Source: Mytilus californianus (Eukaryota). From it: a stretch of 64,000 nucleotides of DNA. Position 1 is the first letter of the stretch, and each line of letters begins with the position of its first letter. The stretch covers positions 4,960,001-5,024,000 of the forward strand of contig NW_026262581.1 in the NCBI RefSeq assembly GCF_021869535.1, read 5' to 3'. Below, one piece after another: positions 1 to 64,000 of this stretch. The position numbers were made by a program, and so were the translations under genes. The notes beneath the pieces were generated by a model, which worked only from the letters and a program-made list of their open reading frames with translations, had not been told where the DNA came from and searched no databases.

Positions 1-219
1 GACTATTTCCATTTCATACATTGCCATAATGTGTGAGAATATATAAGTATTTGGTAAACAGAATGTTGTTAAGTGATGAATCTGAAAATATCACCAGGCA
101 TATCATGCTCACATAAAGATTGATACCAAACTTCAGGAAGCTATGGATAATAGTTCCTGAGAAAATGTGATAACATTTTATACATTGCCCTTATCCAATG
201 TGTAAGAATACATAAAAAA

Positions 220-2023
220 AACAAGAAATGATTGTAACAGGATGCTGTTACGAAGTCTCCCAAACGAAGCTCCCACAATTCGTAATTCCCATTAGTGATG
301 CCTGGGGACTAACCCTGTATATCATTCAAATCATCTTGGCATGACAAACCAGAATATATATGGTTTAGGGGTGGGGATCTCAACCATTAACAAGATACTA
401 GAACATTGGGGGTGGGGGGAACCCCTGGGGACTGACCCTATACGTCATTCAAATGTTCGAGACATGATGAACAGGAATATATATGGTTTAGGGGTGGGGA
501 TCTCAACCATTTACAAGATATTAGAACATTGGGGGTTGGGGGAACCCCTGGGGACTGACCGTATAAGTCATTCAAATGTTCGAGACATGATGAACAGGAA
601 TATATATGGTTTAGGGGTGGGGATCTCGACAATTTACAAGATATTAGAACTTTCTAAAATGGCAGGGGGTCAGGATGACCCCTAGGGACTAACCCTATAT
701 ATCATTCAAACTATCTTGGTATGACAAACCAGAATATATATGGTTTAGGGGTGGGGATCTTGACCACTTACAAGATATTAGAACTTTCTTAAATGGCAGG
801 GGGTGGGGGTGACCTCTGGGGACTAACCCTGTATATCATTCAAACCATCTTCGCATGACAAACCAGAATATATATGGTTTAGGGGTGGGGATCTTGACCA
901 CTTACAAGATATTAGAACATTCTTAAATGGCCTGGGGTGGTGGTGACCCCTGGGGACTTACCCTGTATTTCATTTGATGTGCTTTATCATGACAAACCAG
1001 AATATATATGGTTTAGGGGTGGGGATCTCGACCATTTACAAGATATTAGAACTTTCTCAAATGGCAGGGGGTCGGGATGACCCCTGGGGACTAACCCTGT
1101 ATTTCATTTGATGTGCTTTATCATGACAAACCAGAATATATATGGTTTAGGGGTGGGGATCTTGACCACTTAAAAGATATTAGAACTTTCTTAAATGTCA
1201 GGGGGTGGGGGTGACCCCTGGGGACTAACCCTGTCTTTCATTTGATGTGCTTTATCATGACAAACCAGAATATATATGGTTTAGGGGTGGGGATCTTGAC
1301 CACTTAAAAGATATTAGAACTTTCTTAAATGTCAGGGGGTGGGGGTGACCCCTGGGGACTAACCCTGTCTTTCATTTGATGTGCTTTATCATGACAAACC
1401 AGAATATATATGGTTTAGGGGTGGGGATCTCAACCATTTACAAGATATTAGAATTTTCTCAAATGGCAGGGGGTCGGGATGACCCTTGGGGACTTACCCT
1501 GTATATCATTCAAACCATCTTAGCATGACAAACCAGAATATATATGGTTTAGGGGTGGGGATCTCGACCATTTACAAGATATTAGAACTTTCTTAAATGG
1601 CAGGGGGTGGGGGTGACCCCTGGGGACTAACCCTGTATTTCATTTAATGTGCTTTACCATTTAGAACATTTTCAATTAAAAAGATTGTGTCTATCACAAA
1701 TGGTTTTCAATTTATAATCATTTGAAAATTTAAAAAAATAAAATCCCATATAGTTCTATAGTAAAACCCTCCTTTGTTTTTGCCCCCCCCCCCAAAGTAC
1801 CCCTTTATAAACCCCATTGCACAAACAAAACCCTGATTGCACCACTAGACATGTTAGTCTAACATATTGTGAAACCCTAAGTTAATCTGACAAGTGGTTT
1901 TGGAGAACGGGTGCGGACAAGTTCAAATTTAAAAGCGGCGGAAGAAGAAGAAGAAGAATAATTATAATAATAAGAACTGAGCAAAACCAATAAGTCTTCC
2001 CAAACTTCGTTTGGGAGACTTAA
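220..2023 (+). mobile_element. Non-autonomous Helentron-like element (HINE), copy 1, carrying an internal 134-bp satellite array; intronic in the JmjC gene
   Basis: 5' subterminal AAGTCTCCCAAACGAAG (253-269) is the exact reverse complement of CTTCGTTTGGGAGACTT (2005-2021). The latter forms the 3' arm of a hairpin (1992-2021), preceded by a (GAA)n/(AAT)n microsatellite. No TSD. Both termini are shared with the copy at 31864-33746. Confidence 0.85.
304..1660 (+). repeat. G-rich tandem array, about 10 units (two 123-bp units, then 134-bp units)
   Basis: Unit marker ATGACAAACC/ATGATGAACA at 341, 464, 587, 721, 855, 989, 1123, 1257, 1391 and 1525. Confidence 0.97.
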
Positions 2024-2157
2024 TTATTAAGAAGATATGTTATATATTTCCATATCAATGCTCTCAGAATGCAACCAAAAAAGTATCAAGAAATACATGA
2101 AATATTGAGATATTGTAGTGTTACATGTTGAATACAAGTTAAGGTGTTGAGACATAC

Positions 2158-2299
2158 CTCCCGGAGGTGTATGGTTTACAGGATATAAAAACCATCTTTT
2201 TTCTCCATAGATCACACCATTCCAAGCATCAGCATGCTTATGGAAGCTTACACCACTACTAGAGGCTCCCAGGAAAAATATACTATCATCTCGCCCATC
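2158..2299 (-). CDS. JMJD8: JMJD8-like JmjC protein, coding exon 3 (DGRDDSIFFLGASSSGVSFHKHADAWNGVIYGEKRWFLYPVNHTPPG); further exons lie beyond the window start
   Basis: Acceptor tttttaag|GAT, donor G|gtatgt, phase 0 to 1. The peptide matches the JMJD8-type core (G.SFHxH...VIYG.KRWFLYP). Orthologue versus paralogue is not resolved. Confidence 0.88.
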
Positions 2300-3297
2300 C
2301 TTAAAAATACATTCATTTGTGATCACCTAGATACTTTGTTTCAAACCTTTCATAACTTTATTGCCTCTCATTTTCTTAAAATCTTGTTTGGTTCTATGGT
2401 ATAATTCTATATGTTTTATGTTCAGACATTGAAAACCATTAGGACCAACTAAAGTACGAATTGTACCTGTATTAATATATTGTTGAAATTTTGAATGTGA
2501 CCCAAAACATGCAGTTTAAAATGTTGGGTTATTCCCCCTTAAATCACAACTTTGATTTGATATTTATTTAGTCAATAGTGTACCATACAAACTTAATGAG
2601 TAACAAAATCTGACCTTTGAAGTCAACTTCTGGATTATACAAAATAATTATTCTCAAATATAACTTTTGTTTTGGTGAAATACATATTTTATGTGGAGGT
2701 ACTTTTACAGAATATTGACTTTTTTTACAATTGTTATAAAAAAAATCATTTTTTTTTCAATCAGTTGTAACCTATCTTTACTGTTAAGACTTACATTCAT
2801 AAAAGGCAAGAAAGTATTGCAACAGTTTTATTTCATTTGGACACAGATAGTCTCAGTTAGAACTAAATACCTAGCCAACATGTAAATTATTGTAGCAATG
2901 GCATAAAGCCAAATCATGCCACCTTTTATTGTATTGTCATATTTAGTACATTATTAAGAAAGTTAAAATATGCATCAGAAAATTAACATTAATGACAAGT
3001 ATGAATAAACCAATACGTTTGGACAAAACTGCCATAAATTTACCCGTGCCTACAGTAGATATATAATCCACTTATACATATAAGGTATACAATGAAGACA
3101 AATCAATGCATTTTATTTTCTCCTTCTTGTGAATCAAACAAAGTATGTTTACTTTTATTCTATAAATGGCCATTCGTCTCTGTTTACTCAGACAGTTTTA
3201 TTTACATTTAATTCAAAATATTTTACTTCTTTTGTGTTGTTAGTAGATTTGAGTGGTTGTAAAATATTTTGAAGTTGCATTGGTAATTATACTGTAC

Positions 3298-3376
3298 CTT
3301 TATTTCAAAATATTTTGGTGGTTTTAATGTTGTTGGAAGACTTGAATCATTGTAAAACATTCTGTCAAAAATGTAC
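3298..3376 (-). CDS. JMJD8: JMJD8-like JmjC protein, coding exon 2 (YIFDRMFYNDSSLPTTLKPPKYFEIK)
   Basis: 79-nt exon with acceptor tttaattgcag|G and donor AAG|gtacag. Phase 2 to 0 bridges the flanking exons exactly; EP-L-YIFDR is the expected motif for this family. Confidence 0.88.
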
Positions 3377-4646
3377 CTGCAATTAAATTGAACAATTAGT
3401 ATTAATACGTAACCAGCACTTGGAGTTTAATGTTAGAGTATTTGTAGAAGTAAATTGAGATGTACAATTAACTTTTTGATGACTATCCTGAAAGAATATA
3501 GCATGTCTTTATTGTTCTCTTGATTAGAAAACCAATAAACAATAATTATAATAAATACTTCATGATAAAACCAAACAATCAAACACTTCAATATAAATCA
3601 CTTTTCCATTTGATAAATTTTAATCAGGATCAAACAATCTAACATTTAAACAATGTGGAATTGAGCTTATGTATCACTTTAAAATAGTATAGTGGGTAGT
3701 TAATGTAATATCAAATGTCAATTACCTATCAAAACTCCCTAAAAATAAAACTAGTTAGAAAAAGACAATGTGTCAATAAGACAATATGCCCAGTGTCCTA
3801 TCACACTATAACATTTCAAGGTTCAGTGAACTGTGAAATCTAGGTCAAAGACCTAATTTGGCATATATGTTCAACTGTTCCTATCAACATGAACAATAGT
3901 ACTAAGTTTCAAGTTGATATGACCACAACTTCATGGTAAAATACCTTACCTAAAAACTTTAACCTGATCCATATTAACACATTTCCATGTGTGGTCCAAC
4001 CCCTAATTTGGCATATATTTTAAAAAGTTATAAAGAACATAAGTACTATAAAGTTTCAAGTTTAGTTGACCGCACATTTATGGTTAACTTAATAATTCAG
4101 TTATGTTAAATGAAAAAAAAAGAAGAAATATAAGATTTTTTTCTTCCAGCATCATAATAGTTGACTAGGAACAATATATCTTTTAACACTTAATTGTTAG
4201 AATCTAACTTTTCTAAAGCAATGTGTCATCTCTGACATCATATTGTTTCTTATGTTATTGTAATCTGTATACATGGAAGGATTAAAAAGTAACTTTATTC
4301 AAAAGATTTTTGTAACAAATACAGTAGATTTTTCATGGCTAATATTCAGTATGAAAAAAAAGAGATTTAGTGTTAAAAGGTCAATGAGAAGGCAACACAG
4401 AACAAAAATCCATAAGTCACATGTATGGCATATTTTACATTATCCTACATGTTCAGGACAGGACATGACTGCAAATTTATACATAAAGTAAAACAAAACA
4501 AAGGCCCTGTAACATAATGTTAGACAGTATATACCATATATACCCTGGGTTTCAGTTGATTTTAACACTGGCATATAAGGCAGTCATTCAGAAACAGAAC
4601 TATGGCTTTGTTTTAGGTTTTCACAAAGCCATCTACTAATACTCAC

Positions 4647-5203
4647 AATGGTTCTCCATGGTCATCTTTAGACCTTATCAACTGGTCTACAAACTTAGTA
4701 AATGAACTCTCCACATTCCCATTACCACCTCTCCTGACAATTTCTAGTGAGTTTCCTGAGTAAACTAGCCAGTCACCATATTCTTTTTTCAAGCTTTCCA
4801 CTGACCATGATTCTGGTGTTGTCCAACCTGATGCATCATTGTCAAATGAAACTATGAGAGGTTTTTTAAACCTGAAGTCTTTCTCAAATTCTGCACTGGT
4901 GAAGTATTTTGCATTTTTACGGGTAACTGTACACTTCGATGAACCATACTTTTGAAGCACATTGACTGAAGCTAATCGCCATCCCCCTTTTGTGGATATT
5001 GAAGGAGAGTCTGAATTTGGCAAGGTTTTAGGCAATAAGTCATTGGTATAGACAACAAAAATGGATAAAAAGATGATGGATACAGCTCCTATAGACAATG
5101 CAGTGGAAGACAATCTACTTTGTGATGGAGACTCTGGTGTAGACTCTTCTTTGTTATTTTGTGCTGAACCATTCTTTACATGTTTGGTCTTTCTGTTTTT
5201 CAT
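4647..5203 (-). CDS. JMJD8: JMJD8-like JmjC protein, coding exon 1 (basic N-terminus, type II signal-anchor, JmjC N-terminal region)
   Basis: ORF 4643..5203. Hydrophobic anchor LSIGAVSIIFLSIFVVYT followed by C-TV-R...F..K.PLIV...W..L..EYG. Donor CCATT|gtgagt (phase 2); acceptor ttttcag at 5226-5227, so the exon starts at 5225. Confidence 0.85.
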
Positions 5204-7350
5204 ACTACCAAGATACCAATATGTACTGAAAAATAAAAATCCATATTATTTCAGATGAATTTTTGACTAAAGCTAAGATTGGATTGAATTAGTATTTAAT
5301 ATATATCATTTTTTTTTAAATCACTACAAGAAAACATATATTGTTCCTCAGATCAAATTGCATCTAGTAATTAATGTTGCAACTACTATCAGTATTTTAG
5401 TATTCCTGGTATAATTTTTAGTGAGGGGATATAGTAATTTATCTTACCTCCTATACATTTCTAGGAATATCATTGGTTAAAAGCAACCGCACTTTCATAA
5501 TTATAACATGACGATTTTAGCAGAATTAACCACAGTCCAATCAAATTTTGTATGAAGGCTACAAATATGATATTAAATTAGATTTAGATTAAAGTGATGA
5601 ACCAAATATTTTTGGGGAAAATATGGATTTCATTATTTGTGTTTTGCTTAGACTATTTTTTAGTAAAATTACAAGATTTCAATAATTTTTTTAAGAAGGG
5701 AGAAATTGATAAATATCTCAGTTGAGCTTTTAGATGGAGAAATTAAGGTTGTTTAGGTGGAGAACCAAGTCTAATAATAAGTGTAATAATGATGTATACA
5801 ATTTATTTTCTATGAATGTAGTAAATATGAATTTTGTGTATGATTCAAATCTAAGATAGGACCATTTCACCAATTAATTTTGGTGAAAATCTGTATTCCT
5901 GTTGAAAAAAGAAGGGTTTGAGAATTTCTTCAATTTTCCAGTAGCCTGAAAATGAATGAAAGCAATTAATTCTAAAAACAACAGTCGAAAAATCTTGGAA
6001 TGCTATCTGCTAAATTGAAATTTATCAACAATTGACTGTTTTCTTATTTTCAACATTTACATTGCTGTATATTGACAGAATATTAAATAAGATTATATGC
6101 ACAGAGACCCATGGTCCTGAGAGTTTCAAGCATATTTCATTTCCCTAAAATTCACTTCTTTATAACAATTAAATTTTAAGTTGGTCGAAATAGTTACAGA
6201 AAGTTAAAAGAATGGGGTGTTACAAATTGAGTTTCTTCAGTAAATTCTACTTTTTGAAGCAAGATTTAACTGAAATTAAATTACTGTCACAATAAAGTGT
6301 GGTTTTGTCATAATGGTTGGAGTCCCGGGTTTATCATTCATGTGGTTTACCGAAATAGAGTTATTGTTTTATTAAAAATATACAATAAAAAATAACTTTA
6401 TAATAACATCAAAATTTTTAAGAAAGTAGATTTACCTGAACAATGGCTTGTTAACCTATGTTAAATATGTAAATTCTTGTAAATATATATTTCACTTGTC
6501 AAAATTATTCCAGGTAACCCATACTTGATGTATATCACATTGCCGATAGCAATGATTATTTTTTTCCCCCTGATATCAACCTGATTAATAGGGACAATTA
6601 ACTGTCTTATAATTTGTGTACATGATCTAAAATTCTAAAGTAAAACATTCAAATCACTAAATCTCCTATATAAATAATAGAATTTTATACTAATCATCTC
6701 TCAACCAATATAACATTGTAATAAAGCATATATAAACAGAATTTAAAATAGTAAAAAATTAACCAGAAATTAAATAAAGATAAGAGAGGTAAATAATGGA
6801 CTGTTATTGATATATGAGCTGCATCGGATAGAAATAGACCTTATGCAAATGAATAGCAATTCTTCAGTTAACTTATTTTGGGTTAAAAAATCTCTATGCA
6901 AAGTCTGTGACTGTTTAAAAAATTGAGTTGATGTAAGAAAACAGACCAAAATTCATCTTTTATTTCGTATTTGAATGTTCTAAAATCAATCAAGTCTTAT
7001 ACAAGTACATGTATATGGGCACTTGCATAAGGTCGATTTCTATCAGACACAGCTCAAACTATTCACTTTTGAACAAAATAATATAAACAATCCTACCTTT
7101 CAATCTAAAATAAAGAAGAAATAATAACTTAGTTTCTGTACTATCTAAAAAATTGTGTATAGTAATAAACATTGAGTGTTGTTCTTTTTTCGAGAGCTTC
7201 TTAAGTCTCTAGGTTATATTAGCCATCTACACAGAGGTAAAGTAATCACAACAGTACTGTCTTTTAATGTAATATTTACATAAATAATTATGATGAGGTA
7301 ATACCATGCATTACATCTGGACATTGTTGGTATACTATGAGGATTACGAG

Positions 7351-7440
7351 GAGGATTATTACTGTGAGGCTTCATTGGAGGATTATTACTGTGAGGCTTC
7401 ATTGGAGGATTATTACTGTGAGGCTTCATTGGAGGATAAG
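7351..7440. repeat. 27-bp minisatellite, 3 perfect units plus a partial unit
   Basis: GAGGATTATTACTGTGAGGCTTCATTG at 7351, 7378 and 7405. Confidence 0.95.
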
Positions 7441-9337
7441 GTAACAATAATGATTTTTTTTCCCCTTAATTTTTCAAGGGGAATAATTTCTGAAATTTGA
7501 GGGCAAAATTACTATATGTTTGAAAGTGGTAATATCCTTGTTATCTAAGTTGTTACAGTCTAAAAATCATCACTTTATGGCATAAATACAAAACGTTTTA
7601 AAAAGAATTTTTGGAAGCTACCTTAACATGATTTATGAATTCTCCTTTGTTAAGCTGTCAACTGAAACTGATTTTGAAACCAAATATTCTAGATCTTATA
7701 ATTTGCTAAAAAGACCTTTTGTGACTTTTTTCAAAGTGTTATTATGCTTTACAATAATTTTACACAAAATGTTTCACTATAGACAAACATGAATAAAAAA
7801 AAGAGGACAAGGAATTCAACTGACAAAAAATATGAATCTTTGCTCCATGTTAAACCTTAGAATAAGTATACAAAATCTTTATGATCTTCCAATTATATAT
7901 ATGAAACTTCTAGTTTTATTTTGAAACCTTTAAGTTCATCAATTTGCTTTTTTTAGAGACTCAATAAAAAAACAAACAAGTACTTGGAATTGCTCAATAA
8001 TGATATGCCCTGCTTTAAGTTTTTGGTAAACAGGGAGTCGAAAAGCCATGCCCTAACGACAGTCTGCACCAACATTTTTTCCAACTACTAGTCCAAAGAC
8101 CAATATTCCAGCATTGTTCTTATTTGTCTAAACAAAATTTTGCAAATACTTACTAGTCTGAATAAAATTTTACTAGTCTGGGACATCGAACTAGTGGCTA
8201 ACGGAGCATAATGCCATGCAGGCGAAAGCACATCACTGCAGGTATAGCATGCTCACATGATATTTGACTTCAAATTTTAGAAAGCCCTGATTTGTAGCTC
8301 CCAATAAAAAGACATGAACATTTTATATGTATAAGTATGTGGTAAACAGGAAGTTGCTAGAGCCTAGATGAGTGATAAATCTGAAAATGCATCACAGGGT
8401 ATATCATGATCACATGAAAGATTCATAACAAATACCGGAAAGCTCTGGTTGTAATTCTCAAGATAGATGTGACAAGACTTTAATGAGGGGGACCATCCAA
8501 CCAACAAAGACATAAACCAGCAATATACCGGTATATCATTAGGGGTGGTGTTATAAAAAGTAAAATCAATGACAATAGGTGAATATTAATCTTATTATTC
8601 TCTAATTTGTAGCTAAGTGTCTGGTCTGAAAGTCTTATTGTAGAAATCTCCCAAATTTTAGTCAATATTGGGAGGATTTAAAAAGATTTTGAGACAGTTG
8701 CTATCATTTTATGTATTGATAACAGTAGCTATTACTGGCCTTTTTACCAGGTGAGAAAAAACAGGATATTCATTCCTTTAAGATTAACTTTAATAAAAGA
8801 CCTTTGCTCACTCATAAACCCTCATAAAAATTTTCTTTCCATCTGTGCCTTTTATTTTAACCATTGATTGTCTCACATTTTGATCTTTAATAAGCGATCA
8901 TGATGTAATACAGTTCAGTAACTATTTCCTTGTATTTTTTTATAACACAATAAATTGGTATTTATGTAAATAACTGCTATTTTACAATGAAAAGGTGTTT
9001 CACTGAGAACTAGTACATTCTTGAAGCATGTCATAATATTATACACACATTTATTTTAACTTCTTTTAATAATTGAAATTTGTTCCCAAAAACAAATTAT
9101 CATTTTAAATATGCAGCTTTTAGAGTGGGTTCTGAAGGAAAACAATGTCATTCTTTCAGTGCCGACGGACATTCTGTGGCATAATATAACTTTTAAAAAA
9201 AAAATGTTTGAAACAAGGAACTATTTGAGTCTGGAATAATTTTTAATTCTGGAAAATTGATATCAGCTATATCATAGCAATCACATGTTCCATTGTAAAT
9301 GTTGACTATTTTACTATTCTAATATATACATATTTAC

Positions 9338-10361
9338 TAGTGTTGTCAAATTGAACAGTTTTGACTAACCAGTTACTCGGACAATCTTTCGACTGATCAT
9401 CTGGTCAACCGGTAGGCAAATTCGTGTTTTAAAGGTCTTCAGTACTCTACAAATGCACAGTTTTATAATAAGATGAGTTGAAATTTATACTTGGACATTA
9501 TAAGGCTTGGAATTGAGCAGTCCTGGTGAAGTTTTATTTCTAATAACCCAATACTACCAATTTGTAACAAGTGAAACTGCGAGCTACTGCTCACTGATGA
9601 TATCCCCTCCCAAATACTTGACGGTTAACAGGAAGTTGTTGAGTGATGAATCTGAAAACGCATCACACAGTATAACTGACTTATATAAACCCTGAAACCA
9701 AATTTCAGAAATCCTTGTAATGTAGTTCCTGAGAAAGATGCGACGAAAAATATTCATGGGACGGACTGACGGACAGACAGAGGTAAAACAGTATACATTA
9801 CTTTTTTAAAGCGGGGGTATAATAACTTCAGATTAAGAAGATGAAAAGCGTCTTAATCTTGGCGAATTGACAATGTCTTTAATTGGTGATTCATTGTTTC
9901 ATTTTCTCTGGTGTCCAAGAAAATTCTGTGGAGTGTTTTGAGATGATTAACATGTTACTCGTACCACACAGTATTATACATTAATTCCATTCACATTTTT
10001 ATATAGGTCTACGCAATATTAAATCAAAGTAAAATAATGACGTAGATCATAAATTTAATCAGGCTACAACTGTTCAAAATACATGTAATTATGTTTACTT
10101 GAGCCGATGGACAAGTCGTCTTCGTGTTAATTAATTTTGTAAAATTGGAGTTTTTTCAAGGTTTAACAATAGTAATCAATATACTGGACAATTGATCTGT
10201 CAAATTAATGAGCTAGACTATCATTTCAAAAATTAATTAATGATTTCAATACACATTTTTATCAAATCTATTAAAATTGAAAAAGGTCTCGTTTACTGGT
10301 TAGCATTTTTGGTATTCTATATTTGGTCCTTCCGTTAACCGACTAACATTTGACAATACTA
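9338..10361. mobile_element. Non-autonomous hAT transposon with 8-bp TSD
   Basis: TIRs TAGTGTTGTCAAA / TTTGACAATACTA (1 mismatch). Perfect TSD ATATTTAC at 9330-9337 and 10362-10369. Subterminal GACTAACC/GTTAACCG motifs. Confidence 0.85.
9501..9823 (+). mobile_element. 5'-truncated HINE/pearl-like fragment nested in the hAT element
   Basis: GACGGACTGACGGACAGACAG microsatellite followed by a 3' end GTAAAACAGTATAC...GCGGGGGTATAAT. Body is related to segments near 50-180, 8330-8460 and 30660-30850. Confidence 0.65.
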
Positions 10362-11519
10362 ATATTTACAAATCCACTTCACAATTACATTTCTTGACCT
10401 TGAGCATATTGTATATCTTTTAGATAATTTTATTAGTTTTCAAGGCAAGATATAGGCAAAACACTAAATATTGGGGGGAAAAATAATCAATATTTAAGGG
10501 CAATAACTCTTACAAGGAGGCAAACAATGATTTCAGTCATATTGAAATTATTGTAGAACTTGTAGGAGATCTTGTATTGCTCATGTCTGCCATATGTTGT
10601 TCACTTTAAATTCAAAAACACCAAAAGTGGTAAAAATCTTTATTCATGGACCATATTACCCCTATAAAGTGACTTCTCATCATGTCAGATGTTAATGTGC
10701 CTGTCCAAATTCATGGAACATTGTCATAATAGTTATCTATATATCTAATAAAAAATCGTCATTTAAGAAATTTGGTCCTGATAGCAGATCTCTGATAATA
10801 TCTAATTAATTTCTAAGACTGGGGCAATTTAAAGTTTAAACATATTGTTAGACACTTATCTACTGATCAAGATGTCTTTTAGTTTTTGTGTTGGTGAGTT
10901 GATGTCTCATTGAGGTATACCCCATATCTATTTTTTTTTATCAACATTTTCAATATCCATGAGTAGCACTAGCTTGATGTTATAACTAAAGTATGATGCT
11001 GTAACACTAAATATCTGGTCTTTCCATTAGAAAAAATGCATCTTCATGGATTAAGATTTTTATAGATACTTAATACAAGATTATGTCTGGAAGAACATTT
11101 TAAAGCTGTCATTAATAAAATTCTATTGACTGCTTACTGATTTAAATTTCCTGCTATGGATTTAAGAGAAAAGTTACATGAAGGATGGTAGTATTATGTG
11201 ATATGAAACAGTTTGAAAATAGCGTAGACTCTCAATTCCATCATTAAAACATCTTGGATTGTAGACATGTATGTATTAGATACACCTTGAGGGTGTTAGC
11301 CTGAATGGGTGTAACTAATTTACACCAAGATATTATTGTCAATGCAGATTGATAGTTTAGATTAGTTCAATAATTTAGAAGGGGGTTTTTCAGCGATTTG
11401 ACCATATGTTATTGAAAAGCATGATAAATGCAGGGCATCCAATTTCATTTACGGACATCTTGGTGTAAATACGGATAGATTTGAATCTAAATAAACAATC
11501 AGCTGGTGACAAAATGATT

Positions 11520-11630
11520 TGATTGAATGATTGGTGTTTAACTCAACTTTCAGCACTCTAAGCTATTCCATGGTGGCCGGTTTTTACTGTTTAAGGAAGA
11601 AGGTGTGTCTGAAGAGAACCACTAACATTT
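11520..11630 (-). mobile_element. Degenerate 3' fragment of the V-type SINE family
   Basis: Reverse-complement similarity to the 3' half of the SINE at 19803-20032 (GTGGTTCTC...TTCCT...GAAAGT.G.GTTAAACACCAATCA). Confidence 0.55.
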
Positions 11631-12127
11631 GGACAAAACAGCGATTTTAAGAAATTTCTTTTTCAAATCCAAGAAAATATGATGCATTTGACTGTAATAC
11701 AACATTCACAATAGACCTATGAAATTTCATTATGAATTTTCCTAACTGTTCAAAATATGACTTATTTAGATACAATATTAAGCACAAAATTAATTTAAAA
11801 ATATTGACTTAATTTCTCAAATATCAGTAAAGACAACAAAATGTTTGTACAGCTTTCAGTTTTAAACCAGACCCCTTTTCTCAAAGTGGTCTGTTCCTAT
11901 TAACTGCAAGTCAAGAAATAGGCTGGTTTAAATCAGACTAAGTCGTGAAAACAATATATAAATATAAGAGGATTTCATTTCTTTTATAGTATGGTTGATA
12001 ACACTAAATCCTAATGTTATTTTACAAAACTATTCAAAGTAGGTGGATCAAACACAAGTATTTTACTTAATGATTCACAATTATTATTATTATGATCAAA
12101 TGAGTGAACTAGTAATCTGTCACCAAG

Positions 12128-12345
12128 TTAAAAATAGAGGCGAAAGATATTATAGGGACATTGAAACTCATAAGTCGAAAATAAACTGACAAAGCCATGG
12201 CTAAAAAAGAAAAAGACAAACAATAGTACACAAAAGACAACATAGAAAACTAGAGACTGAGAAACACAAACCTCACCAAAAACTGGGAGTGATCTCAGGT
12301 GCTCCAGAAGTGTCACAAGCAGATGCTGCTCCACATGTGGAAGAG
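12128..12345 (-). mobile_element. Interspersed repeat fragment, probably a Penelope-like element 3'/pLTR piece
   Basis: Minus strand CCACATGTGGAGCAGCATCTGCTT...CTGGAGCACCTGAGATCACTCCCAGTTTTTGGTGAGG, then a T-rich tail. Class assigned from recollection of mollusc PLE ends, not verified. Confidence 0.5.
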
Positions 12346-13983
12346 ATGAAGACAAGAATAGGTTAACAACGTCCATTGAATCAAGGAATCAACAAATTTC
12401 ATTAAAGAGAAGTTTTAGGTTCTCTTTCAATACATACTGTTAATTTGGCTCAAATCCTACAAGTCAGATTTGAATCCATAAATGAGTGTTTCATATTAAT
12501 AAAAAAAAACTTTCTAGTGATATCACGACTACAAATATTTAGCCTCAGCTACAGCTGGCTCATCAAACTCATATATACCAAAACCTTCTTATTAGTTTCC
12601 ATATACCTTATAAAGAAACTAACAGAAACATTATAACTCTTTATTTTCCAGGGATGTAACCACTATATATTTCTGTCATCAGCCACTTCCAAATTTGACT
12701 GATATACTGCTACATAGATAATACTGGGAAAGGAGAGCAATTAAAGGCAAATCATTTAAAAAAAATAAATTAGATGCTCACGTAGCTATTCTACTGAAAT
12801 AAACCAATCATGAGCTATTTCCTAAGTTTGTTGATATATTAATTCCCAAGAAGTGTTAATAAATTTGTACACATATCTTATTTCTGAGAAGTATGGTATG
12901 GAATCTTTAAATAATTCCAATATTTATAGTAATTTTGTTTATAAATTCAGTAAATATTTACTGAATTATTTTACAAATATGAATTTTACTGGCATTTGCT
13001 CTGTCTAGAAAACTTACAGTTCAAGTTAAATTTGCATTTCCAGATATGTAGCTCCATGAAAATTCTTCAAAGAAAATTTTATTCTTGAAGACCACATGTT
13101 CACCCATCAATGTCTTCAGTCATTTTCTTTGTGGTGTTGGGTTATTGCCTTAATAATGTATTCTCAATATTTCTTTTTAATGGTATTTGTATTATTATTT
13201 TTTTTTTTAATTTTAAAATTTCTAAATAATGAAATTTGACTTTTTACATCATTTAAAGGCTGTAATTCTTGTCTTGGAATAAAACCAAAGAGAATTTTAT
13301 GAACATTAAATTACTAATTTGTATATGCAATCAACAACAATATTTAATCTTAAATTTGAAAATATTTGTATTAAACCAACAACTACCAATAAAATAAAAT
13401 CACCCTACCTTGATGAAGATATTTGATTTAGTTTAACCTTTCTCCGTTTACCTTCTTACAGGAGAGAAATAAAAATTTGTTAATTCCACAGATGAAAAAA
13501 TCAATGCTGAACTGAGTGTTAATATACAATGGATGATGGTTAAAATATGTTTGACAAATTTAGTTTTTAAATTGTTTAAATATTCACCAAAATAATTTAA
13601 AAGATATTTCATTTACAGTTTAAAAACTTTTTATCCAAAATCTATCCGCGTAACATGCTGAGAATTATAAGCATTAAAGAAAATAAAACCGAATTTAGAT
13701 CTCAAGTCAAATAACCCTATCAATGAGTTTAACTAGGTAAGAAAAGTATTAAGCCATCACAAAATACATATTAAGTTTACAGATTTGACGATTTAAATTC
13801 ATTTCTTTTATAAGTAAGTGCATCTTTTATTAGTAGTAAATCAGGTAATTTTCAAACGATGAGAGTTGAAAGACATTTAATGAATTGAAATATTGTTTGT
13901 TGGACACATTTGGATTGAATATTTAACAAAAAGATAACTTTAGTACCTCTTGAGGAAAGATTCTAGATTTAAATCTAAGTGAA

Positions 13984-14768
13984 CAGTGAGCAGACCTCTC
14001 ACTTTCCATCAACATAATTTTGCTATTTGAAACCCCTAAAATACTTTGGATCAAATTAAGCGTACAGTGAGCAGAGCTCTCACTTTATCAAGAATTGTTT
14101 TACTATTTGAAACTCAAAAAATGATTTGGATCAAATTATATGTACAGTGAGCAGAGCTTTCACTTTATCAAGAATTGTTTTATCATTTGAAACCACGAAA
14201 ATGATTTGGATCAAATTATGTGTACTGTGAGAAGAAAAAACTTTCCATCAAGTATTGTATTGCTATTGGCAACCCCACAAACTAATTGTTCTGTGAGCAG
14301 AACTCTCTCACTTTCCATCAAGTATTGTATTGCTATTGGCAACCCCACAAACTAATTGTTCTGTGAGCAGAACTCTCTCACTTTCCATCAAGTATTGTAT
14401 TGCTATTGGGAACCCCACAAACTAATTGTTCTGTGAGCAGAACTCTCTCACTTTCCATCAAGTATTGTATTGCTATTGGCAACCCCACAAACTAATTGTT
14501 CTGTGAGCAGAACTCTCTCACTTTCCATCAAGTATTGTATTGCTATTGGCAACCCCACAAACTAATTGTTCTGTGAGCAGAACTCTCTCACTTTCCATCA
14601 AGTATTGTATTGCTATTGGCAACCCCACAAACTAATTGTTCTGTGAGCAGAACTATCTCACTTTCCATCAAGTATTGTATTGCTATTGGCAACCCCACAA
14701 ACTAATTGTTCTGGAGCAGAACTCTCTCACTTTCGATCAAGTATTGTATTGCAGTTGGAAACCCACAA
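13984..14768. repeat. Tandem array: diverged ~80-bp units grading into homogeneous 70-bp units
   Basis: C(A/T)GTGAG starts at 13984, 14065, 14145 and 14225, then near-identical 70-mers at 14291, 14361, 14431, 14501, 14571, 14641 and 14711. Confidence 0.95.
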
Positions 14769-15190
14769 CAAGAGGCACATCTGTGCCTGTATCACTCACC
14801 TGGTGGAAAATCGTGTTTGCTAATTGGGACTTTTTTCAGGGGACATTACTCTAAGACAGATTGACAGATTTTTCTGCAATTTTCAGGGTAGATACATTTT
14901 GTTGTGCTGAAAATTTTTGCAATTTACACTTTTAACCTAGCTTCTTTAGGTTTTGGAACAATGACAAGGAAATACCAAAAGAGTTGAAAAGCAACATTTT
15001 AGGGGAAATAACTCCAAAACAAATTGACAAATTTTTCAGGGTAAATAGAACTTGTGGTGCTGACCATTTTCACCGGTCTGTTTTTATCTAATTGCTAAAG
15101 TTTTAGAGATATAAGCCAGAACTGTAGTTTGACCCAATCGTTATATTTTCAGACATGGCAGCCATGTTAGTTGATCAACCTGGACGAAAA
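14765..15190 (+). mobile_element. HINE-like fragment abutting the 70-bp array
   Basis: Starts AACAAGAGGCACATCTGTGCCTGTATCACTCACCTGG, similar to the 5' end of the element at 16764 (AACTAGAGG...GTCGCTCACC). Confidence 0.5.
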
Positions 15191-16763
15191 TCCTAAAACT
15201 TCATAGTTGACATCCTATAGATGAAGCAGGCAAACGTTGTGCTCACTCCATTGAGCAGTTATAGAGAAGATTTTAAAAGAAAAGTTCACTGATGACCTAG
15301 ACATAGATTGACTTTCATTGCAGGTGAGACAAAAGCTATTGTTTTTTTTGGCAATCATTGAAACCATGAAAATGAGGTCAAGGACAACAGACAGATTGTT
15401 TAGACCACAAAGCATCATCATAAAAGATTAAGATTATCCAGCTCTTCTACCTCTTAAAAACTGAAGTATATACAAATATAATAAAGAAAGGAAACAGGAA
15501 ATGTGTCAAAGAGACAACAAACCACCCCATCAAAGAGCAGAAAACAGCCCAAGGCCACCAATGGGTCTTCCACACAGCGAGAAATATCCACCACCGAAGG
15601 TCGGCTTCAGCTTCAGTTTACATTGCCACTACTGCCACCAAATAAGCACCCCTATGTCTCACATCTGAAAACTTTTGACGCAGGTAAGACAAAAATGAAA
15701 CAGAGCGCAACACAGAGAGAATGAAAGGATGAATAAAAGTACTATAATGTACTATTCTATGTCCCTTTGATGATGGGCGTTTAAAAGATTAATTTGTGTA
15801 GATTTATGATGCCACCTAATTTTTTGGCACCTTTGCATCATGCACACCTGGAATTACATGCACAAAATATAATAAACTTTGCAATATAAATTATATTAGC
15901 TGAACAGTAAAATATTCTGAACCATATATTTAGGATTTATGTTTCTTTCTACATGTAAAGACAACATTGTAGATATTACAGGATATGATTTATTATATTT
16001 TCAAAAATTCTTTTCCTTTGTTTTCAAATATCTCCCAGCGTTTTATGATAGTTTTACCTTACAGGTGTGAAAAATTAAGTTTGTTCAGTATGAATAAGAT
16101 GTAGGATAAAGACAGCAAAGAAACAACACAATAAATAAGAAAAGACATTTAATGGTCAACATATGATCCTTACCTAGGCCCTGAACTGGAGTGTTTTATC
16201 TATTTGAAAATAAAGGATATTAACTTAAGGGATGGATGAAATCTCTATTAAATTATGGGTTTTTTATGTGGCTTTTCTGGGCCAGAACTTATTTTCACAT
16301 TTGTACACATTTGTTATCATCATTTTATGTTGCAGAATATTTATTTTCATTCGTCTTTTGCAAAGTTATTTATTTTCAGTTCTTAGCAGGCCAAGTTATC
16401 CATTTTCAAAAATCCTACTCCCCATCCCCCCTTTCCCCAGAAAATAAAATGGTTGTCCCCTAAAAAGTGACTTTTTTTTTTGGTAATGTTGCATCTTGTA
16501 GTTTAGTATTGTTTTATTTCACATTCCTACATTTATTATTATTCAGTTCAGATCTGCTTTTACTCACAATTAAAAACCAATAAGAGAATAGAGTTCCAAT
16601 GCCCCATCATTGAACCTATTTTATCTGTCTAAGGGCATTAATTAAAACAAATTTCTTATCTATAAAACTTTTCATAAATATATTATGGAAATTAAGGGTG
16701 TAAGCCCTTACAATGCAATTTTTCATAAAATTAATATTTCCAAGAGGCATAAATAACTTTTTT

Positions 16764-18003
16764 AAACTAGAGGCTCTAAATAAAGAGCCTGTCGCTCACC
16801 TAGGTCTATGTGCATAATCAACAATGGACTCTCTCCAACATTGTAGACAACCCCAGTCAGGAGCCTCTAGCCTTTGTTAGTCTTGTATTATTTATTATTT
16901 TAGTTTCTTGTGTACAATTTGGAGTTTAGTATGGCATTCATTATCACTGAACTAGTATATATACTTGTTTAGGGGCCAGCTGAAGGACGCCTCCGGGTGC
17001 GGGAATTTCTCGCTGCATTGAAGACCTGTTGGTGACCTTCTGCTGTTGTCTGTTCTATGGTCGAGTTGTTGTCTCTTTGACACATTCCCCATTTCCATTC
17101 TCAATTTTAAGAATAGAGTTTATGACAAAAATTTCTTTTTTGTTGATCTTGTATTGCTGAACATTTTGTCTGCTTATTTTCTCTCTATCTAATCATTAGT
17201 TTTTGCTCAAAACACAAAAGAGGGTAAAAAAATCCTCATTTAAGGGCCATCACTCCTATGAACAGTGACAGTCTACTAACTATATCGGCAAAATTTGACT
17301 TGTTTGTGAATCTTGCCTTGCTGATCATTTTTGTGATTTAAAGTTTCTATTTATCTATTATAGTTTTAATCTTATAAGGCAAAATGCAAAAAAATTGTAA
17401 AAATCGTCATTAAAGGGCAATAACTCAAATAAGGAGTCGTCAGAAAATTTCCTCCTTATGGTCTTAAATGTAAATCTTGTCTTGCTGATCATGTTTGCTT
17501 ATTTAAGTTTCTATCTATCTATTATAATTTTTAAAATGTAAGGCAAAAACACAAAGAATTGGTAAAAATTGGCAATAACTCAAATTAAGAGTCGACTGAC
17601 GATTTCAACCACGCCATACTTATTCGTAGATCTTGTCTTGCTGATCATTTTTGCAACTTAAAGTTTCTCTCCATCTATTATAGTTTTCAAAATAAAAGCC
17701 AAAAATGAAAAAAATGGTAAAATTTATCATTTAAGGGCAATAACTCCTTTAAGAAGTCACCTGACAGTTTTTGAAATAATAGACAAAACTTGTATTTTAC
17801 CCCTATGGTCTATTTATAGCAATGTTAGCCATCTTGTTTGGCAGGCGGGGTCATCTGACTTATTTTTTAAACTAAATACCCCAATAATGATTGTGGCCAA
17901 GTTTGGTTAAATTTGGCCCAGTAGTTTCAGAGGAGAAGATTTTTATAAAAGTTAACGACAAAGGCCGACAAGTAATGAGAAAAGCTCACCTGGCCGCTAA
18001 AAA
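16764..18003 (+). mobile_element. HINE-like element with degenerate internal repeats and a nested insertion
   Basis: 5' AAACTAGAGGCTCT...GTCGCTCACC; internal repeats of TTAAGGGC(A/C)ATAACTC...CTTGCTGATCAT; 3' GA(C)AAGTAATGAGAAAAGCTCACCTGGCC...GCTAAAAA. Confidence 0.65.
16851..17108 (+). mobile_element. Short interspersed repeat (retroelement 3' end type), nested in the HINE
   Basis: Closely similar copy at 44138-44430, and a reverse-oriented fragment at about 15490-15610 (GTCAGGAGCCTCT...TTCCCCATTTCCATTCTCAATTTT). Confidence 0.75.
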
Positions 18004-18339
18004 GTTGATTCGCACTAATTTTGGAACATGACTAATACATTGCTGATATAAACCTCTGATATCAGTTTTTAAAAATCTGGCAAAACTTGTACACGAGAGA
18101 GCTTAAAACGCAATTTTACATATATTAACTAATATGTCCATGGGACATAAATCTGTTTTATAAAGTTGATCAGCACTGATTTTTTCAAACTTGTCCGAAA
18201 CATTGCTGATATAAACCTCCGATATAATTTGAGAATTGTACAGTTTAGAGTGCTGACAAGACTGGAAGGATGCACCCAGAAGTAGACAGCTGCCCAGTAT
18301 TTCTATTTCCCCTTGCAACGTGCCTCGCAGGGGACAAAT
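18004..18339 (+). mobile_element. 3' fragment of a HINE family
   Basis: ACATTGCTGATATAAACCT repeats and a 3' end GTATTTCTATTTCCCC...GGGGACAAAT, shared with 38158-38686 and about 27540-27720. Confidence 0.6.
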
Positions 18340-19499
18340 CGTTGAGTTGACCTATAGACCCTTAATATTTAGCCAACATAAAATAAAGAATGTATGAAGT
18401 GAACCTTTTAAACAGTATTCCTGTCATGTATTCTACAGATAATGATGCCAACCAATTTCTGACAAGAAAAAAAGATACCATATACAGATATGACAATAGC
18501 TCACTGTGGCCTTATTAGCTAGTTGAAGTATATATAGTCAAAAGGGTAAGATGCAGCTGTTATATGATGCTTCCAAAATAACCAATCCTAGCAATTTTTT
18601 TCATATATGGTCAGCCTCATATCAAATATCATTTCATCCAACGCACACTCACCTTTACAGTACACACTTATATAAACAAATACAACCAGATTATAAAGAG
18701 AAATAACGACATTTTATTTTCAAATCAGAGGAAATCAAAATGAAATTAACATTTTCCAATTTTGGTTTGGAACACCCGTTTTTCTAAATGAGGCCATGAA
18801 AATCCAATCAAACTCATATATAAATCTAATTGTAAAACAAAATTGGCATTTTATTTATTAAAACAGCTGGCTTATGTAAATTCTGTACATCTAGGTGAAT
18901 ATGAAATGCCATTTTGAACATTTGAAGTGAAACAATCATATAATTTTAATAAAATAGAAATCTCAAAAGTACAAATGACTTTGTCCTGTGATCTCATCAC
19001 TAAATTTTTCGTTAGTCTATGTAAAAAGGTTTCAGTATAGAAAAAATTTTTAAAATAAAGATTCCTGAACTGATTTCCTTGAGACTTAATTTTATCTATT
19101 TTTTCAAAACACAATTCTCAAGATCAAGAGGATTAGTTATTATGTAAAAGGAGCACTACAGTAAACAGTTTTTACAGGAAGCTTAAAAATATTTTGTTCA
19201 TACAAATTTCTCTACCAACAAAAAACAGGACTAAAACTTTGAACTATCCCTTTCACTTTTGCCAAGTCTTAAATATTTATTCACTTTAATGCCATCATAG
19301 ACTTGTATTTAATTTACAAACATGATTTTTTTCTCTGAATGTAAATTTGTTGTTTTCTGTGGAAACAAATGACATAAGCAGAGACAAAGAAATATAATGT
19401 TATAAAACAATTATATTTCCGTGTTAAGTGAACAATGAAAACTGGGATAAAATCATAATTTGGCATATATATATGAACAGTTCATTTCACAAGGAACAT

Positions 19500-19795
19500 C
19501 TTTGTGTTTTTGTTGGGTGCTTTTTTGTGCTTTGTATCGATCTGATGACTTAAGAAGCCCTTTTCAATGGATTTTTATAGTTTGTTCTGATGTTGTACTG
19601 TTACACCACTGTCCCAGGTTAGGAGGAGGGTTTGGCGCCAGCAAAGATGTTTAACCCAGCCACATGTGAGTCAGGAGCCTGTAATTCAATAGTTGTCATT
19701 TGTTGCTGTATATCATATTTGTTTTTCGTTCATTGTTTTGTACATAAATCAGGCCATTAGTTTTCTCGTTTGAATTGTTTAATATTTGTCATTTC
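19500..19795 (+). mobile_element. Fragment of the 3' UTR of the Penelope-like family found at 45399-46835
   Basis: TGTTGTACTGTTACACCACTGTCCCAGGTTAGG and downstream sequence shared with 46540-46760. Weaker copies at 49950-50320 and 53380-53770. Confidence 0.75.
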
Positions 19796-19802
19796 TTATT
19801 TT

Positions 19803-20032
19803 TAGTGGCTGAGTAGGCCAAGTAGTCCAACTACTGTACCACTAGCCAGTCAACACTGAGGTTGTGAGTTCGAATTTTGCATGGGGCAGGTGCACTTGAC
19901 TCTAAATTGACTATGATTGTCAGTTTTCCCACTGAAAGTTGGTGGTTCTCTCCGGCTTCCTCCACCAATAAAAAACTGATCGCCAAGAAATAGCACAATA
20001 GTGTTGAAAGTGGCGTTAAACACCAATCAATC
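19803..20032 (+). mobile_element. tRNA-derived SINE with a V-domain-like core
   Basis: A-box-like GTGGCTGAGTAGG, B-box-like GAGTTCGAATT (19866-19876), core GTGGTTCTCTCCGGCTTCCTCCACCAAT, and a (CAAT)n tail. A fragment also occurs at about 23590-23700. Confidence 0.75.
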
Positions 20033-21204
20033 ATATGTGCAAGGTTTTGAGTTGATGTGACCCCAAACTACATCAAACTAAAACTTTAACCTTTTACATT
20101 TCCATATAAAAATAAGGAGATGTGGTATGATTACCAATGAGACAACTATCCACCAGAGTTCAAATGAAGTAAATGTAAGCAATCACAGGCATTCCATAGA
20201 TGTATAAACTATACATCTATGGGCAACTGTATCTACTTCAACAATGATAAAACCCCTATTGTCTAGTAGGTGAACCATAAAATCTGGGTCGAATTCTGAT
20301 TTGGCATATATATTTAAGAGTTCACTTCATATTGAATATGTGTACTAAGTTTCAAATTGATATGACCAAAAATACTTTAAATCAAAACTTTAACCAGAAA
20401 CATGACAGACCGGTGCACAGACATAGAAACATAATGTCCCTCTACTACTGTTGGTCGGGCATACAACTTTACAGATCAATAACTGACAGAAAGACAGACA
20501 CCAACTGAGGAAATAGACTCATACTGGACCATTTGACCTTTTGACCAACAATTTCCTTTTCTTATCAAATCTATTTACATTAACTCTTTTTTCTGCCTTT
20601 TCACAATGATTCATTACTCCAACTTAATACTGTTTTTTAACTAAAATTATGTTTTTTCTAATGAATTCTGTCCATGGAACAGATGTTAATTTAATTAATT
20701 CATTTACATGAATTGGAGATGTAAATTCAGGGTACCTTATAATTGAATTTCTACACAAGAATATTTAACAGTAATATGCATGTATATTGGGTATCAAGAC
20801 TTCTTTTTGTAAATTCTTGTTTGTGATATACGGGTCATCGTAAATTTATACTAGTGAATATATAAACTGATTACAGAGACACCTGATCTCAAGAAGTTTC
20901 AATTGAATGCTAAAGAGACTTGAATAGGTGTTAATTTACTTTGTAAGATTAAGCAGCTCTTAAAATTCTAGAAGGTTTCATATTAAAAAGATTGACTTTA
21001 GACCTGACAGTTTTATATGTATAAGGGACAAAATAATTAACTTATTTTAAAGTTTGAAAATTGTAATGTATTTTGTGAGATGTTTATCCAATAATCAAGG
21101 AATCGTTTTCTCATCTCAAAATGATCCATTTTGTACAAACTTACATGCAAATTATTATAAACTATGTATTAAAGTCAGATAGTTGATCAATGTAGACATT
21201 TTTC

Positions 21205-21716
21205 TTAAACTTAACACTGAGCAATGAACCGTGAAAATGAGGTCAAGGTCAAATAAAACCTGCCAGATTGACATGCACATCGTAAAATATTTCCATACAC
21301 CAAATATAGTTGACCTATTGCATATAGTATTAGAAAAACAGACCAAAACACAAAAACTTAACTTAAACCACTGAACCATGAAAATGAGGTCAAGGACAGA
21401 TGACAAAAACTGTCTTGACAGGCATGAGGACCTTGCAAGGCACGCATACACTAAATATAGTTATCCTATTACTCATGATAAGAGAGAAATAAACATTACA
21501 AAAAATCTGAACTTTTTTTTCACGTAGTCACTGAACCATGAAAATGAGGTTAAGGACCATTGACATATGACTGACGGAAACTTCATAACATAAGGCATCT
21601 ATATACAAAGTATGAAGCATCCAGGTCTTCCAGCTTCTAAAATATAAAGCTTTTAAGAAGTTAGTTAACGCCACCGCCGCATCACTATCCCTATGTCGAG
21701 CTTTCTGCGACAAAAA
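21205..21716 (+). mobile_element. HINE-like element with internal GAACC(A/G)TGAAAATGAGGT repeats
   Basis: Three internal repeats; CCACCGCCGC microsatellite; truncated 3' hairpin ATGTCGAGCTTTCTGCGACAAAAA. Confidence 0.6.
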
Positions 21717-21807
21717 CGACCATGCCTGATGAACACATCTTTTTGCAGATTATTCGAAAAGAAGGATTAAGATTGTCTGTATATCGCCTTAAAATCATTA
21801 GAGAAAC

Positions 21808-21968
21808 AGATTCAACCACCAAATTTCGTGCAATAAGATATTTATCCACTCTCGACAGTTAAATTTAAAATATTTAAAACATTCGGCAAGCCTCACGTTT
21901 TAAAGTTGAAAATTTAATTGCCTTGAGTGGATAAATATCGTATCACACTCGATGCAATGGTAGAATCT
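21808..21968. mobile_element. Degenerate palindromic MITE next to a (TA)n tract
   Basis: Arms AGATTCAACCA / TGGTAGAATCT and GATATTTATCCACTC...AAATTT / AAATTT...GAGTGGATAAATATC. Confidence 0.7.
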
Positions 21969-24900
21969 ATATATATATATATATAACCTTGCCAGTAACT
22001 TAAACCTGACAGATATGAATTACATTACTGTAGATTATTTTGTCTATCAGTACGACAAAAGAATCAAACAATACTATCTGTTTTGGTGCATACAGAATTA
22101 ATTTATTTTATAAACTTATGTAGCAACCAAGTCATTTATCTAGCTTATGGACCACTTGGAAGAATACAAATATATGTAAAAAATAACAAGCTTATCTGTT
22201 ACATTAACAGTATTTGTATATAAATCAAAGGACAAGGACATTTCTTTCACCAAATCAAAATATTTTGTCTATAGTGAAATTTCTACTATGTTTTCATTAA
22301 CGATTTCCCTTTTTCTGATACATGTGAACCTCCATATGAAAATCAAGGATATGACATTTAAACTGATATCCATAAAACTAAACCAAAGATGGTGTTACTA
22401 GAAAAAAAAAGTTTAGATTCACATCTAGGATTGAAAACACAAATTTTATTCACTTTGTATGAAATACTAGTCTAAGTATCTACCTATTATCATGATATTA
22501 TATAAATTTTCTGCAGCAGTTTTAACGTAAATTTATCCAAGATTGAATCAAATTTCCTTTCACTCAGTGAATAAAAATATTATAAGAAATACATTTAATA
22601 CTTGTACTACTTTGTACATTGAAATTTAATTATGAATAAAACTTACATGCTGATCTTAAAACAGACAAGCAGTTTTTCTTTTAATTACAGGTGTAATATA
22701 CTGACTTACCTGTCATTTTAAAATTCACCCTATAAGTTAATGGTCTTATAATCTTGGTTACATCAACATGTAAAAGCTATACTCCATTGTTATTCTAATA
22801 AGTGTCTATTTTTCTTAAGTTAAATGAGGCATAGACTCAACTGTGAATGTCAACAAATTCCTGATAAAGATGTCCCCATAAAATTTTACTTTACATAATT
22901 TATATTTCATACACATAAATGATGTATTCAAAAAATAGAAAAGTGTATTTATCATTTACGCAAAGCCATTTGAAGACATTAATGTAACATTTCAATTTCA
23001 GATATGAAATTTATGATTCAATAATAATTTGCCACAGAAAATTGTTGTATGTTAATGTTCACATTTAGCTAGTTTAATTCATACACTTTCTTGCAACATT
23101 TAGTTAAATATTATCTATCAAATATCTGAGTATATAACAATTCATAAACTTTTTATATTTATCTATGGGGAGATAACTATAACAAATAACTTAGAGAAAT
23201 CCTAAAACATACCAGATGAGATATATTTACATGGAACCATCCATTCCATAGAGTTGTAACAGATTTGACTGAGGGCTATTCCAAAATTAAGTGTATGGAG
23301 AAGCTGAAAAGGCACTTACCTAATATAAAAAGATCGACGGGAGGTTAAAAACAACTCTTTTCACACAAATTGCGACAATAATGCATAAAATATCAACTTA
23401 GAATTGAATGGGTGGTGGTTTTGGCGAAAAAGTGCCTTCAAACCCATACAATTACATTTCACCTTGGAATAGCTGATAATAATTCAGTAACAAATTCACT
23501 GATTAAATTATTTAACCTTTCCATGGTCCAAACAAATCCTATGGATATTTTGTCATTTGTTGAAATGTATGATTCAAGTTTGATGAACAACTTGTCAGTT
23601 TTCCCACTGAATGTCGGTGGTACTCTCTGACTTCCTCCACTAATAAAAAACAAGCTGCCACGTGCTAAGAGTGGTCTAAAACACCAAGCAATCAATTGAT
23701 CTTAGTCTAGACTTCATATTAAACATCAATTTGATCAGTGATAGAGAAGAGTTTCACAGAAGCAGCAAAATTTAAGATAATAAAGGGGAATAACTCTTGA
23801 CATTTTAATGTCAAATCCATCAAAACTTTACATATATTTCATTTTTCATTACATTGTGTACAAATTTCAAAACATTTGATCAAACCATGCTTTATTTTCA
23901 TGCAGGAAAGTCATTAGTTTGAGAGGAGCAGAGGATACACTAGATGCCTACCTGGTTTGTAAATTGTCAAAATCCATGTTTTTCTAAGGTATGTTTTAGC
24001 ATAAAATGACAAAAGATATACACAATACCAGAAGTGTTAAAATATTTTGTCAAGCATTAATTCATAATGATCCACAATTCTAAGATAAATAATTTTGTTT
24101 AGATAATTTTGGGAAATATAACTATCAAATCTGTCAAATTCAAACTTACATTTATGGTCCAAATGGCACTTAACTGCATTTATCTGTATAAAAATTGTAA
24201 CAGATGGACATAGTTAAAAACCCCTATCTATCATTACTCATGTGAAATAAAAGTAAAATAAACAGTTGAGAAAGCATTTATTTAGGAAAGACAAAGAGAC
24301 CAACATGCAATGCAAGAACTATATTCTCTCCTGAAACTTTTTCAGAAGGCAATAAATGTGAATTATGAAGTTTTATTCACCTTCTTTAACTTTAATGCTA
24401 AAATTAAAAGGATTAAGTTTTTTTAAAATACAATACTAAATCTAATTTATCACACTATTGTTGACAGTATAACTACTACAACACAAGGTTTTCTTAAACA
24501 ATAATCTATTTACCTTTTACTTACTTTAATACAGGTGATTCATCTGTCTCGCCATTTTCCCTTGCTCGAAAACTTCTGATGCTACTGGACTTTGATTTTG
24601 ATAGTGTTACATTTCCCTTCTTGTTTGAAGTTGTGACCCCAAATGAGATAGTTGATGTAGAATGTTGGGTTCCAAGTCTGTGTTTATGATGTCCAGTTGT
24701 TCTGCATTTAAGTAAAGGTGCAGATGGCATAATATTAATAACAAACTAAAATTTCCCTACATGTAGTATTCAAAACATCAATCATTTTGAAAGAATTTTC
24801 AAAATCCAGTGTAAAAAGAAATATGCTTTTTACGATTTCTTTTGAAATCTTACTAATGAAATTTAGAATTTATTTGTACATTTAAAAATAAAAACAGATT

Positions 24901-25649
24901 TGATAGATAACATCCACTAACTTTCTTTTATTGATTGAACCTTTTTAGATTAATCAACTTGACAGATATCCTTGTTTGTATGGTATTTTATCATGTACAT
25001 AGTATTGACAGAAAGTTTACAAAATATCATTGATAATACATAATAGTATCAAATAACAGATACTTAAATAGTCATCCCGTTTTAAACTACTATGTATCAA
25101 TGTTAAATAACGTACAAAGGTTAAAGTTTTTTGATAGTGTCATGTTTTAATTGTATGTCAGTACAGTCTGACATTAAAATTTCAATTTAAATGATTTTCA
25201 AATTGTTAAAACTAATGGTGACAAAAAAGTGCATGAATTCTTGAGTTGAATTGTATTTTGTCTACCTTTTTACCCTTTTGTCGATTTATCACTTGTGGCA
25301 GACATTTTCGTTGGAGTTTTAATTTCGTTTATTACATAGATAGAAATTATCCACAAGATTTAGAACCCCAACAAAATAATAACCTATGAAATCATTATTC
25401 TTCCTAGGTCCCTTTTTGGTAATATAGCTCCTCATATACATTCTTGAATTTCTAAATATTTGGTTTGAGCTGTTCTAATGAAGGTAAATGCTAACGACTA
25501 ATCACGTTTAGGTGCATACTTTTGTAAATTACCCAGAAAGTTTTATTCTGAAAGCAATTTGCACTGCATAGTTGACAATTGCTAAATTATGTGGTGGTTT
25601 GAATTTTTTTTTAAGTCTGTTTAATTTTATACAAACTGCCTCAATGGTC

Positions 25650-25880
25650 TTGTGGTACTTTCATGCCTTGAGTGGTAGTGGCTTTGACTTCTGAATGGGT
25701 CAAACCAAAGACTTAAAAATTGATATTGGCTGCTTCTTTGTTAATTATGGAGCAAGAGTAAAGACTTGTCATCTTGTGGAGTCAGTATTTTAAGTGTCCA
25801 GGTATGGTGACATTATAAATGTACATACCACATAAATATATTTCCTTCCTGACATGCATGTTTTATTTGCCACTGGACAT
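25650..25880 (+). mobile_element. Degenerate copy of the Meta-type SINE
   Basis: GGGTCAAACCAAAGACTTAAAAATTG...AAGAGTAAAGACT...GGTGACAT shared with 28772-29090. Confidence 0.65.
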
Positions 25881-27935
25881 AAGACACCAATCTATAATTA
25901 TCAGCATCATATCAAATGCAATTTTTTTCACTATCTTAATTTAAGCCTCAAGGTTGAGACAATTTTTGATTAAGAATGTGAAAAGGATGTTTACTTTTTT
26001 TGAGTACCTTTATCTTAACTGAAGAATATGATTACAAGTTATATGCATGTAAGATACAAGAAATCATTGATTCTTAAATTGTTGGAAATACTTATTTAAT
26101 AATATGTACGTTTCCCTGTAATTCAATAAATATTTTTGTAGTATCATGGAAGAACAAAATTTAAATATTACTTCCATGGTAGTATCAATAGGTGTAATAT
26201 ATCCTTTAAATAATGATTGATTTACAAACAAGTAATGTTTTGAAATACATTGTACTGAGCTATTTGCAATTGAATTAAAATTCCATTAAGAATATAAAAA
26301 CTCATCCCCCCTCACCACCCCAAAAAAAAAAGAAAGAAGAAAAATAAGATTCCATAGCAGGCTATAATATGACTATAATCTTACCTCTGTTTGTATTATT
26401 TTCCAATATTTATGATGATCATACAATAAATACAAGTCTTCTACAAAGCAAGAAAGAATACAGATATTCTGACAGATGCACAATAACTATGGAGGGTGTC
26501 ATCTTAACAATAAACTTGCTCTCTTTATTGGTGATGTTGATGATGAATAATGGTGTTACTAACATTCTGTTTATGATAGAATCTCAAGTGGTTCTCTCAG
26601 CAGATCTATCTGGAAATGACAATCTGGAAATGACAAATTGATGCCAACATTGACAAGTTATTAATTTCCTTGATAAAATCAATTACTGTTATTGTTTCCA
26701 AGTGTTTTCTACTCCTTTATCATTAACATCTTCAACCTTCATTGGGCATTTTTCTGTTTTAATTATGATAATGTAATTAAAGTTAGTGAAATTAAAAAGA
26801 ATGTGTCAATAGGTCACAATGCCCCTTCCTTAAGCTTCCCAGTAAAATTCAACTCATGAATAATGAAAAGTTAAATATTGTCAAAATCAAAATAGTGACA
26901 AAGTGATTTTTATGATAATTCTATTGTTTTCACATGTTATGTACTACTAAAACAAGTTTAATATACCTGCTTTTGACAGTTTATGTGCCTGTCCAAAGAG
27001 ATGGGTAAAAAGTTGTGAAAATCAGGCAAAGGACTTCATATTAAAAAAAAACATAAGACAAAAAGGGATCATTTTAAAGACATGTCAAGGTTAAAAAAAT
27101 ACCTACACTTAAATAAGTCAAGAAAAAGGCAATCACACAAAATCAAGCATTCATGATCTAAGAGTTAAATGAATAAGAACAGCTTTCCCATGTTCCCCAC
27201 GATGCACATGTTTTATCTGTCCAAGGGCAATAACTTCAAATGTTTTTTTTTTTTAGATCTTTTAAATTTTACATAATGAATGGAGAATGTGTCCCATGGA
27301 CACAGATGATGCCCCACTAATTTCATATAACATTATAAAGGGACCCAACTCCAGAAGGGTATATGTGACACCACCCAAATTTGAACTTGATCTGTGTTTT
27401 GTGGTAATAAGCATTGCGTACAAGTTTCATAACATTTGGTTGAGGCAAAGTAAAGTTAGAGAACAGAAACTAATTTTGAGACATACAAGGGTAACACTTA
27501 ATGCCCCTTTCAATCCTCCAAGAAATATGAAGCCTTAATTAAGGTCACTAACAATTTAATTTTCCATATATCATTTATTTCCAAGGGGCATTACTCCAGT
27601 TAATATAATTGATCAGCGCTGATTTTGGAAATAATCCAAGACATTGCTAAAATAAACAATGGGCGGACGGACTTCAGGTATTTCTATGTACCCAGCACTG
27701 TGTTGCACTTGGGACAAAAAAACCTTAACCTCTTCTTTCAAAAACATACCACTTTTTTCACAGATGCTAAGCCAGAGAATTAACATAGTAGTAACAGCTT
27801 CTGGACATTACCTTATAAAGACATTCTTATCTGTCTATATGTTATCATAGATGATTTATTTACACAAGGTTATTTATAGATATGAAAAATGAATGCATTT
27901 TTTTGTATATATACAATTTATCGATACAAGGCTTA

Positions 27936-28586
27936 ATAAAGAGCTGTGCCATGTGCACATGATACGCCCGTTGCTTTTTCATAGAATAATGTTCCATAAC
28001 TCCTCAATGTCATATCAAAAATTTATAAAAAACTAAAGGGAGGTTATTTTAATAGATATAAACCAATCACCAAAGTTTCATGAAAACTGCTCAATCCCCC
28101 TTTTTTGATGAATACAACCTCAAAACTCGAAAAGGTAAAATCTAAATTTAAATAAATCAAAAGGGAGTTCACATCAATAGATATAAATAATTCATCAAAA
28201 TTTCATGAAAACTGCTCAAATCATTTTTTAGTTAAGGTAATATCTAAAATTTATATCAATTGAAAGGGAGCTCACGTCAATAGATATAAACAATTCACCA
28301 AAGTTTCATGAAAACTGCTTAAAGCATTTTTGAGTTATTGTCTGAAAACTGGAAAATCCCCCTTTTTAATAACAACCCGTAACTCGGAAATGTAAAATCT
28401 AAAATTTATAAAAATCGAAAGGGAGCTCACGTCAATAGATATAAACAATTCACCAAAGTTCCATGCAAATTGGTTAAAGCATTTTTGAGTTATTGTCCAA
28501 TATGTTGACGACGGACAGATGGACAGACAGACAGGCGGACGGACAACGGTATACCATAATACGTCCCATAAAAGGGCGTATAAAAA
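27936..28586 (+). mobile_element. HINE/pearl-like element with internal tandem repeats and a GACA/GACG microsatellite
   Basis: 5' ATACGCCC (27962) pairs with 3' GGGCGTAT. 3' hairpin ATACGTCCC...GGGCGTATAAAAA. Four internal AAGGGAG...AATAGATATAAA units. Termini are of the same type as 59628-60497. Confidence 0.8.
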
Positions 28587-28771
28587 CAGGTAGTAATATG
28601 AAGCTTGTTGTGCATTTCAACCCTGTATGGTGCCAAGTATAACTCATAATTATATTGGGGACAATGCGATTTTTTTGTTTTTTGTTTTTAAATGTAAGTT
28701 ATAATGTTCAGAAAAATATTAATTTTGGACATAAGGTCCAGGGATGCAGTTATCGTCCTTCGATTTTCATT

Positions 28772-29090
28772 GACCACCTCGGTGGTATCGTGGTAGCATG
28801 TTCTGATTGAGTGCAGGAGGTCGTTGGTTCGAAACCCGGCTGGGTCAAACCAAAGACTTTAAAATTGGTATTTGCTGGGTCTACGCTAAGCATGCAGCAT
28901 TAAGGAGTAAGAGCAAAGACTGGTTAGCTTGAATCAGAATAATGTGTCCGGGTAAGGTGACATGTCTTCCTGCGGACTGTTACCTTGGGAACTAGCACTT
29001 TGAAAATCCTGCTCAGTGTGTCGGTCTAATACAAAGCAGGGATAAATTTCATATAACATTAACATGTTCTCGTCCTGAATATGCATATTA
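28772..29090 (+). mobile_element. tRNA-derived SINE (Meta-type core, as in bivalve SINEs)
   Basis: A-box-like TGGTATCGTGG, B-box GGTTCGAAACC (28826-28836), core GGTCAAACCAAAGAC...GCAGCATTAAGGAGTAAGAGCAAAGACTGG. A reverse 3' fragment lies at about 31510-31620. Confidence 0.78.
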
Positions 29091-29099
29091 ATTTGCCCA

Positions 29100-29224
29100 G
29101 GCCCCCCCTTTTGTGGGAAAAATTTGATTGATTATATTGGGAATCACTGAAGCATGACTGGAACAGGCCCCCCTAAGGTCAGTCAGTGGGCCCCCCCTTA
29201 CAAAAAGTTCTGGATCCGCCTCTG
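29100..29224 (-). mobile_element. Partial CAGRGGCGGAT-type MITE
   Basis: Ends GGATCCGCCTCTG. The body (CCCCCTTTTGTGGGAAAAATTTG) is shared with the partial copy at 33782-33855. Confidence 0.6.
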
Positions 29225-31863
29225 AATAAACCCCACAAACAGCATAGTAGCAGTACAATATAAGAATTAATTATTCAACAATTTTATAGGGGTGGAAAAG
29301 CATTGACTATAGCATATTTGTATATCTTAGCTGCATACTCATGCACACATTCTGACACAGCTTTTACGGCCAAACAACATACTACTAAGCAGGATATTGC
29401 TGTCTGTTAATCTCTGATGCACAAGGTACAAATTATGACATATGTAGGTCTCAGTGATCTAAATTCATTTTTAGGGTTTAGGACTGTAGTGGTGCAATAT
29501 CATTAACAAATTACAAGCTTTTGAGAGAAGGAACAGCCACGCAATAAGTTCAAATGGATTAAAAGATGAAATACCACCTTATATTTTTACAAACATTATG
29601 TATTATAATTAAAATCAATTTTGTTTAGAATTTACTTACAAGTTCTTTCTTTCAGTGATGTTCATTACTCATTCTTGACCGACTTGCTCTACTGAAGTTA
29701 TATTATTTTGTCCTTTTTTTTGTTGAGCTGTGCTGTAAATCAAAACAAAATATTAGATCGATTATTGGGTAAATGTACATCGCAGGATCATATCAACTGG
29801 CCTTTTATAAGCAAGAACATCAGCATGTTTAAAACATGCAGCTAGATTTTAACATCTATTAGTGCAGAGATGTTTATTTCAGCATGCAATATTCATGCCT
29901 TTATCTATTTTACATTTTGAACTTTGCCACAAGATGCATTTTTAGCATGCAATAAGCATCCTGGACCTTTTTGTAGGTATATATGTACTATAATGTCTCA
30001 TTTTTTTAAATCTGTAAATTAATTTTTATTTCAATAAAAAAAACATTTGTTTCCTCGTTTTATTGGTTATCCCTGAAAAAACCTGTTTTCTCATACCACA
30101 TTTAATTGCACTCAGGGCCTTATCCAAGAAGAAATGCTAAGAAATGGACAAGTATTTAGCAATCTATTTTGTTATTCTTTTAGTTTATCTTTACTTAAAC
30201 AATCTTTTTAAGTACAACAAAAGGATTATATCATACTATCCTAGCTTTAGTTTTCAGTGTTATTTGTCATTTTTGAGCTGAAATTTTTCTTTGGGTTAAG
30301 AGAAGGGTGAGATGAATGTTATCTTTGGAGAAACATCTATAGGATTTCCTATATAACAACTCTTTAAGATCTTATTAAAGAATAAAAGTACATTTTTTAA
30401 GGTAAAAATCTAATTTTTTATCTTTATTTAGTGATCTATAGACATCAAATGGGCTATACTTACCCAAATTTTGAAGAATTGTTCGATTCTTTTTATTTGT
30501 TGAAAACTGACTGCTTGACATACTTGGACAATCAATCCTGACGCACCAACCATTGGAGAACAGCATGAATCTTTCACTAACATAAATTATCTTGATTTTG
30601 CCTCATAACAAAAAAGGAAAAAGTTAAAAAAAAAACAACAAAAAAACAAGGAGTTTCATGTGTCATCATAGTTAGCATACCAAACTTGTCTTCAAAGTAT
30701 AAGAAATTAGGAAGTAGAACAGATCCAAAAAGTGCTCACCTGGGTCAAGCTGCTGGCCAAACATGAAGTCAGACAGGAATGAAAATGAAATCCTTCTGTT
30801 CAGTAGTACCTGAGAAAGTGTAACAAAAGTATTTGTTGGACAGACAGAAGAATGTCACAGCAATAATCACAGGATAGTTCTAGAATCTTTCAGACTGGTG
30901 CAAATAGGCAAGGTATCTTATTAGAAAAGATTTTTTTTCACATTCTCAACCCCTACCATGAACCATTTGAACAACACTAATTGGTTCCTGTATTAAAGTA
31001 ATTGCAGAGGAGAAGATGTTATCATATTACTCCTATTTTCTATCAAATTTCTTTTGGTAAATGTTCTTCTTTGAATGTCAATATAATTATTTGTATTTCA
31101 TAATAAATGTAATGCAAAGGTTAAAGGCCAAATGGTCCTTTGTCTGCATTGATAAAGTTAAAATTTATTGCATGGTCATTTTCTTTTTTAATTCACATTT
31201 TCAATTAAAAATTCTGACATATGTGCAGTGAAATATTAATTTAAAATGAAAATTTTGTATTTAATTCAATATACAATGGACAAATTTGAATTGAGTAATT
31301 ACATAATTTGAAAAAATGCAAGGTTTAAATGTCATATTGAAATATTGGTTACCAAATTAGTTCTGTATTAAAAAGTAAATTCCTCTTTCTGATGGGAATT
31401 TTTAATTCAAAGGCAACCAATCTTAATTACCAGAAATTTTTATGTTGGAATTCAGACAAAAAGCGAGGACACACAGATATGACTCACCTTTAATGTTCAT
31501 ATTTGATGATAGGGGGCTGCTTAATATCCAGCGGCAACTATTACATGTTCATGTAATATGAAGATACCCTGCTTTGTATTAGAACGACATGCTGAGTAAG
31601 ATATTTAACATGCTAGCTCAAAATGTAAAAGTCTACAGGAAGATGTTATAGTGCTAATGTTTCTGACTCTTGAGCTGACCAATCTTTGCTCTTACGTGGA
31701 TTGAAACCCACCACCTAACAAACATCTGACAACCATATGCTACCATGAAATCCACTAAGTTAAATATTGGGTCAATGTTTATAATATGCAACTGCATATA
31801 TGAACACCTTAAATCTAATAAATTCGTTCTATCACATATTGGCAATAGGGTAACTTAAATTCT

Positions 31864-33746
31864 AACAAGAAATGATTGTAACAGGATGCTGTTACGAAGT
31901 CTCCCAAACGAAGCTCCCATAATTCGTAATTCCCATGGTCGCCTGAAATTGGGCAAGGTCCAATGAAAATTGGTTTGGTCCAGTAAAGTTTTATGCATTA
32001 GTGATGCCTGGGGACTAACCCTGTATATCATTCAAATCATCTTGGCATGACAAACCAGAATATATATGGTTTAGGGGTGGGGATCTCGACCATTTACAAG
32101 ATATTAGAACTTTCTCAAATGGCAGGGGGTGGGGGTGACCCCTGGGGACTAACCCTGTATTTCATTTGATGTGCTTTATCATGACAAACCAGAATATATA
32201 TGGTTTAGGGTGGGGATCTCGACCATTTACAAGATATTAGACATTTCTTAAATGGCAGGGGGTCAGGATGACCCCTGGGGACTAACCCCATATATATCAT
32301 TCAAACCATCTTCGCATGACAAACTAGAATATATATGGTTTAGGGGTGGGGATCTTGACCACTCACAAGATATTAGAACTTTTTTAAATGGCATGGGGTG
32401 GGGGTGACCCCTGGGGACTAACCCTGTATTTCATTTGATGTGCTTTATCATGACAAACCAGAATATATATGGTTTAGGGGTGGGGATCTCGACCATTTAC
32501 AAGATATTAGAACTTTCTCAAATGGCAGGGGGTCGGGATGACCCCTGGGGACTAACCCTGTATATCATTCAAACCATCTTAGCATGACAAACCAGAATAT
32601 ATATGGTTTAGGGGTGGGGATCTTGACCACTTACAAGATATTAGAACTTTCTTAAATGGCATGGGGTGGGGGTGACCCCTGGGGACTAACCCTGTATTAC
32701 ATTTGATGTGCTTTATCATGACAAACCAGAATATATATGATTTAGGGGTGGGGATCTTGACCACTTACAAGATATTAGAACTTTCTTAAATGGCAGGGGG
32801 TGGGGGTGACCCCTGGGGACTAACCCTGTATTTCATTTGATGTGCTTTATCATGACAAACCAGAATATATATGGTTTAGGGGTGGGGATCTCGACCATTT
32901 ACAAGATATTAGAACTTTCTTAAATGGCAGGGGGTCAGGATGACCCCTGGGGACTAACCCTGTATATCATTCAAACCATCTTCACATGACAAACCAGAAT
33001 ATATATGGTTTAGGGGTGGGGATCTTGACCACTTACAAGATATTAGAACTTTTTTAAATGGCATGGGGTGGGGTGACCCCTGGGGACTAACCCTGTATTT
33101 CATTTGATGTGCTTTATCATGACAAACCAGAATATATATGGTTTAGGGGTGGGGATCTCGACCATTTACAAGATATTAGAACTTTCTCAAATGGCAGGGG
33201 GTCGGGATGACCCCTGGGGACTAACCCTGTATATCATTCAAACCATCTTAGCATGACAAACCAAAATATATATGGTTTAGGGGTGGGGATCTTGACCACT
33301 TACAAGATAATAGAACTTTTTTAAATGGCAGGGGGTGGGGGTGACCCCTGGGGACTAACCCTGTATTTCATTTAATGGGCTTTATCATTTAGAACATTTT
33401 CAATTAAAAAGATTGTGTCTTTCACAAACGGTTTTCAATTTATAATCATTTGAAAATTTTTAAAAATAAAATCCCATAGGGTTCTATAGTAAAACCCTCT
33501 TTTCTTTTTGCCCCTCAAAGTACCCCTTTATAAACCCCATTGCACAAACAAAACCCTGATTGCACCACTAGACATGTTAGTCTAACATATTGTGAAACCC
33601 TAAGTTAATCTGACAAGCGGTTTTGGAGAACGGGTGCGGACAAGTTCAAATTTAAAAGCGGCGGAAGAGGAAGAAGAAGAATAATAATAATAATAATAAC
33701 TGAGCAAAAACAATAAGTCTTCCCAAACTTCGTTTGGGAGACTTAA
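31864..33746 (+). mobile_element. Non-autonomous Helentron-like element (HINE), copy 2, with an internal 134-bp satellite
   Basis: Subterminal inverted repeats at 31897-31913 and 33728-33744, 3' hairpin and (GAA)n(AAT)n. Retains 62 bp (31937-31998, flanked by CAT microhomology) that are missing from copy 1. Confidence 0.87.
32010..33388 (+). repeat. 134-bp G-rich tandem array, about 10 units, with A/B subtypes mostly alternating
   Basis: Unit marker at 32047, 32181, 32316, 32450, 32584, 32718, 32852, 32986, 33119 and 33253. Confidence 0.97.
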
Positions 33747-35126
33747 ATATAGAGGCCCCACAGGGCTAATATCATTCATTTCAGAGGCGGATTTAGGGGG
33801 GGGGGGGTGGCCAGGGTGCCTGGGCCGCCCCTTTTTGTGGGAAAAATTTGGTTGATTTTTCTTGTTAATTATCCCCATGTTAGTAATAGTATCCATTTTG
33901 GCTAGACAAAAGGTGTTGCCTAACATCCTTTTTGACTCTGTCAAGTTGAGTTTTAACTGGACCAGAAGTTTCAAGAAAACATTAAAAAAAAAAGTTTACA
34001 ATGGATGCCAGATGATATAAAACATATCAAAGAGATGCTCATATCCCACATCGGACCTTTCAAAATGTTTGATGTGCTCAAGAAACTGGATATCTGTCAC
34101 TAAGAATTGTACAGCATCTCTTAACAGAGATTCTTATGGTTCAAGTGTGTTAAATTGCTATGTTGCAGTTTCATTGATGTGTTTTTACCAAATATGATCC
34201 TACATCAAGTACTGCTGTTCATCAGATTCAATGCAGGTACCAGTGAGTAAATGAAAAATGCCAAGGTGAATTTTCATTAACTATTGCAATTGAATATTTA
34301 ATTTGTATGAATCAAATATGGACACAAATATAAATTTTACATTTCCCCTTCAAAATCACATGATCAAACACATACACAATGTCAAACAAAAAAGAAATGA
34401 TTATAAAGTAATACATGTGTATAATATATTCGAAAAGTTGAGTTAATACATAGGTACATTGTATAATAATAAGATAGTCATTAATTGCTGGTAAGATAAT
34501 TACTAATTAAAGATCACTGGGGAAGTCTTCATATGATGATGGTTTGGTGTGAAAGATATCTTAATTTACCACATTTCCCCCTAACTTCTCCTAATTCAGT
34601 TACTCCTTCAAAAGTTTCCCACTAAATGTGTTCATGTTAAAACAGTTTATGTACAATTGACTTGTAAATCGTTGACATTTATTTTCTTCAGTTCATATTT
34701 TAAGGTGTCCTTAAATAACATTAACTGTAGTTTAAACTAAAATTACTTTAACCCTTGATGAAATATTATCTTGACACCAGACAGATGGAAGATTGAATAC
34801 TTTCCCTATGAAATAAAGTTATTACAAAATATTAATTTCAAGAAAGTTGCTAATTATTGCAACCAGCAAAACTGAAAATATTTAAAAATCACATGATTTA
34901 AATGTCCTACAGAATGCTACATTATCCTCTTATTATTAACGAGTGTACTAATATATACATATACATATCATTTATGTCAAAACCTTGATTAATGTTGATT
35001 CAATATAATTACAACTAATTTTGCCTATTGAGTACTGATCTGACTTTAATCTCATGTATGCATGCACTATAAATTGAAAGCACAAATTCTGTTCATTGTA
35101 TGCCACATAAAACACGAAGTTTAGAA

Positions 35127-36293
<1,167 letters not shown>

Positions 36294-37694
36294 CTACAGA
36301 TAATGTCCTCACTCAAATATACATGTAAATGTACTTACTTGTTATCATACTTCTATGTTCACATCTGTAAAGGATCAATTTTCCATTTTTCTTAATTATT
36401 TGACAGATTTTATTTATAAGTATTCATGTAAAATCTGTATCATCAGTAAGAAATAACCTTAGTATGTGATCTTATCAGTAGTAATATATTTTTACCTTCA
36501 TCAGGAACGCTAAAAGTTTAATATTTGAAGGGAATGCATAAATATGCAGCAATATTAGGAGCTATTTGACCAAAAGGGACCTAAAAATAATAATATTCAT
36601 CTAAGGTCAACTTTGCACAAGAGATTTGGAACCTTAGTTTCTTGATAATTTCTCAGTTTATCAACAGGGAATTTTTGAAAAATATGTAATGAAACCATGT
36701 CAGTACCAAGGCACAGACTACTGATTTGATGATACCCTCAGAGACACTACAAGCGTCACAAAATCATGTACATGTACAAGGAAATAACCAATATTATCAA
36801 ACCAGTAGCACTTTACAAGGATTGAATATTTTTTCTGGCCATTCCTATGTCAAAAATTTTTGTCCTAATCATTTTAAAAGAAAACAGTCTAGTCCTAATT
36901 ATTAGTCAACTCACATTGATGGCCTGTCATTGATTTTTGTACTATAGTGCAACTTTGTCCCTACCAAATTTATACATGTATTGATTTATATTGTAGGCCC
37001 TTTTATTGGGATTTTTATTCTTAAGCACTTTTCAAAGGTGAACAAAATGTTTATATGTTAAATTTAGGTCGAGCAACAAACATTTCATACATTTCAGGAC
37101 AAAATTATGTTGAGTAATAAATGAATCCTCATTTCCAAGGGACATAACCCAAACTCTGTAAGGACATTGATCTTCTAAATAAAGTCTCTAAAACCTTTAA
37201 TCTAACCATATAAAAAAAAATTGTTTCCAGTAACCTCACCAACCGAACTCCAACTGAATCTTTTTATCTATAATCATAAAAAAGCTATTTCAAACCGGTT
37301 CTTGTGTTAGATTTTTTCTTATAATATAAAATTTACTTGATATAAAGGTTGGAAATGTTACATGAATCTTAAACATAATCTTCAAAATAATATTATCTAA
37401 AATTCCTACAGAAAATACATATTCTTCACTTAAGATTATTGTCTATTCTTATTATTAATATATTATGGAAGTTATTTAGAAGGATGTCAGTATACACTTT
37501 TATTCTTGATAAGTATAAACAATAAATATAAATCCTTCATTCACATTATGATTACACTTTCTAAGTTACATACATACATAAGAATGAAATAACTGAATAT
37601 TTAGGTTTCGATACCAAATCAAAATTTATAACATTTTCTGAAACATATGACACCAGATATTCTTTAATAAATGGTTCCTTGAAAGAAAATGTCA

Positions 37695-38027
<333 letters not shown>

Positions 38028-38157
38028 TTACACAAGACATGCAAGAGTGGACACCTAGAAATGTCTTTTATGCATACTTTATAAATGACTGAATACTCGG
38101 AAGTTCTAAGGAATAAAGTCGTCATACAATTATCCCGAAATGTTGTCTACATGTAAA

Positions 38158-38686
38158 TAAAAGAACAGAGTTCCAATGTCCCCCACATTGCACATATTTT
38201 ATCTATCCAAGGTACAAAGGCAATAACTAAAAAAAGCACTTTTTTTTTGTTCTTTAAAACTTTTTATTAATATCTAAGAGAAATGAAGGCTTCAGAGCAA
38301 ATGCAATGTGGTTTCCATTGTAATTAATATTTCCAAGGGGCATAACTCGTTAAAACTATTTGATCAGCGCTTATTTTAAAAAATGTCAAAGACATTGCTG
38401 ATATAAACCTATAATATAAGTTTCATAAAATTCTGGCAATATTGTACACATGAGAGCGCTGACAATGCAATTTTCCATATAATTAATATTTCCAAGGGGC
38501 ATAACTCTTTAAAAAAATAATTGATCGGCAGTGATTTTCTAACTCGATCAAGACATTGCTAATATCAACCTATGATATAAAAGTTTCATAAAAATCTGGC
38601 AAGAATTGTACACGTGAGAGCGCTAAAAAAACATGATGGACGCCAGGTATTTCTATGTCCACCGTAATGTGTTGCGTGGGGACAAT
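38158..38686 (+). mobile_element. HINE-like element in tubulin intron 1
   Basis: 5' AATGTCCCCCAC (38175-38186) pairs with 3' GTGGGGACAAT (38676-38686); two internal TTCCAAGGGGCATAACTC repeats. Confidence 0.7.
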
Positions 38687-38687
38687 A

Positions 38688-39139
38688 GGCCCAAGAACAC
38701 AGTTATTTCGTAGTGCATTTCTTTTAGACAATAAATTCAAATTAAAAAAATCGCACCTGCTCTATCTCAAAAAGATTTTTACAGTGTAGTGTACTACTAT
38801 TGATACAAATAATATCAAAATTATAGAAACTTCTACCAGCTCTAACTCAAAATATTGACAATTCTGTGTTAAGGGGGGCTAAAATTCAGTTTGACAGCTT
38901 CCGACATTCTAATTTTTGACCTTTTTTAACTGGACCAAATTACTACTTAACATAAAGATTCAGCACCCAAATTTTTTTAACATGTAATTTCATCCCCTTA
39001 CTTAATATTTCATGCATAAAATTTCAAGAAATAAATTGGGAAAGTGTATCAAAAAAAAATGCAAGTTATACACTGTTCATACTAGGGACTATATTCGTAG
39101 ACAACGAAAACCAAAGGACGATAACTGTGTCCTTGGACC
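38688..39139 (+). mobile_element. 452-bp MITE, copy 1 (GG...CC ends, TA-flanked)
   Basis: 19-bp TIRs GGCCCAAGAACACAGTTAT / ATAACTGTGTCCTTGGACC (2 mismatches), TA on both sides. About 6 differences by eye from the copy at 41816-42267. Confidence 0.9.
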
Positions 39140-39840
39140 TAATAGGATAGAAAGACTTGACCAATTTTAATAAAACTTTGCATGACCTAAGCTTAGGCAA
39201 TTGTAAGATAGTTGGCCAAGTTTCATGGCCATAGGATATATATTATAGAAACTAGGGCCATTTTAATATTGAAATTTTGGATGTTTATTTTTGACGTTTA
39301 AATCATATATTTTCAACTGTCAAGATTTTGGCCTAAAAAATTTAAATATTGCAAAAATTTGCTTTTTAAATACTCTTGAATTTAATATAATAAGTATTAA
39401 AAGCAACAGAACACTCATTTGATTTATCAGATTTATTACAGTTATTCAAAAGTCAAATTTATATGAGCCTGTGCCTGAAAATAGAGATTTTCGAATTAAG
39501 GGAAGCCTTACATAAACATGCATTTTTTTCAACCAATTTGAAGTTTTTGAAGGTTTCTAACCATACATTATTCTTCCATATATATTAAATGTACTTTAAA
39601 TGTAAAGAAAAGTTACAAAAAGCATACCACATGAGTATAAAATGGTCTTAGGCCATGTAAGACTGAGAATTATTTAGAGTCGATTTAGGCTGTAGCCAAT
39701 ATTTACATATAAAAATGCACACAGAGGCTATAAGGAAGTGAAATTTGTTACTTTTTGCTCATTTCTATGCTAAGATGTCATGATACAAGAAGTCTAATTG
39801 CAAAAGGACTCTTGAATTCAACTTTTTTTTGCAGACAGTA

Positions 39841-41216
39841 CATACCTGCCAACCTTTGAAACCTTCAAAGAGGGAGATCTCCCTCTCAGCTATGACAGCT
39901 GAGGGGGAGATTTTGCGGCGAACTACATTTTCAAGTGAAATATTTGACATGTTTACTTATTCATCTACGAAACACTTATAAGAGTTATTAGTTATACTTT
40001 GTTTCTTTAAATATGGTTATATCCTACAGAGGTGTGTTGATTGTTTCTATCAACAACAAACAAATGGAAGTTTTTAACGACCTTGACTGGCTATACAGCC
40101 CTTGCACGGTTGGCTCGGTGCCCGAAGGCGTTTGTTGAGCGTTTAAATATTTTTGCAGTCGGACAGGATCAGTTGGAATTCGCCATTTAGGTAGGCCGCC
40201 ATCTTGGATTTGGTGAGTTGTTTTGTTTTTGTTTTGTTGACTATTTTGTTGTTTACTTCACAACGGCTGCTTTCAGGGCCAGGTTGGTCAGCTTGGCAGC
40301 CCGCTTACCACGATGATGGAGTACTGGTCGATGAGTCTCGGACATAGTAATAACGATGACAGGAAGCATTATCAGGACCAAAGTTGTGAGACAGTGAAAT
40401 GGTGGTCCATCATCTAACACCTAGGATACAGCCCTCGGACGTCACTCGGCATACCACTCCCCCATCCATAATGGGTTTTGGAGTGTATGTTGACGCGGGA
40501 ATTAGCCCTACGCGGATTATAGCCTAACGTAGTCTGTACAGCGTTGGATTGGTTTCTGTCATCGAAAGTAGTAAGTCGTTGATCCATCTAACAGTAAACC
40601 CTCATCGAAGATAGCTGGTAAAGGAGAGCTGACCCAGCACGTCCGTTCAGTTGTAATGACTGAGATGTGATCAATTAAATTGGTTCAATACATATCTTAT
40701 AAATTTCAACATTGAATAGAAGTATAGATCTTTTAAGATATTTTTAAAATATGATTATTTTTTTTGTCTTAAGGCATACAAAATCTTTTAATTGCCATCC
40801 TTTTATGATTTTTTGTTTAATTTGTATTTAGTTTATATTGTTTTATCAATTCACATTATTTTAATAAGGGTAACTTAAAACAGGATTAAACAGGGGAAGT
40901 AACCCGAAATTTCTTTGAAGTACACAAAGCTTGAAGCAAAAGTCGTTAATGATCGTAAATTAGTACTATGTTTGACACCCAAGCTGTCAAGTGAAGCCAT
41001 TTAATTTCACATGGCCTGTGATTTACAGGTAAAAACAACCCTCATCAGTGACACAAAAACGTAATTATTGTTGACTTGTCATTCAAGGTTGAAATATCCA
41101 AAAGCGGGAGATTCTATACTCCCGCGCGGGAGGGTACCGGCAAGCGGGAGATTTCCCGAATTTTTTGCCATTTGAGCGGGAGTCTTCCGCTCAAAACAGG
41201 AGGGTTGGCAGGTATG
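39841..41216. mobile_element. Non-autonomous TIR element with 6-bp TSD (hAT6-like)
   Basis: Perfect 14-bp TIRs CATACCTGCCAACC / GGTTGGCAGGTATG; TSD ACAGTA at 39835-39840 and 41217-41222; subterminal GCGGGAG repeats. Confidence 0.85.
40034..40660. mobile_element. Unclassified CpG-rich segment inside the hAT6-like element
   Basis: Sharp rise in GC and CpG; contains GCCGCCATCTTGG and a TG|GTGAGT donor-like site; no long ORF. Boundaries are approximate. Confidence 0.4.
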
Positions 41217-41815
41217 ACAGTATGGTCTGATGACCAGTTTTTCACTTTTCAATGGAAAACTTGCATGTAGTTTTAGTCTCATTTGGCATATATTTGAACC
41301 ACTTACTATCCTAAAGAAGAAAATTATGGTAGCATATGAAATGAATAGGGTGTACTGATCATTGTAAAGTGTTTTTTTAACAGATTTAGAGAAATATTTG
41401 TGACGGACTACAGATTTTATGTACAAAGCTCTTCACATTTCACATACATAAAACAGGCCGTTTAACCAGGGACATAAATACAAATATTCTGCACTTTTTT
41501 TCTGTGATAATCTACTTTTCTCTAGATTCTGAGTTCACAAATGGTTAATTAAATTTGATTTAAGCATAGAAACACAAATATCAGGAACATAAAAAGCTGT
41601 CAGATAGAAAGTCAGCATGGCTCTTAGGCATAAAATGGAAACTGCTTTAAAATGCTTATTTTAGCCGTATAATGCCAAAATGGGACATTTTAACAGAATT
41701 TCTGTCAAACAATTGTAAATCCTTTACTTTTATTGAGTTTGACAAATTGAAACCAGAAAACCATTCAGGAAAGTTGCCAAAGTACAGAATCTACATTTAC
41801 GGAAATCATCTCTTA

Positions 41816-42267
41816 GGCCCGAGAACACAGTTATTTCGTAGTGCATTTCTTTTAGACAATAAATTCAAATTAAATAAATCGCACCTCCTCTATCTCAAAA
41901 AGATTTTTACAGTGTAGTGTACTACTATTGATACAAATAATATCAAAATTATAGAAACTTCTACCAGCTCTAACTCAAAATATTGACAATTCTGTGTTAA
42001 GGGGGGCTAAAATTCAGTTTGACAGCTTCCGACATTCTAATTTTTGACCTTTTTTAACTGGACCAAATCACTACTTAACATAAAGATTCAGCACCCAAAT
42101 TTTTTTAACATGTAATTTCATCCCCTTACTTAATATTTCATGCATAAAATATCAAGAAATAAATTGGGAAAGTGTATCAAAAAAAAATGCAAGTTATACA
42201 CTGTTCACACTAGGGACTATATTCGTAGACAACGAAAACCAAAGGACGATAACTGTGTCCTTGGACC
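41816..42267 (+). mobile_element. 452-bp MITE, copy 2
   Basis: Same TIRs, length and orientation as 38688-39139; TA-flanked. Confidence 0.9.
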
Positions 42268-43313
42268 TAATAAAAAGACCCCATAAAGCCGGCAAATTCT
42301 ATCTTTGTTAACCTGTCATTGCTAAAACAAATTTTTAGGATAATGCCTTTTAAAGCAACTGAATAATTTTATAGATTGATAATATAAACTTGTACAAGTA
42401 TTGATTGTATGAGTACAATGAGAAGTTAACAAGAAACTACATTCTCAATGACCTTCCAGACAGACAATTTTTTTAAACCCAACTATCTATATTATGGCAT
42501 GAATTTCTGATAAAACTAATGGTAAAATCAACATTGAACTGTTCAATCCCAACATGGAGACATATATCTGCATTCCGAAATTAGACAAATTTGATATATT
42601 TATTTTTTTCAGTGAATTGAGAAATACATGTTGGTTTGATAGATTTGTCGGAAACATGAAATGCATACTATTTACTTTTATATATCTAGGTCCAGCCATG
42701 CCTTAAAACTTAATATCTAGATGCACCAGTTTGTCTGTACTCAAGTAGATTTTGTGGTGTAAACACAGTTATATTTGTCAATTCCTTTTTAAGAACCTTA
42801 ACAGATTTATTGCACTTTGTAATATTTTCCACAAAATCAAAAATAATTTATTTGGCTGAGTGGACCCAACCTGGTCAATTAATATTTTTGCAGATCCCCC
42901 TGGATCATACACTCAGTGATCTCATAACAAATTCTGATATCATTGGTCAAGTTTGCATGAATAATGCGACTTGAGTGGTTCAGATTTCTATGAATTACAG
43001 ATCACGAAATTCATTTTCCTCCATCTGTCCATTATCCTGCCCTCAGGACAAATATTGAAATTTACATAGCTACATGAATAAATGCAAAATTATTGTAAAT
43101 AGTTTGTCAAAATGAAAATTTGCTCTATAACCATAATTGAATATTATATACTGTAACCTTCACCAATCGAATACACCCAAAAAAAAATTTTGAAAATGAA
43201 TCTATTTTTTTACTGTTACTTTTAGAACTCTGTGGTATTGAAACCTTATGATTAGAATCAATCGCAAACCAAAGTTTCCTTGGTCTTTTTTGTATTGCTA
43301 ATACTAGTCTTAC

Positions 43314-43316
43314 CAT
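43314..43316 (-). CDS. TUBA: Alpha-tubulin, exon 1 coding part (ATG only)
   Basis: aaaATG|gtaaga. An intron straight after the start codon is the conserved animal alpha-tubulin arrangement. A CpG-containing 5' UTR/promoter lies adjacent. Confidence 0.8.
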
Positions 43317-43480
43317 TTTCTATGAATTAACTCCTCTCCCTGCTGTCAATGAGCCGTTGAGAGTGTCTGTAATCAGAGCGGGAAAGTGTTGTAAAAAATA
43401 CCGGAAATGGGAGGAGTCAACGGCGCTGGTGGTATAGACCTCCTTTTATCATTATCTGTGTACTCAGGAACATATATATT
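43317..43480 (-). promoter_or_regulatory. Alpha-tubulin 5' UTR and core promoter
   Basis: CpG-enriched relative to its surroundings; ETS-like CCGGAAAT at 43401-43408; TATATAT-like tract at about 43472-43480. Confidence 0.5.
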
Positions 43481-43900
43481 GTTAGATATACTGTTCCCAG
43501 GTGTACTATGATACGCGGATCTAGTCAAATTCTTGTATTGAAGGAGCTCCTGAAATATTTCAGAACTCTATATCTCGAATTTAGGATATTCATAAATCAT
43601 TGAGGACCTCCACAAATAATCGGTAAAAATTGCTGTATTTCCGGAGGTCATAGACCTTATATATTTCAGAATTTCCATACTTAACCACTGCATAATCAGC
43701 GAAGGAGCCGGGGATGAAGCTGAAAATGATAGAGGACTCTGAATTACTCCTAGACTATTTGACTATAGAAAAGCGTTTTTTTTTGCTTGTCACTTTCAGA
43801 ATACCACCCCCCCCCCTTTTTTTCACACACACTTTCCAGTCCACTCCCACGTTGCCGCTATTTTCGTCCATATTTCAATTTTAACAATTATAATTAGATA

Positions 43901-44051
43901 CAGAGGCGGATCCGGGGGGGGGGGGGGGGTCCGGGGGTTGGAACCCCCCTTTTTTGACGATCAATGCATTTGAATGGGGACATATAGTTGGAACCCCCCT
44001 ATATCCTGGGTTAGGAACCCCCCCTTTTATAAATGGCTGGATCTGCCCCTG
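43901..44051. mobile_element. 151-bp MITE with CAGRGGCGGATCC TIRs and an apparent 5-bp TSD
   Basis: CAGAGGCGGATCC...GGATCTGCCCCTG; AGATA on both sides. An inverted sister copy lies at 58724-58871. Confidence 0.8.
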
Positions 44052-44137
44052 AGATATGACAATATAAGCAACAAACATGAGACATTGTACAGCATATAAT
44101 GTGACAAATAATATAATAGACATTAATAATAAAAATA

Positions 44138-44430
44138 CATGTTTAACCCCGCCGCATTTTTGCGCCTGTCCAAAGTCAGGAACCTCTGGCCTTTGTTAGT
44201 TTTGTATATTTTTTTAAATTTTAGTTCATTTATATGTTTTGGAGTTTAGTGTGACGTCCATTTTCACTGAACTAGTACACAATTTTATTAAGGGGCCAGC
44301 TGAGGACCACCTCCGGGTGCGGGATTTTCTCGCTGCGTTGAAGACCCATTGGTGGACTTCGGCTGTTGTCTTCTCTTTGGTCGGGTTGTTGTCTCTTTGA
44401 AATATTCCCCATTTCCATTCTCAATTTTAT
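44138..44430 (+). mobile_element. Short interspersed repeat, same family as 16851-17108
   Basis: Direct sequence similarity along its length. Confidence 0.75.
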
Positions 44431-45398
44431 TATAAGTACACTTGAATATTTTTTCCCATTATTATTTCTATGCCCAGTAGTGCACCTAATGTTCACATCA
44501 GCACAATTATCATTTAAGCATCCATTAGTAGTTAAATATTTGATTTCAATAAATTAATTTATGACCTGCATGTACGTGTCGCTTAGAACACGACCAAATG
44601 TTCAATATTAATCATCCGTGTAATGTGCTCTATGGGATGTTTACAAACTTACAACGGAGGAAATTTCTTGGCATGAAATATAGTTTGTTCATCTTCAGGA
44701 GACACCAAGGGACGAGGCTTAAGGATAGCTGCAACAGCAATCTTCCTCGTGTCAAAAGCAGATGAACAAGTAAACCCTATAACACAACCAAAAAAAAAAT
44801 AAGAATAAACTTAAATTATTATCTGTAAAGATTGATATTTCTTCATCTGCAGGATACACCAAGGGACGGTACTCTCGGATATTATCATAGGCAGTAACAG
44901 CAATCCTCCCCTTGTCAGAAGCAGATGAACAAAATAAATAGAGAAATTGAAATCTGGTCAATTTACAAATAAATTAATAAATAACAACAATGGCTAATTA
45001 TGTGAAAAATGTCATATCAATCTGCTATTTGCAGTAATATTATTGAAATTAGAGTTACAATGATTGTGCATTTTATTTTAAATCGTAAATCATCAGTACG
45101 AATGTTTGGAGTATGTTTTTTTTCTTTGTTTCTTTTTGTGATCCGTGTTAATTTATATGCCATCTGCGGGCCCTTTAAAAATGAATTATTCATAATTCAT
45201 TTCAGTCAAAGGAGTTGTTGGTACACACGCCAATAACACGGCAATATAAGTATGCAAAAAATCTAAAAACATCAACAGGTCAACATACATTTTTCAACAA
45301 TAGTTAAGAGTCAATACTAATGAAAAAGAATACTTTGTCAAAATCAATGGACCCACAAGAGGATGTATCACGCGGTGTAAGAAATGGGGAGAAAGATA

Positions 45399-46835
45399 GC
45401 ACTAAATTTTCTCCTTGACAACATTAATGTACGTTTCGGCAAAAAAGTTTATTGACAGATTGTAGGTATTCCTATGGGCACCAAATGTGCCCCGTTAATA
45501 GCCGACTTGTTCCTTTACTGAACAACACTTACCGTTATCTTGATGATATTTTTTCGTTAAATAATCAAGAATTCTCTAACTATACTGCTGAAATTTACCC
45601 AAAGGAACTTACTTTAAATAAATCTAATATCAACAGCAATAACTGTCCTTTCCTAGATTTAGATATTTCAGTATTGCACCAGAAATTCTACACAAAAATT
45701 TACGACAAAAGGGATAATTTTTCTTTCCCTATTGTTAATTTTCCCTTTTTGGACGGTGATGTTCCTTTGGCACCGTCTTACGGTGTTTATATATCCCAAC
45801 TCGTTCGCTATGCTCGTGTTAGTAGTGACGTTTTGGATCTCAATGAGCGTAATCTATGTATTACTAGTAAATCATTAAGTCAGGGATTTCGTTACTACAA
45901 ATTACTTAAAACCTTTACTAAATTCTTTGATAGATACAAACATTTGGTCTGCAAGTTTGGCTGTACCTTGGTAGAAAACTTATTTCAAACGGAATAGCGC
46001 ATCCTAAATTTTACGGTGATGTTGTAAACCGAGCCCGGAAATTTAGATACGATCCGGGTAAACTAATCAATCCTTTAAATAAACTCATTCTAAAAGGTTA
46101 CATATTCAACACTGTAATTAAATCTTTGAATATTGTTTTTATTGGTGTAAATATTGATTCTGTTATCAGTGAATTAAAACCATACTAAATATTACACATA
46201 TGTACTTTCACGGTACTACAATCTGTCGATACGTATAGTTTAGCATTGCACAAGGTCATGTTTTTCTCTGACTGTTAATGACGTCTTTACACTAAATCCA
46301 TTGGATGTTGGATGTGTACTGATTGATATTTTAGTCTTAGATACATGATTTTTTTCATTAGTTGTTATTGGCTTTGAACTAGCTGTCAGTTACTGCGAGT
46401 ACTCTCAGATCTGTACTTAGTGTCATTTTGTTTTGGGGATGTATAAGTACCCGTCCACGTCCACTTTGTGTTTTTTGTTAGATGTATTTCTGTGTGTATC
46501 CATCTGATGAGTTAAGCCTTTTTCAACTGATTTTTATAGTTTGTTCTTATGTTGTACTGTTACACCACTGTCCCAGGTTAGGGGAGAGTTGAGCGCTCAC
46601 AAACATGTTCAACCCCGCCACATTCTTTATGTACCTGTCCCAAGTCAGGAGCCTGTAGTTAATCGGTTGTTGTTGGTTCATGTCTGTCATATTTGTTTTT
46701 CGTAAACTGTTTTATTATAAATTAGGCCGTTAGTTTTCTCAATTGAATTGTTGCATATTTTTCATGTCGGGGCCTTTTATAGCCGACATACGGTATGGGT
46801 TTTTCTCATTGTTGAAGGCCGTATGGTTGCCTATA
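45399..46835 (+). mobile_element. 5'-truncated, decayed Penelope-like retroelement with a C-terminal RT (Naiad-type) and its 3' UTR
   Basis: ALNFLLDNINVRFG..VY*QIVGIPMGTKCAPLIADLFLY, RYLDDIF, FLDL, KIYDKRDNFSFPIVNFPFL, YGVYISQLVRYAR. After a frameshift, GIAHPKFYGDVV...ELKPY* (stop 46186-46188) with no downstream GIY-YIG. Carries one stop, an internal deletion and frameshifts. Confidence 0.85.
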
Positions 46836-48682
46836 TATATAAATCGCATTCGGTGATATCACTAATGAGGGAAACCTAAGAGGATTTTGGTTACGACAAA
46901 TGGGACAAGTCCGTAATCATCTGTGACACAAATATTCCATAACAGTCAAACGATACATGATGGCGTCCATAAAACTTTCATAGAAATTACTTCACTTTTA
47001 TAGCCACAACGAATCTCAGATTCAATAATGTCCATGTAAGCATCAACCCCTTTCAAACAATTCATGATTTGAAACCCAAGCCCTAAAAATCGTATCAATC
47101 TTATGGAAGATTTATACTTAGGTACTGATGAAATGTTGCTATATAAAATGGAAAGTTCAAAATCGGAAAATGAAAAATATTTATTTGTCGTAAATTCATA
47201 TTTGCCAAATTGTGATCAGATCCTCGTGTCAATTTCTAGATGTAAGTCAATACATGATCAAACCTAAACGTGTCTGTGATATCCTTTATTGCAAGTTCAA
47301 TGGGATATATGTGATCAAGATAGCGGCAAGTGTAGTTAAAGAGTTATTGCATTTTTCTTTAGAACTTGAGCCCCGTTATGAAGTCTATATATTTGTACCA
47401 ATAGGAATGTCGACTGTCAATTAAAAGTGCTACCTTGTATGATATGGGATTTACAAATGTATTATCTCCTACTTTTGATACTTTGAGATTTCTAATTTTG
47501 TTTGTTTTCAGTGTACCTACTTGTGAGAGTTTCTGGAGTAGCCTTTCTTAGTTACCTTGTTAGTTTAATCTTGACTTTCAAAGGGAGATAACTAGCCCGA
47601 TTATCAATATTTCTGTACTGTTACGATATTACTTTGAAATTAATATTTCAGAAATTTTTACTGACGCAATGTTTACAGGTTATTACGCAAAAGACCCAGG
47701 TGTTACCATGCAATTTTGATATCCGTTTTTTTGTGTTGATTACTCTAGATTCCAAGTAATTTGCTTCGAGCATTATTGATGAAAAATAAGTCTCAAAAAG
47801 GCGCATATGTTCAACAGTTGCATTAAATAAGCATTGGTATCTTGTAATTTTGAATCATTACACAGAAGATACAAGGCTGCAAGATAAGGCTTGAAAGTCG
47901 GTCTAAATCGCAAACTAATGTGTATAATGCTGTAAACCACAGGTCTATGGTTATAAACATAACAGCCTGATCACATATTCCTTTTTTACATATAATACTG
48001 ATTTGTTGAATTTTTAATTCCCGTCGAAAATTTACAATCATCATGCGAGATATTTTCCTGCTTAAGTTGGCTTCACCAGTTCGGTGATTGCACATGAAGT
48101 TTTGGATTACCAATAATTAGTTTCTTTAGTCATTTCAGAATATTTTTTGTAGTTGAAAAAAAAATAGAGCCTGCGAAACTGAGCACCTCTTGCAGCCACA
48201 AATGCCTGGTGACCTCTACCTTTGATCTTAAACCTTCTGCTCTCCTTTTGCGAAAACATTGTGAAAACCATGTTTATTTTAACAAAAAAAATACGGACGG
48301 AATTAACTAGTATTACACTCATATTTTGCAACTCTATCCGGTAAAATTTATTGTTCATTTATAGGGTTCGTGTTTTCGTCATCATATTCATCATACCACA
48401 ATACAGGAATTACCAAAAGCATTGTACAGTACAACAACCTTCACCAACACCCTGCTCCTCCGGACAAAAATAGACACAAAACCAAAGATAAACAACAACA
48501 AACAACTTACGGTCCATATAGCCTGACTTGGTACAGGCATACAATGTGATGACAATTCTATGTACAAAGGGGTAAATTATGTACCAAACGTTATATAAGA
48601 TTAAACCTCTTTCATCTTTATTTTTCTAAACATGTTCATTAAATATCGACCAAAGGTTTTGCCATTTTCATATTCGTTTTAT

Positions 48683-49222
48683 TTACTGTCTTATCCTGTT
48701 TCTTCGTTGTTGTGCGCTTTCTGCATATAGTATAACAAAGAACAGGAAGCTGTATAAAATCATATATGGAAAAAATCCGTTTGCTATTATCATTATGGAA
48801 AAAGTATATCCACACCAAATCAATGCCATTACAGACCGACTTCGGCATTCAAATATTCCGAACAAAGTTTCTTGGATTTCATAGATCCAATTTCGGAAGA
48901 CCTCTACAAACCCTACAAACATCGGTCTGCGCTGCTGTCGATTCCAGACAACAAGGCGATCCAAGTTGTCCATCAGATCACTGTTTGAAGAAGTGTCCGA
49001 AAAAGAGTCCGATTGCTCGGAAAAATCATCAGCATTAATTCTTCCATTGAGAGATTCATCACTTCCATCGAACCTAGGAAATGAAATGGCATCGACCCGA
49101 CAAGGAAGCCGACTATCCTCTTCGACAGAAACATCCAGATCTCCTTCCATATCGCTTACTCGTTCTGATATTGAGTCATCGCTTTGTGTGGCAATAGACC
49201 GAACAGCAACATAACCTTCATC
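48683..49222 (-). CDS. Membrane-anchored RING protein, last exon (acidic Ser/Asp linker, ~38-aa hydrophobic hairpin, basic tail QQRRNRIRQ)
   Basis: Acceptor tttgttagtttcag|GAT, phase 0, in frame with ORF 48683..49150; stop TAA at 48683-48685. Confidence 0.72.
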   Translation of the reverse strand, partial: DEGYVAVRSIATQSDDSISERVSDMEGDLDVSVEEDSRLPCRVDAISFPRFDGSDESLNGRINADDFSEQSDSFSDTSSNSDLMDNLDRLVVWNRQQRRPMFVGFVEVFRNWIYEIQETLFGIFECRSRSVMALIWCGYTFSIMIIANGFFPYMILYSFLFFVILYAESAQQRRNRIRQ

Positions 49223-51086
49223 CTGAAACTAACAAATCAAAATCTTAGTAATTCTCCCCAAAATTATTTTTGGACCCAAGAAAACGTGAAATATTGATTG
49301 ATCAAGTTTTGGCTATTTATATATAGCCATCTTAGGTAAGAAATCAATACAAGATTTCAAGAGTATTCTAAGAGGTCCAACAAGCTATTCTCAAAGCCAA
49401 CAGCCAAAACACCTTTTATGCAAGTATAAATAAGCTTTACCAAAAAGCTTGCCTAATCTCAGCAACATTCAAAGTGGATATATCTTAAAATATTTACTGT
49501 GCATCTTTTAAAATAATAGTTACCTTGGCTTATATAAGACATCTAATAATTGAAAATATATAAATAATTATTATCTGTGGCATGACCATAATAATTTCAC
49601 CGAAAGGTAAGGGTAAAAAACTGTTTGGTATTTTTTTCTTATGCCATTTTGTGGGGGGGGGGGGGGGTTACTTCCTCGTGGCTCCGTACTTTAATTTTAA
49701 TTACATTGGTCAATTAGATCAAAGAAGCCTTTTGTAGCCGCAAATCCAGGATCTGTCGCTGTATAATCTGGAATCTTTATTATATTACGGACTCCTGAAG
49801 GTCGAGCAATTTGGGAAATTAGTATACGTACGTTTTGATGCACAATATATTCTACTTAGGATTGAGTGCTTCTTGTAGCAATTTTGATATGGTGAATAAG
49901 TGGTGACTGAAGGACATTTTATTTGAAGAGTCGAGATAAATTATCAACGGGTTAGGGTTAACAACTTAGGTTTTTTTTGGGGGGGCGCTCACAAACATGT
50001 TTACGATCGCCACATTCTTTTATATGTGCCTGTTCAAAGTCAGGAGACTGTAGTTGGTCCATGTCCATTATATATGTTTTTCGTGAATCGTATTGATATA
50101 AATTAGGCCGTTAGTTTAATCGTTTGAATGGTTTTACATTTTCGTGTTGGGGCCTTTTGTAGCTGACGATACGCTAAGGATTCTTCTCATCATTAAAGGC
50201 CGTACGGTGATCTATAATTGCTTATATCCACGTCAATTCTGGTAGATATAGACTAATTAATTAATTCATTGACAATCATACCTAATCTCATTATTTTTAT
50301 ATTAAAATGTTTGTTGGTATGACAATTAAAATAATACCGGGGAATATCAAAATAATAAGTTCATTCACGAAGGTTAAAGAATTTATTATGTCTGGCCCTT
50401 TTAAATATTTAATAGTGCATACCTGTATGGAAAAAAGATACTCGAAGACATGTTATATATGTTGAACTACAATATAACCAAAATAAACAGACTTGCTTAA
50501 TATAATCAACTATCCGATGGAGGGCAAGTCAACTCTATTTGCAAATTAAGGCGAAGCATAAATAATTTGGCGGTTTTCGAACTTTAATGAAATGATCATT
50601 GCTCTATTATAAAACATATAAGTTTAAATAAATGTTGTGGGCAGGTTTCAAAACAAATTTAAAGTGAAGAAAATGTATTTTTGGTCAGGTTTAAAACAAA
50701 ATAGAATGCTTTTACAGTATCTTTACGCGCATTCTATACATTCATAGATTTGCTTCACAAAGTTTTAATTGATCTTTAGGAGTATAATTGTTACGTACAT
50801 CGTTCTTTGATATTCAGAGGCAGTTCAACAAGAACTAATTGCATACGACATTTCAAAAAAATCCGATGAAATAATTTGACTCTCGGCTTGGAAATTAAAA
50901 CGAAGAGAGAATTATCTTGTTTTCTAATTGTTTTTTTGTAACCTTTATATCTATCTATTTCTGCCCGTTCCATGGACATGACTAATTCTAATTCCCAATA
51001 GAATGTGATCTTTTTTTTTCTTTGTGACTCCTTTGATTTATATTTGTTGCAAATATGACTACATTTGTAACGCTTATTTGTCCTAC

Positions 51087-51270
51087 CTTTTTATCTTGTT
51101 CACGCCAGTTTTCAACAAAATCTTGAATGGAGTAATTGACGTACATTCGCCTGTTCAGAACTGATGAAACTAGTGTCCTTTTTCGACATGTCGGACAAGA
51201 GAACTTCAATCTTGCGAATGGACATTGAGGAAATTGTTCTTTTGTCAGTCTGGCAAGATTTTTAAGGCAG
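51087..51270 (-). CDS. RING protein exon: second half of the C3HC4 finger (CLKNL...FSCPTCRK...NYSIQDFVENW)
   Basis: Acceptor ttgtctttataatttcag|C, donor AAG|gtagga; phase 2 to 0. Confidence 0.85.
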
Positions 51271-51482
51271 CTGAAATTATAAAGACAATTTGTTTTGTGC
51301 ATACTGATGGGACTCGAAACAAATTTTTCTATTTTACATCGTGACAATCCGAACCTGACAAGCAAGTTTATTGTGGAATTTTCACGCTTGCGCGATTTCT
51401 TATTTTATATCTTCGTTTCATATATTTGTTATAATGAGCATTTATTCGTTTGTAGAATCTTGTAGTATTGGGCTATTCTTAC

Positions 51483-51591
51483 CTTGTACAAAAGCTGTGT
51501 CCACATTGCAGTGTATGTGGTCGACGGTACACACCAAGACAAATGCTGCATCGAAGAAGCTTACTCCAAGACGTAAAAGAACTATTTGCGT
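51483..51591 (-). CDS. RING protein exon: first half of the C3HC4 finger (LLRCSICLGVYRRPHTLQCGHSFCT)
   Basis: Donor AG|gtaaga, phase 2, joins the next exon to give C-x2-C-x11-C-x-H-x2-C-x2-C-x20-C-x2-C. An alternative in-frame start (MEIVD) lies at 51604. Confidence 0.87.
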
Positions 51592-51638
51592 CTACGATTT
51601 CCATAATACAAAAGTGCAAATCCAGCCATATATTATAC

Positions 51639-51678
51639 CTTTACTTGACAAGTTTGGTGAAGTCTTGACCGGCGCCAT
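51639..51678 (-). CDS. RING protein, probable first coding exon (MAPVKTSPNLSSK)
   Basis: Strong Kozak context ACCATGG; donor G|gtataa, phase 1. Requires a 47-nt intron (51592-51638). This model gives 290 aa, versus 281 aa from the 51604 start. Confidence 0.5.
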
Positions 51679-51814
51679 GGTAAAAGCACAACTATTAGTG
51701 ACGTCTGTGTGCTTTTTTGGAATTGTGACGCTGTATATAGTTGCTGTTTTCTGATTTTCCCGCAACAACAGAAGAATTACTAGTTGCTGGTGGATGTAGT
51801 AAAGCATAGAATAA
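51679..51814. promoter_or_regulatory. Putative compact bidirectional promoter
   Basis: 136 bp between divergent ATGs; CRE-like TGACGTCT (51699-51706), TGACG (51726-51730), TATATA (51734-51739), E2F-type TTTCCCGC (51756-51763). Confidence 0.55.
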
Positions 51815-52186
51815 ATGATGGGAAGCAGGAGCCCTAGTCCAAAGAAAGTGACATTTGCTGATGAACAACCGAGACACAGTCATTCTCCTATTCCCTTGAT
51901 ACGCGACAACATGTCGTTCCTTCATAGGCGATTGGTAGAAATGATGGAGGAAGCTAGACAGCTCCGTGATGAAACTTCGTCGTTGGTGGGGGATTATTTA
52001 GATTTAGAGAAAAAATTCAGGAGTCTTAGACTAGTGAGCAAAGATACTATGAAAGAGGTAGAACAGCACAATCAGAACCTTGACGAAGTGATTTATCTCA
52101 ACAAAGTAATAAGACATCTAAAGGATGCTGACAGTAACATGCAATATGTGCCTTGTGTAGTGTATAAGAATGATACATCTCGATAG
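51815..52186 (+). CDS. Intronless 123-aa protein: SP-rich N-terminus with an RVxF-type motif (KKVTFADE), then a predicted coiled coil
   Basis: Open 372-nt frame with protein-like composition and heptad periodicity over about residues 38-104; AATAAA at 52436-52441. No family recognised. Confidence 0.68.
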   Translation: MMGSRSPSPKKVTFADEQPRHSHSPIPLIRDNMSFLHRRLVEMMEEARQLRDETSSLVGDYLDLEKKFRSLRLVSKDTMKEVEQHNQNLDEVIYLNKVIRHLKDADSNMQYVPCVVYKNDTSR

Positions 52187-52435
52187 AGATAACAGTGAGC
52201 CATATACAAGCAGCAAAGAGTACATCTATGGGGCATTATTTCACATACGGTAACGTTCGGATAAAAAGTGTTGGCAAACACTATCAGTGTAATTTAGATG
52301 AAGAGTTTGCAACTGTTAAAATATGAAAGTGTTTTATTGTTACTTATACTTATCATTTTGCTTTTGCTTTCAATAATTTTGTTTCAAGATCTATTGTTCA
52401 TTTTATATTTTGTATTTCCAATGTATTTTCAATGT

Positions 52436-52441
52436 AATAAA
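52436..52441 (+). terminator. Candidate polyadenylation signal for the 123-aa ORF
   Basis: AATAAA about 250 nt after the stop, followed by a T/GT-rich tract; TTTTAT at 52401-52406. Confidence 0.4.
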
Positions 52442-53794
52442 TCAATGTTTAAGTGTTTTGTTATTCTTTTTTTTTATTTAATCTATTGCTTAATTATAGA
52501 TCTATTTGCATAAGTCAATTTTCGCCAATATCAGTCATTATACGGACGCAGGCGAAAGACTGTGTTTCCAGTAGTTCAAAAAACGGATTCTTATGAAATC
52601 GTGTGCCTTCTTTTACTTTTTAGGGATCTTAACCAAAGTAGATCTATACTAGATTAAGCATAACCGTAACCTATACCTAACCCTGACCCTTACAGTAAAA
52701 GAAGTTAAAAAAAATTGCATGCGATCAGCGCAAGTGGTATTCAATATTTTATCGATATTTATGTGCATTTGATACAAGTTCCCAGATTCATAATTTATTT
52801 ATTTTCGTCTTTTGAAGAAAAAAACGATACATATATAATTTCTTTCCGCATTAAAATGAACTTGCATGTGACTAATTGCGCGTAAAAAAGCAAAGGCAAA
52901 TTTTCTCTTTATTTATTTCAAAATCAGGGTCATTTGCACACGTCTACGAATCATTGTTTCTAAACATTATTCAAACCAGATTACAAATGCTTATAGACCT
53001 TTCAAAAACACAACTGATCAAACATTGAAAAGGAATGTCGTGATATAGCAATTCATTTTAGAATATAAAAAAAGATAGAGAGGACACCAATTTGTACACA
53101 TTTTCCACCAGAATACTTTATAACTATACACGAGTTGTCTCGTAGAGAGTCGACATAATAATGCAATTCAATATCTGCGATACATTTCAAAACAGGAATT
53201 AGAATGAAATAAAATTTTATGAAAGAAATGTATATTTTTACAGCAGTTTAACCTTCATTACAAATTTTGTTTTATTAAACAACAAAACGATTTGAAAACA
53301 GATGTGTATCAGTCAATGCTGACAGTTATAAGTCAGAGAAACCATGGTTATCTATTAGTTGAAATTTGGCTTTGAACAAGCTTCCATTATCTGCGAGTAC
53401 TCTTAGTTCGGTAATGTGTCTTTGTGTAGCTGCATGCCTTTTTTGGGGTGCTTGATAAAGATCGAATGAGTCAAGCCAACTAATTTTTGATGTTGGTCCT
53501 TATGTTGTGCTGTAACAACAATTTCTCGGGAAAGGGCAGGTTGTGCGCTCAATTTTTCCTCACCACCTTCTTTATGTGCCTGTTCTTAGCCAGGAGCTTT
53601 AAATCCAGTAGGTGTCGTTGGTTGTTGTCTGTCATTATTATTTTTCGTTTTGTGTTAGTATAAATCATGACGTAATTTTTTTGGAGCTGTTTCTCATTAA
53701 GCTTTATGAAAAAGTATGATGATATCAAAAGGGTCCATTTGATATACAAGCGAAGAATGAAGGACCACAACATGACCAATCAAATAACAAGAAA

Positions 53795-56724
53795 TGAATT
53801 CTGATGCACCAAACGGAAGGGTAATTTCCGCTCCTATGGTAACCTAATATACAGATATGCCTTTAAAGGTCAAATGAGTTATGAAGTGCTTTTCCTGTAC
53901 TGATTTTTTATTGTATGTTCTTTCGTGTACCTTTTCTTTGTCCTGTGATCGAAATAAAAAGGAAGAAGTTTTTAGACCCCAAAAACTGTCTTATCCTGCA
54001 TAAAGTTCATATGCCTTTCCAAAGTGTCAGGAACCTGTCAGTTGTGGACTTGTGTCATATTTCAATGTTTGTTATTTGTAGAGTACAGTGTTGATGTGGT
54101 GATGACAGATCTTTGATAGTCTCTTTTTAATCCATTTACAGCTGTTTAGACTCGAGTTTGACATATTACAAAGACACTTGGTTGTTGTATGTTGACCTCT
54201 AGATGATTTTTTTATTATGTGTGTCTTTTTTTTTTAACTATTTGCCACTGGACATTTATCAAACATCAATACATCAATCAATCAGTCGTTTTTGAATTAA
54301 GGATTTTTTTATAGCTAATGTAAGTCCGCCAATATGGAGAGGTAGCAAGTACCAGAATACCACGAGATTCTCTGAACATGATTGCATATTAGCATTAAGA
54401 GAAATGTTAAATAGAATTGCACTTGTATGCAAACAAGATGAAATCACAGGAACGTCACATCATGTACTCGAGCGGTCCAAAATTTGTTGGTTTAGTATTT
54501 TAAACAAATATTTTACGAAAAGATTTTCTCGGGTTTAATTTCAAAATAGATGGAAACACAAAAGTTTTATATAAAATGTATTAAATGTCGATTCATATTT
54601 TGCCATACTTTTACAGGAGGAATGGCTAATGTCCCATTAGTTTGTTTAACTCTGAGTCGAACTAGAAAACTGAGATTTGGATATCATAAAAGTTCTCTAA
54701 AGAGACTGAAATTTATCAATAGTTTTGCATACTAGTACATCAGTCAAATAAAAATGTTATTCAGCGTTGCATATATTAAAGACACTTATTTGGATACTAT
54801 ATTGTAACTGTTTTTGCATCGGAGGAAATAATTAACCAACATTAATAAATGTATATCAGAAAGACTATACACAGTTTTACATTCAATAGAATGTCTTCCT
54901 TGTACATTGTTTGATGAATCCTCAAATTTTGCCAAAATCAATAACACTTGCTGTTTTGAGGTATCTTAATGCATTCATAATGCACATATAAAGCTTTAAT
55001 ACTGTGAATTTGATTAAATATTGAAAGATTTTTTTTAAATGGACCAGGTGGGGAAAAATTAAGGAGAAATTCGATGTATCTCAAAGACAAGGGAAGGTCA
55101 GCGTATAATTGGAAATATTCTGAAAAAATGAGTCTATCATATTCTTGTTTTTATTTTGAATTCTGATGCACCAAACGGAAGGGTAATTTCCGCTCCTATG
55201 GTAACCTAATATACAGATATGCCTTTAAAGGTCAAATGAGTTATGAAGTGCTTTTCCTGTACTGATTTTTTATTGTATGTTCTTTCGTGTACCTTTTCTT
55301 TGTCCTGTGATCGAAATAAAAAGGAAGAAGTTTTTAGACCCCAAAAACTGTCTTATCCTGCATAAAGTTCATATGCCTTTCCAAAGTGTCAGGAACCTGT
55401 CAGTTGTGGACTTGTGTCATATTTCAATGTTTGTTATTTGTAGAGTACAGTGTTGATGTGGTGATGACAGATCTTTGATAGTCTCTTTTTAATCCATTTA
55501 CAGCTGTTTAGACTCGAGTTTGACATATTACAAAGACACTTGGTTGTTGTATGTTGACCTCTAGATGATTTTTTTATTATGTGTGTCTTTTTTTTTTAAC
55601 TATTTGCCACTGGACATTTATCAAACATCAATACATCAATCAATCAGTCGTTTTTGAATTAAGGATTTTTTTATAGCTAATGTAAGTCCGCCAATATGGA
55701 GAGGTAGCAAGTACCAGAATACCACGAGATTCTCTGAACATGATTGCATATTAGCATAAAATTATGTATGCAGTCAACTATCTTTTGATTCTTTTCTTTT
55801 AAGTTCAGTTATGTGTTATTTATTCATCACTCAAATTTAAAATTTAAATATACTTCCATCCTTGACCTAGATCTAGTTAAGGATTTACGTGCTTATATTT
55901 GATATAATTTGGCTAATAGTACTAGTAGCACAATGGTTTAGCGAAACACCAATTAGGAAATTAAGAGAAATGTTAAATAGAATTGCACTTGTATGCAAAC
56001 AAGATGAAATCACAGGAACGTCACATCATGTACTCGAGCGGTCCAAAATTTGTTGGTTTAGTATTTTAAACAAATATTTTACGAAAAGATTTTCTCGGGT
56101 TTAATTTCAAAATAGATGGAAACACAAAAGTTTTATATAAAATGTATTAAATGTCGATTCATATTTTGCCATACTTTTACAGGAGGAATGGCTAATGTCC
56201 CATTAGTTTGTTTAACTCTGAGTCGAACTAGAAAACTGAGATTTGGATATCATAAAAGTTCTCTAAAGAGACTGAAATTTATCAATAGTTTTGCATACTA
56301 GTACATCAGTCAAATAAAAATGTTATTCAGCGTTGCATATATTAAAGACACTTATTTGGATACTATATTGTAACTGTTTTTGCATCGGAGGAAATAATTA
56401 ACCAACATTAATAAATGTATATCAGAAAGACTATACACAGTTTTACATTCAATAGAATGTCTTCCTTGTACATTGTTTGATGAATCCTCAAATTTTGCCA
56501 AAATCAATAACACTTGCTGTTTTGAGGTATCTTTATGCATTCATAATGCACATATAAAGCTTTAATACTGTGAATTTGATTAAATATTGAAAGATTTTTT
56601 TTAAATGGACCAGGTGGGGAAAAATTAAGGAGAAATTCGATGTATCTCAAAGACAAGGGAAGGTCAGCGTATAATTGGAAATATTCTGAAAAAATGAGTC
56701 TATCATATTCTTGTTTTTATTTTG
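53795..56724. repeat. Near-identical tandem duplication: 1362-bp unit, second copy 204 bp longer
   Basis: 53795-55158 versus 55157-56724 (TG shared at the junction); extra 204 bp at 55758-55961; only one substitution seen by eye. Confidence 0.95.
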
Positions 56725-57195
56725 CCATGTAAAGTAAATTTGAACATTTGTAAATGTTCTCAATGAAGAAAACCTTTAGCCTTAAGTTTCTTGCAATATA
56801 TTACTCAGTATAATGCATATAGCACATATACAGATTTCGTTGGTTTGTTGACTTAAAATTAAAAAAAAAAATCGTTCAACTATCACACTTGACCATTGAA
56901 TTCTATAAATTGATATGTGAATACTTTTAATTATCTCTTTGTTTCTTTTCCTCTATGTAGGGATTAAAAACCTATGATCAGATGCTGTCTTTTTCCGATG
57001 ATGTTTTCAGTAATCTCTATGAGTAAACAATTCTTGAGTCAAACCTTTAATTTAAGAAGTCACCAATTCAATCAACAATGTTTTTGGCATAACAGACCAT
57101 GGTTACTATACTGTGTATTTAAAACTTGTGACAAGATATGTAAACATTTCAATAGGTTGTCCAATCACAACAGTAGTCCTTTGTTGAAGATTTAG

Positions 57196-57203
57196 TATAA
57201 ATA
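57196..57203 (+). promoter_or_regulatory. TATA box of the secreted Cys-rich gene
   Basis: TATAAATA located 57 bp upstream of the signal-peptide ATG. Confidence 0.6.
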
Positions 57204-57252
57204 AAGTAATTTAAATAGTTCTACAAATTGTGCGGTCCTACAGAAGACAACT

Positions 57253-57308
57253 ATGAAACTCTTACTTAGTTTGTGTCTGTTGGTGGTACTTATACAATAC
57301 GTTCACGG
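57253..57308 (+). CDS. Signal-peptide exon (MKLLLSLCLLVVLIQYVHG)
   Basis: Classic n/h/c-region signal peptide; donor GG|gtaagt, phase 2. Confidence 0.78.
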
Positions 57309-58098
57309 GTAAGTCTACACATATGACTAGTTCATTGGAAGCCATACAATTTAACAGTGTCTGAATCTGCAGCAAGTGACAATTCTTCGTGTGTATTGGT
57401 GGAGTTTTATGCAATTTCTATTTTGAATCTACCATTCTTTGTTTTGAAAAGCAGAGAGTGACTAGAACTGACAATTGGTTCATTTATGACAAATTATATG
57501 AAGTGAAGTACCTAGAAATTATCATAATAGATTTTTTATTACAGCCAATTGTGTTAGCGAAGTAGTTTTTTTTCAAAGAAAGTTCTGACGACTTTCTTTG
57601 ACAATGTCCATTGTTATTATAGTCAAATCATATTTGATACAAGTTTTTACATTGATGACTGATTCCATATTCCAATTTTATATTGATTGCAACAATGCAA
57701 TAAGCATAACTTGTATTCATTTTGATGGACAAGATATCTAAACCCTTTCTAGTTTGAATTTTGTCCCTATCTATTAAAGTGCTACATTTGGCATTTTTGG
57801 GGAATGGTTGGCATTATTATTAGGGGTTAGTTATTTACTTTAAAACTCCACGTGATTGTACAGTAGACGGCAAATGTCAGAGTTTAGTTTAATTTTTAAG
57901 CGATTATCACAACTTAGTAACTCGTTATCACGACTAAGCTAAATTGTTTTAAAGAGTTACTAAGTTTTGATAACAAGTTAGCCAAGTCGAAAATAATACT
58001 ACACCCTGACATTAACCGGCTTCCATATGATTGTTATATGCCAATCATGGAATTCTTGAATTTCTATATACTAGTCATATAATTATTACATTAACCTA

Positions 58099-58543
58099 TA
58101 GCTGTACAATGCAACCTATGGGAATGCAACAAGAGTATAAATCCCAATAACTGAAAATTATACCATAGCTATCTATGGTATAATTTTCACAATTATACCA
58201 TGGTTTTGTTGGATATGGTCTTCGAAAAGAAAAAGAAAGGTAGGGAGACCTGGCGTTGGTCTCTTGAATTTTTTGACACAAGAACAACAGAGTCAGTGCG
58301 GGGCCACTAAGCTAAACTGCCCACTTTGCACCAGCCGATTTAAATGAATGCCTAGGGTGGGAATCGAACCCACGTACACTCCGTTGTCCTATATTTGAAA
58401 ATAAACAAAAATTCCCTCTCAAAACAACGAAACGAACAGTTTAAAAAATATATATAATCTATATTACTTGAAAATATCAGCTGATTTTCAGTTATTGAAA
58501 TATACACTTAGATTGTATCATCATAGGTTCCATTGTACAGCTA
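58099..58543. mobile_element. TA-bounded MITE containing a tRNA-like fragment
   Basis: 22-bp TIRs TAGCTGTACAATGCAACCTATG / CATAGGTTCCATTGTACAGCTA (1 mismatch); internal minus-strand GTGGGTTCGATTCCCAC. Confidence 0.6.
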
Positions 58544-58723
58544 CGTGTCTAGATTTAAATTTGCCGAGGCTTTTTTTTTAAGAGGGATGGAAAAAATGGC
58601 ACGCCCCTTTTAAGCAGCTTCATATATATGATAAATACATTAGACTTTTTATAACAATAATGTTGGACCGTTAAAATTAGATAGCAACTGGTTACTCAAA
58701 ATGCTCAACTTTTTGTATAATAA

Positions 58724-58871
58724 CAGGGGCGGATCCAGCCATTTTTAAAAAGGGGGGGGTCCCAACCGAGGATAAAAGGGGGGGTTCCAACTATATGTCC
58801 CCATTCAAATGCATTGATCGTCCAAAAAAAAGGGGGGGGGGGTTCCAACCCCCCCTCTGGATTCGCCACTG
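58724..58871. mobile_element. MITE, inverted sister of 43901-44051
   Basis: CAGGGGCGGATCC...GGATTCGCCACTG; the body is the reverse complement of the 43901 copy. Confidence 0.8.
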
Positions 58872-59627
58872 AATTACCTATAATCAACATGTGCATGATT
58901 ATAATCGTGATAATTTTGAAATCCCTTTTAATTAATGTATGACTTTAAAAGCTCTGGTGAAATTAATTTCCTCGTTATTAAAAATTAAGGTTTATAACCC
59001 CTTCTGTAGCCATGTGAATTACGAAATTTTCAAACTGCAATAGTCTCAAAACAGCAAAGATAATGAATAATAGAGATGGGTCATATTGTACATATACTAA
59101 GGGGTAACTTCGTGCAAAGCATTATTATTTATTGTTTCATTGCATTTAATAGAAAAAGAGGATTTTGTGGAAAATAAAACCAAGATTTTTGTAAAAAATC
59201 CACAGACTTTAATACAGAGATTTTTGATATAAAATTTTAATCATAGATTACTCACTTGTTTTTCTATGATGTTCTAGCGTTAATTGTTTACAAAAAGTCC
59301 TCAACAATCTTTAAATTAAAAAAAAAACTCGTGCAGAGTCAATAAAGTCGGGCGCACCCTAGAAGGTGTACTTGAATTGGTCCATATTTATATTTGTTTT
59401 AACCAATATCTAAATTTATCAACTTGTTTTAAGGAAATCATTGCTAGCACTCCATGCAATAATCCTCTTTCTATCAAGCACCGAATTGCCAAATATGAGA
59501 GTACAAGTGGAAAGACTGGATTTTCTATAACATTTCCATATGTTTAGCATTGAATCAACACAAGGGTACATAATCCTTAATAATAAAAACAATTTAACAT
59601 TTCGAACGTTGAGATGAAATAAATAAT

Positions 59628-60497
59628 AAACAGCTGCGCCATGAGCGCATGATACGCCCGTCGTCTTGTGTGTGAATTTTTATGCAATAAGCATAAATAG
59701 TTTCTGACATACGGCGTGACATGCGAAAACCCCCTTTTTTTTTTACAAAAAACTCAATATCTCTAAAATAAAATTTTGAATCAAAACCAAAAAGTATACA
59801 GATCTTTAGATTAATATAACCAAGAAGTGTGTAAAATTTTAAGCAATAATCATAAATCGTTTTTGAGATACGGCGCGACATGTGAAAACCCCCCCTTTTA
59901 AAAAAAAAAAATCAATATCTCAAAAATAAAATTTTGAATCAAAACCAAAAAGTATACAGATCTTTAGATTAATATAACTAAGAAGTGTGTAAAATTTTAA
60001 GCAATAATCATAAATCGTTTTAGAGATACGGCGCGACATGTGAAAAACCCCTCCCCTTTTTTTACAAAATACTCAATAACTCAAAAATAAAATTTTGAAT
60101 CATCACCAAAAAGTATACAGATCTTAACGTTAATATAACTAAGAAGTGTGTAAAGTTTTAAGCAATAATCATAAATTGTTTTTGAGATACGGCGCGACAT
60201 GTGAAAAAAAGCACACCTGTTTTAGTTACTAAGTCCCGTAACTCAAAAAAGTTTTAATCTTATTTTCACCAAAAAGTATACAGATCGTTTGACCATCATA
60301 AGAAACAACTATGTTAAGTTTCATGAAATTTGGATAAGTCATTCTCAAGTTACGGTGCGACATGTTTACGCCGGACAGACAGATGGACAGACAGACAGAC
60401 GGACAGACAGACGGACAGACAGACAGACAGACGGACAGACGCCGGACATTTGTATAACATAATACGTCCCGTCAAAAATTTGACGGGCGTATAAAAA
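59628..60497 (+). mobile_element. HINE/pearl-like element with four ~160-bp internal repeats and a (GACA/GACG)n tract
   Basis: 5' ATACGCCCGTC (59652-59662) pairs with 3' GACGGGCGTAT (60482-60492); 3' hairpin 60462-60492; unit marker ACGG(C/T)G at 59711, 59870, 60028, 60189 and 60352. Confidence 0.87.
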
Positions 60498-60846
60498 CTA
60501 ACCCTAAATCTGGGATTCAAGAGAGCTTCCAAATATCAGAAAATCTGTGACTTATCTTGCGTCCATATCCAGAAAATCTAATTCCTTCGCCATGTTTTCG
60601 TCTAGATCTGTAACGTTATCCGCCACCAATGTAATTGTGCATCCTTCGGTGTCGAAAATTCAGGTCTAACTGATATTCCCGCGGTTTCAGAATCCCGTGC
60701 TTATTTAAGAAAGTAGGCGGAGCTTTGTGTGTAAGGCCAGAAAAGGGTTATTTAGCTGATTTTTATCAAAATTATTTTTAAATTAAACATACAAAAAAAA
60801 ATGAAGTATAAAATTTTAAACATGAAAAGATGCTATAGGTTAAAAC

Positions 60847-61029
60847 AGATATTTCATATCTTTTGGATAGTTTTGTGGCGTTTCGTAAATTATACCATAG
60901 TTTTTGTTGAAACCCCCGGCAACCTCACTCGACCTTCGGTCTCGTGAGGTTAAGGCCGGGGCTTTCAACAAAAAGCTATGGTATAATTTACGAAACACCA
61001 CAAAACTATCCAAAAGATATGAAATATCT
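60847..61029. mobile_element. Near-perfect 183-bp palindrome (foldback MITE)
   Basis: Outer 54-bp arms differ at one position; inner arms pair with small bulges up to a GACC-TTC-GGTC tip. Confidence 0.85.
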
Positions 61030-61099
61030 ATAACATGTAGTAATGCAGAGCATTTTGCCCATATGTAATACATAATTTTATTATTCGTGAATTTTACAG

Positions 61100-61192
61100 A
61101 GGATGTCAGACGTGTTACATGACAGAAGAATACGTGTCAAATTACTTTTCAAGCTGTGGTCTGTTTGGATGGAGTAGATGTGCACGTACAAG
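61100..61192 (+). CDS. Exon 2 of a secreted Cys-rich protein, resembling the N-terminal half of an EMI-type domain (GCQTCYMTEEYVSNYFSSCGLFGWSRCART)
   Basis: Acceptor attttacag|A, donor AG|gtaagg; open 93-nt exon, phase 2 to 2, matching exon 1. The CG.FGW.RC.R pattern suggests EMI; this assignment is inference. Confidence 0.7.
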
Positions 61193-62727
61193 GTAAGGTT
61201 CTTTCCTTCCATCACGCATGTTTAACAAATATTATGTAGGCATTTAATTTTTTTTAAATAGATGGAATAGAAAATTCTCGTTTATCGACATATCAGATGA
61301 TTTTCAAAGGTGAATGTTTTCCTTTTTTTGTTAAGTTGCTTGTTTGTTTTTGTTCTTTGTTAGTTTTTTGTTTGTTTTTGTTTTTGTTTTTTATGTTTAT
61401 TCTCCTTCATTTTTGTTCAATTTGGTTTTTTTTACGTTCAAATTGATAGAAAGTGTTTACATAATATAGTTTTTTTTTTTAACTTAGAAATGCACACGAA
61501 AAGAAGCTTTGCTTCAGTTATCAATGTTACTATATACTAGCTTTTACTGCTTCCACCGGCAATTAGAGACCGGCATAGAACAAGATGTACATCAATTACA
61601 AAACAAAACTATTCCCAGTTCCTCATGCCGTAATATAAAACTCTTAAGCTGGGGAGACACGTCTCGGGTATGATTGCATATTTATTCATCCATACAGATT
61701 GCAAATATGCATTTTTCATTTTCCAAACAACGGTTTTCTCAAATTATTATGTCCTAACTAAATTCTAATGTGATTGTATTTAATGATTTTAAGTTTCTCT
61801 TTATAAATAACAACATTGTAAAGACAGCAATAGACAACAACGTTGATTATCGTTGTTGGCTATTAATGCAACTTAACAGCAACACCTTAACGACTTTTTC
61901 ATTGGTTTCTGTTTGCTATCGAATCAATGAGCAACAATACAGTACTAGTATTTTTAAAATAGTTGCTGTCTTCAGTTTTGGGTTTGAAGTTCGCAAATAT
62001 CTATTTTATTGGCGAGGCGCTGCGGAGCGATCTTCAACACACTAAGAATCTTTTTTTAGTGATATCAGTAATGTTACAATTAAACAGACCATCTACTGAG
62101 CTGTTCCCATCCCTGACTGACTGCTGGTGTTGGTTTTTTTTTTAAATGGTGAAGAATATTACACTTTTCCAACGTCATTGTGCATTCCCTTACACGAGCT
62201 ATAGCCGGCGGTGTACTGTATTTTGCAACTGATGTTCTGTAAATTGGAATATCCAAAGCGATAAACAAACGGAAACTGAATAGAGATTAGTTTTTTTTAG
62301 GCTTTCAATCATACTTTTGATATAATTTATATAAACATGATAAATCGGCAAATAACTTCTCTTGGCTTCTTATGACAATTAACCAAGGATTTCAGTAACA
62401 AGAAGGTTCATACTTTATAAATCTTTGCATTAATTCAATTCGTATTTTGAAGACATACAAAGGACACGGTACACTAAGGGCCGTATTTGGCCCCCTATTT
62501 TGTCACAAAATCATTTTCATGAAACAAATGAACTTAGCATCGAAAAAGATTTGCATATATCTGTTCTTCAGTAGCACATGCGTATTTTATCTTTTAGTAA
62601 ATCAGAAACCTGATTTTGGGTTGCTTAAAGTGCTTTGAATACGTCAAAAGATAGAAAAATGTTGATTTTTGGACTGAAATCCTTCGTTTTAAAAGGCCTC
62701 CGCTGTAAAAAAAAAATAGTAATTAAG

Positions 62728-64000
62728 ATGGCATACAAACGGGGTTTGCCTACTAAGAAAAGAAATTACAGGCTCACGTTGGCGGAGGAACTCATTATGT
62801 GATGAAAAAACTTATCAACATTCTTCTCAAGTACTTCATCAGGCATAGAAACCAACAATCCCTTTATGCTCTAACAAACAACAAAGAGACCCTTAGTAGT
62901 TCAAAATGTACTTCAGATAAAAGCAGACACATTTATACCAGTAAGATCAGAATGGTTTCCATTAACATCAACGGTCTAAGAGGGAAAAAACTCGAACCGC
63001 AGGCATATTTACAAACTGAAAACCCCGACATAGTAGCGCTGTAAGAGACCAAAATCGACAACAGCATTACAACCAATGAATTGATTCCAGACACATTGGA
63101 CTATGATATATACCGCAACGATAGAACAGGCAATGGGGGAGGCACAATGTTACTCATCAAAACACACCTAGACACAGCACCCGTGAAAATCCTCGAAAAT
63201 GGGTCAGAATCTACTTGGAGCAAAATCATCTTGCAAAGAAAACACCATTATATAGGAAGCTGGTACAAACCACCTGATGCCCCTTTGGATCAAATACAAC
63301 TAATAAAGGATCAAATGAATAAAATCAAGAAATTAGGGAAAGCAAATAAACAACCATGCATTCACGTCTTGAGTGATTTTAATTACCGTAAAATAAATTG
63401 GCAGACACAGTTAAATGAAGATACCAACACATGTCTAAACGGTAGTGACGGCCAGCCGTTAATAGATACCCTTAATGAGGCTAGTGCTGAACAATTCGTC
63501 CTGTTTCCAACCAGGGAAACGGTAATACGATAGACCTTTTAATTACAACCTTACCAGGGCAGTTCACAGATATCCACTCACCTGGTCGGTTTAGCGACCA
63601 CGACATTGTCATGGGTACTCTGAGATGCACAATTAAAAAAAGATAAGACCAGAAAGGACCTCCTTCCAATACTCAAAGGGAAACTACGATCAGATGAGAG
63701 AAGATACAAAGGACTTCACCAGAGACAAATACTTCAATGGCCATCAAAACACCAGGAATGTAGAAGAAAACTGGAACATGATAAACGAATTTATGCTAGG
63801 AACCACCAAAATCAAATTTCCAACTAAAACATCAAAAGGAAATCAGACAATACCATGGATAAATAATACATATAACTTCAAAGCCATGATAAAACGAAAA
63901 AACAGAACACACGCCAACTATAAAAAAAAATGAACAGCGTGGGAATAAAACGAAAATGGCAAGAATTAAGACGCACAATTAACAAGGAAATTGAAACAGC
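62728..64000 (+). mobile_element. Decayed non-LTR retrotransposon (CR1/L2-type), APE endonuclease region, truncated by the window end
   Basis: SININGLRGK, PDIVAL*ETKID, YRNDR...GGG, YIGSWYKPP, SDFN, PTR-GNTIDL and SDHD motifs across ORFs 62799..63044, 63081..63533 and 63694..63933; stop at 63042-63044 and frameshifts. Confidence 0.88.

What the first reader, a model, noticed from the sequence alone, without database searches (positions are those of the whole stretch)
48683..52441. Compact head-to-head pair: membrane-anchored RING E3 ligase and an intronless PP1-motif coiled-coil protein
Seen: a spliced C3HC4 RING gene (minus) and a 123-aa ORF (plus) start 136 bp apart, around CRE-like, TATA and E2F-type motifs. 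The RING gene's 5' introns are only 47 and 212 nt, whereas most introns in the other genes here are kb-long. Established: divergent genes this close usually share a promoter; RING plus C-terminal TM is the architecture of RNF5/RNF185-type membrane E3s; [KR]xVxF followed by acidic residues is the PP1 docking motif. Inference: a co-regulated ubiquitin/phosphatase module, possibly cell-cycle or germline linked. I recognise neither protein as a named gene, so it may be a lineage-specific two-gene system. This is the best candidate for an undescribed system in the window.
Basis: partly seen in the sequence, partly recalled or inferred. Interest (0 to 1): 0.72.

Follow-up and report, generated by a model that had tools for sequence, protein, structure and literature searches.

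The report
Conserved bivalve RING ligase/PP1-motif gene pair
Two real, expressed, single-copy mollusc genes – a membrane-anchored RING ubiquitin ligase and a small coiled-coil protein with a phosphatase-1 docking motif – start back to back at one tiny shared promoter, and this pairing is kept in at least nine bivalve lineages, though nothing yet shows that the two proteins work together.

Summary
The pair is real. On the minus strand lies a three-exon gene for a TRIM-type C3HC4 RING, an acidic, Ser-rich linker and a C-terminal two-helix membrane hairpin. On the plus strand lies an intronless 123-aa ORF: a disordered N-terminus with KKVTF, then one 84-residue helix. RNA contigs from three runs cover only the exons, show both splice joints, and cover the small ORF.

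One detail is wrong. The "47-nt intron" stays in the transcripts, so ATG 51678 opens a 28-codon upstream ORF. The RING protein starts at 51604, and the coding starts are 210 bp apart, not 136.

Both genes are single copy. Head-to-head linkage holds in nine lineages, including Saccostrea and Pinctada. It was not found within 10 kb in Lottia, Potamilus or Mactra.

A profile search of 1.84 billion proteins found 20 hits to the small protein, and every named one is a mollusc. A strict RVxF motif sits at residues 5–15 in eight members from six deep lineages but is absent in oysters. A CRE lies 46–161 bp upstream of the small gene in all 13 loci.

The proteins are most likely a PP1-targeting subunit and a membrane E3 ligase that share a CRE promoter. 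Physical coupling between them is untested; the complex model gave no verdict.

The parts
48683..49228 (-). RING gene, last coding exon. It holds the acidic, Ser-rich linker, a juxtamembrane helix, the membrane hairpin and the stop TAA (48683-48685). An AATAAA overlaps the stop.
   Evidence: Translation. Joint 49228|51087 in three RNA runs. 90% identical to P0003. Linker net charge -15 with 17 Ser.
48722..48832 (-). Two-helix hydrophobic hairpin (VMALIWCGYTFSIMIIA-NG-FFPYMILYSFLFFVILYA) with basic residues on both flanks.
   Evidence: Hydropathy. AF2 model of P0003 has helices 234-253 and 255-284 at pLDDT 76-90. Many invariant columns across 17 sequences.
49229..51086 (-). Intron 2 of the RING gene (1858 nt).
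   Evidence: Skipped in contigs of X1, X2 and X3 with CT..AC ends on the plus strand, i.e. GT..AG on the minus strand. No RNA coverage apart from a 39-nt repeat piece.
51087..51270 (-). RING gene, middle coding exon: second half of the RING (ends in CPTC) and the helix after the RING.
   Evidence: Translation. Both joints seen. Matches L007 positions 207-389.
51271..51482 (-). Intron 1 of the RING gene (212 nt).
   Evidence: Joint 51270|51483 in three runs and in L007.
51483..51604 (-). RING gene, first coding exon part, from the true start ATG 51604. It holds the first half of the C3HC4 RING (CSIC...CGHSFC).
   Evidence: Pfam zf-C3HC4, zf-RING_UBOX and zf-C3HC4_2 at E 3-4e-6. P0003 starts at the equivalent Met.
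51592..51678 (-). Upstream ORF of 28 codons in the RING leader.
   Evidence: Contiguous in X1 contig 51483-51664. Retained in L007, where the donor reads GC. A 4-nt deletion in L008.
51665..51770 (.). Core divergent promoter between the outermost transcribed bases seen. It holds a CRE-like TGACGTCT at 51699-51706, TGACG at 51726-51730, TATATA at 51734-51739 and an E2F-like TTTCCCGC at 51756-51763.
   Evidence: Motif scan. A CRE sits at the matching place in all 13 loci. TATATA lies about 32 bp before the first base of the plus-strand contig, 51771; that it sets the start site is inferred.
51815..52186 (+). Intronless gene for the 123-aa small coiled-coil protein. The start may be the second ATG at 51818, the only one present in L008.
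   Evidence: ORF. RNA contigs. Single copy. dN/dS 0.16 against L008. Homologues.
51842..51856 (+). RVxF-type PP1 docking motif KKVTF (residues 10-14), followed by ADE.
   Evidence: Matches [HKR][ACHKMNQRSTV]V[CHKNQRST][FW] (consensus as quoted in PMC3792071). Chance 0.4-2.8% per shuffled sequence. Aligned with KKVRF, KHVRF, RRVRF and KRVSF and RKVTF. pLDDT below 50 for residues 10-22.
51887..52138 (+). Single long helix (residues 25-108) with a heptad pattern, ending in the family signature LDEVIYLNxxIxHL.
   Evidence: AF2 gives H25-108 at pLDDT 94-98. 71% hydrophobic residues at a/d positions in the best register. Invariant Y94 and L102 across 19 sequences.
52436..52441 (+). AATAAA, a possible poly(A) signal of the small gene.
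   Evidence: Sequence only. No RNA contig laid beyond 52220, so unverified.

Best explanation
Two separate single-copy protein-coding genes are transcribed in opposite directions from one promoter of about 100 bp centred on a cAMP-response-element-like site.

Gene A (minus strand, three coding exons, about 285 aa by its 90%-identical relative P0003) encodes an N-terminal TRIM-type C3HC4 RING, a disordered acidic, Ser-rich linker, an amphipathic juxtamembrane helix and a strongly conserved two-helix hydrophobic hairpin flanked by basic residues. It most likely works as a membrane-anchored ubiquitin E3 ligase with both ends in the cytosol. An upstream ORF overlapping its start codon probably holds its translation down.

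Gene B (plus strand, intronless, 123 aa) belongs to a small-protein family found so far only in molluscs. It has a disordered N-terminus carrying a strict RVxF motif, one 84-residue coiled-coil helix and a conserved C-terminal tail (M-x-Y/F/L-x-P-C-x-V). It most likely docks the PP1 catalytic subunit through KKVTF and uses the coiled coil to pair with itself or with a target, that is, it acts as a PP1 targeting or regulatory subunit.

The CRE appears to belong to gene B, because it also sits upstream of B where A is absent. In one group of bivalves gene A sits head to head with B and shares that CRE region, and the arrangement has been kept since.

Shown: the gene models, transcription, single-copy status, purifying selection, conservation of linkage, motif and CRE, and the restricted distribution. 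Inferred: E3 activity, membrane topology, PP1 binding, CREB/ATF control and the role of the upstream ORF.
For: Gene models and transcription: exon-only RNA coverage and both splice joints in three runs, with plus-ORF contigs at 1.2-4.5 times the depth of the RING gene; spliced relative transcript L007.

RING: Pfam zf-C3HC4 at 1.9e-8 on P0003 and zf-C3HC4_4 at 1.2e-9 on P0011. The best solved relatives are the TRIM25, TRIM2, TRIM21 and TRIM5 RINGs at E about 1e-6.

Hairpin: hydropathy, AF2 helices 212-232, 234-253 and 255-284, invariant W, GYT, PYM, LYS and YxE columns.

Small protein: AF2 single helix 25-108 with a disordered N-terminus. dN/dS 0.16. A profile search of 1.84e9 representative proteins gave 20 hits at E <= 1e-3, and the named ones are Potamilus, Lottia and Mactra.

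RVxF: a strict motif at residues 5-15 in eight members from six deep lineages, with 0.4-2.8% chance per sequence.

Linkage: head to head in the window, L008, L005, L019, L014, L017, Saccostrea L004, Pinctada L009 and L010, while the oyster's flanking wnt and nuclear-receptor genes are not in the window.

CRE: exact TGACGTCA in 8 loci and a 7-of-8 match in 5, lying 46-161 bp upstream of gene B's ATG in 13 of 13 loci. The background is about one exact site per 16 kb of the same loci.

Single copy.
Against: No strand-specific or raw-read support: the one raw-read RNA run gave only 3 reads, so start sites and orientation rest on ORFs and splice signals. PP1 binding, E3 activity and membrane insertion are not tested. 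Oysters, Pinctada, L010, Potamilus, Lottia and Mactra lack the RVxF motif, so PP1 docking cannot be the family's universal function. The RING part of the AF2 model is poor, since only two full-length sequences were available. Most relatives come from unnamed Logan or ENA contigs, so the taxonomic spread of the pair is known only through Saccostrea and Pinctada.
Confidence: 0.7

Rival explanations
1. True two-protein module. The small coiled-coil protein binds the RING-membrane protein, for example at its post-RING or juxtamembrane helix. It would then bring PP1 to the ligase's Ser/Asp/Glu-rich linker or to shared substrates, coupling dephosphorylation and ubiquitination at one membrane. Linkage would be kept because the two products must be made in proportion.
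For: Linkage is kept in nine lineages, including ones with 22-30% identity in the small protein, while flanking genes changed. The linker is rich in S-x-x-D/E clusters, which are plausible phosphosites. Both transcripts occur in the same three RNA runs, but those runs were selected because they hold this stretch, so this is weak.
Against: The complex model gave no verdict (score 0.00), which counts neither way. Linked lineages such as oyster, Pinctada and L010 lack the RVxF motif, so any PP1 bridge is not general. The small gene exists without a RING neighbour within 10 kb in Lottia, Potamilus and Mactra. Shared regulatory DNA alone can hold divergent pairs together.
Confidence: 0.2
2. The small protein is a structural coiled-coil adaptor whose core function has nothing to do with PP1. 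On this reading the N-terminal [KR][KR]VxF in the window's clade serves another purpose or is a secondary, dispensable addition.
For: The family-wide conserved part is the helix and the LDEVIYLN..I.HL...M.x.PC.V tail, not the N-terminus. 11 of the 19 aligned members lack any RVxF.
Against: The motif fits the strict consensus in all eight carriers and sits at the same distance from the N-terminus. It lies in predicted disorder, and its surroundings have diverged completely while it has not. That pattern marks a selected short linear motif.
Confidence: 0.2
3. The plus ORF is a chance ORF in a promoter-associated or antisense non-coding transcript of the RING gene.
For: It is short, intronless and starts within about 100 bp of another gene's 5' end. 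No strand information is available.
Against: dN/dS is 0.16 against a relative with dS 0.26. A 59%-identical homologue carries an in-frame insertion of about 60 residues. Homologues occur in oysters, Pinctada, unionids, a heterodont clam and a limpet. Its RNA depth exceeds that of the RING gene.
Confidence: 0.02

Closest known systems
TRIM-family RING E3 ligases (solved RINGs of TRIM25, TRIM2, TRIM21, TRIM5); by architecture the ER-anchored TRIM13 and TRIM59 (their anchoring is from my own knowledge)
   Same: The RING sequence is closest to TRIM RINGs (E about 1e-6) and matches Pfam zf-C3HC4_4 and zf-RING_UBOX. A helix follows the RING. There is a C-terminal membrane anchor, as in TRIM13 and TRIM59.
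   Different: Pfam finds no B-box, and AF2 predicts no coiled coil inside the RING protein. The anchor is a two-helix hairpin with its own invariant motif. No Pfam family or meaningful PDB relative matches it, and two protein word searches returned only members of this family. It is therefore not a TRIM by definition.
RNF5/RNF185-type small membrane RING ligases
   Same: A small protein with an N-terminal C3HC4 RING and two hydrophobic helices at the C-terminus, with the RING facing the cytosol.
   Different: No sequence evidence of kinship was obtained. The best RING matches are TRIMs, and the linker and hairpin match nothing named.
RVxF-type PP1-interacting proteins, such as the small regulators and targeting subunits discussed in PMC3792071 (LAP1B) and PMC6249868 (PPP1R35)
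   Same: A strict [HKR][ACHKMNQRSTV]V[CHKNQRST][FW] motif in a disordered segment next to a structured or oligomerising part.
   Different: No homology to any named PP1 regulator: Pfam, PDB and Atlas returned only generic coiled-coil noise. The motif is present in only part of the family.
Conserved bidirectional-promoter gene pairs of animals (own knowledge, e.g. histone H2A-H2B, BRCA1-NBR2)
   Same: 5' ends less than 1 kb apart (here about 100 bp), shared factor sites, and an arrangement kept over long evolutionary time.
   Different: Both partners are lineage-restricted and uncharacterised. One partner (the small gene with its CRE) is older and also exists unpaired.

Membership tests
RING-type E3 ubiquitin ligase (C3HC4) | Eight zinc ligands in the order C-x2-C ... 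C-x-H-x2-C-x2-C ... C-x2-C, and a match to RING profiles above threshold | tested here: met
   Window exons carry CSIC, C-G-H, FC-TS-C and CPTC. P0003 scores zf-C3HC4 34.4 bits (cut-off 21) and zf-RING_UBOX 33.3 (cut-off 25.2). P0011 scores zf-C3HC4_4 38.5 (cut-off 30).
RING-type E3 ubiquitin ligase (C3HC4) | Ubiquitin transfer with an E2 enzyme | not testable with these tools
   Needs an in vitro ubiquitination assay.
TRIM (tripartite motif) family | A B-box zinc finger after the RING | tested here: not met
   No zf-B_box hit in P0003 or P0011 even at E <= 1.
TRIM (tripartite motif) family | A coiled-coil domain after the B-box | tested here: not met
   In the AF2 model of P0003 the RING is followed by one short helix (86-106) and then a disordered linker, 107-189.
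RNF5/RNF185 family | Sequence orthology to RNF5 or RNF185 beyond the generic RING | not tested
   No RNF5 or RNF185 sequence was available. The PDB search listed only TRIM, BRCA1/BARD1, LNX, TRAF, RNF168, RNF125 and similar RINGs.
RNF5/RNF185 family | N-terminal RING plus C-terminal membrane helices | tested here: met
   Hydropathy and AF2 show two helices, 234-253 and 255-284, in P0003. This is an architectural match only.
RVxF-type PP1-interacting protein | A motif fitting [HKR][ACHKMNQRSTV]V[CHKNQRST][FW] | tested here: met
   KKVTF at residues 10-14. Consensus as quoted in PMC3792071.
RVxF-type PP1-interacting protein | The motif lies in an accessible, disordered segment and is conserved among homologues | tested here: met
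   pLDDT below 50 for residues 10-22. KKVTF, KKVRF, KHVRF, RRVRF, KRVSF and RKVTF align in eight members. The motif is absent in 11 other members.
RVxF-type PP1-interacting protein | Direct binding to the PP1 catalytic subunit that depends on the motif | not testable with these tools
   The species' own PP1c would have to be joined from exons, and that step was left out. No reference PP1c is offered to the complex tool.
Bidirectional-promoter gene pair | Divergent transcripts with 5' ends less than 1 kb apart | tested here: met
   RNA contigs reach 51664 (RING gene) and start at 51771 (small gene). Strand is inferred from ORFs and splice signals, not from stranded reads.
Bidirectional-promoter gene pair | The arrangement is conserved in other species | tested here: met
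   Nine lineages. Not seen in Lottia, Potamilus or Mactra within 10 kb.

The most novel reading that the evidence does not exclude
A bivalve-specific, CREB/ATF-driven membrane signalling module. In this reading the small coiled-coil protein bridges PP1 to a TRIM-like RING ligase held in a membrane by a sequence-invariant hairpin. A cAMP or stress signal would then switch on, from one promoter, a phosphatase adaptor and the ligase whose phospho-linker or substrates it controls. The pair would be a new kind of coupled ubiquitin/phosphatase unit, born when a new RING gene landed beside an older CRE gene.
Probability: 0.15. Interest if true: 0.6.

Novelty: new member of a known kind. Interest (0 to 1): 0.42.

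Why it matters
The finding turns two 'hypothetical proteins' into defined families with testable functions. One is a likely PP1 targeting subunit whose named relatives are all molluscs. The other is a membrane RING ligase seen so far only in a group of bivalves, with an unusually invariant membrane hairpin. It is also a clean example of a lineage-specific gene settling head to head beside an older gene and sharing its CRE. That makes it a useful case for studying how bidirectional promoters arise and why pairs stay linked while their surroundings rearrange. For bivalve biology, where stress, immunity and larval development are studied by transcriptomics, the pair offers a compact promoter with a conserved CRE for reporter work. 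It does not yet bear on any long-standing open question.

Tried and rejected
- **Pfam** on the small ORF gave only sub-threshold coiled-coil matches (HAP1_N 19 bits against a cut-off of 33.9).
- **ESM Atlas** gave no usable hit for either protein.
- **PDB sequence and profile searches** returned only generic coiled coils for the small protein and chance PsaJ matches for the hairpin. I made no fold search, because one model is a single helix and the other has low confidence in its RING.
- **Complex prediction** (RING-membrane protein P0003 with the window's small protein) scored 0.00 with no verdict, which is evidence neither for nor against binding.
- **Raw reads of the species' own RNA run (X21)** gave only 3 reads on the stretch, so there is no strand or start-site information.
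- **Synteny with the oyster's neighbours** (wnt upstream, nuclear receptor downstream): no wnt or zf-C4 match lies in the window. The nearest wnt exons are about 360 kb away on the same contig. The weak tblastx flank matches are therefore not meaningful.
- **JGI metagenome contigs**: a scan with the RING-membrane alignment found none. A scan with A2 gave one new linked locus, L019.
- **Literature searches** for the Lottia locus tag, for bivalve RING bidirectional promoters, and for an RVxF protein combined with RING and transmembrane terms found nothing relevant.
- **The family tree** of the small protein is unresolved at depth, so I cannot say whether the RVxF motif is ancestral or gained.
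- Exons were searched separately by reference, and the natural full-length relatives P0003 and P0011 stood in for the whole protein. A PP1c model of this species was not assembled for the same reason.


Full report
**What is in the sequence**

The window is a stretch of a 1.65-Gb animal genome. Its relatives that carry a name are bivalve molluscs.

On the minus strand, three coding exons (51604-51483, 51270-51087, 49228-48683) encode an N-terminal C3HC4 RING that is split across the first intron. After the RING come a short helix, a long acidic, Ser-rich stretch and a strongly hydrophobic C-terminus. On the plus strand, an intronless ORF (51815-52186) encodes 123 residues, with KKVTFADE near the N-terminus.

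Each exon was searched by reference, and the natural full-length relatives P0003 (285 aa, 90% identical in the last exon) and P0011 (Saccostrea cucullata, 275 aa) stood in for the whole protein.

**Gene models and transcription**

I laid contigs of three RNA runs on 48400-52700. One run is from the window's own species label, one is a marine metatranscriptome and one is a mollusc transcriptome. They cover only the exons.

- All three runs show the joints 49228|51087 (1858 nt skipped) and 51270|51483 (212 nt skipped), both with GT..AG ends on the minus strand.
- The spliced transcript contig L007 of a close relative shows the same two junctions. It also shows that the last exon begins at 49228, adding Phe-Gln to the nearest-AG model.
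The own-species contig runs unbroken across 51483-51664. L007 retains the stretch and reads GC where the donor would be. L008 has a 4-nt deletion inside it.
- ATG 51678 therefore opens a 28-codon upstream ORF that ends at 51592 and overlaps the real start at 51604.
- The small ORF is covered by contigs 51771-52187, 51817-52187 and 51782-52220, at 1.2 to 4.5 times the depth of the RING gene. Introns, the 106 bp between the genes and the downstream flank are all uncovered, which argues against DNA carry-over.
- Strand could not be read, because the only raw-read run yielded three reads.

**Both are genuine, constrained, single-copy genes**

Each gene matches only itself in the 1.65-Gb assembly. 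Against close relatives, dN/dS is 0.16 for the small ORF (vs L008), and 0.04 and 0.21 for the first two RING exons (vs L007). A 59%-identical homologue of the small protein (P0002) carries an in-frame insertion of about 60 residues yet keeps both ends.

**The RING protein**

- Pfam finds only RING models: zf-C3HC4 at 1.9e-8 in P0003 and zf-C3HC4_4 at 1.2e-9 in P0011. There is no B-box.
- The closest solved sequences are the RINGs of TRIM25, TRIM2, TRIM21 and TRIM5, at E about 1e-6.
- The AF2 model, built on a 17-row alignment, is poor over the RING because only two rows cover it. It is confident over the C-terminus: a juxtamembrane helix 212-232 followed by helices 234-253 and 255-284, broken at Asn-Gly. 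Residues 107-189 are disordered.
- The hydrophobic block is two segments of 17-18 residues with Arg-rich flanks on both sides. This fits a hairpin with both ends in the cytosol.
- Its W, GYT, PYM, LYS and YxE positions are invariant, and the Asn-Gly turn nearly so, across sequences that are otherwise 33-40% identical. That is more conservation than a simple membrane anchor needs.
- Two protein word searches found only about 20 clusters. Named sources are Saccostrea and Pinctada imbricata, and nothing lay outside this family.
- The protein is a membrane RING ligase by architecture, TRIM-like in its RING, but not a TRIM. I have no evidence that it is related to RNF5 or RNF185.

**The small protein**

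- AF2 gives one helix, residues 25-108, at pLDDT 94-98. The N-terminus is disordered (pLDDT below 50 for residues 10-22) and the tail is non-helical. The best heptad register has 71% hydrophobic residues at a/d positions.
- Pfam, Atlas and PDB give only coiled-coil noise.
- A profile search of 1.84 billion representative proteins found 20 hits at E <= 1e-3. One is a long coiled-coil false positive. The rest are short proteins sharing the signature LDEVIYLN..I.HL......M.x.PC.V.
- The named hits come from Potamilus streckersoni (a unionid mussel), Mactra antiquata (a heterodont clam) and Lottia gigantea (a limpet). As far as HMMER can see, the family is found only in molluscs.

**The PP1 motif**

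The consensus used here is [HKR][ACHKMNQRSTV]V[CHKNQRST][FW], as quoted in PMC3792071. An extended form is quoted in PMC4794898.

The motif occurs once each, at residues 5-15, in eight members: the window, L008, P0002, P0023, P0024, P0025, P0026 and L019. The forms are KKVTF, KKVRF, KHVRF, RRVRF, KRVSF and RKVTF. The chance rate is 0.4-2.8% per shuffled sequence. These carriers sit on six deep branches separated by more than two substitutions per site, and their flanks no longer align. That is the signature of a selected short linear motif.

The motif is absent from the oysters, Pinctada, L010, Potamilus, Lottia and Mactra. The Mactra-type subfamily carries a different N-terminal motif. PP1 docking is therefore likely in the window's clade but is not the family's universal function.

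**Linkage**

The RING first exon and the small ORF lie head to head in nine lineages:

| Locus | Source | Distance between coding starts or aligned parts |
|---|---|---|
| window | this genome | 210 bp between coding ATGs |
| L008 | close relative | 208 bp between coding ATGs |
| L005 | 59%-identity relative | 184 bp between coding ATGs |
| L019 | metagenome contig | 160 bp between coding ATGs |
| L014 | P0023 | about 170 bp |
| L017 | P0026 type | about 270 bp |
| L004 | Saccostrea cucullata | 170 bp between coding ATGs |
| L009 | Pinctada imbricata | 135 bp between coding ATGs |
| L010 | ENA contig | 231 bp between coding ATGs |

The RING gene's three-exon structure is also kept, as seen where the contig spans the whole gene (L004, L009, L010, L014).

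The oyster's flanking wnt and nuclear-receptor genes are not in the window. So the pair has stayed together while its surroundings changed.

In Lottia, Potamilus and Mactra, tblastn found no RING-membrane homologue within 10 kb of the small gene. I could not search those genomes as a whole.

**The promoter**

The 106 bp between the outermost transcribed bases holds TGACGTCT (51699), TGACG (51726), TATATA (51734) and TTTCCCGC (51756).

- A CRE lies 46-161 bp upstream of the small gene's ATG in all 13 loci read. It is exact (TGACGTCA) in eight and a 7-of-8 match in five. This includes Lottia, Potamilus, Mactra and L016, where no RING neighbour is seen.
- Elsewhere in the same roughly 190 kb, the exact octamer occurs about once per 16 kb. 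The chance of one falling in such an interval is about 1% per locus.
- The CRE therefore appears to belong to the small gene, and the RING gene shares it where the two are paired.
- The E2F-like site recurs only in L008 and, twice, in the oyster. The TATA box recurs only in L008.
- TATATA lies about 32 bp before the first base of the own-species plus-strand contig, 51771. This suggests, but does not show, a TATA-directed start.

**Do the proteins work together?**

This is not known. The complex prediction returned no verdict. The deep conservation of the pair is compatible with a functional module. It is equally compatible with two genes that cannot be separated because they share one small regulatory element. 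The linked lineages without RVxF, and the unlinked small genes in other molluscs, argue against a general PP1-to-ligase bridge. I put physical or functional coupling at about 0.2.

**Verdict**

The 47-nt intron and the 136-bp figure need correcting, and the 'module' remains a hypothesis. The parts belong to known kinds: a RING E3 ligase, an RVxF PP1 partner and a bidirectional promoter. They are new, uncharacterised families with restricted distribution. Interest is moderate.

Noticed in passing
window 51592-51678 (minus); L007 10-96; L008 about 711-800; L004 about 9975-10001; L009 about 8730-8752: The RING gene's leader carries upstream ATGs in every lineage where it could be read. The window has a 28-codon upstream ORF overlapping the main ATG. 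L007 keeps it, and L008 shifts its frame with a 4-nt deletion. Very short upstream ORFs (one is ATG-GCG-TAA) precede the oyster and Pinctada starts. This suggests translational damping of the ligase.
   Followed up: partly
L011 9886 (Lottia), L012 8627 (Potamilus), L013 9955 (Mactra), L016 456: An exact TGACGTCA sits 46-115 bp upstream of the small gene even where no RING neighbour is present. The family looks like a conserved CRE-driven gene across molluscs.
   Followed up: yes
window 52187-52189: RNA contigs of two runs both stop at 52187. A third shows an inserted C behind 52188 and A>T at 52189. This is a polymorphic indel just after the stop codon that breaks the assemblies, not a splice site.
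   Followed up: partly
window 50197-50235 (inside RING intron 2): A 39-nt piece of a 760-nt RNA contig (depth 28) matches here, with unlike sequence on both sides. It is probably a short repeat or mobile-element fragment expressed from elsewhere.
   Followed up: no
P0032 and P0038 (Mactra antiquata), N-terminal region: A subfamily of longer small-protein homologues (283-289 aa) lacks the RVxF motif. Instead it shares another conserved N-terminal motif, EYDDDAIL[AT]FNP, of unknown function.
   Followed up: no
G000:C1:4584034-4598751 (about 360 kb before the window): A wnt gene lies on the same contig about 360 kb away. In Saccostrea a wnt gene ends within 5 kb of the pair. This may be a remnant of loose synteny.
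   Followed up: no
window 49656-49672 and 49978-49986: Homopolymer G runs (about 16 and 8 G) lie inside RING intron 2.
   Followed up: no
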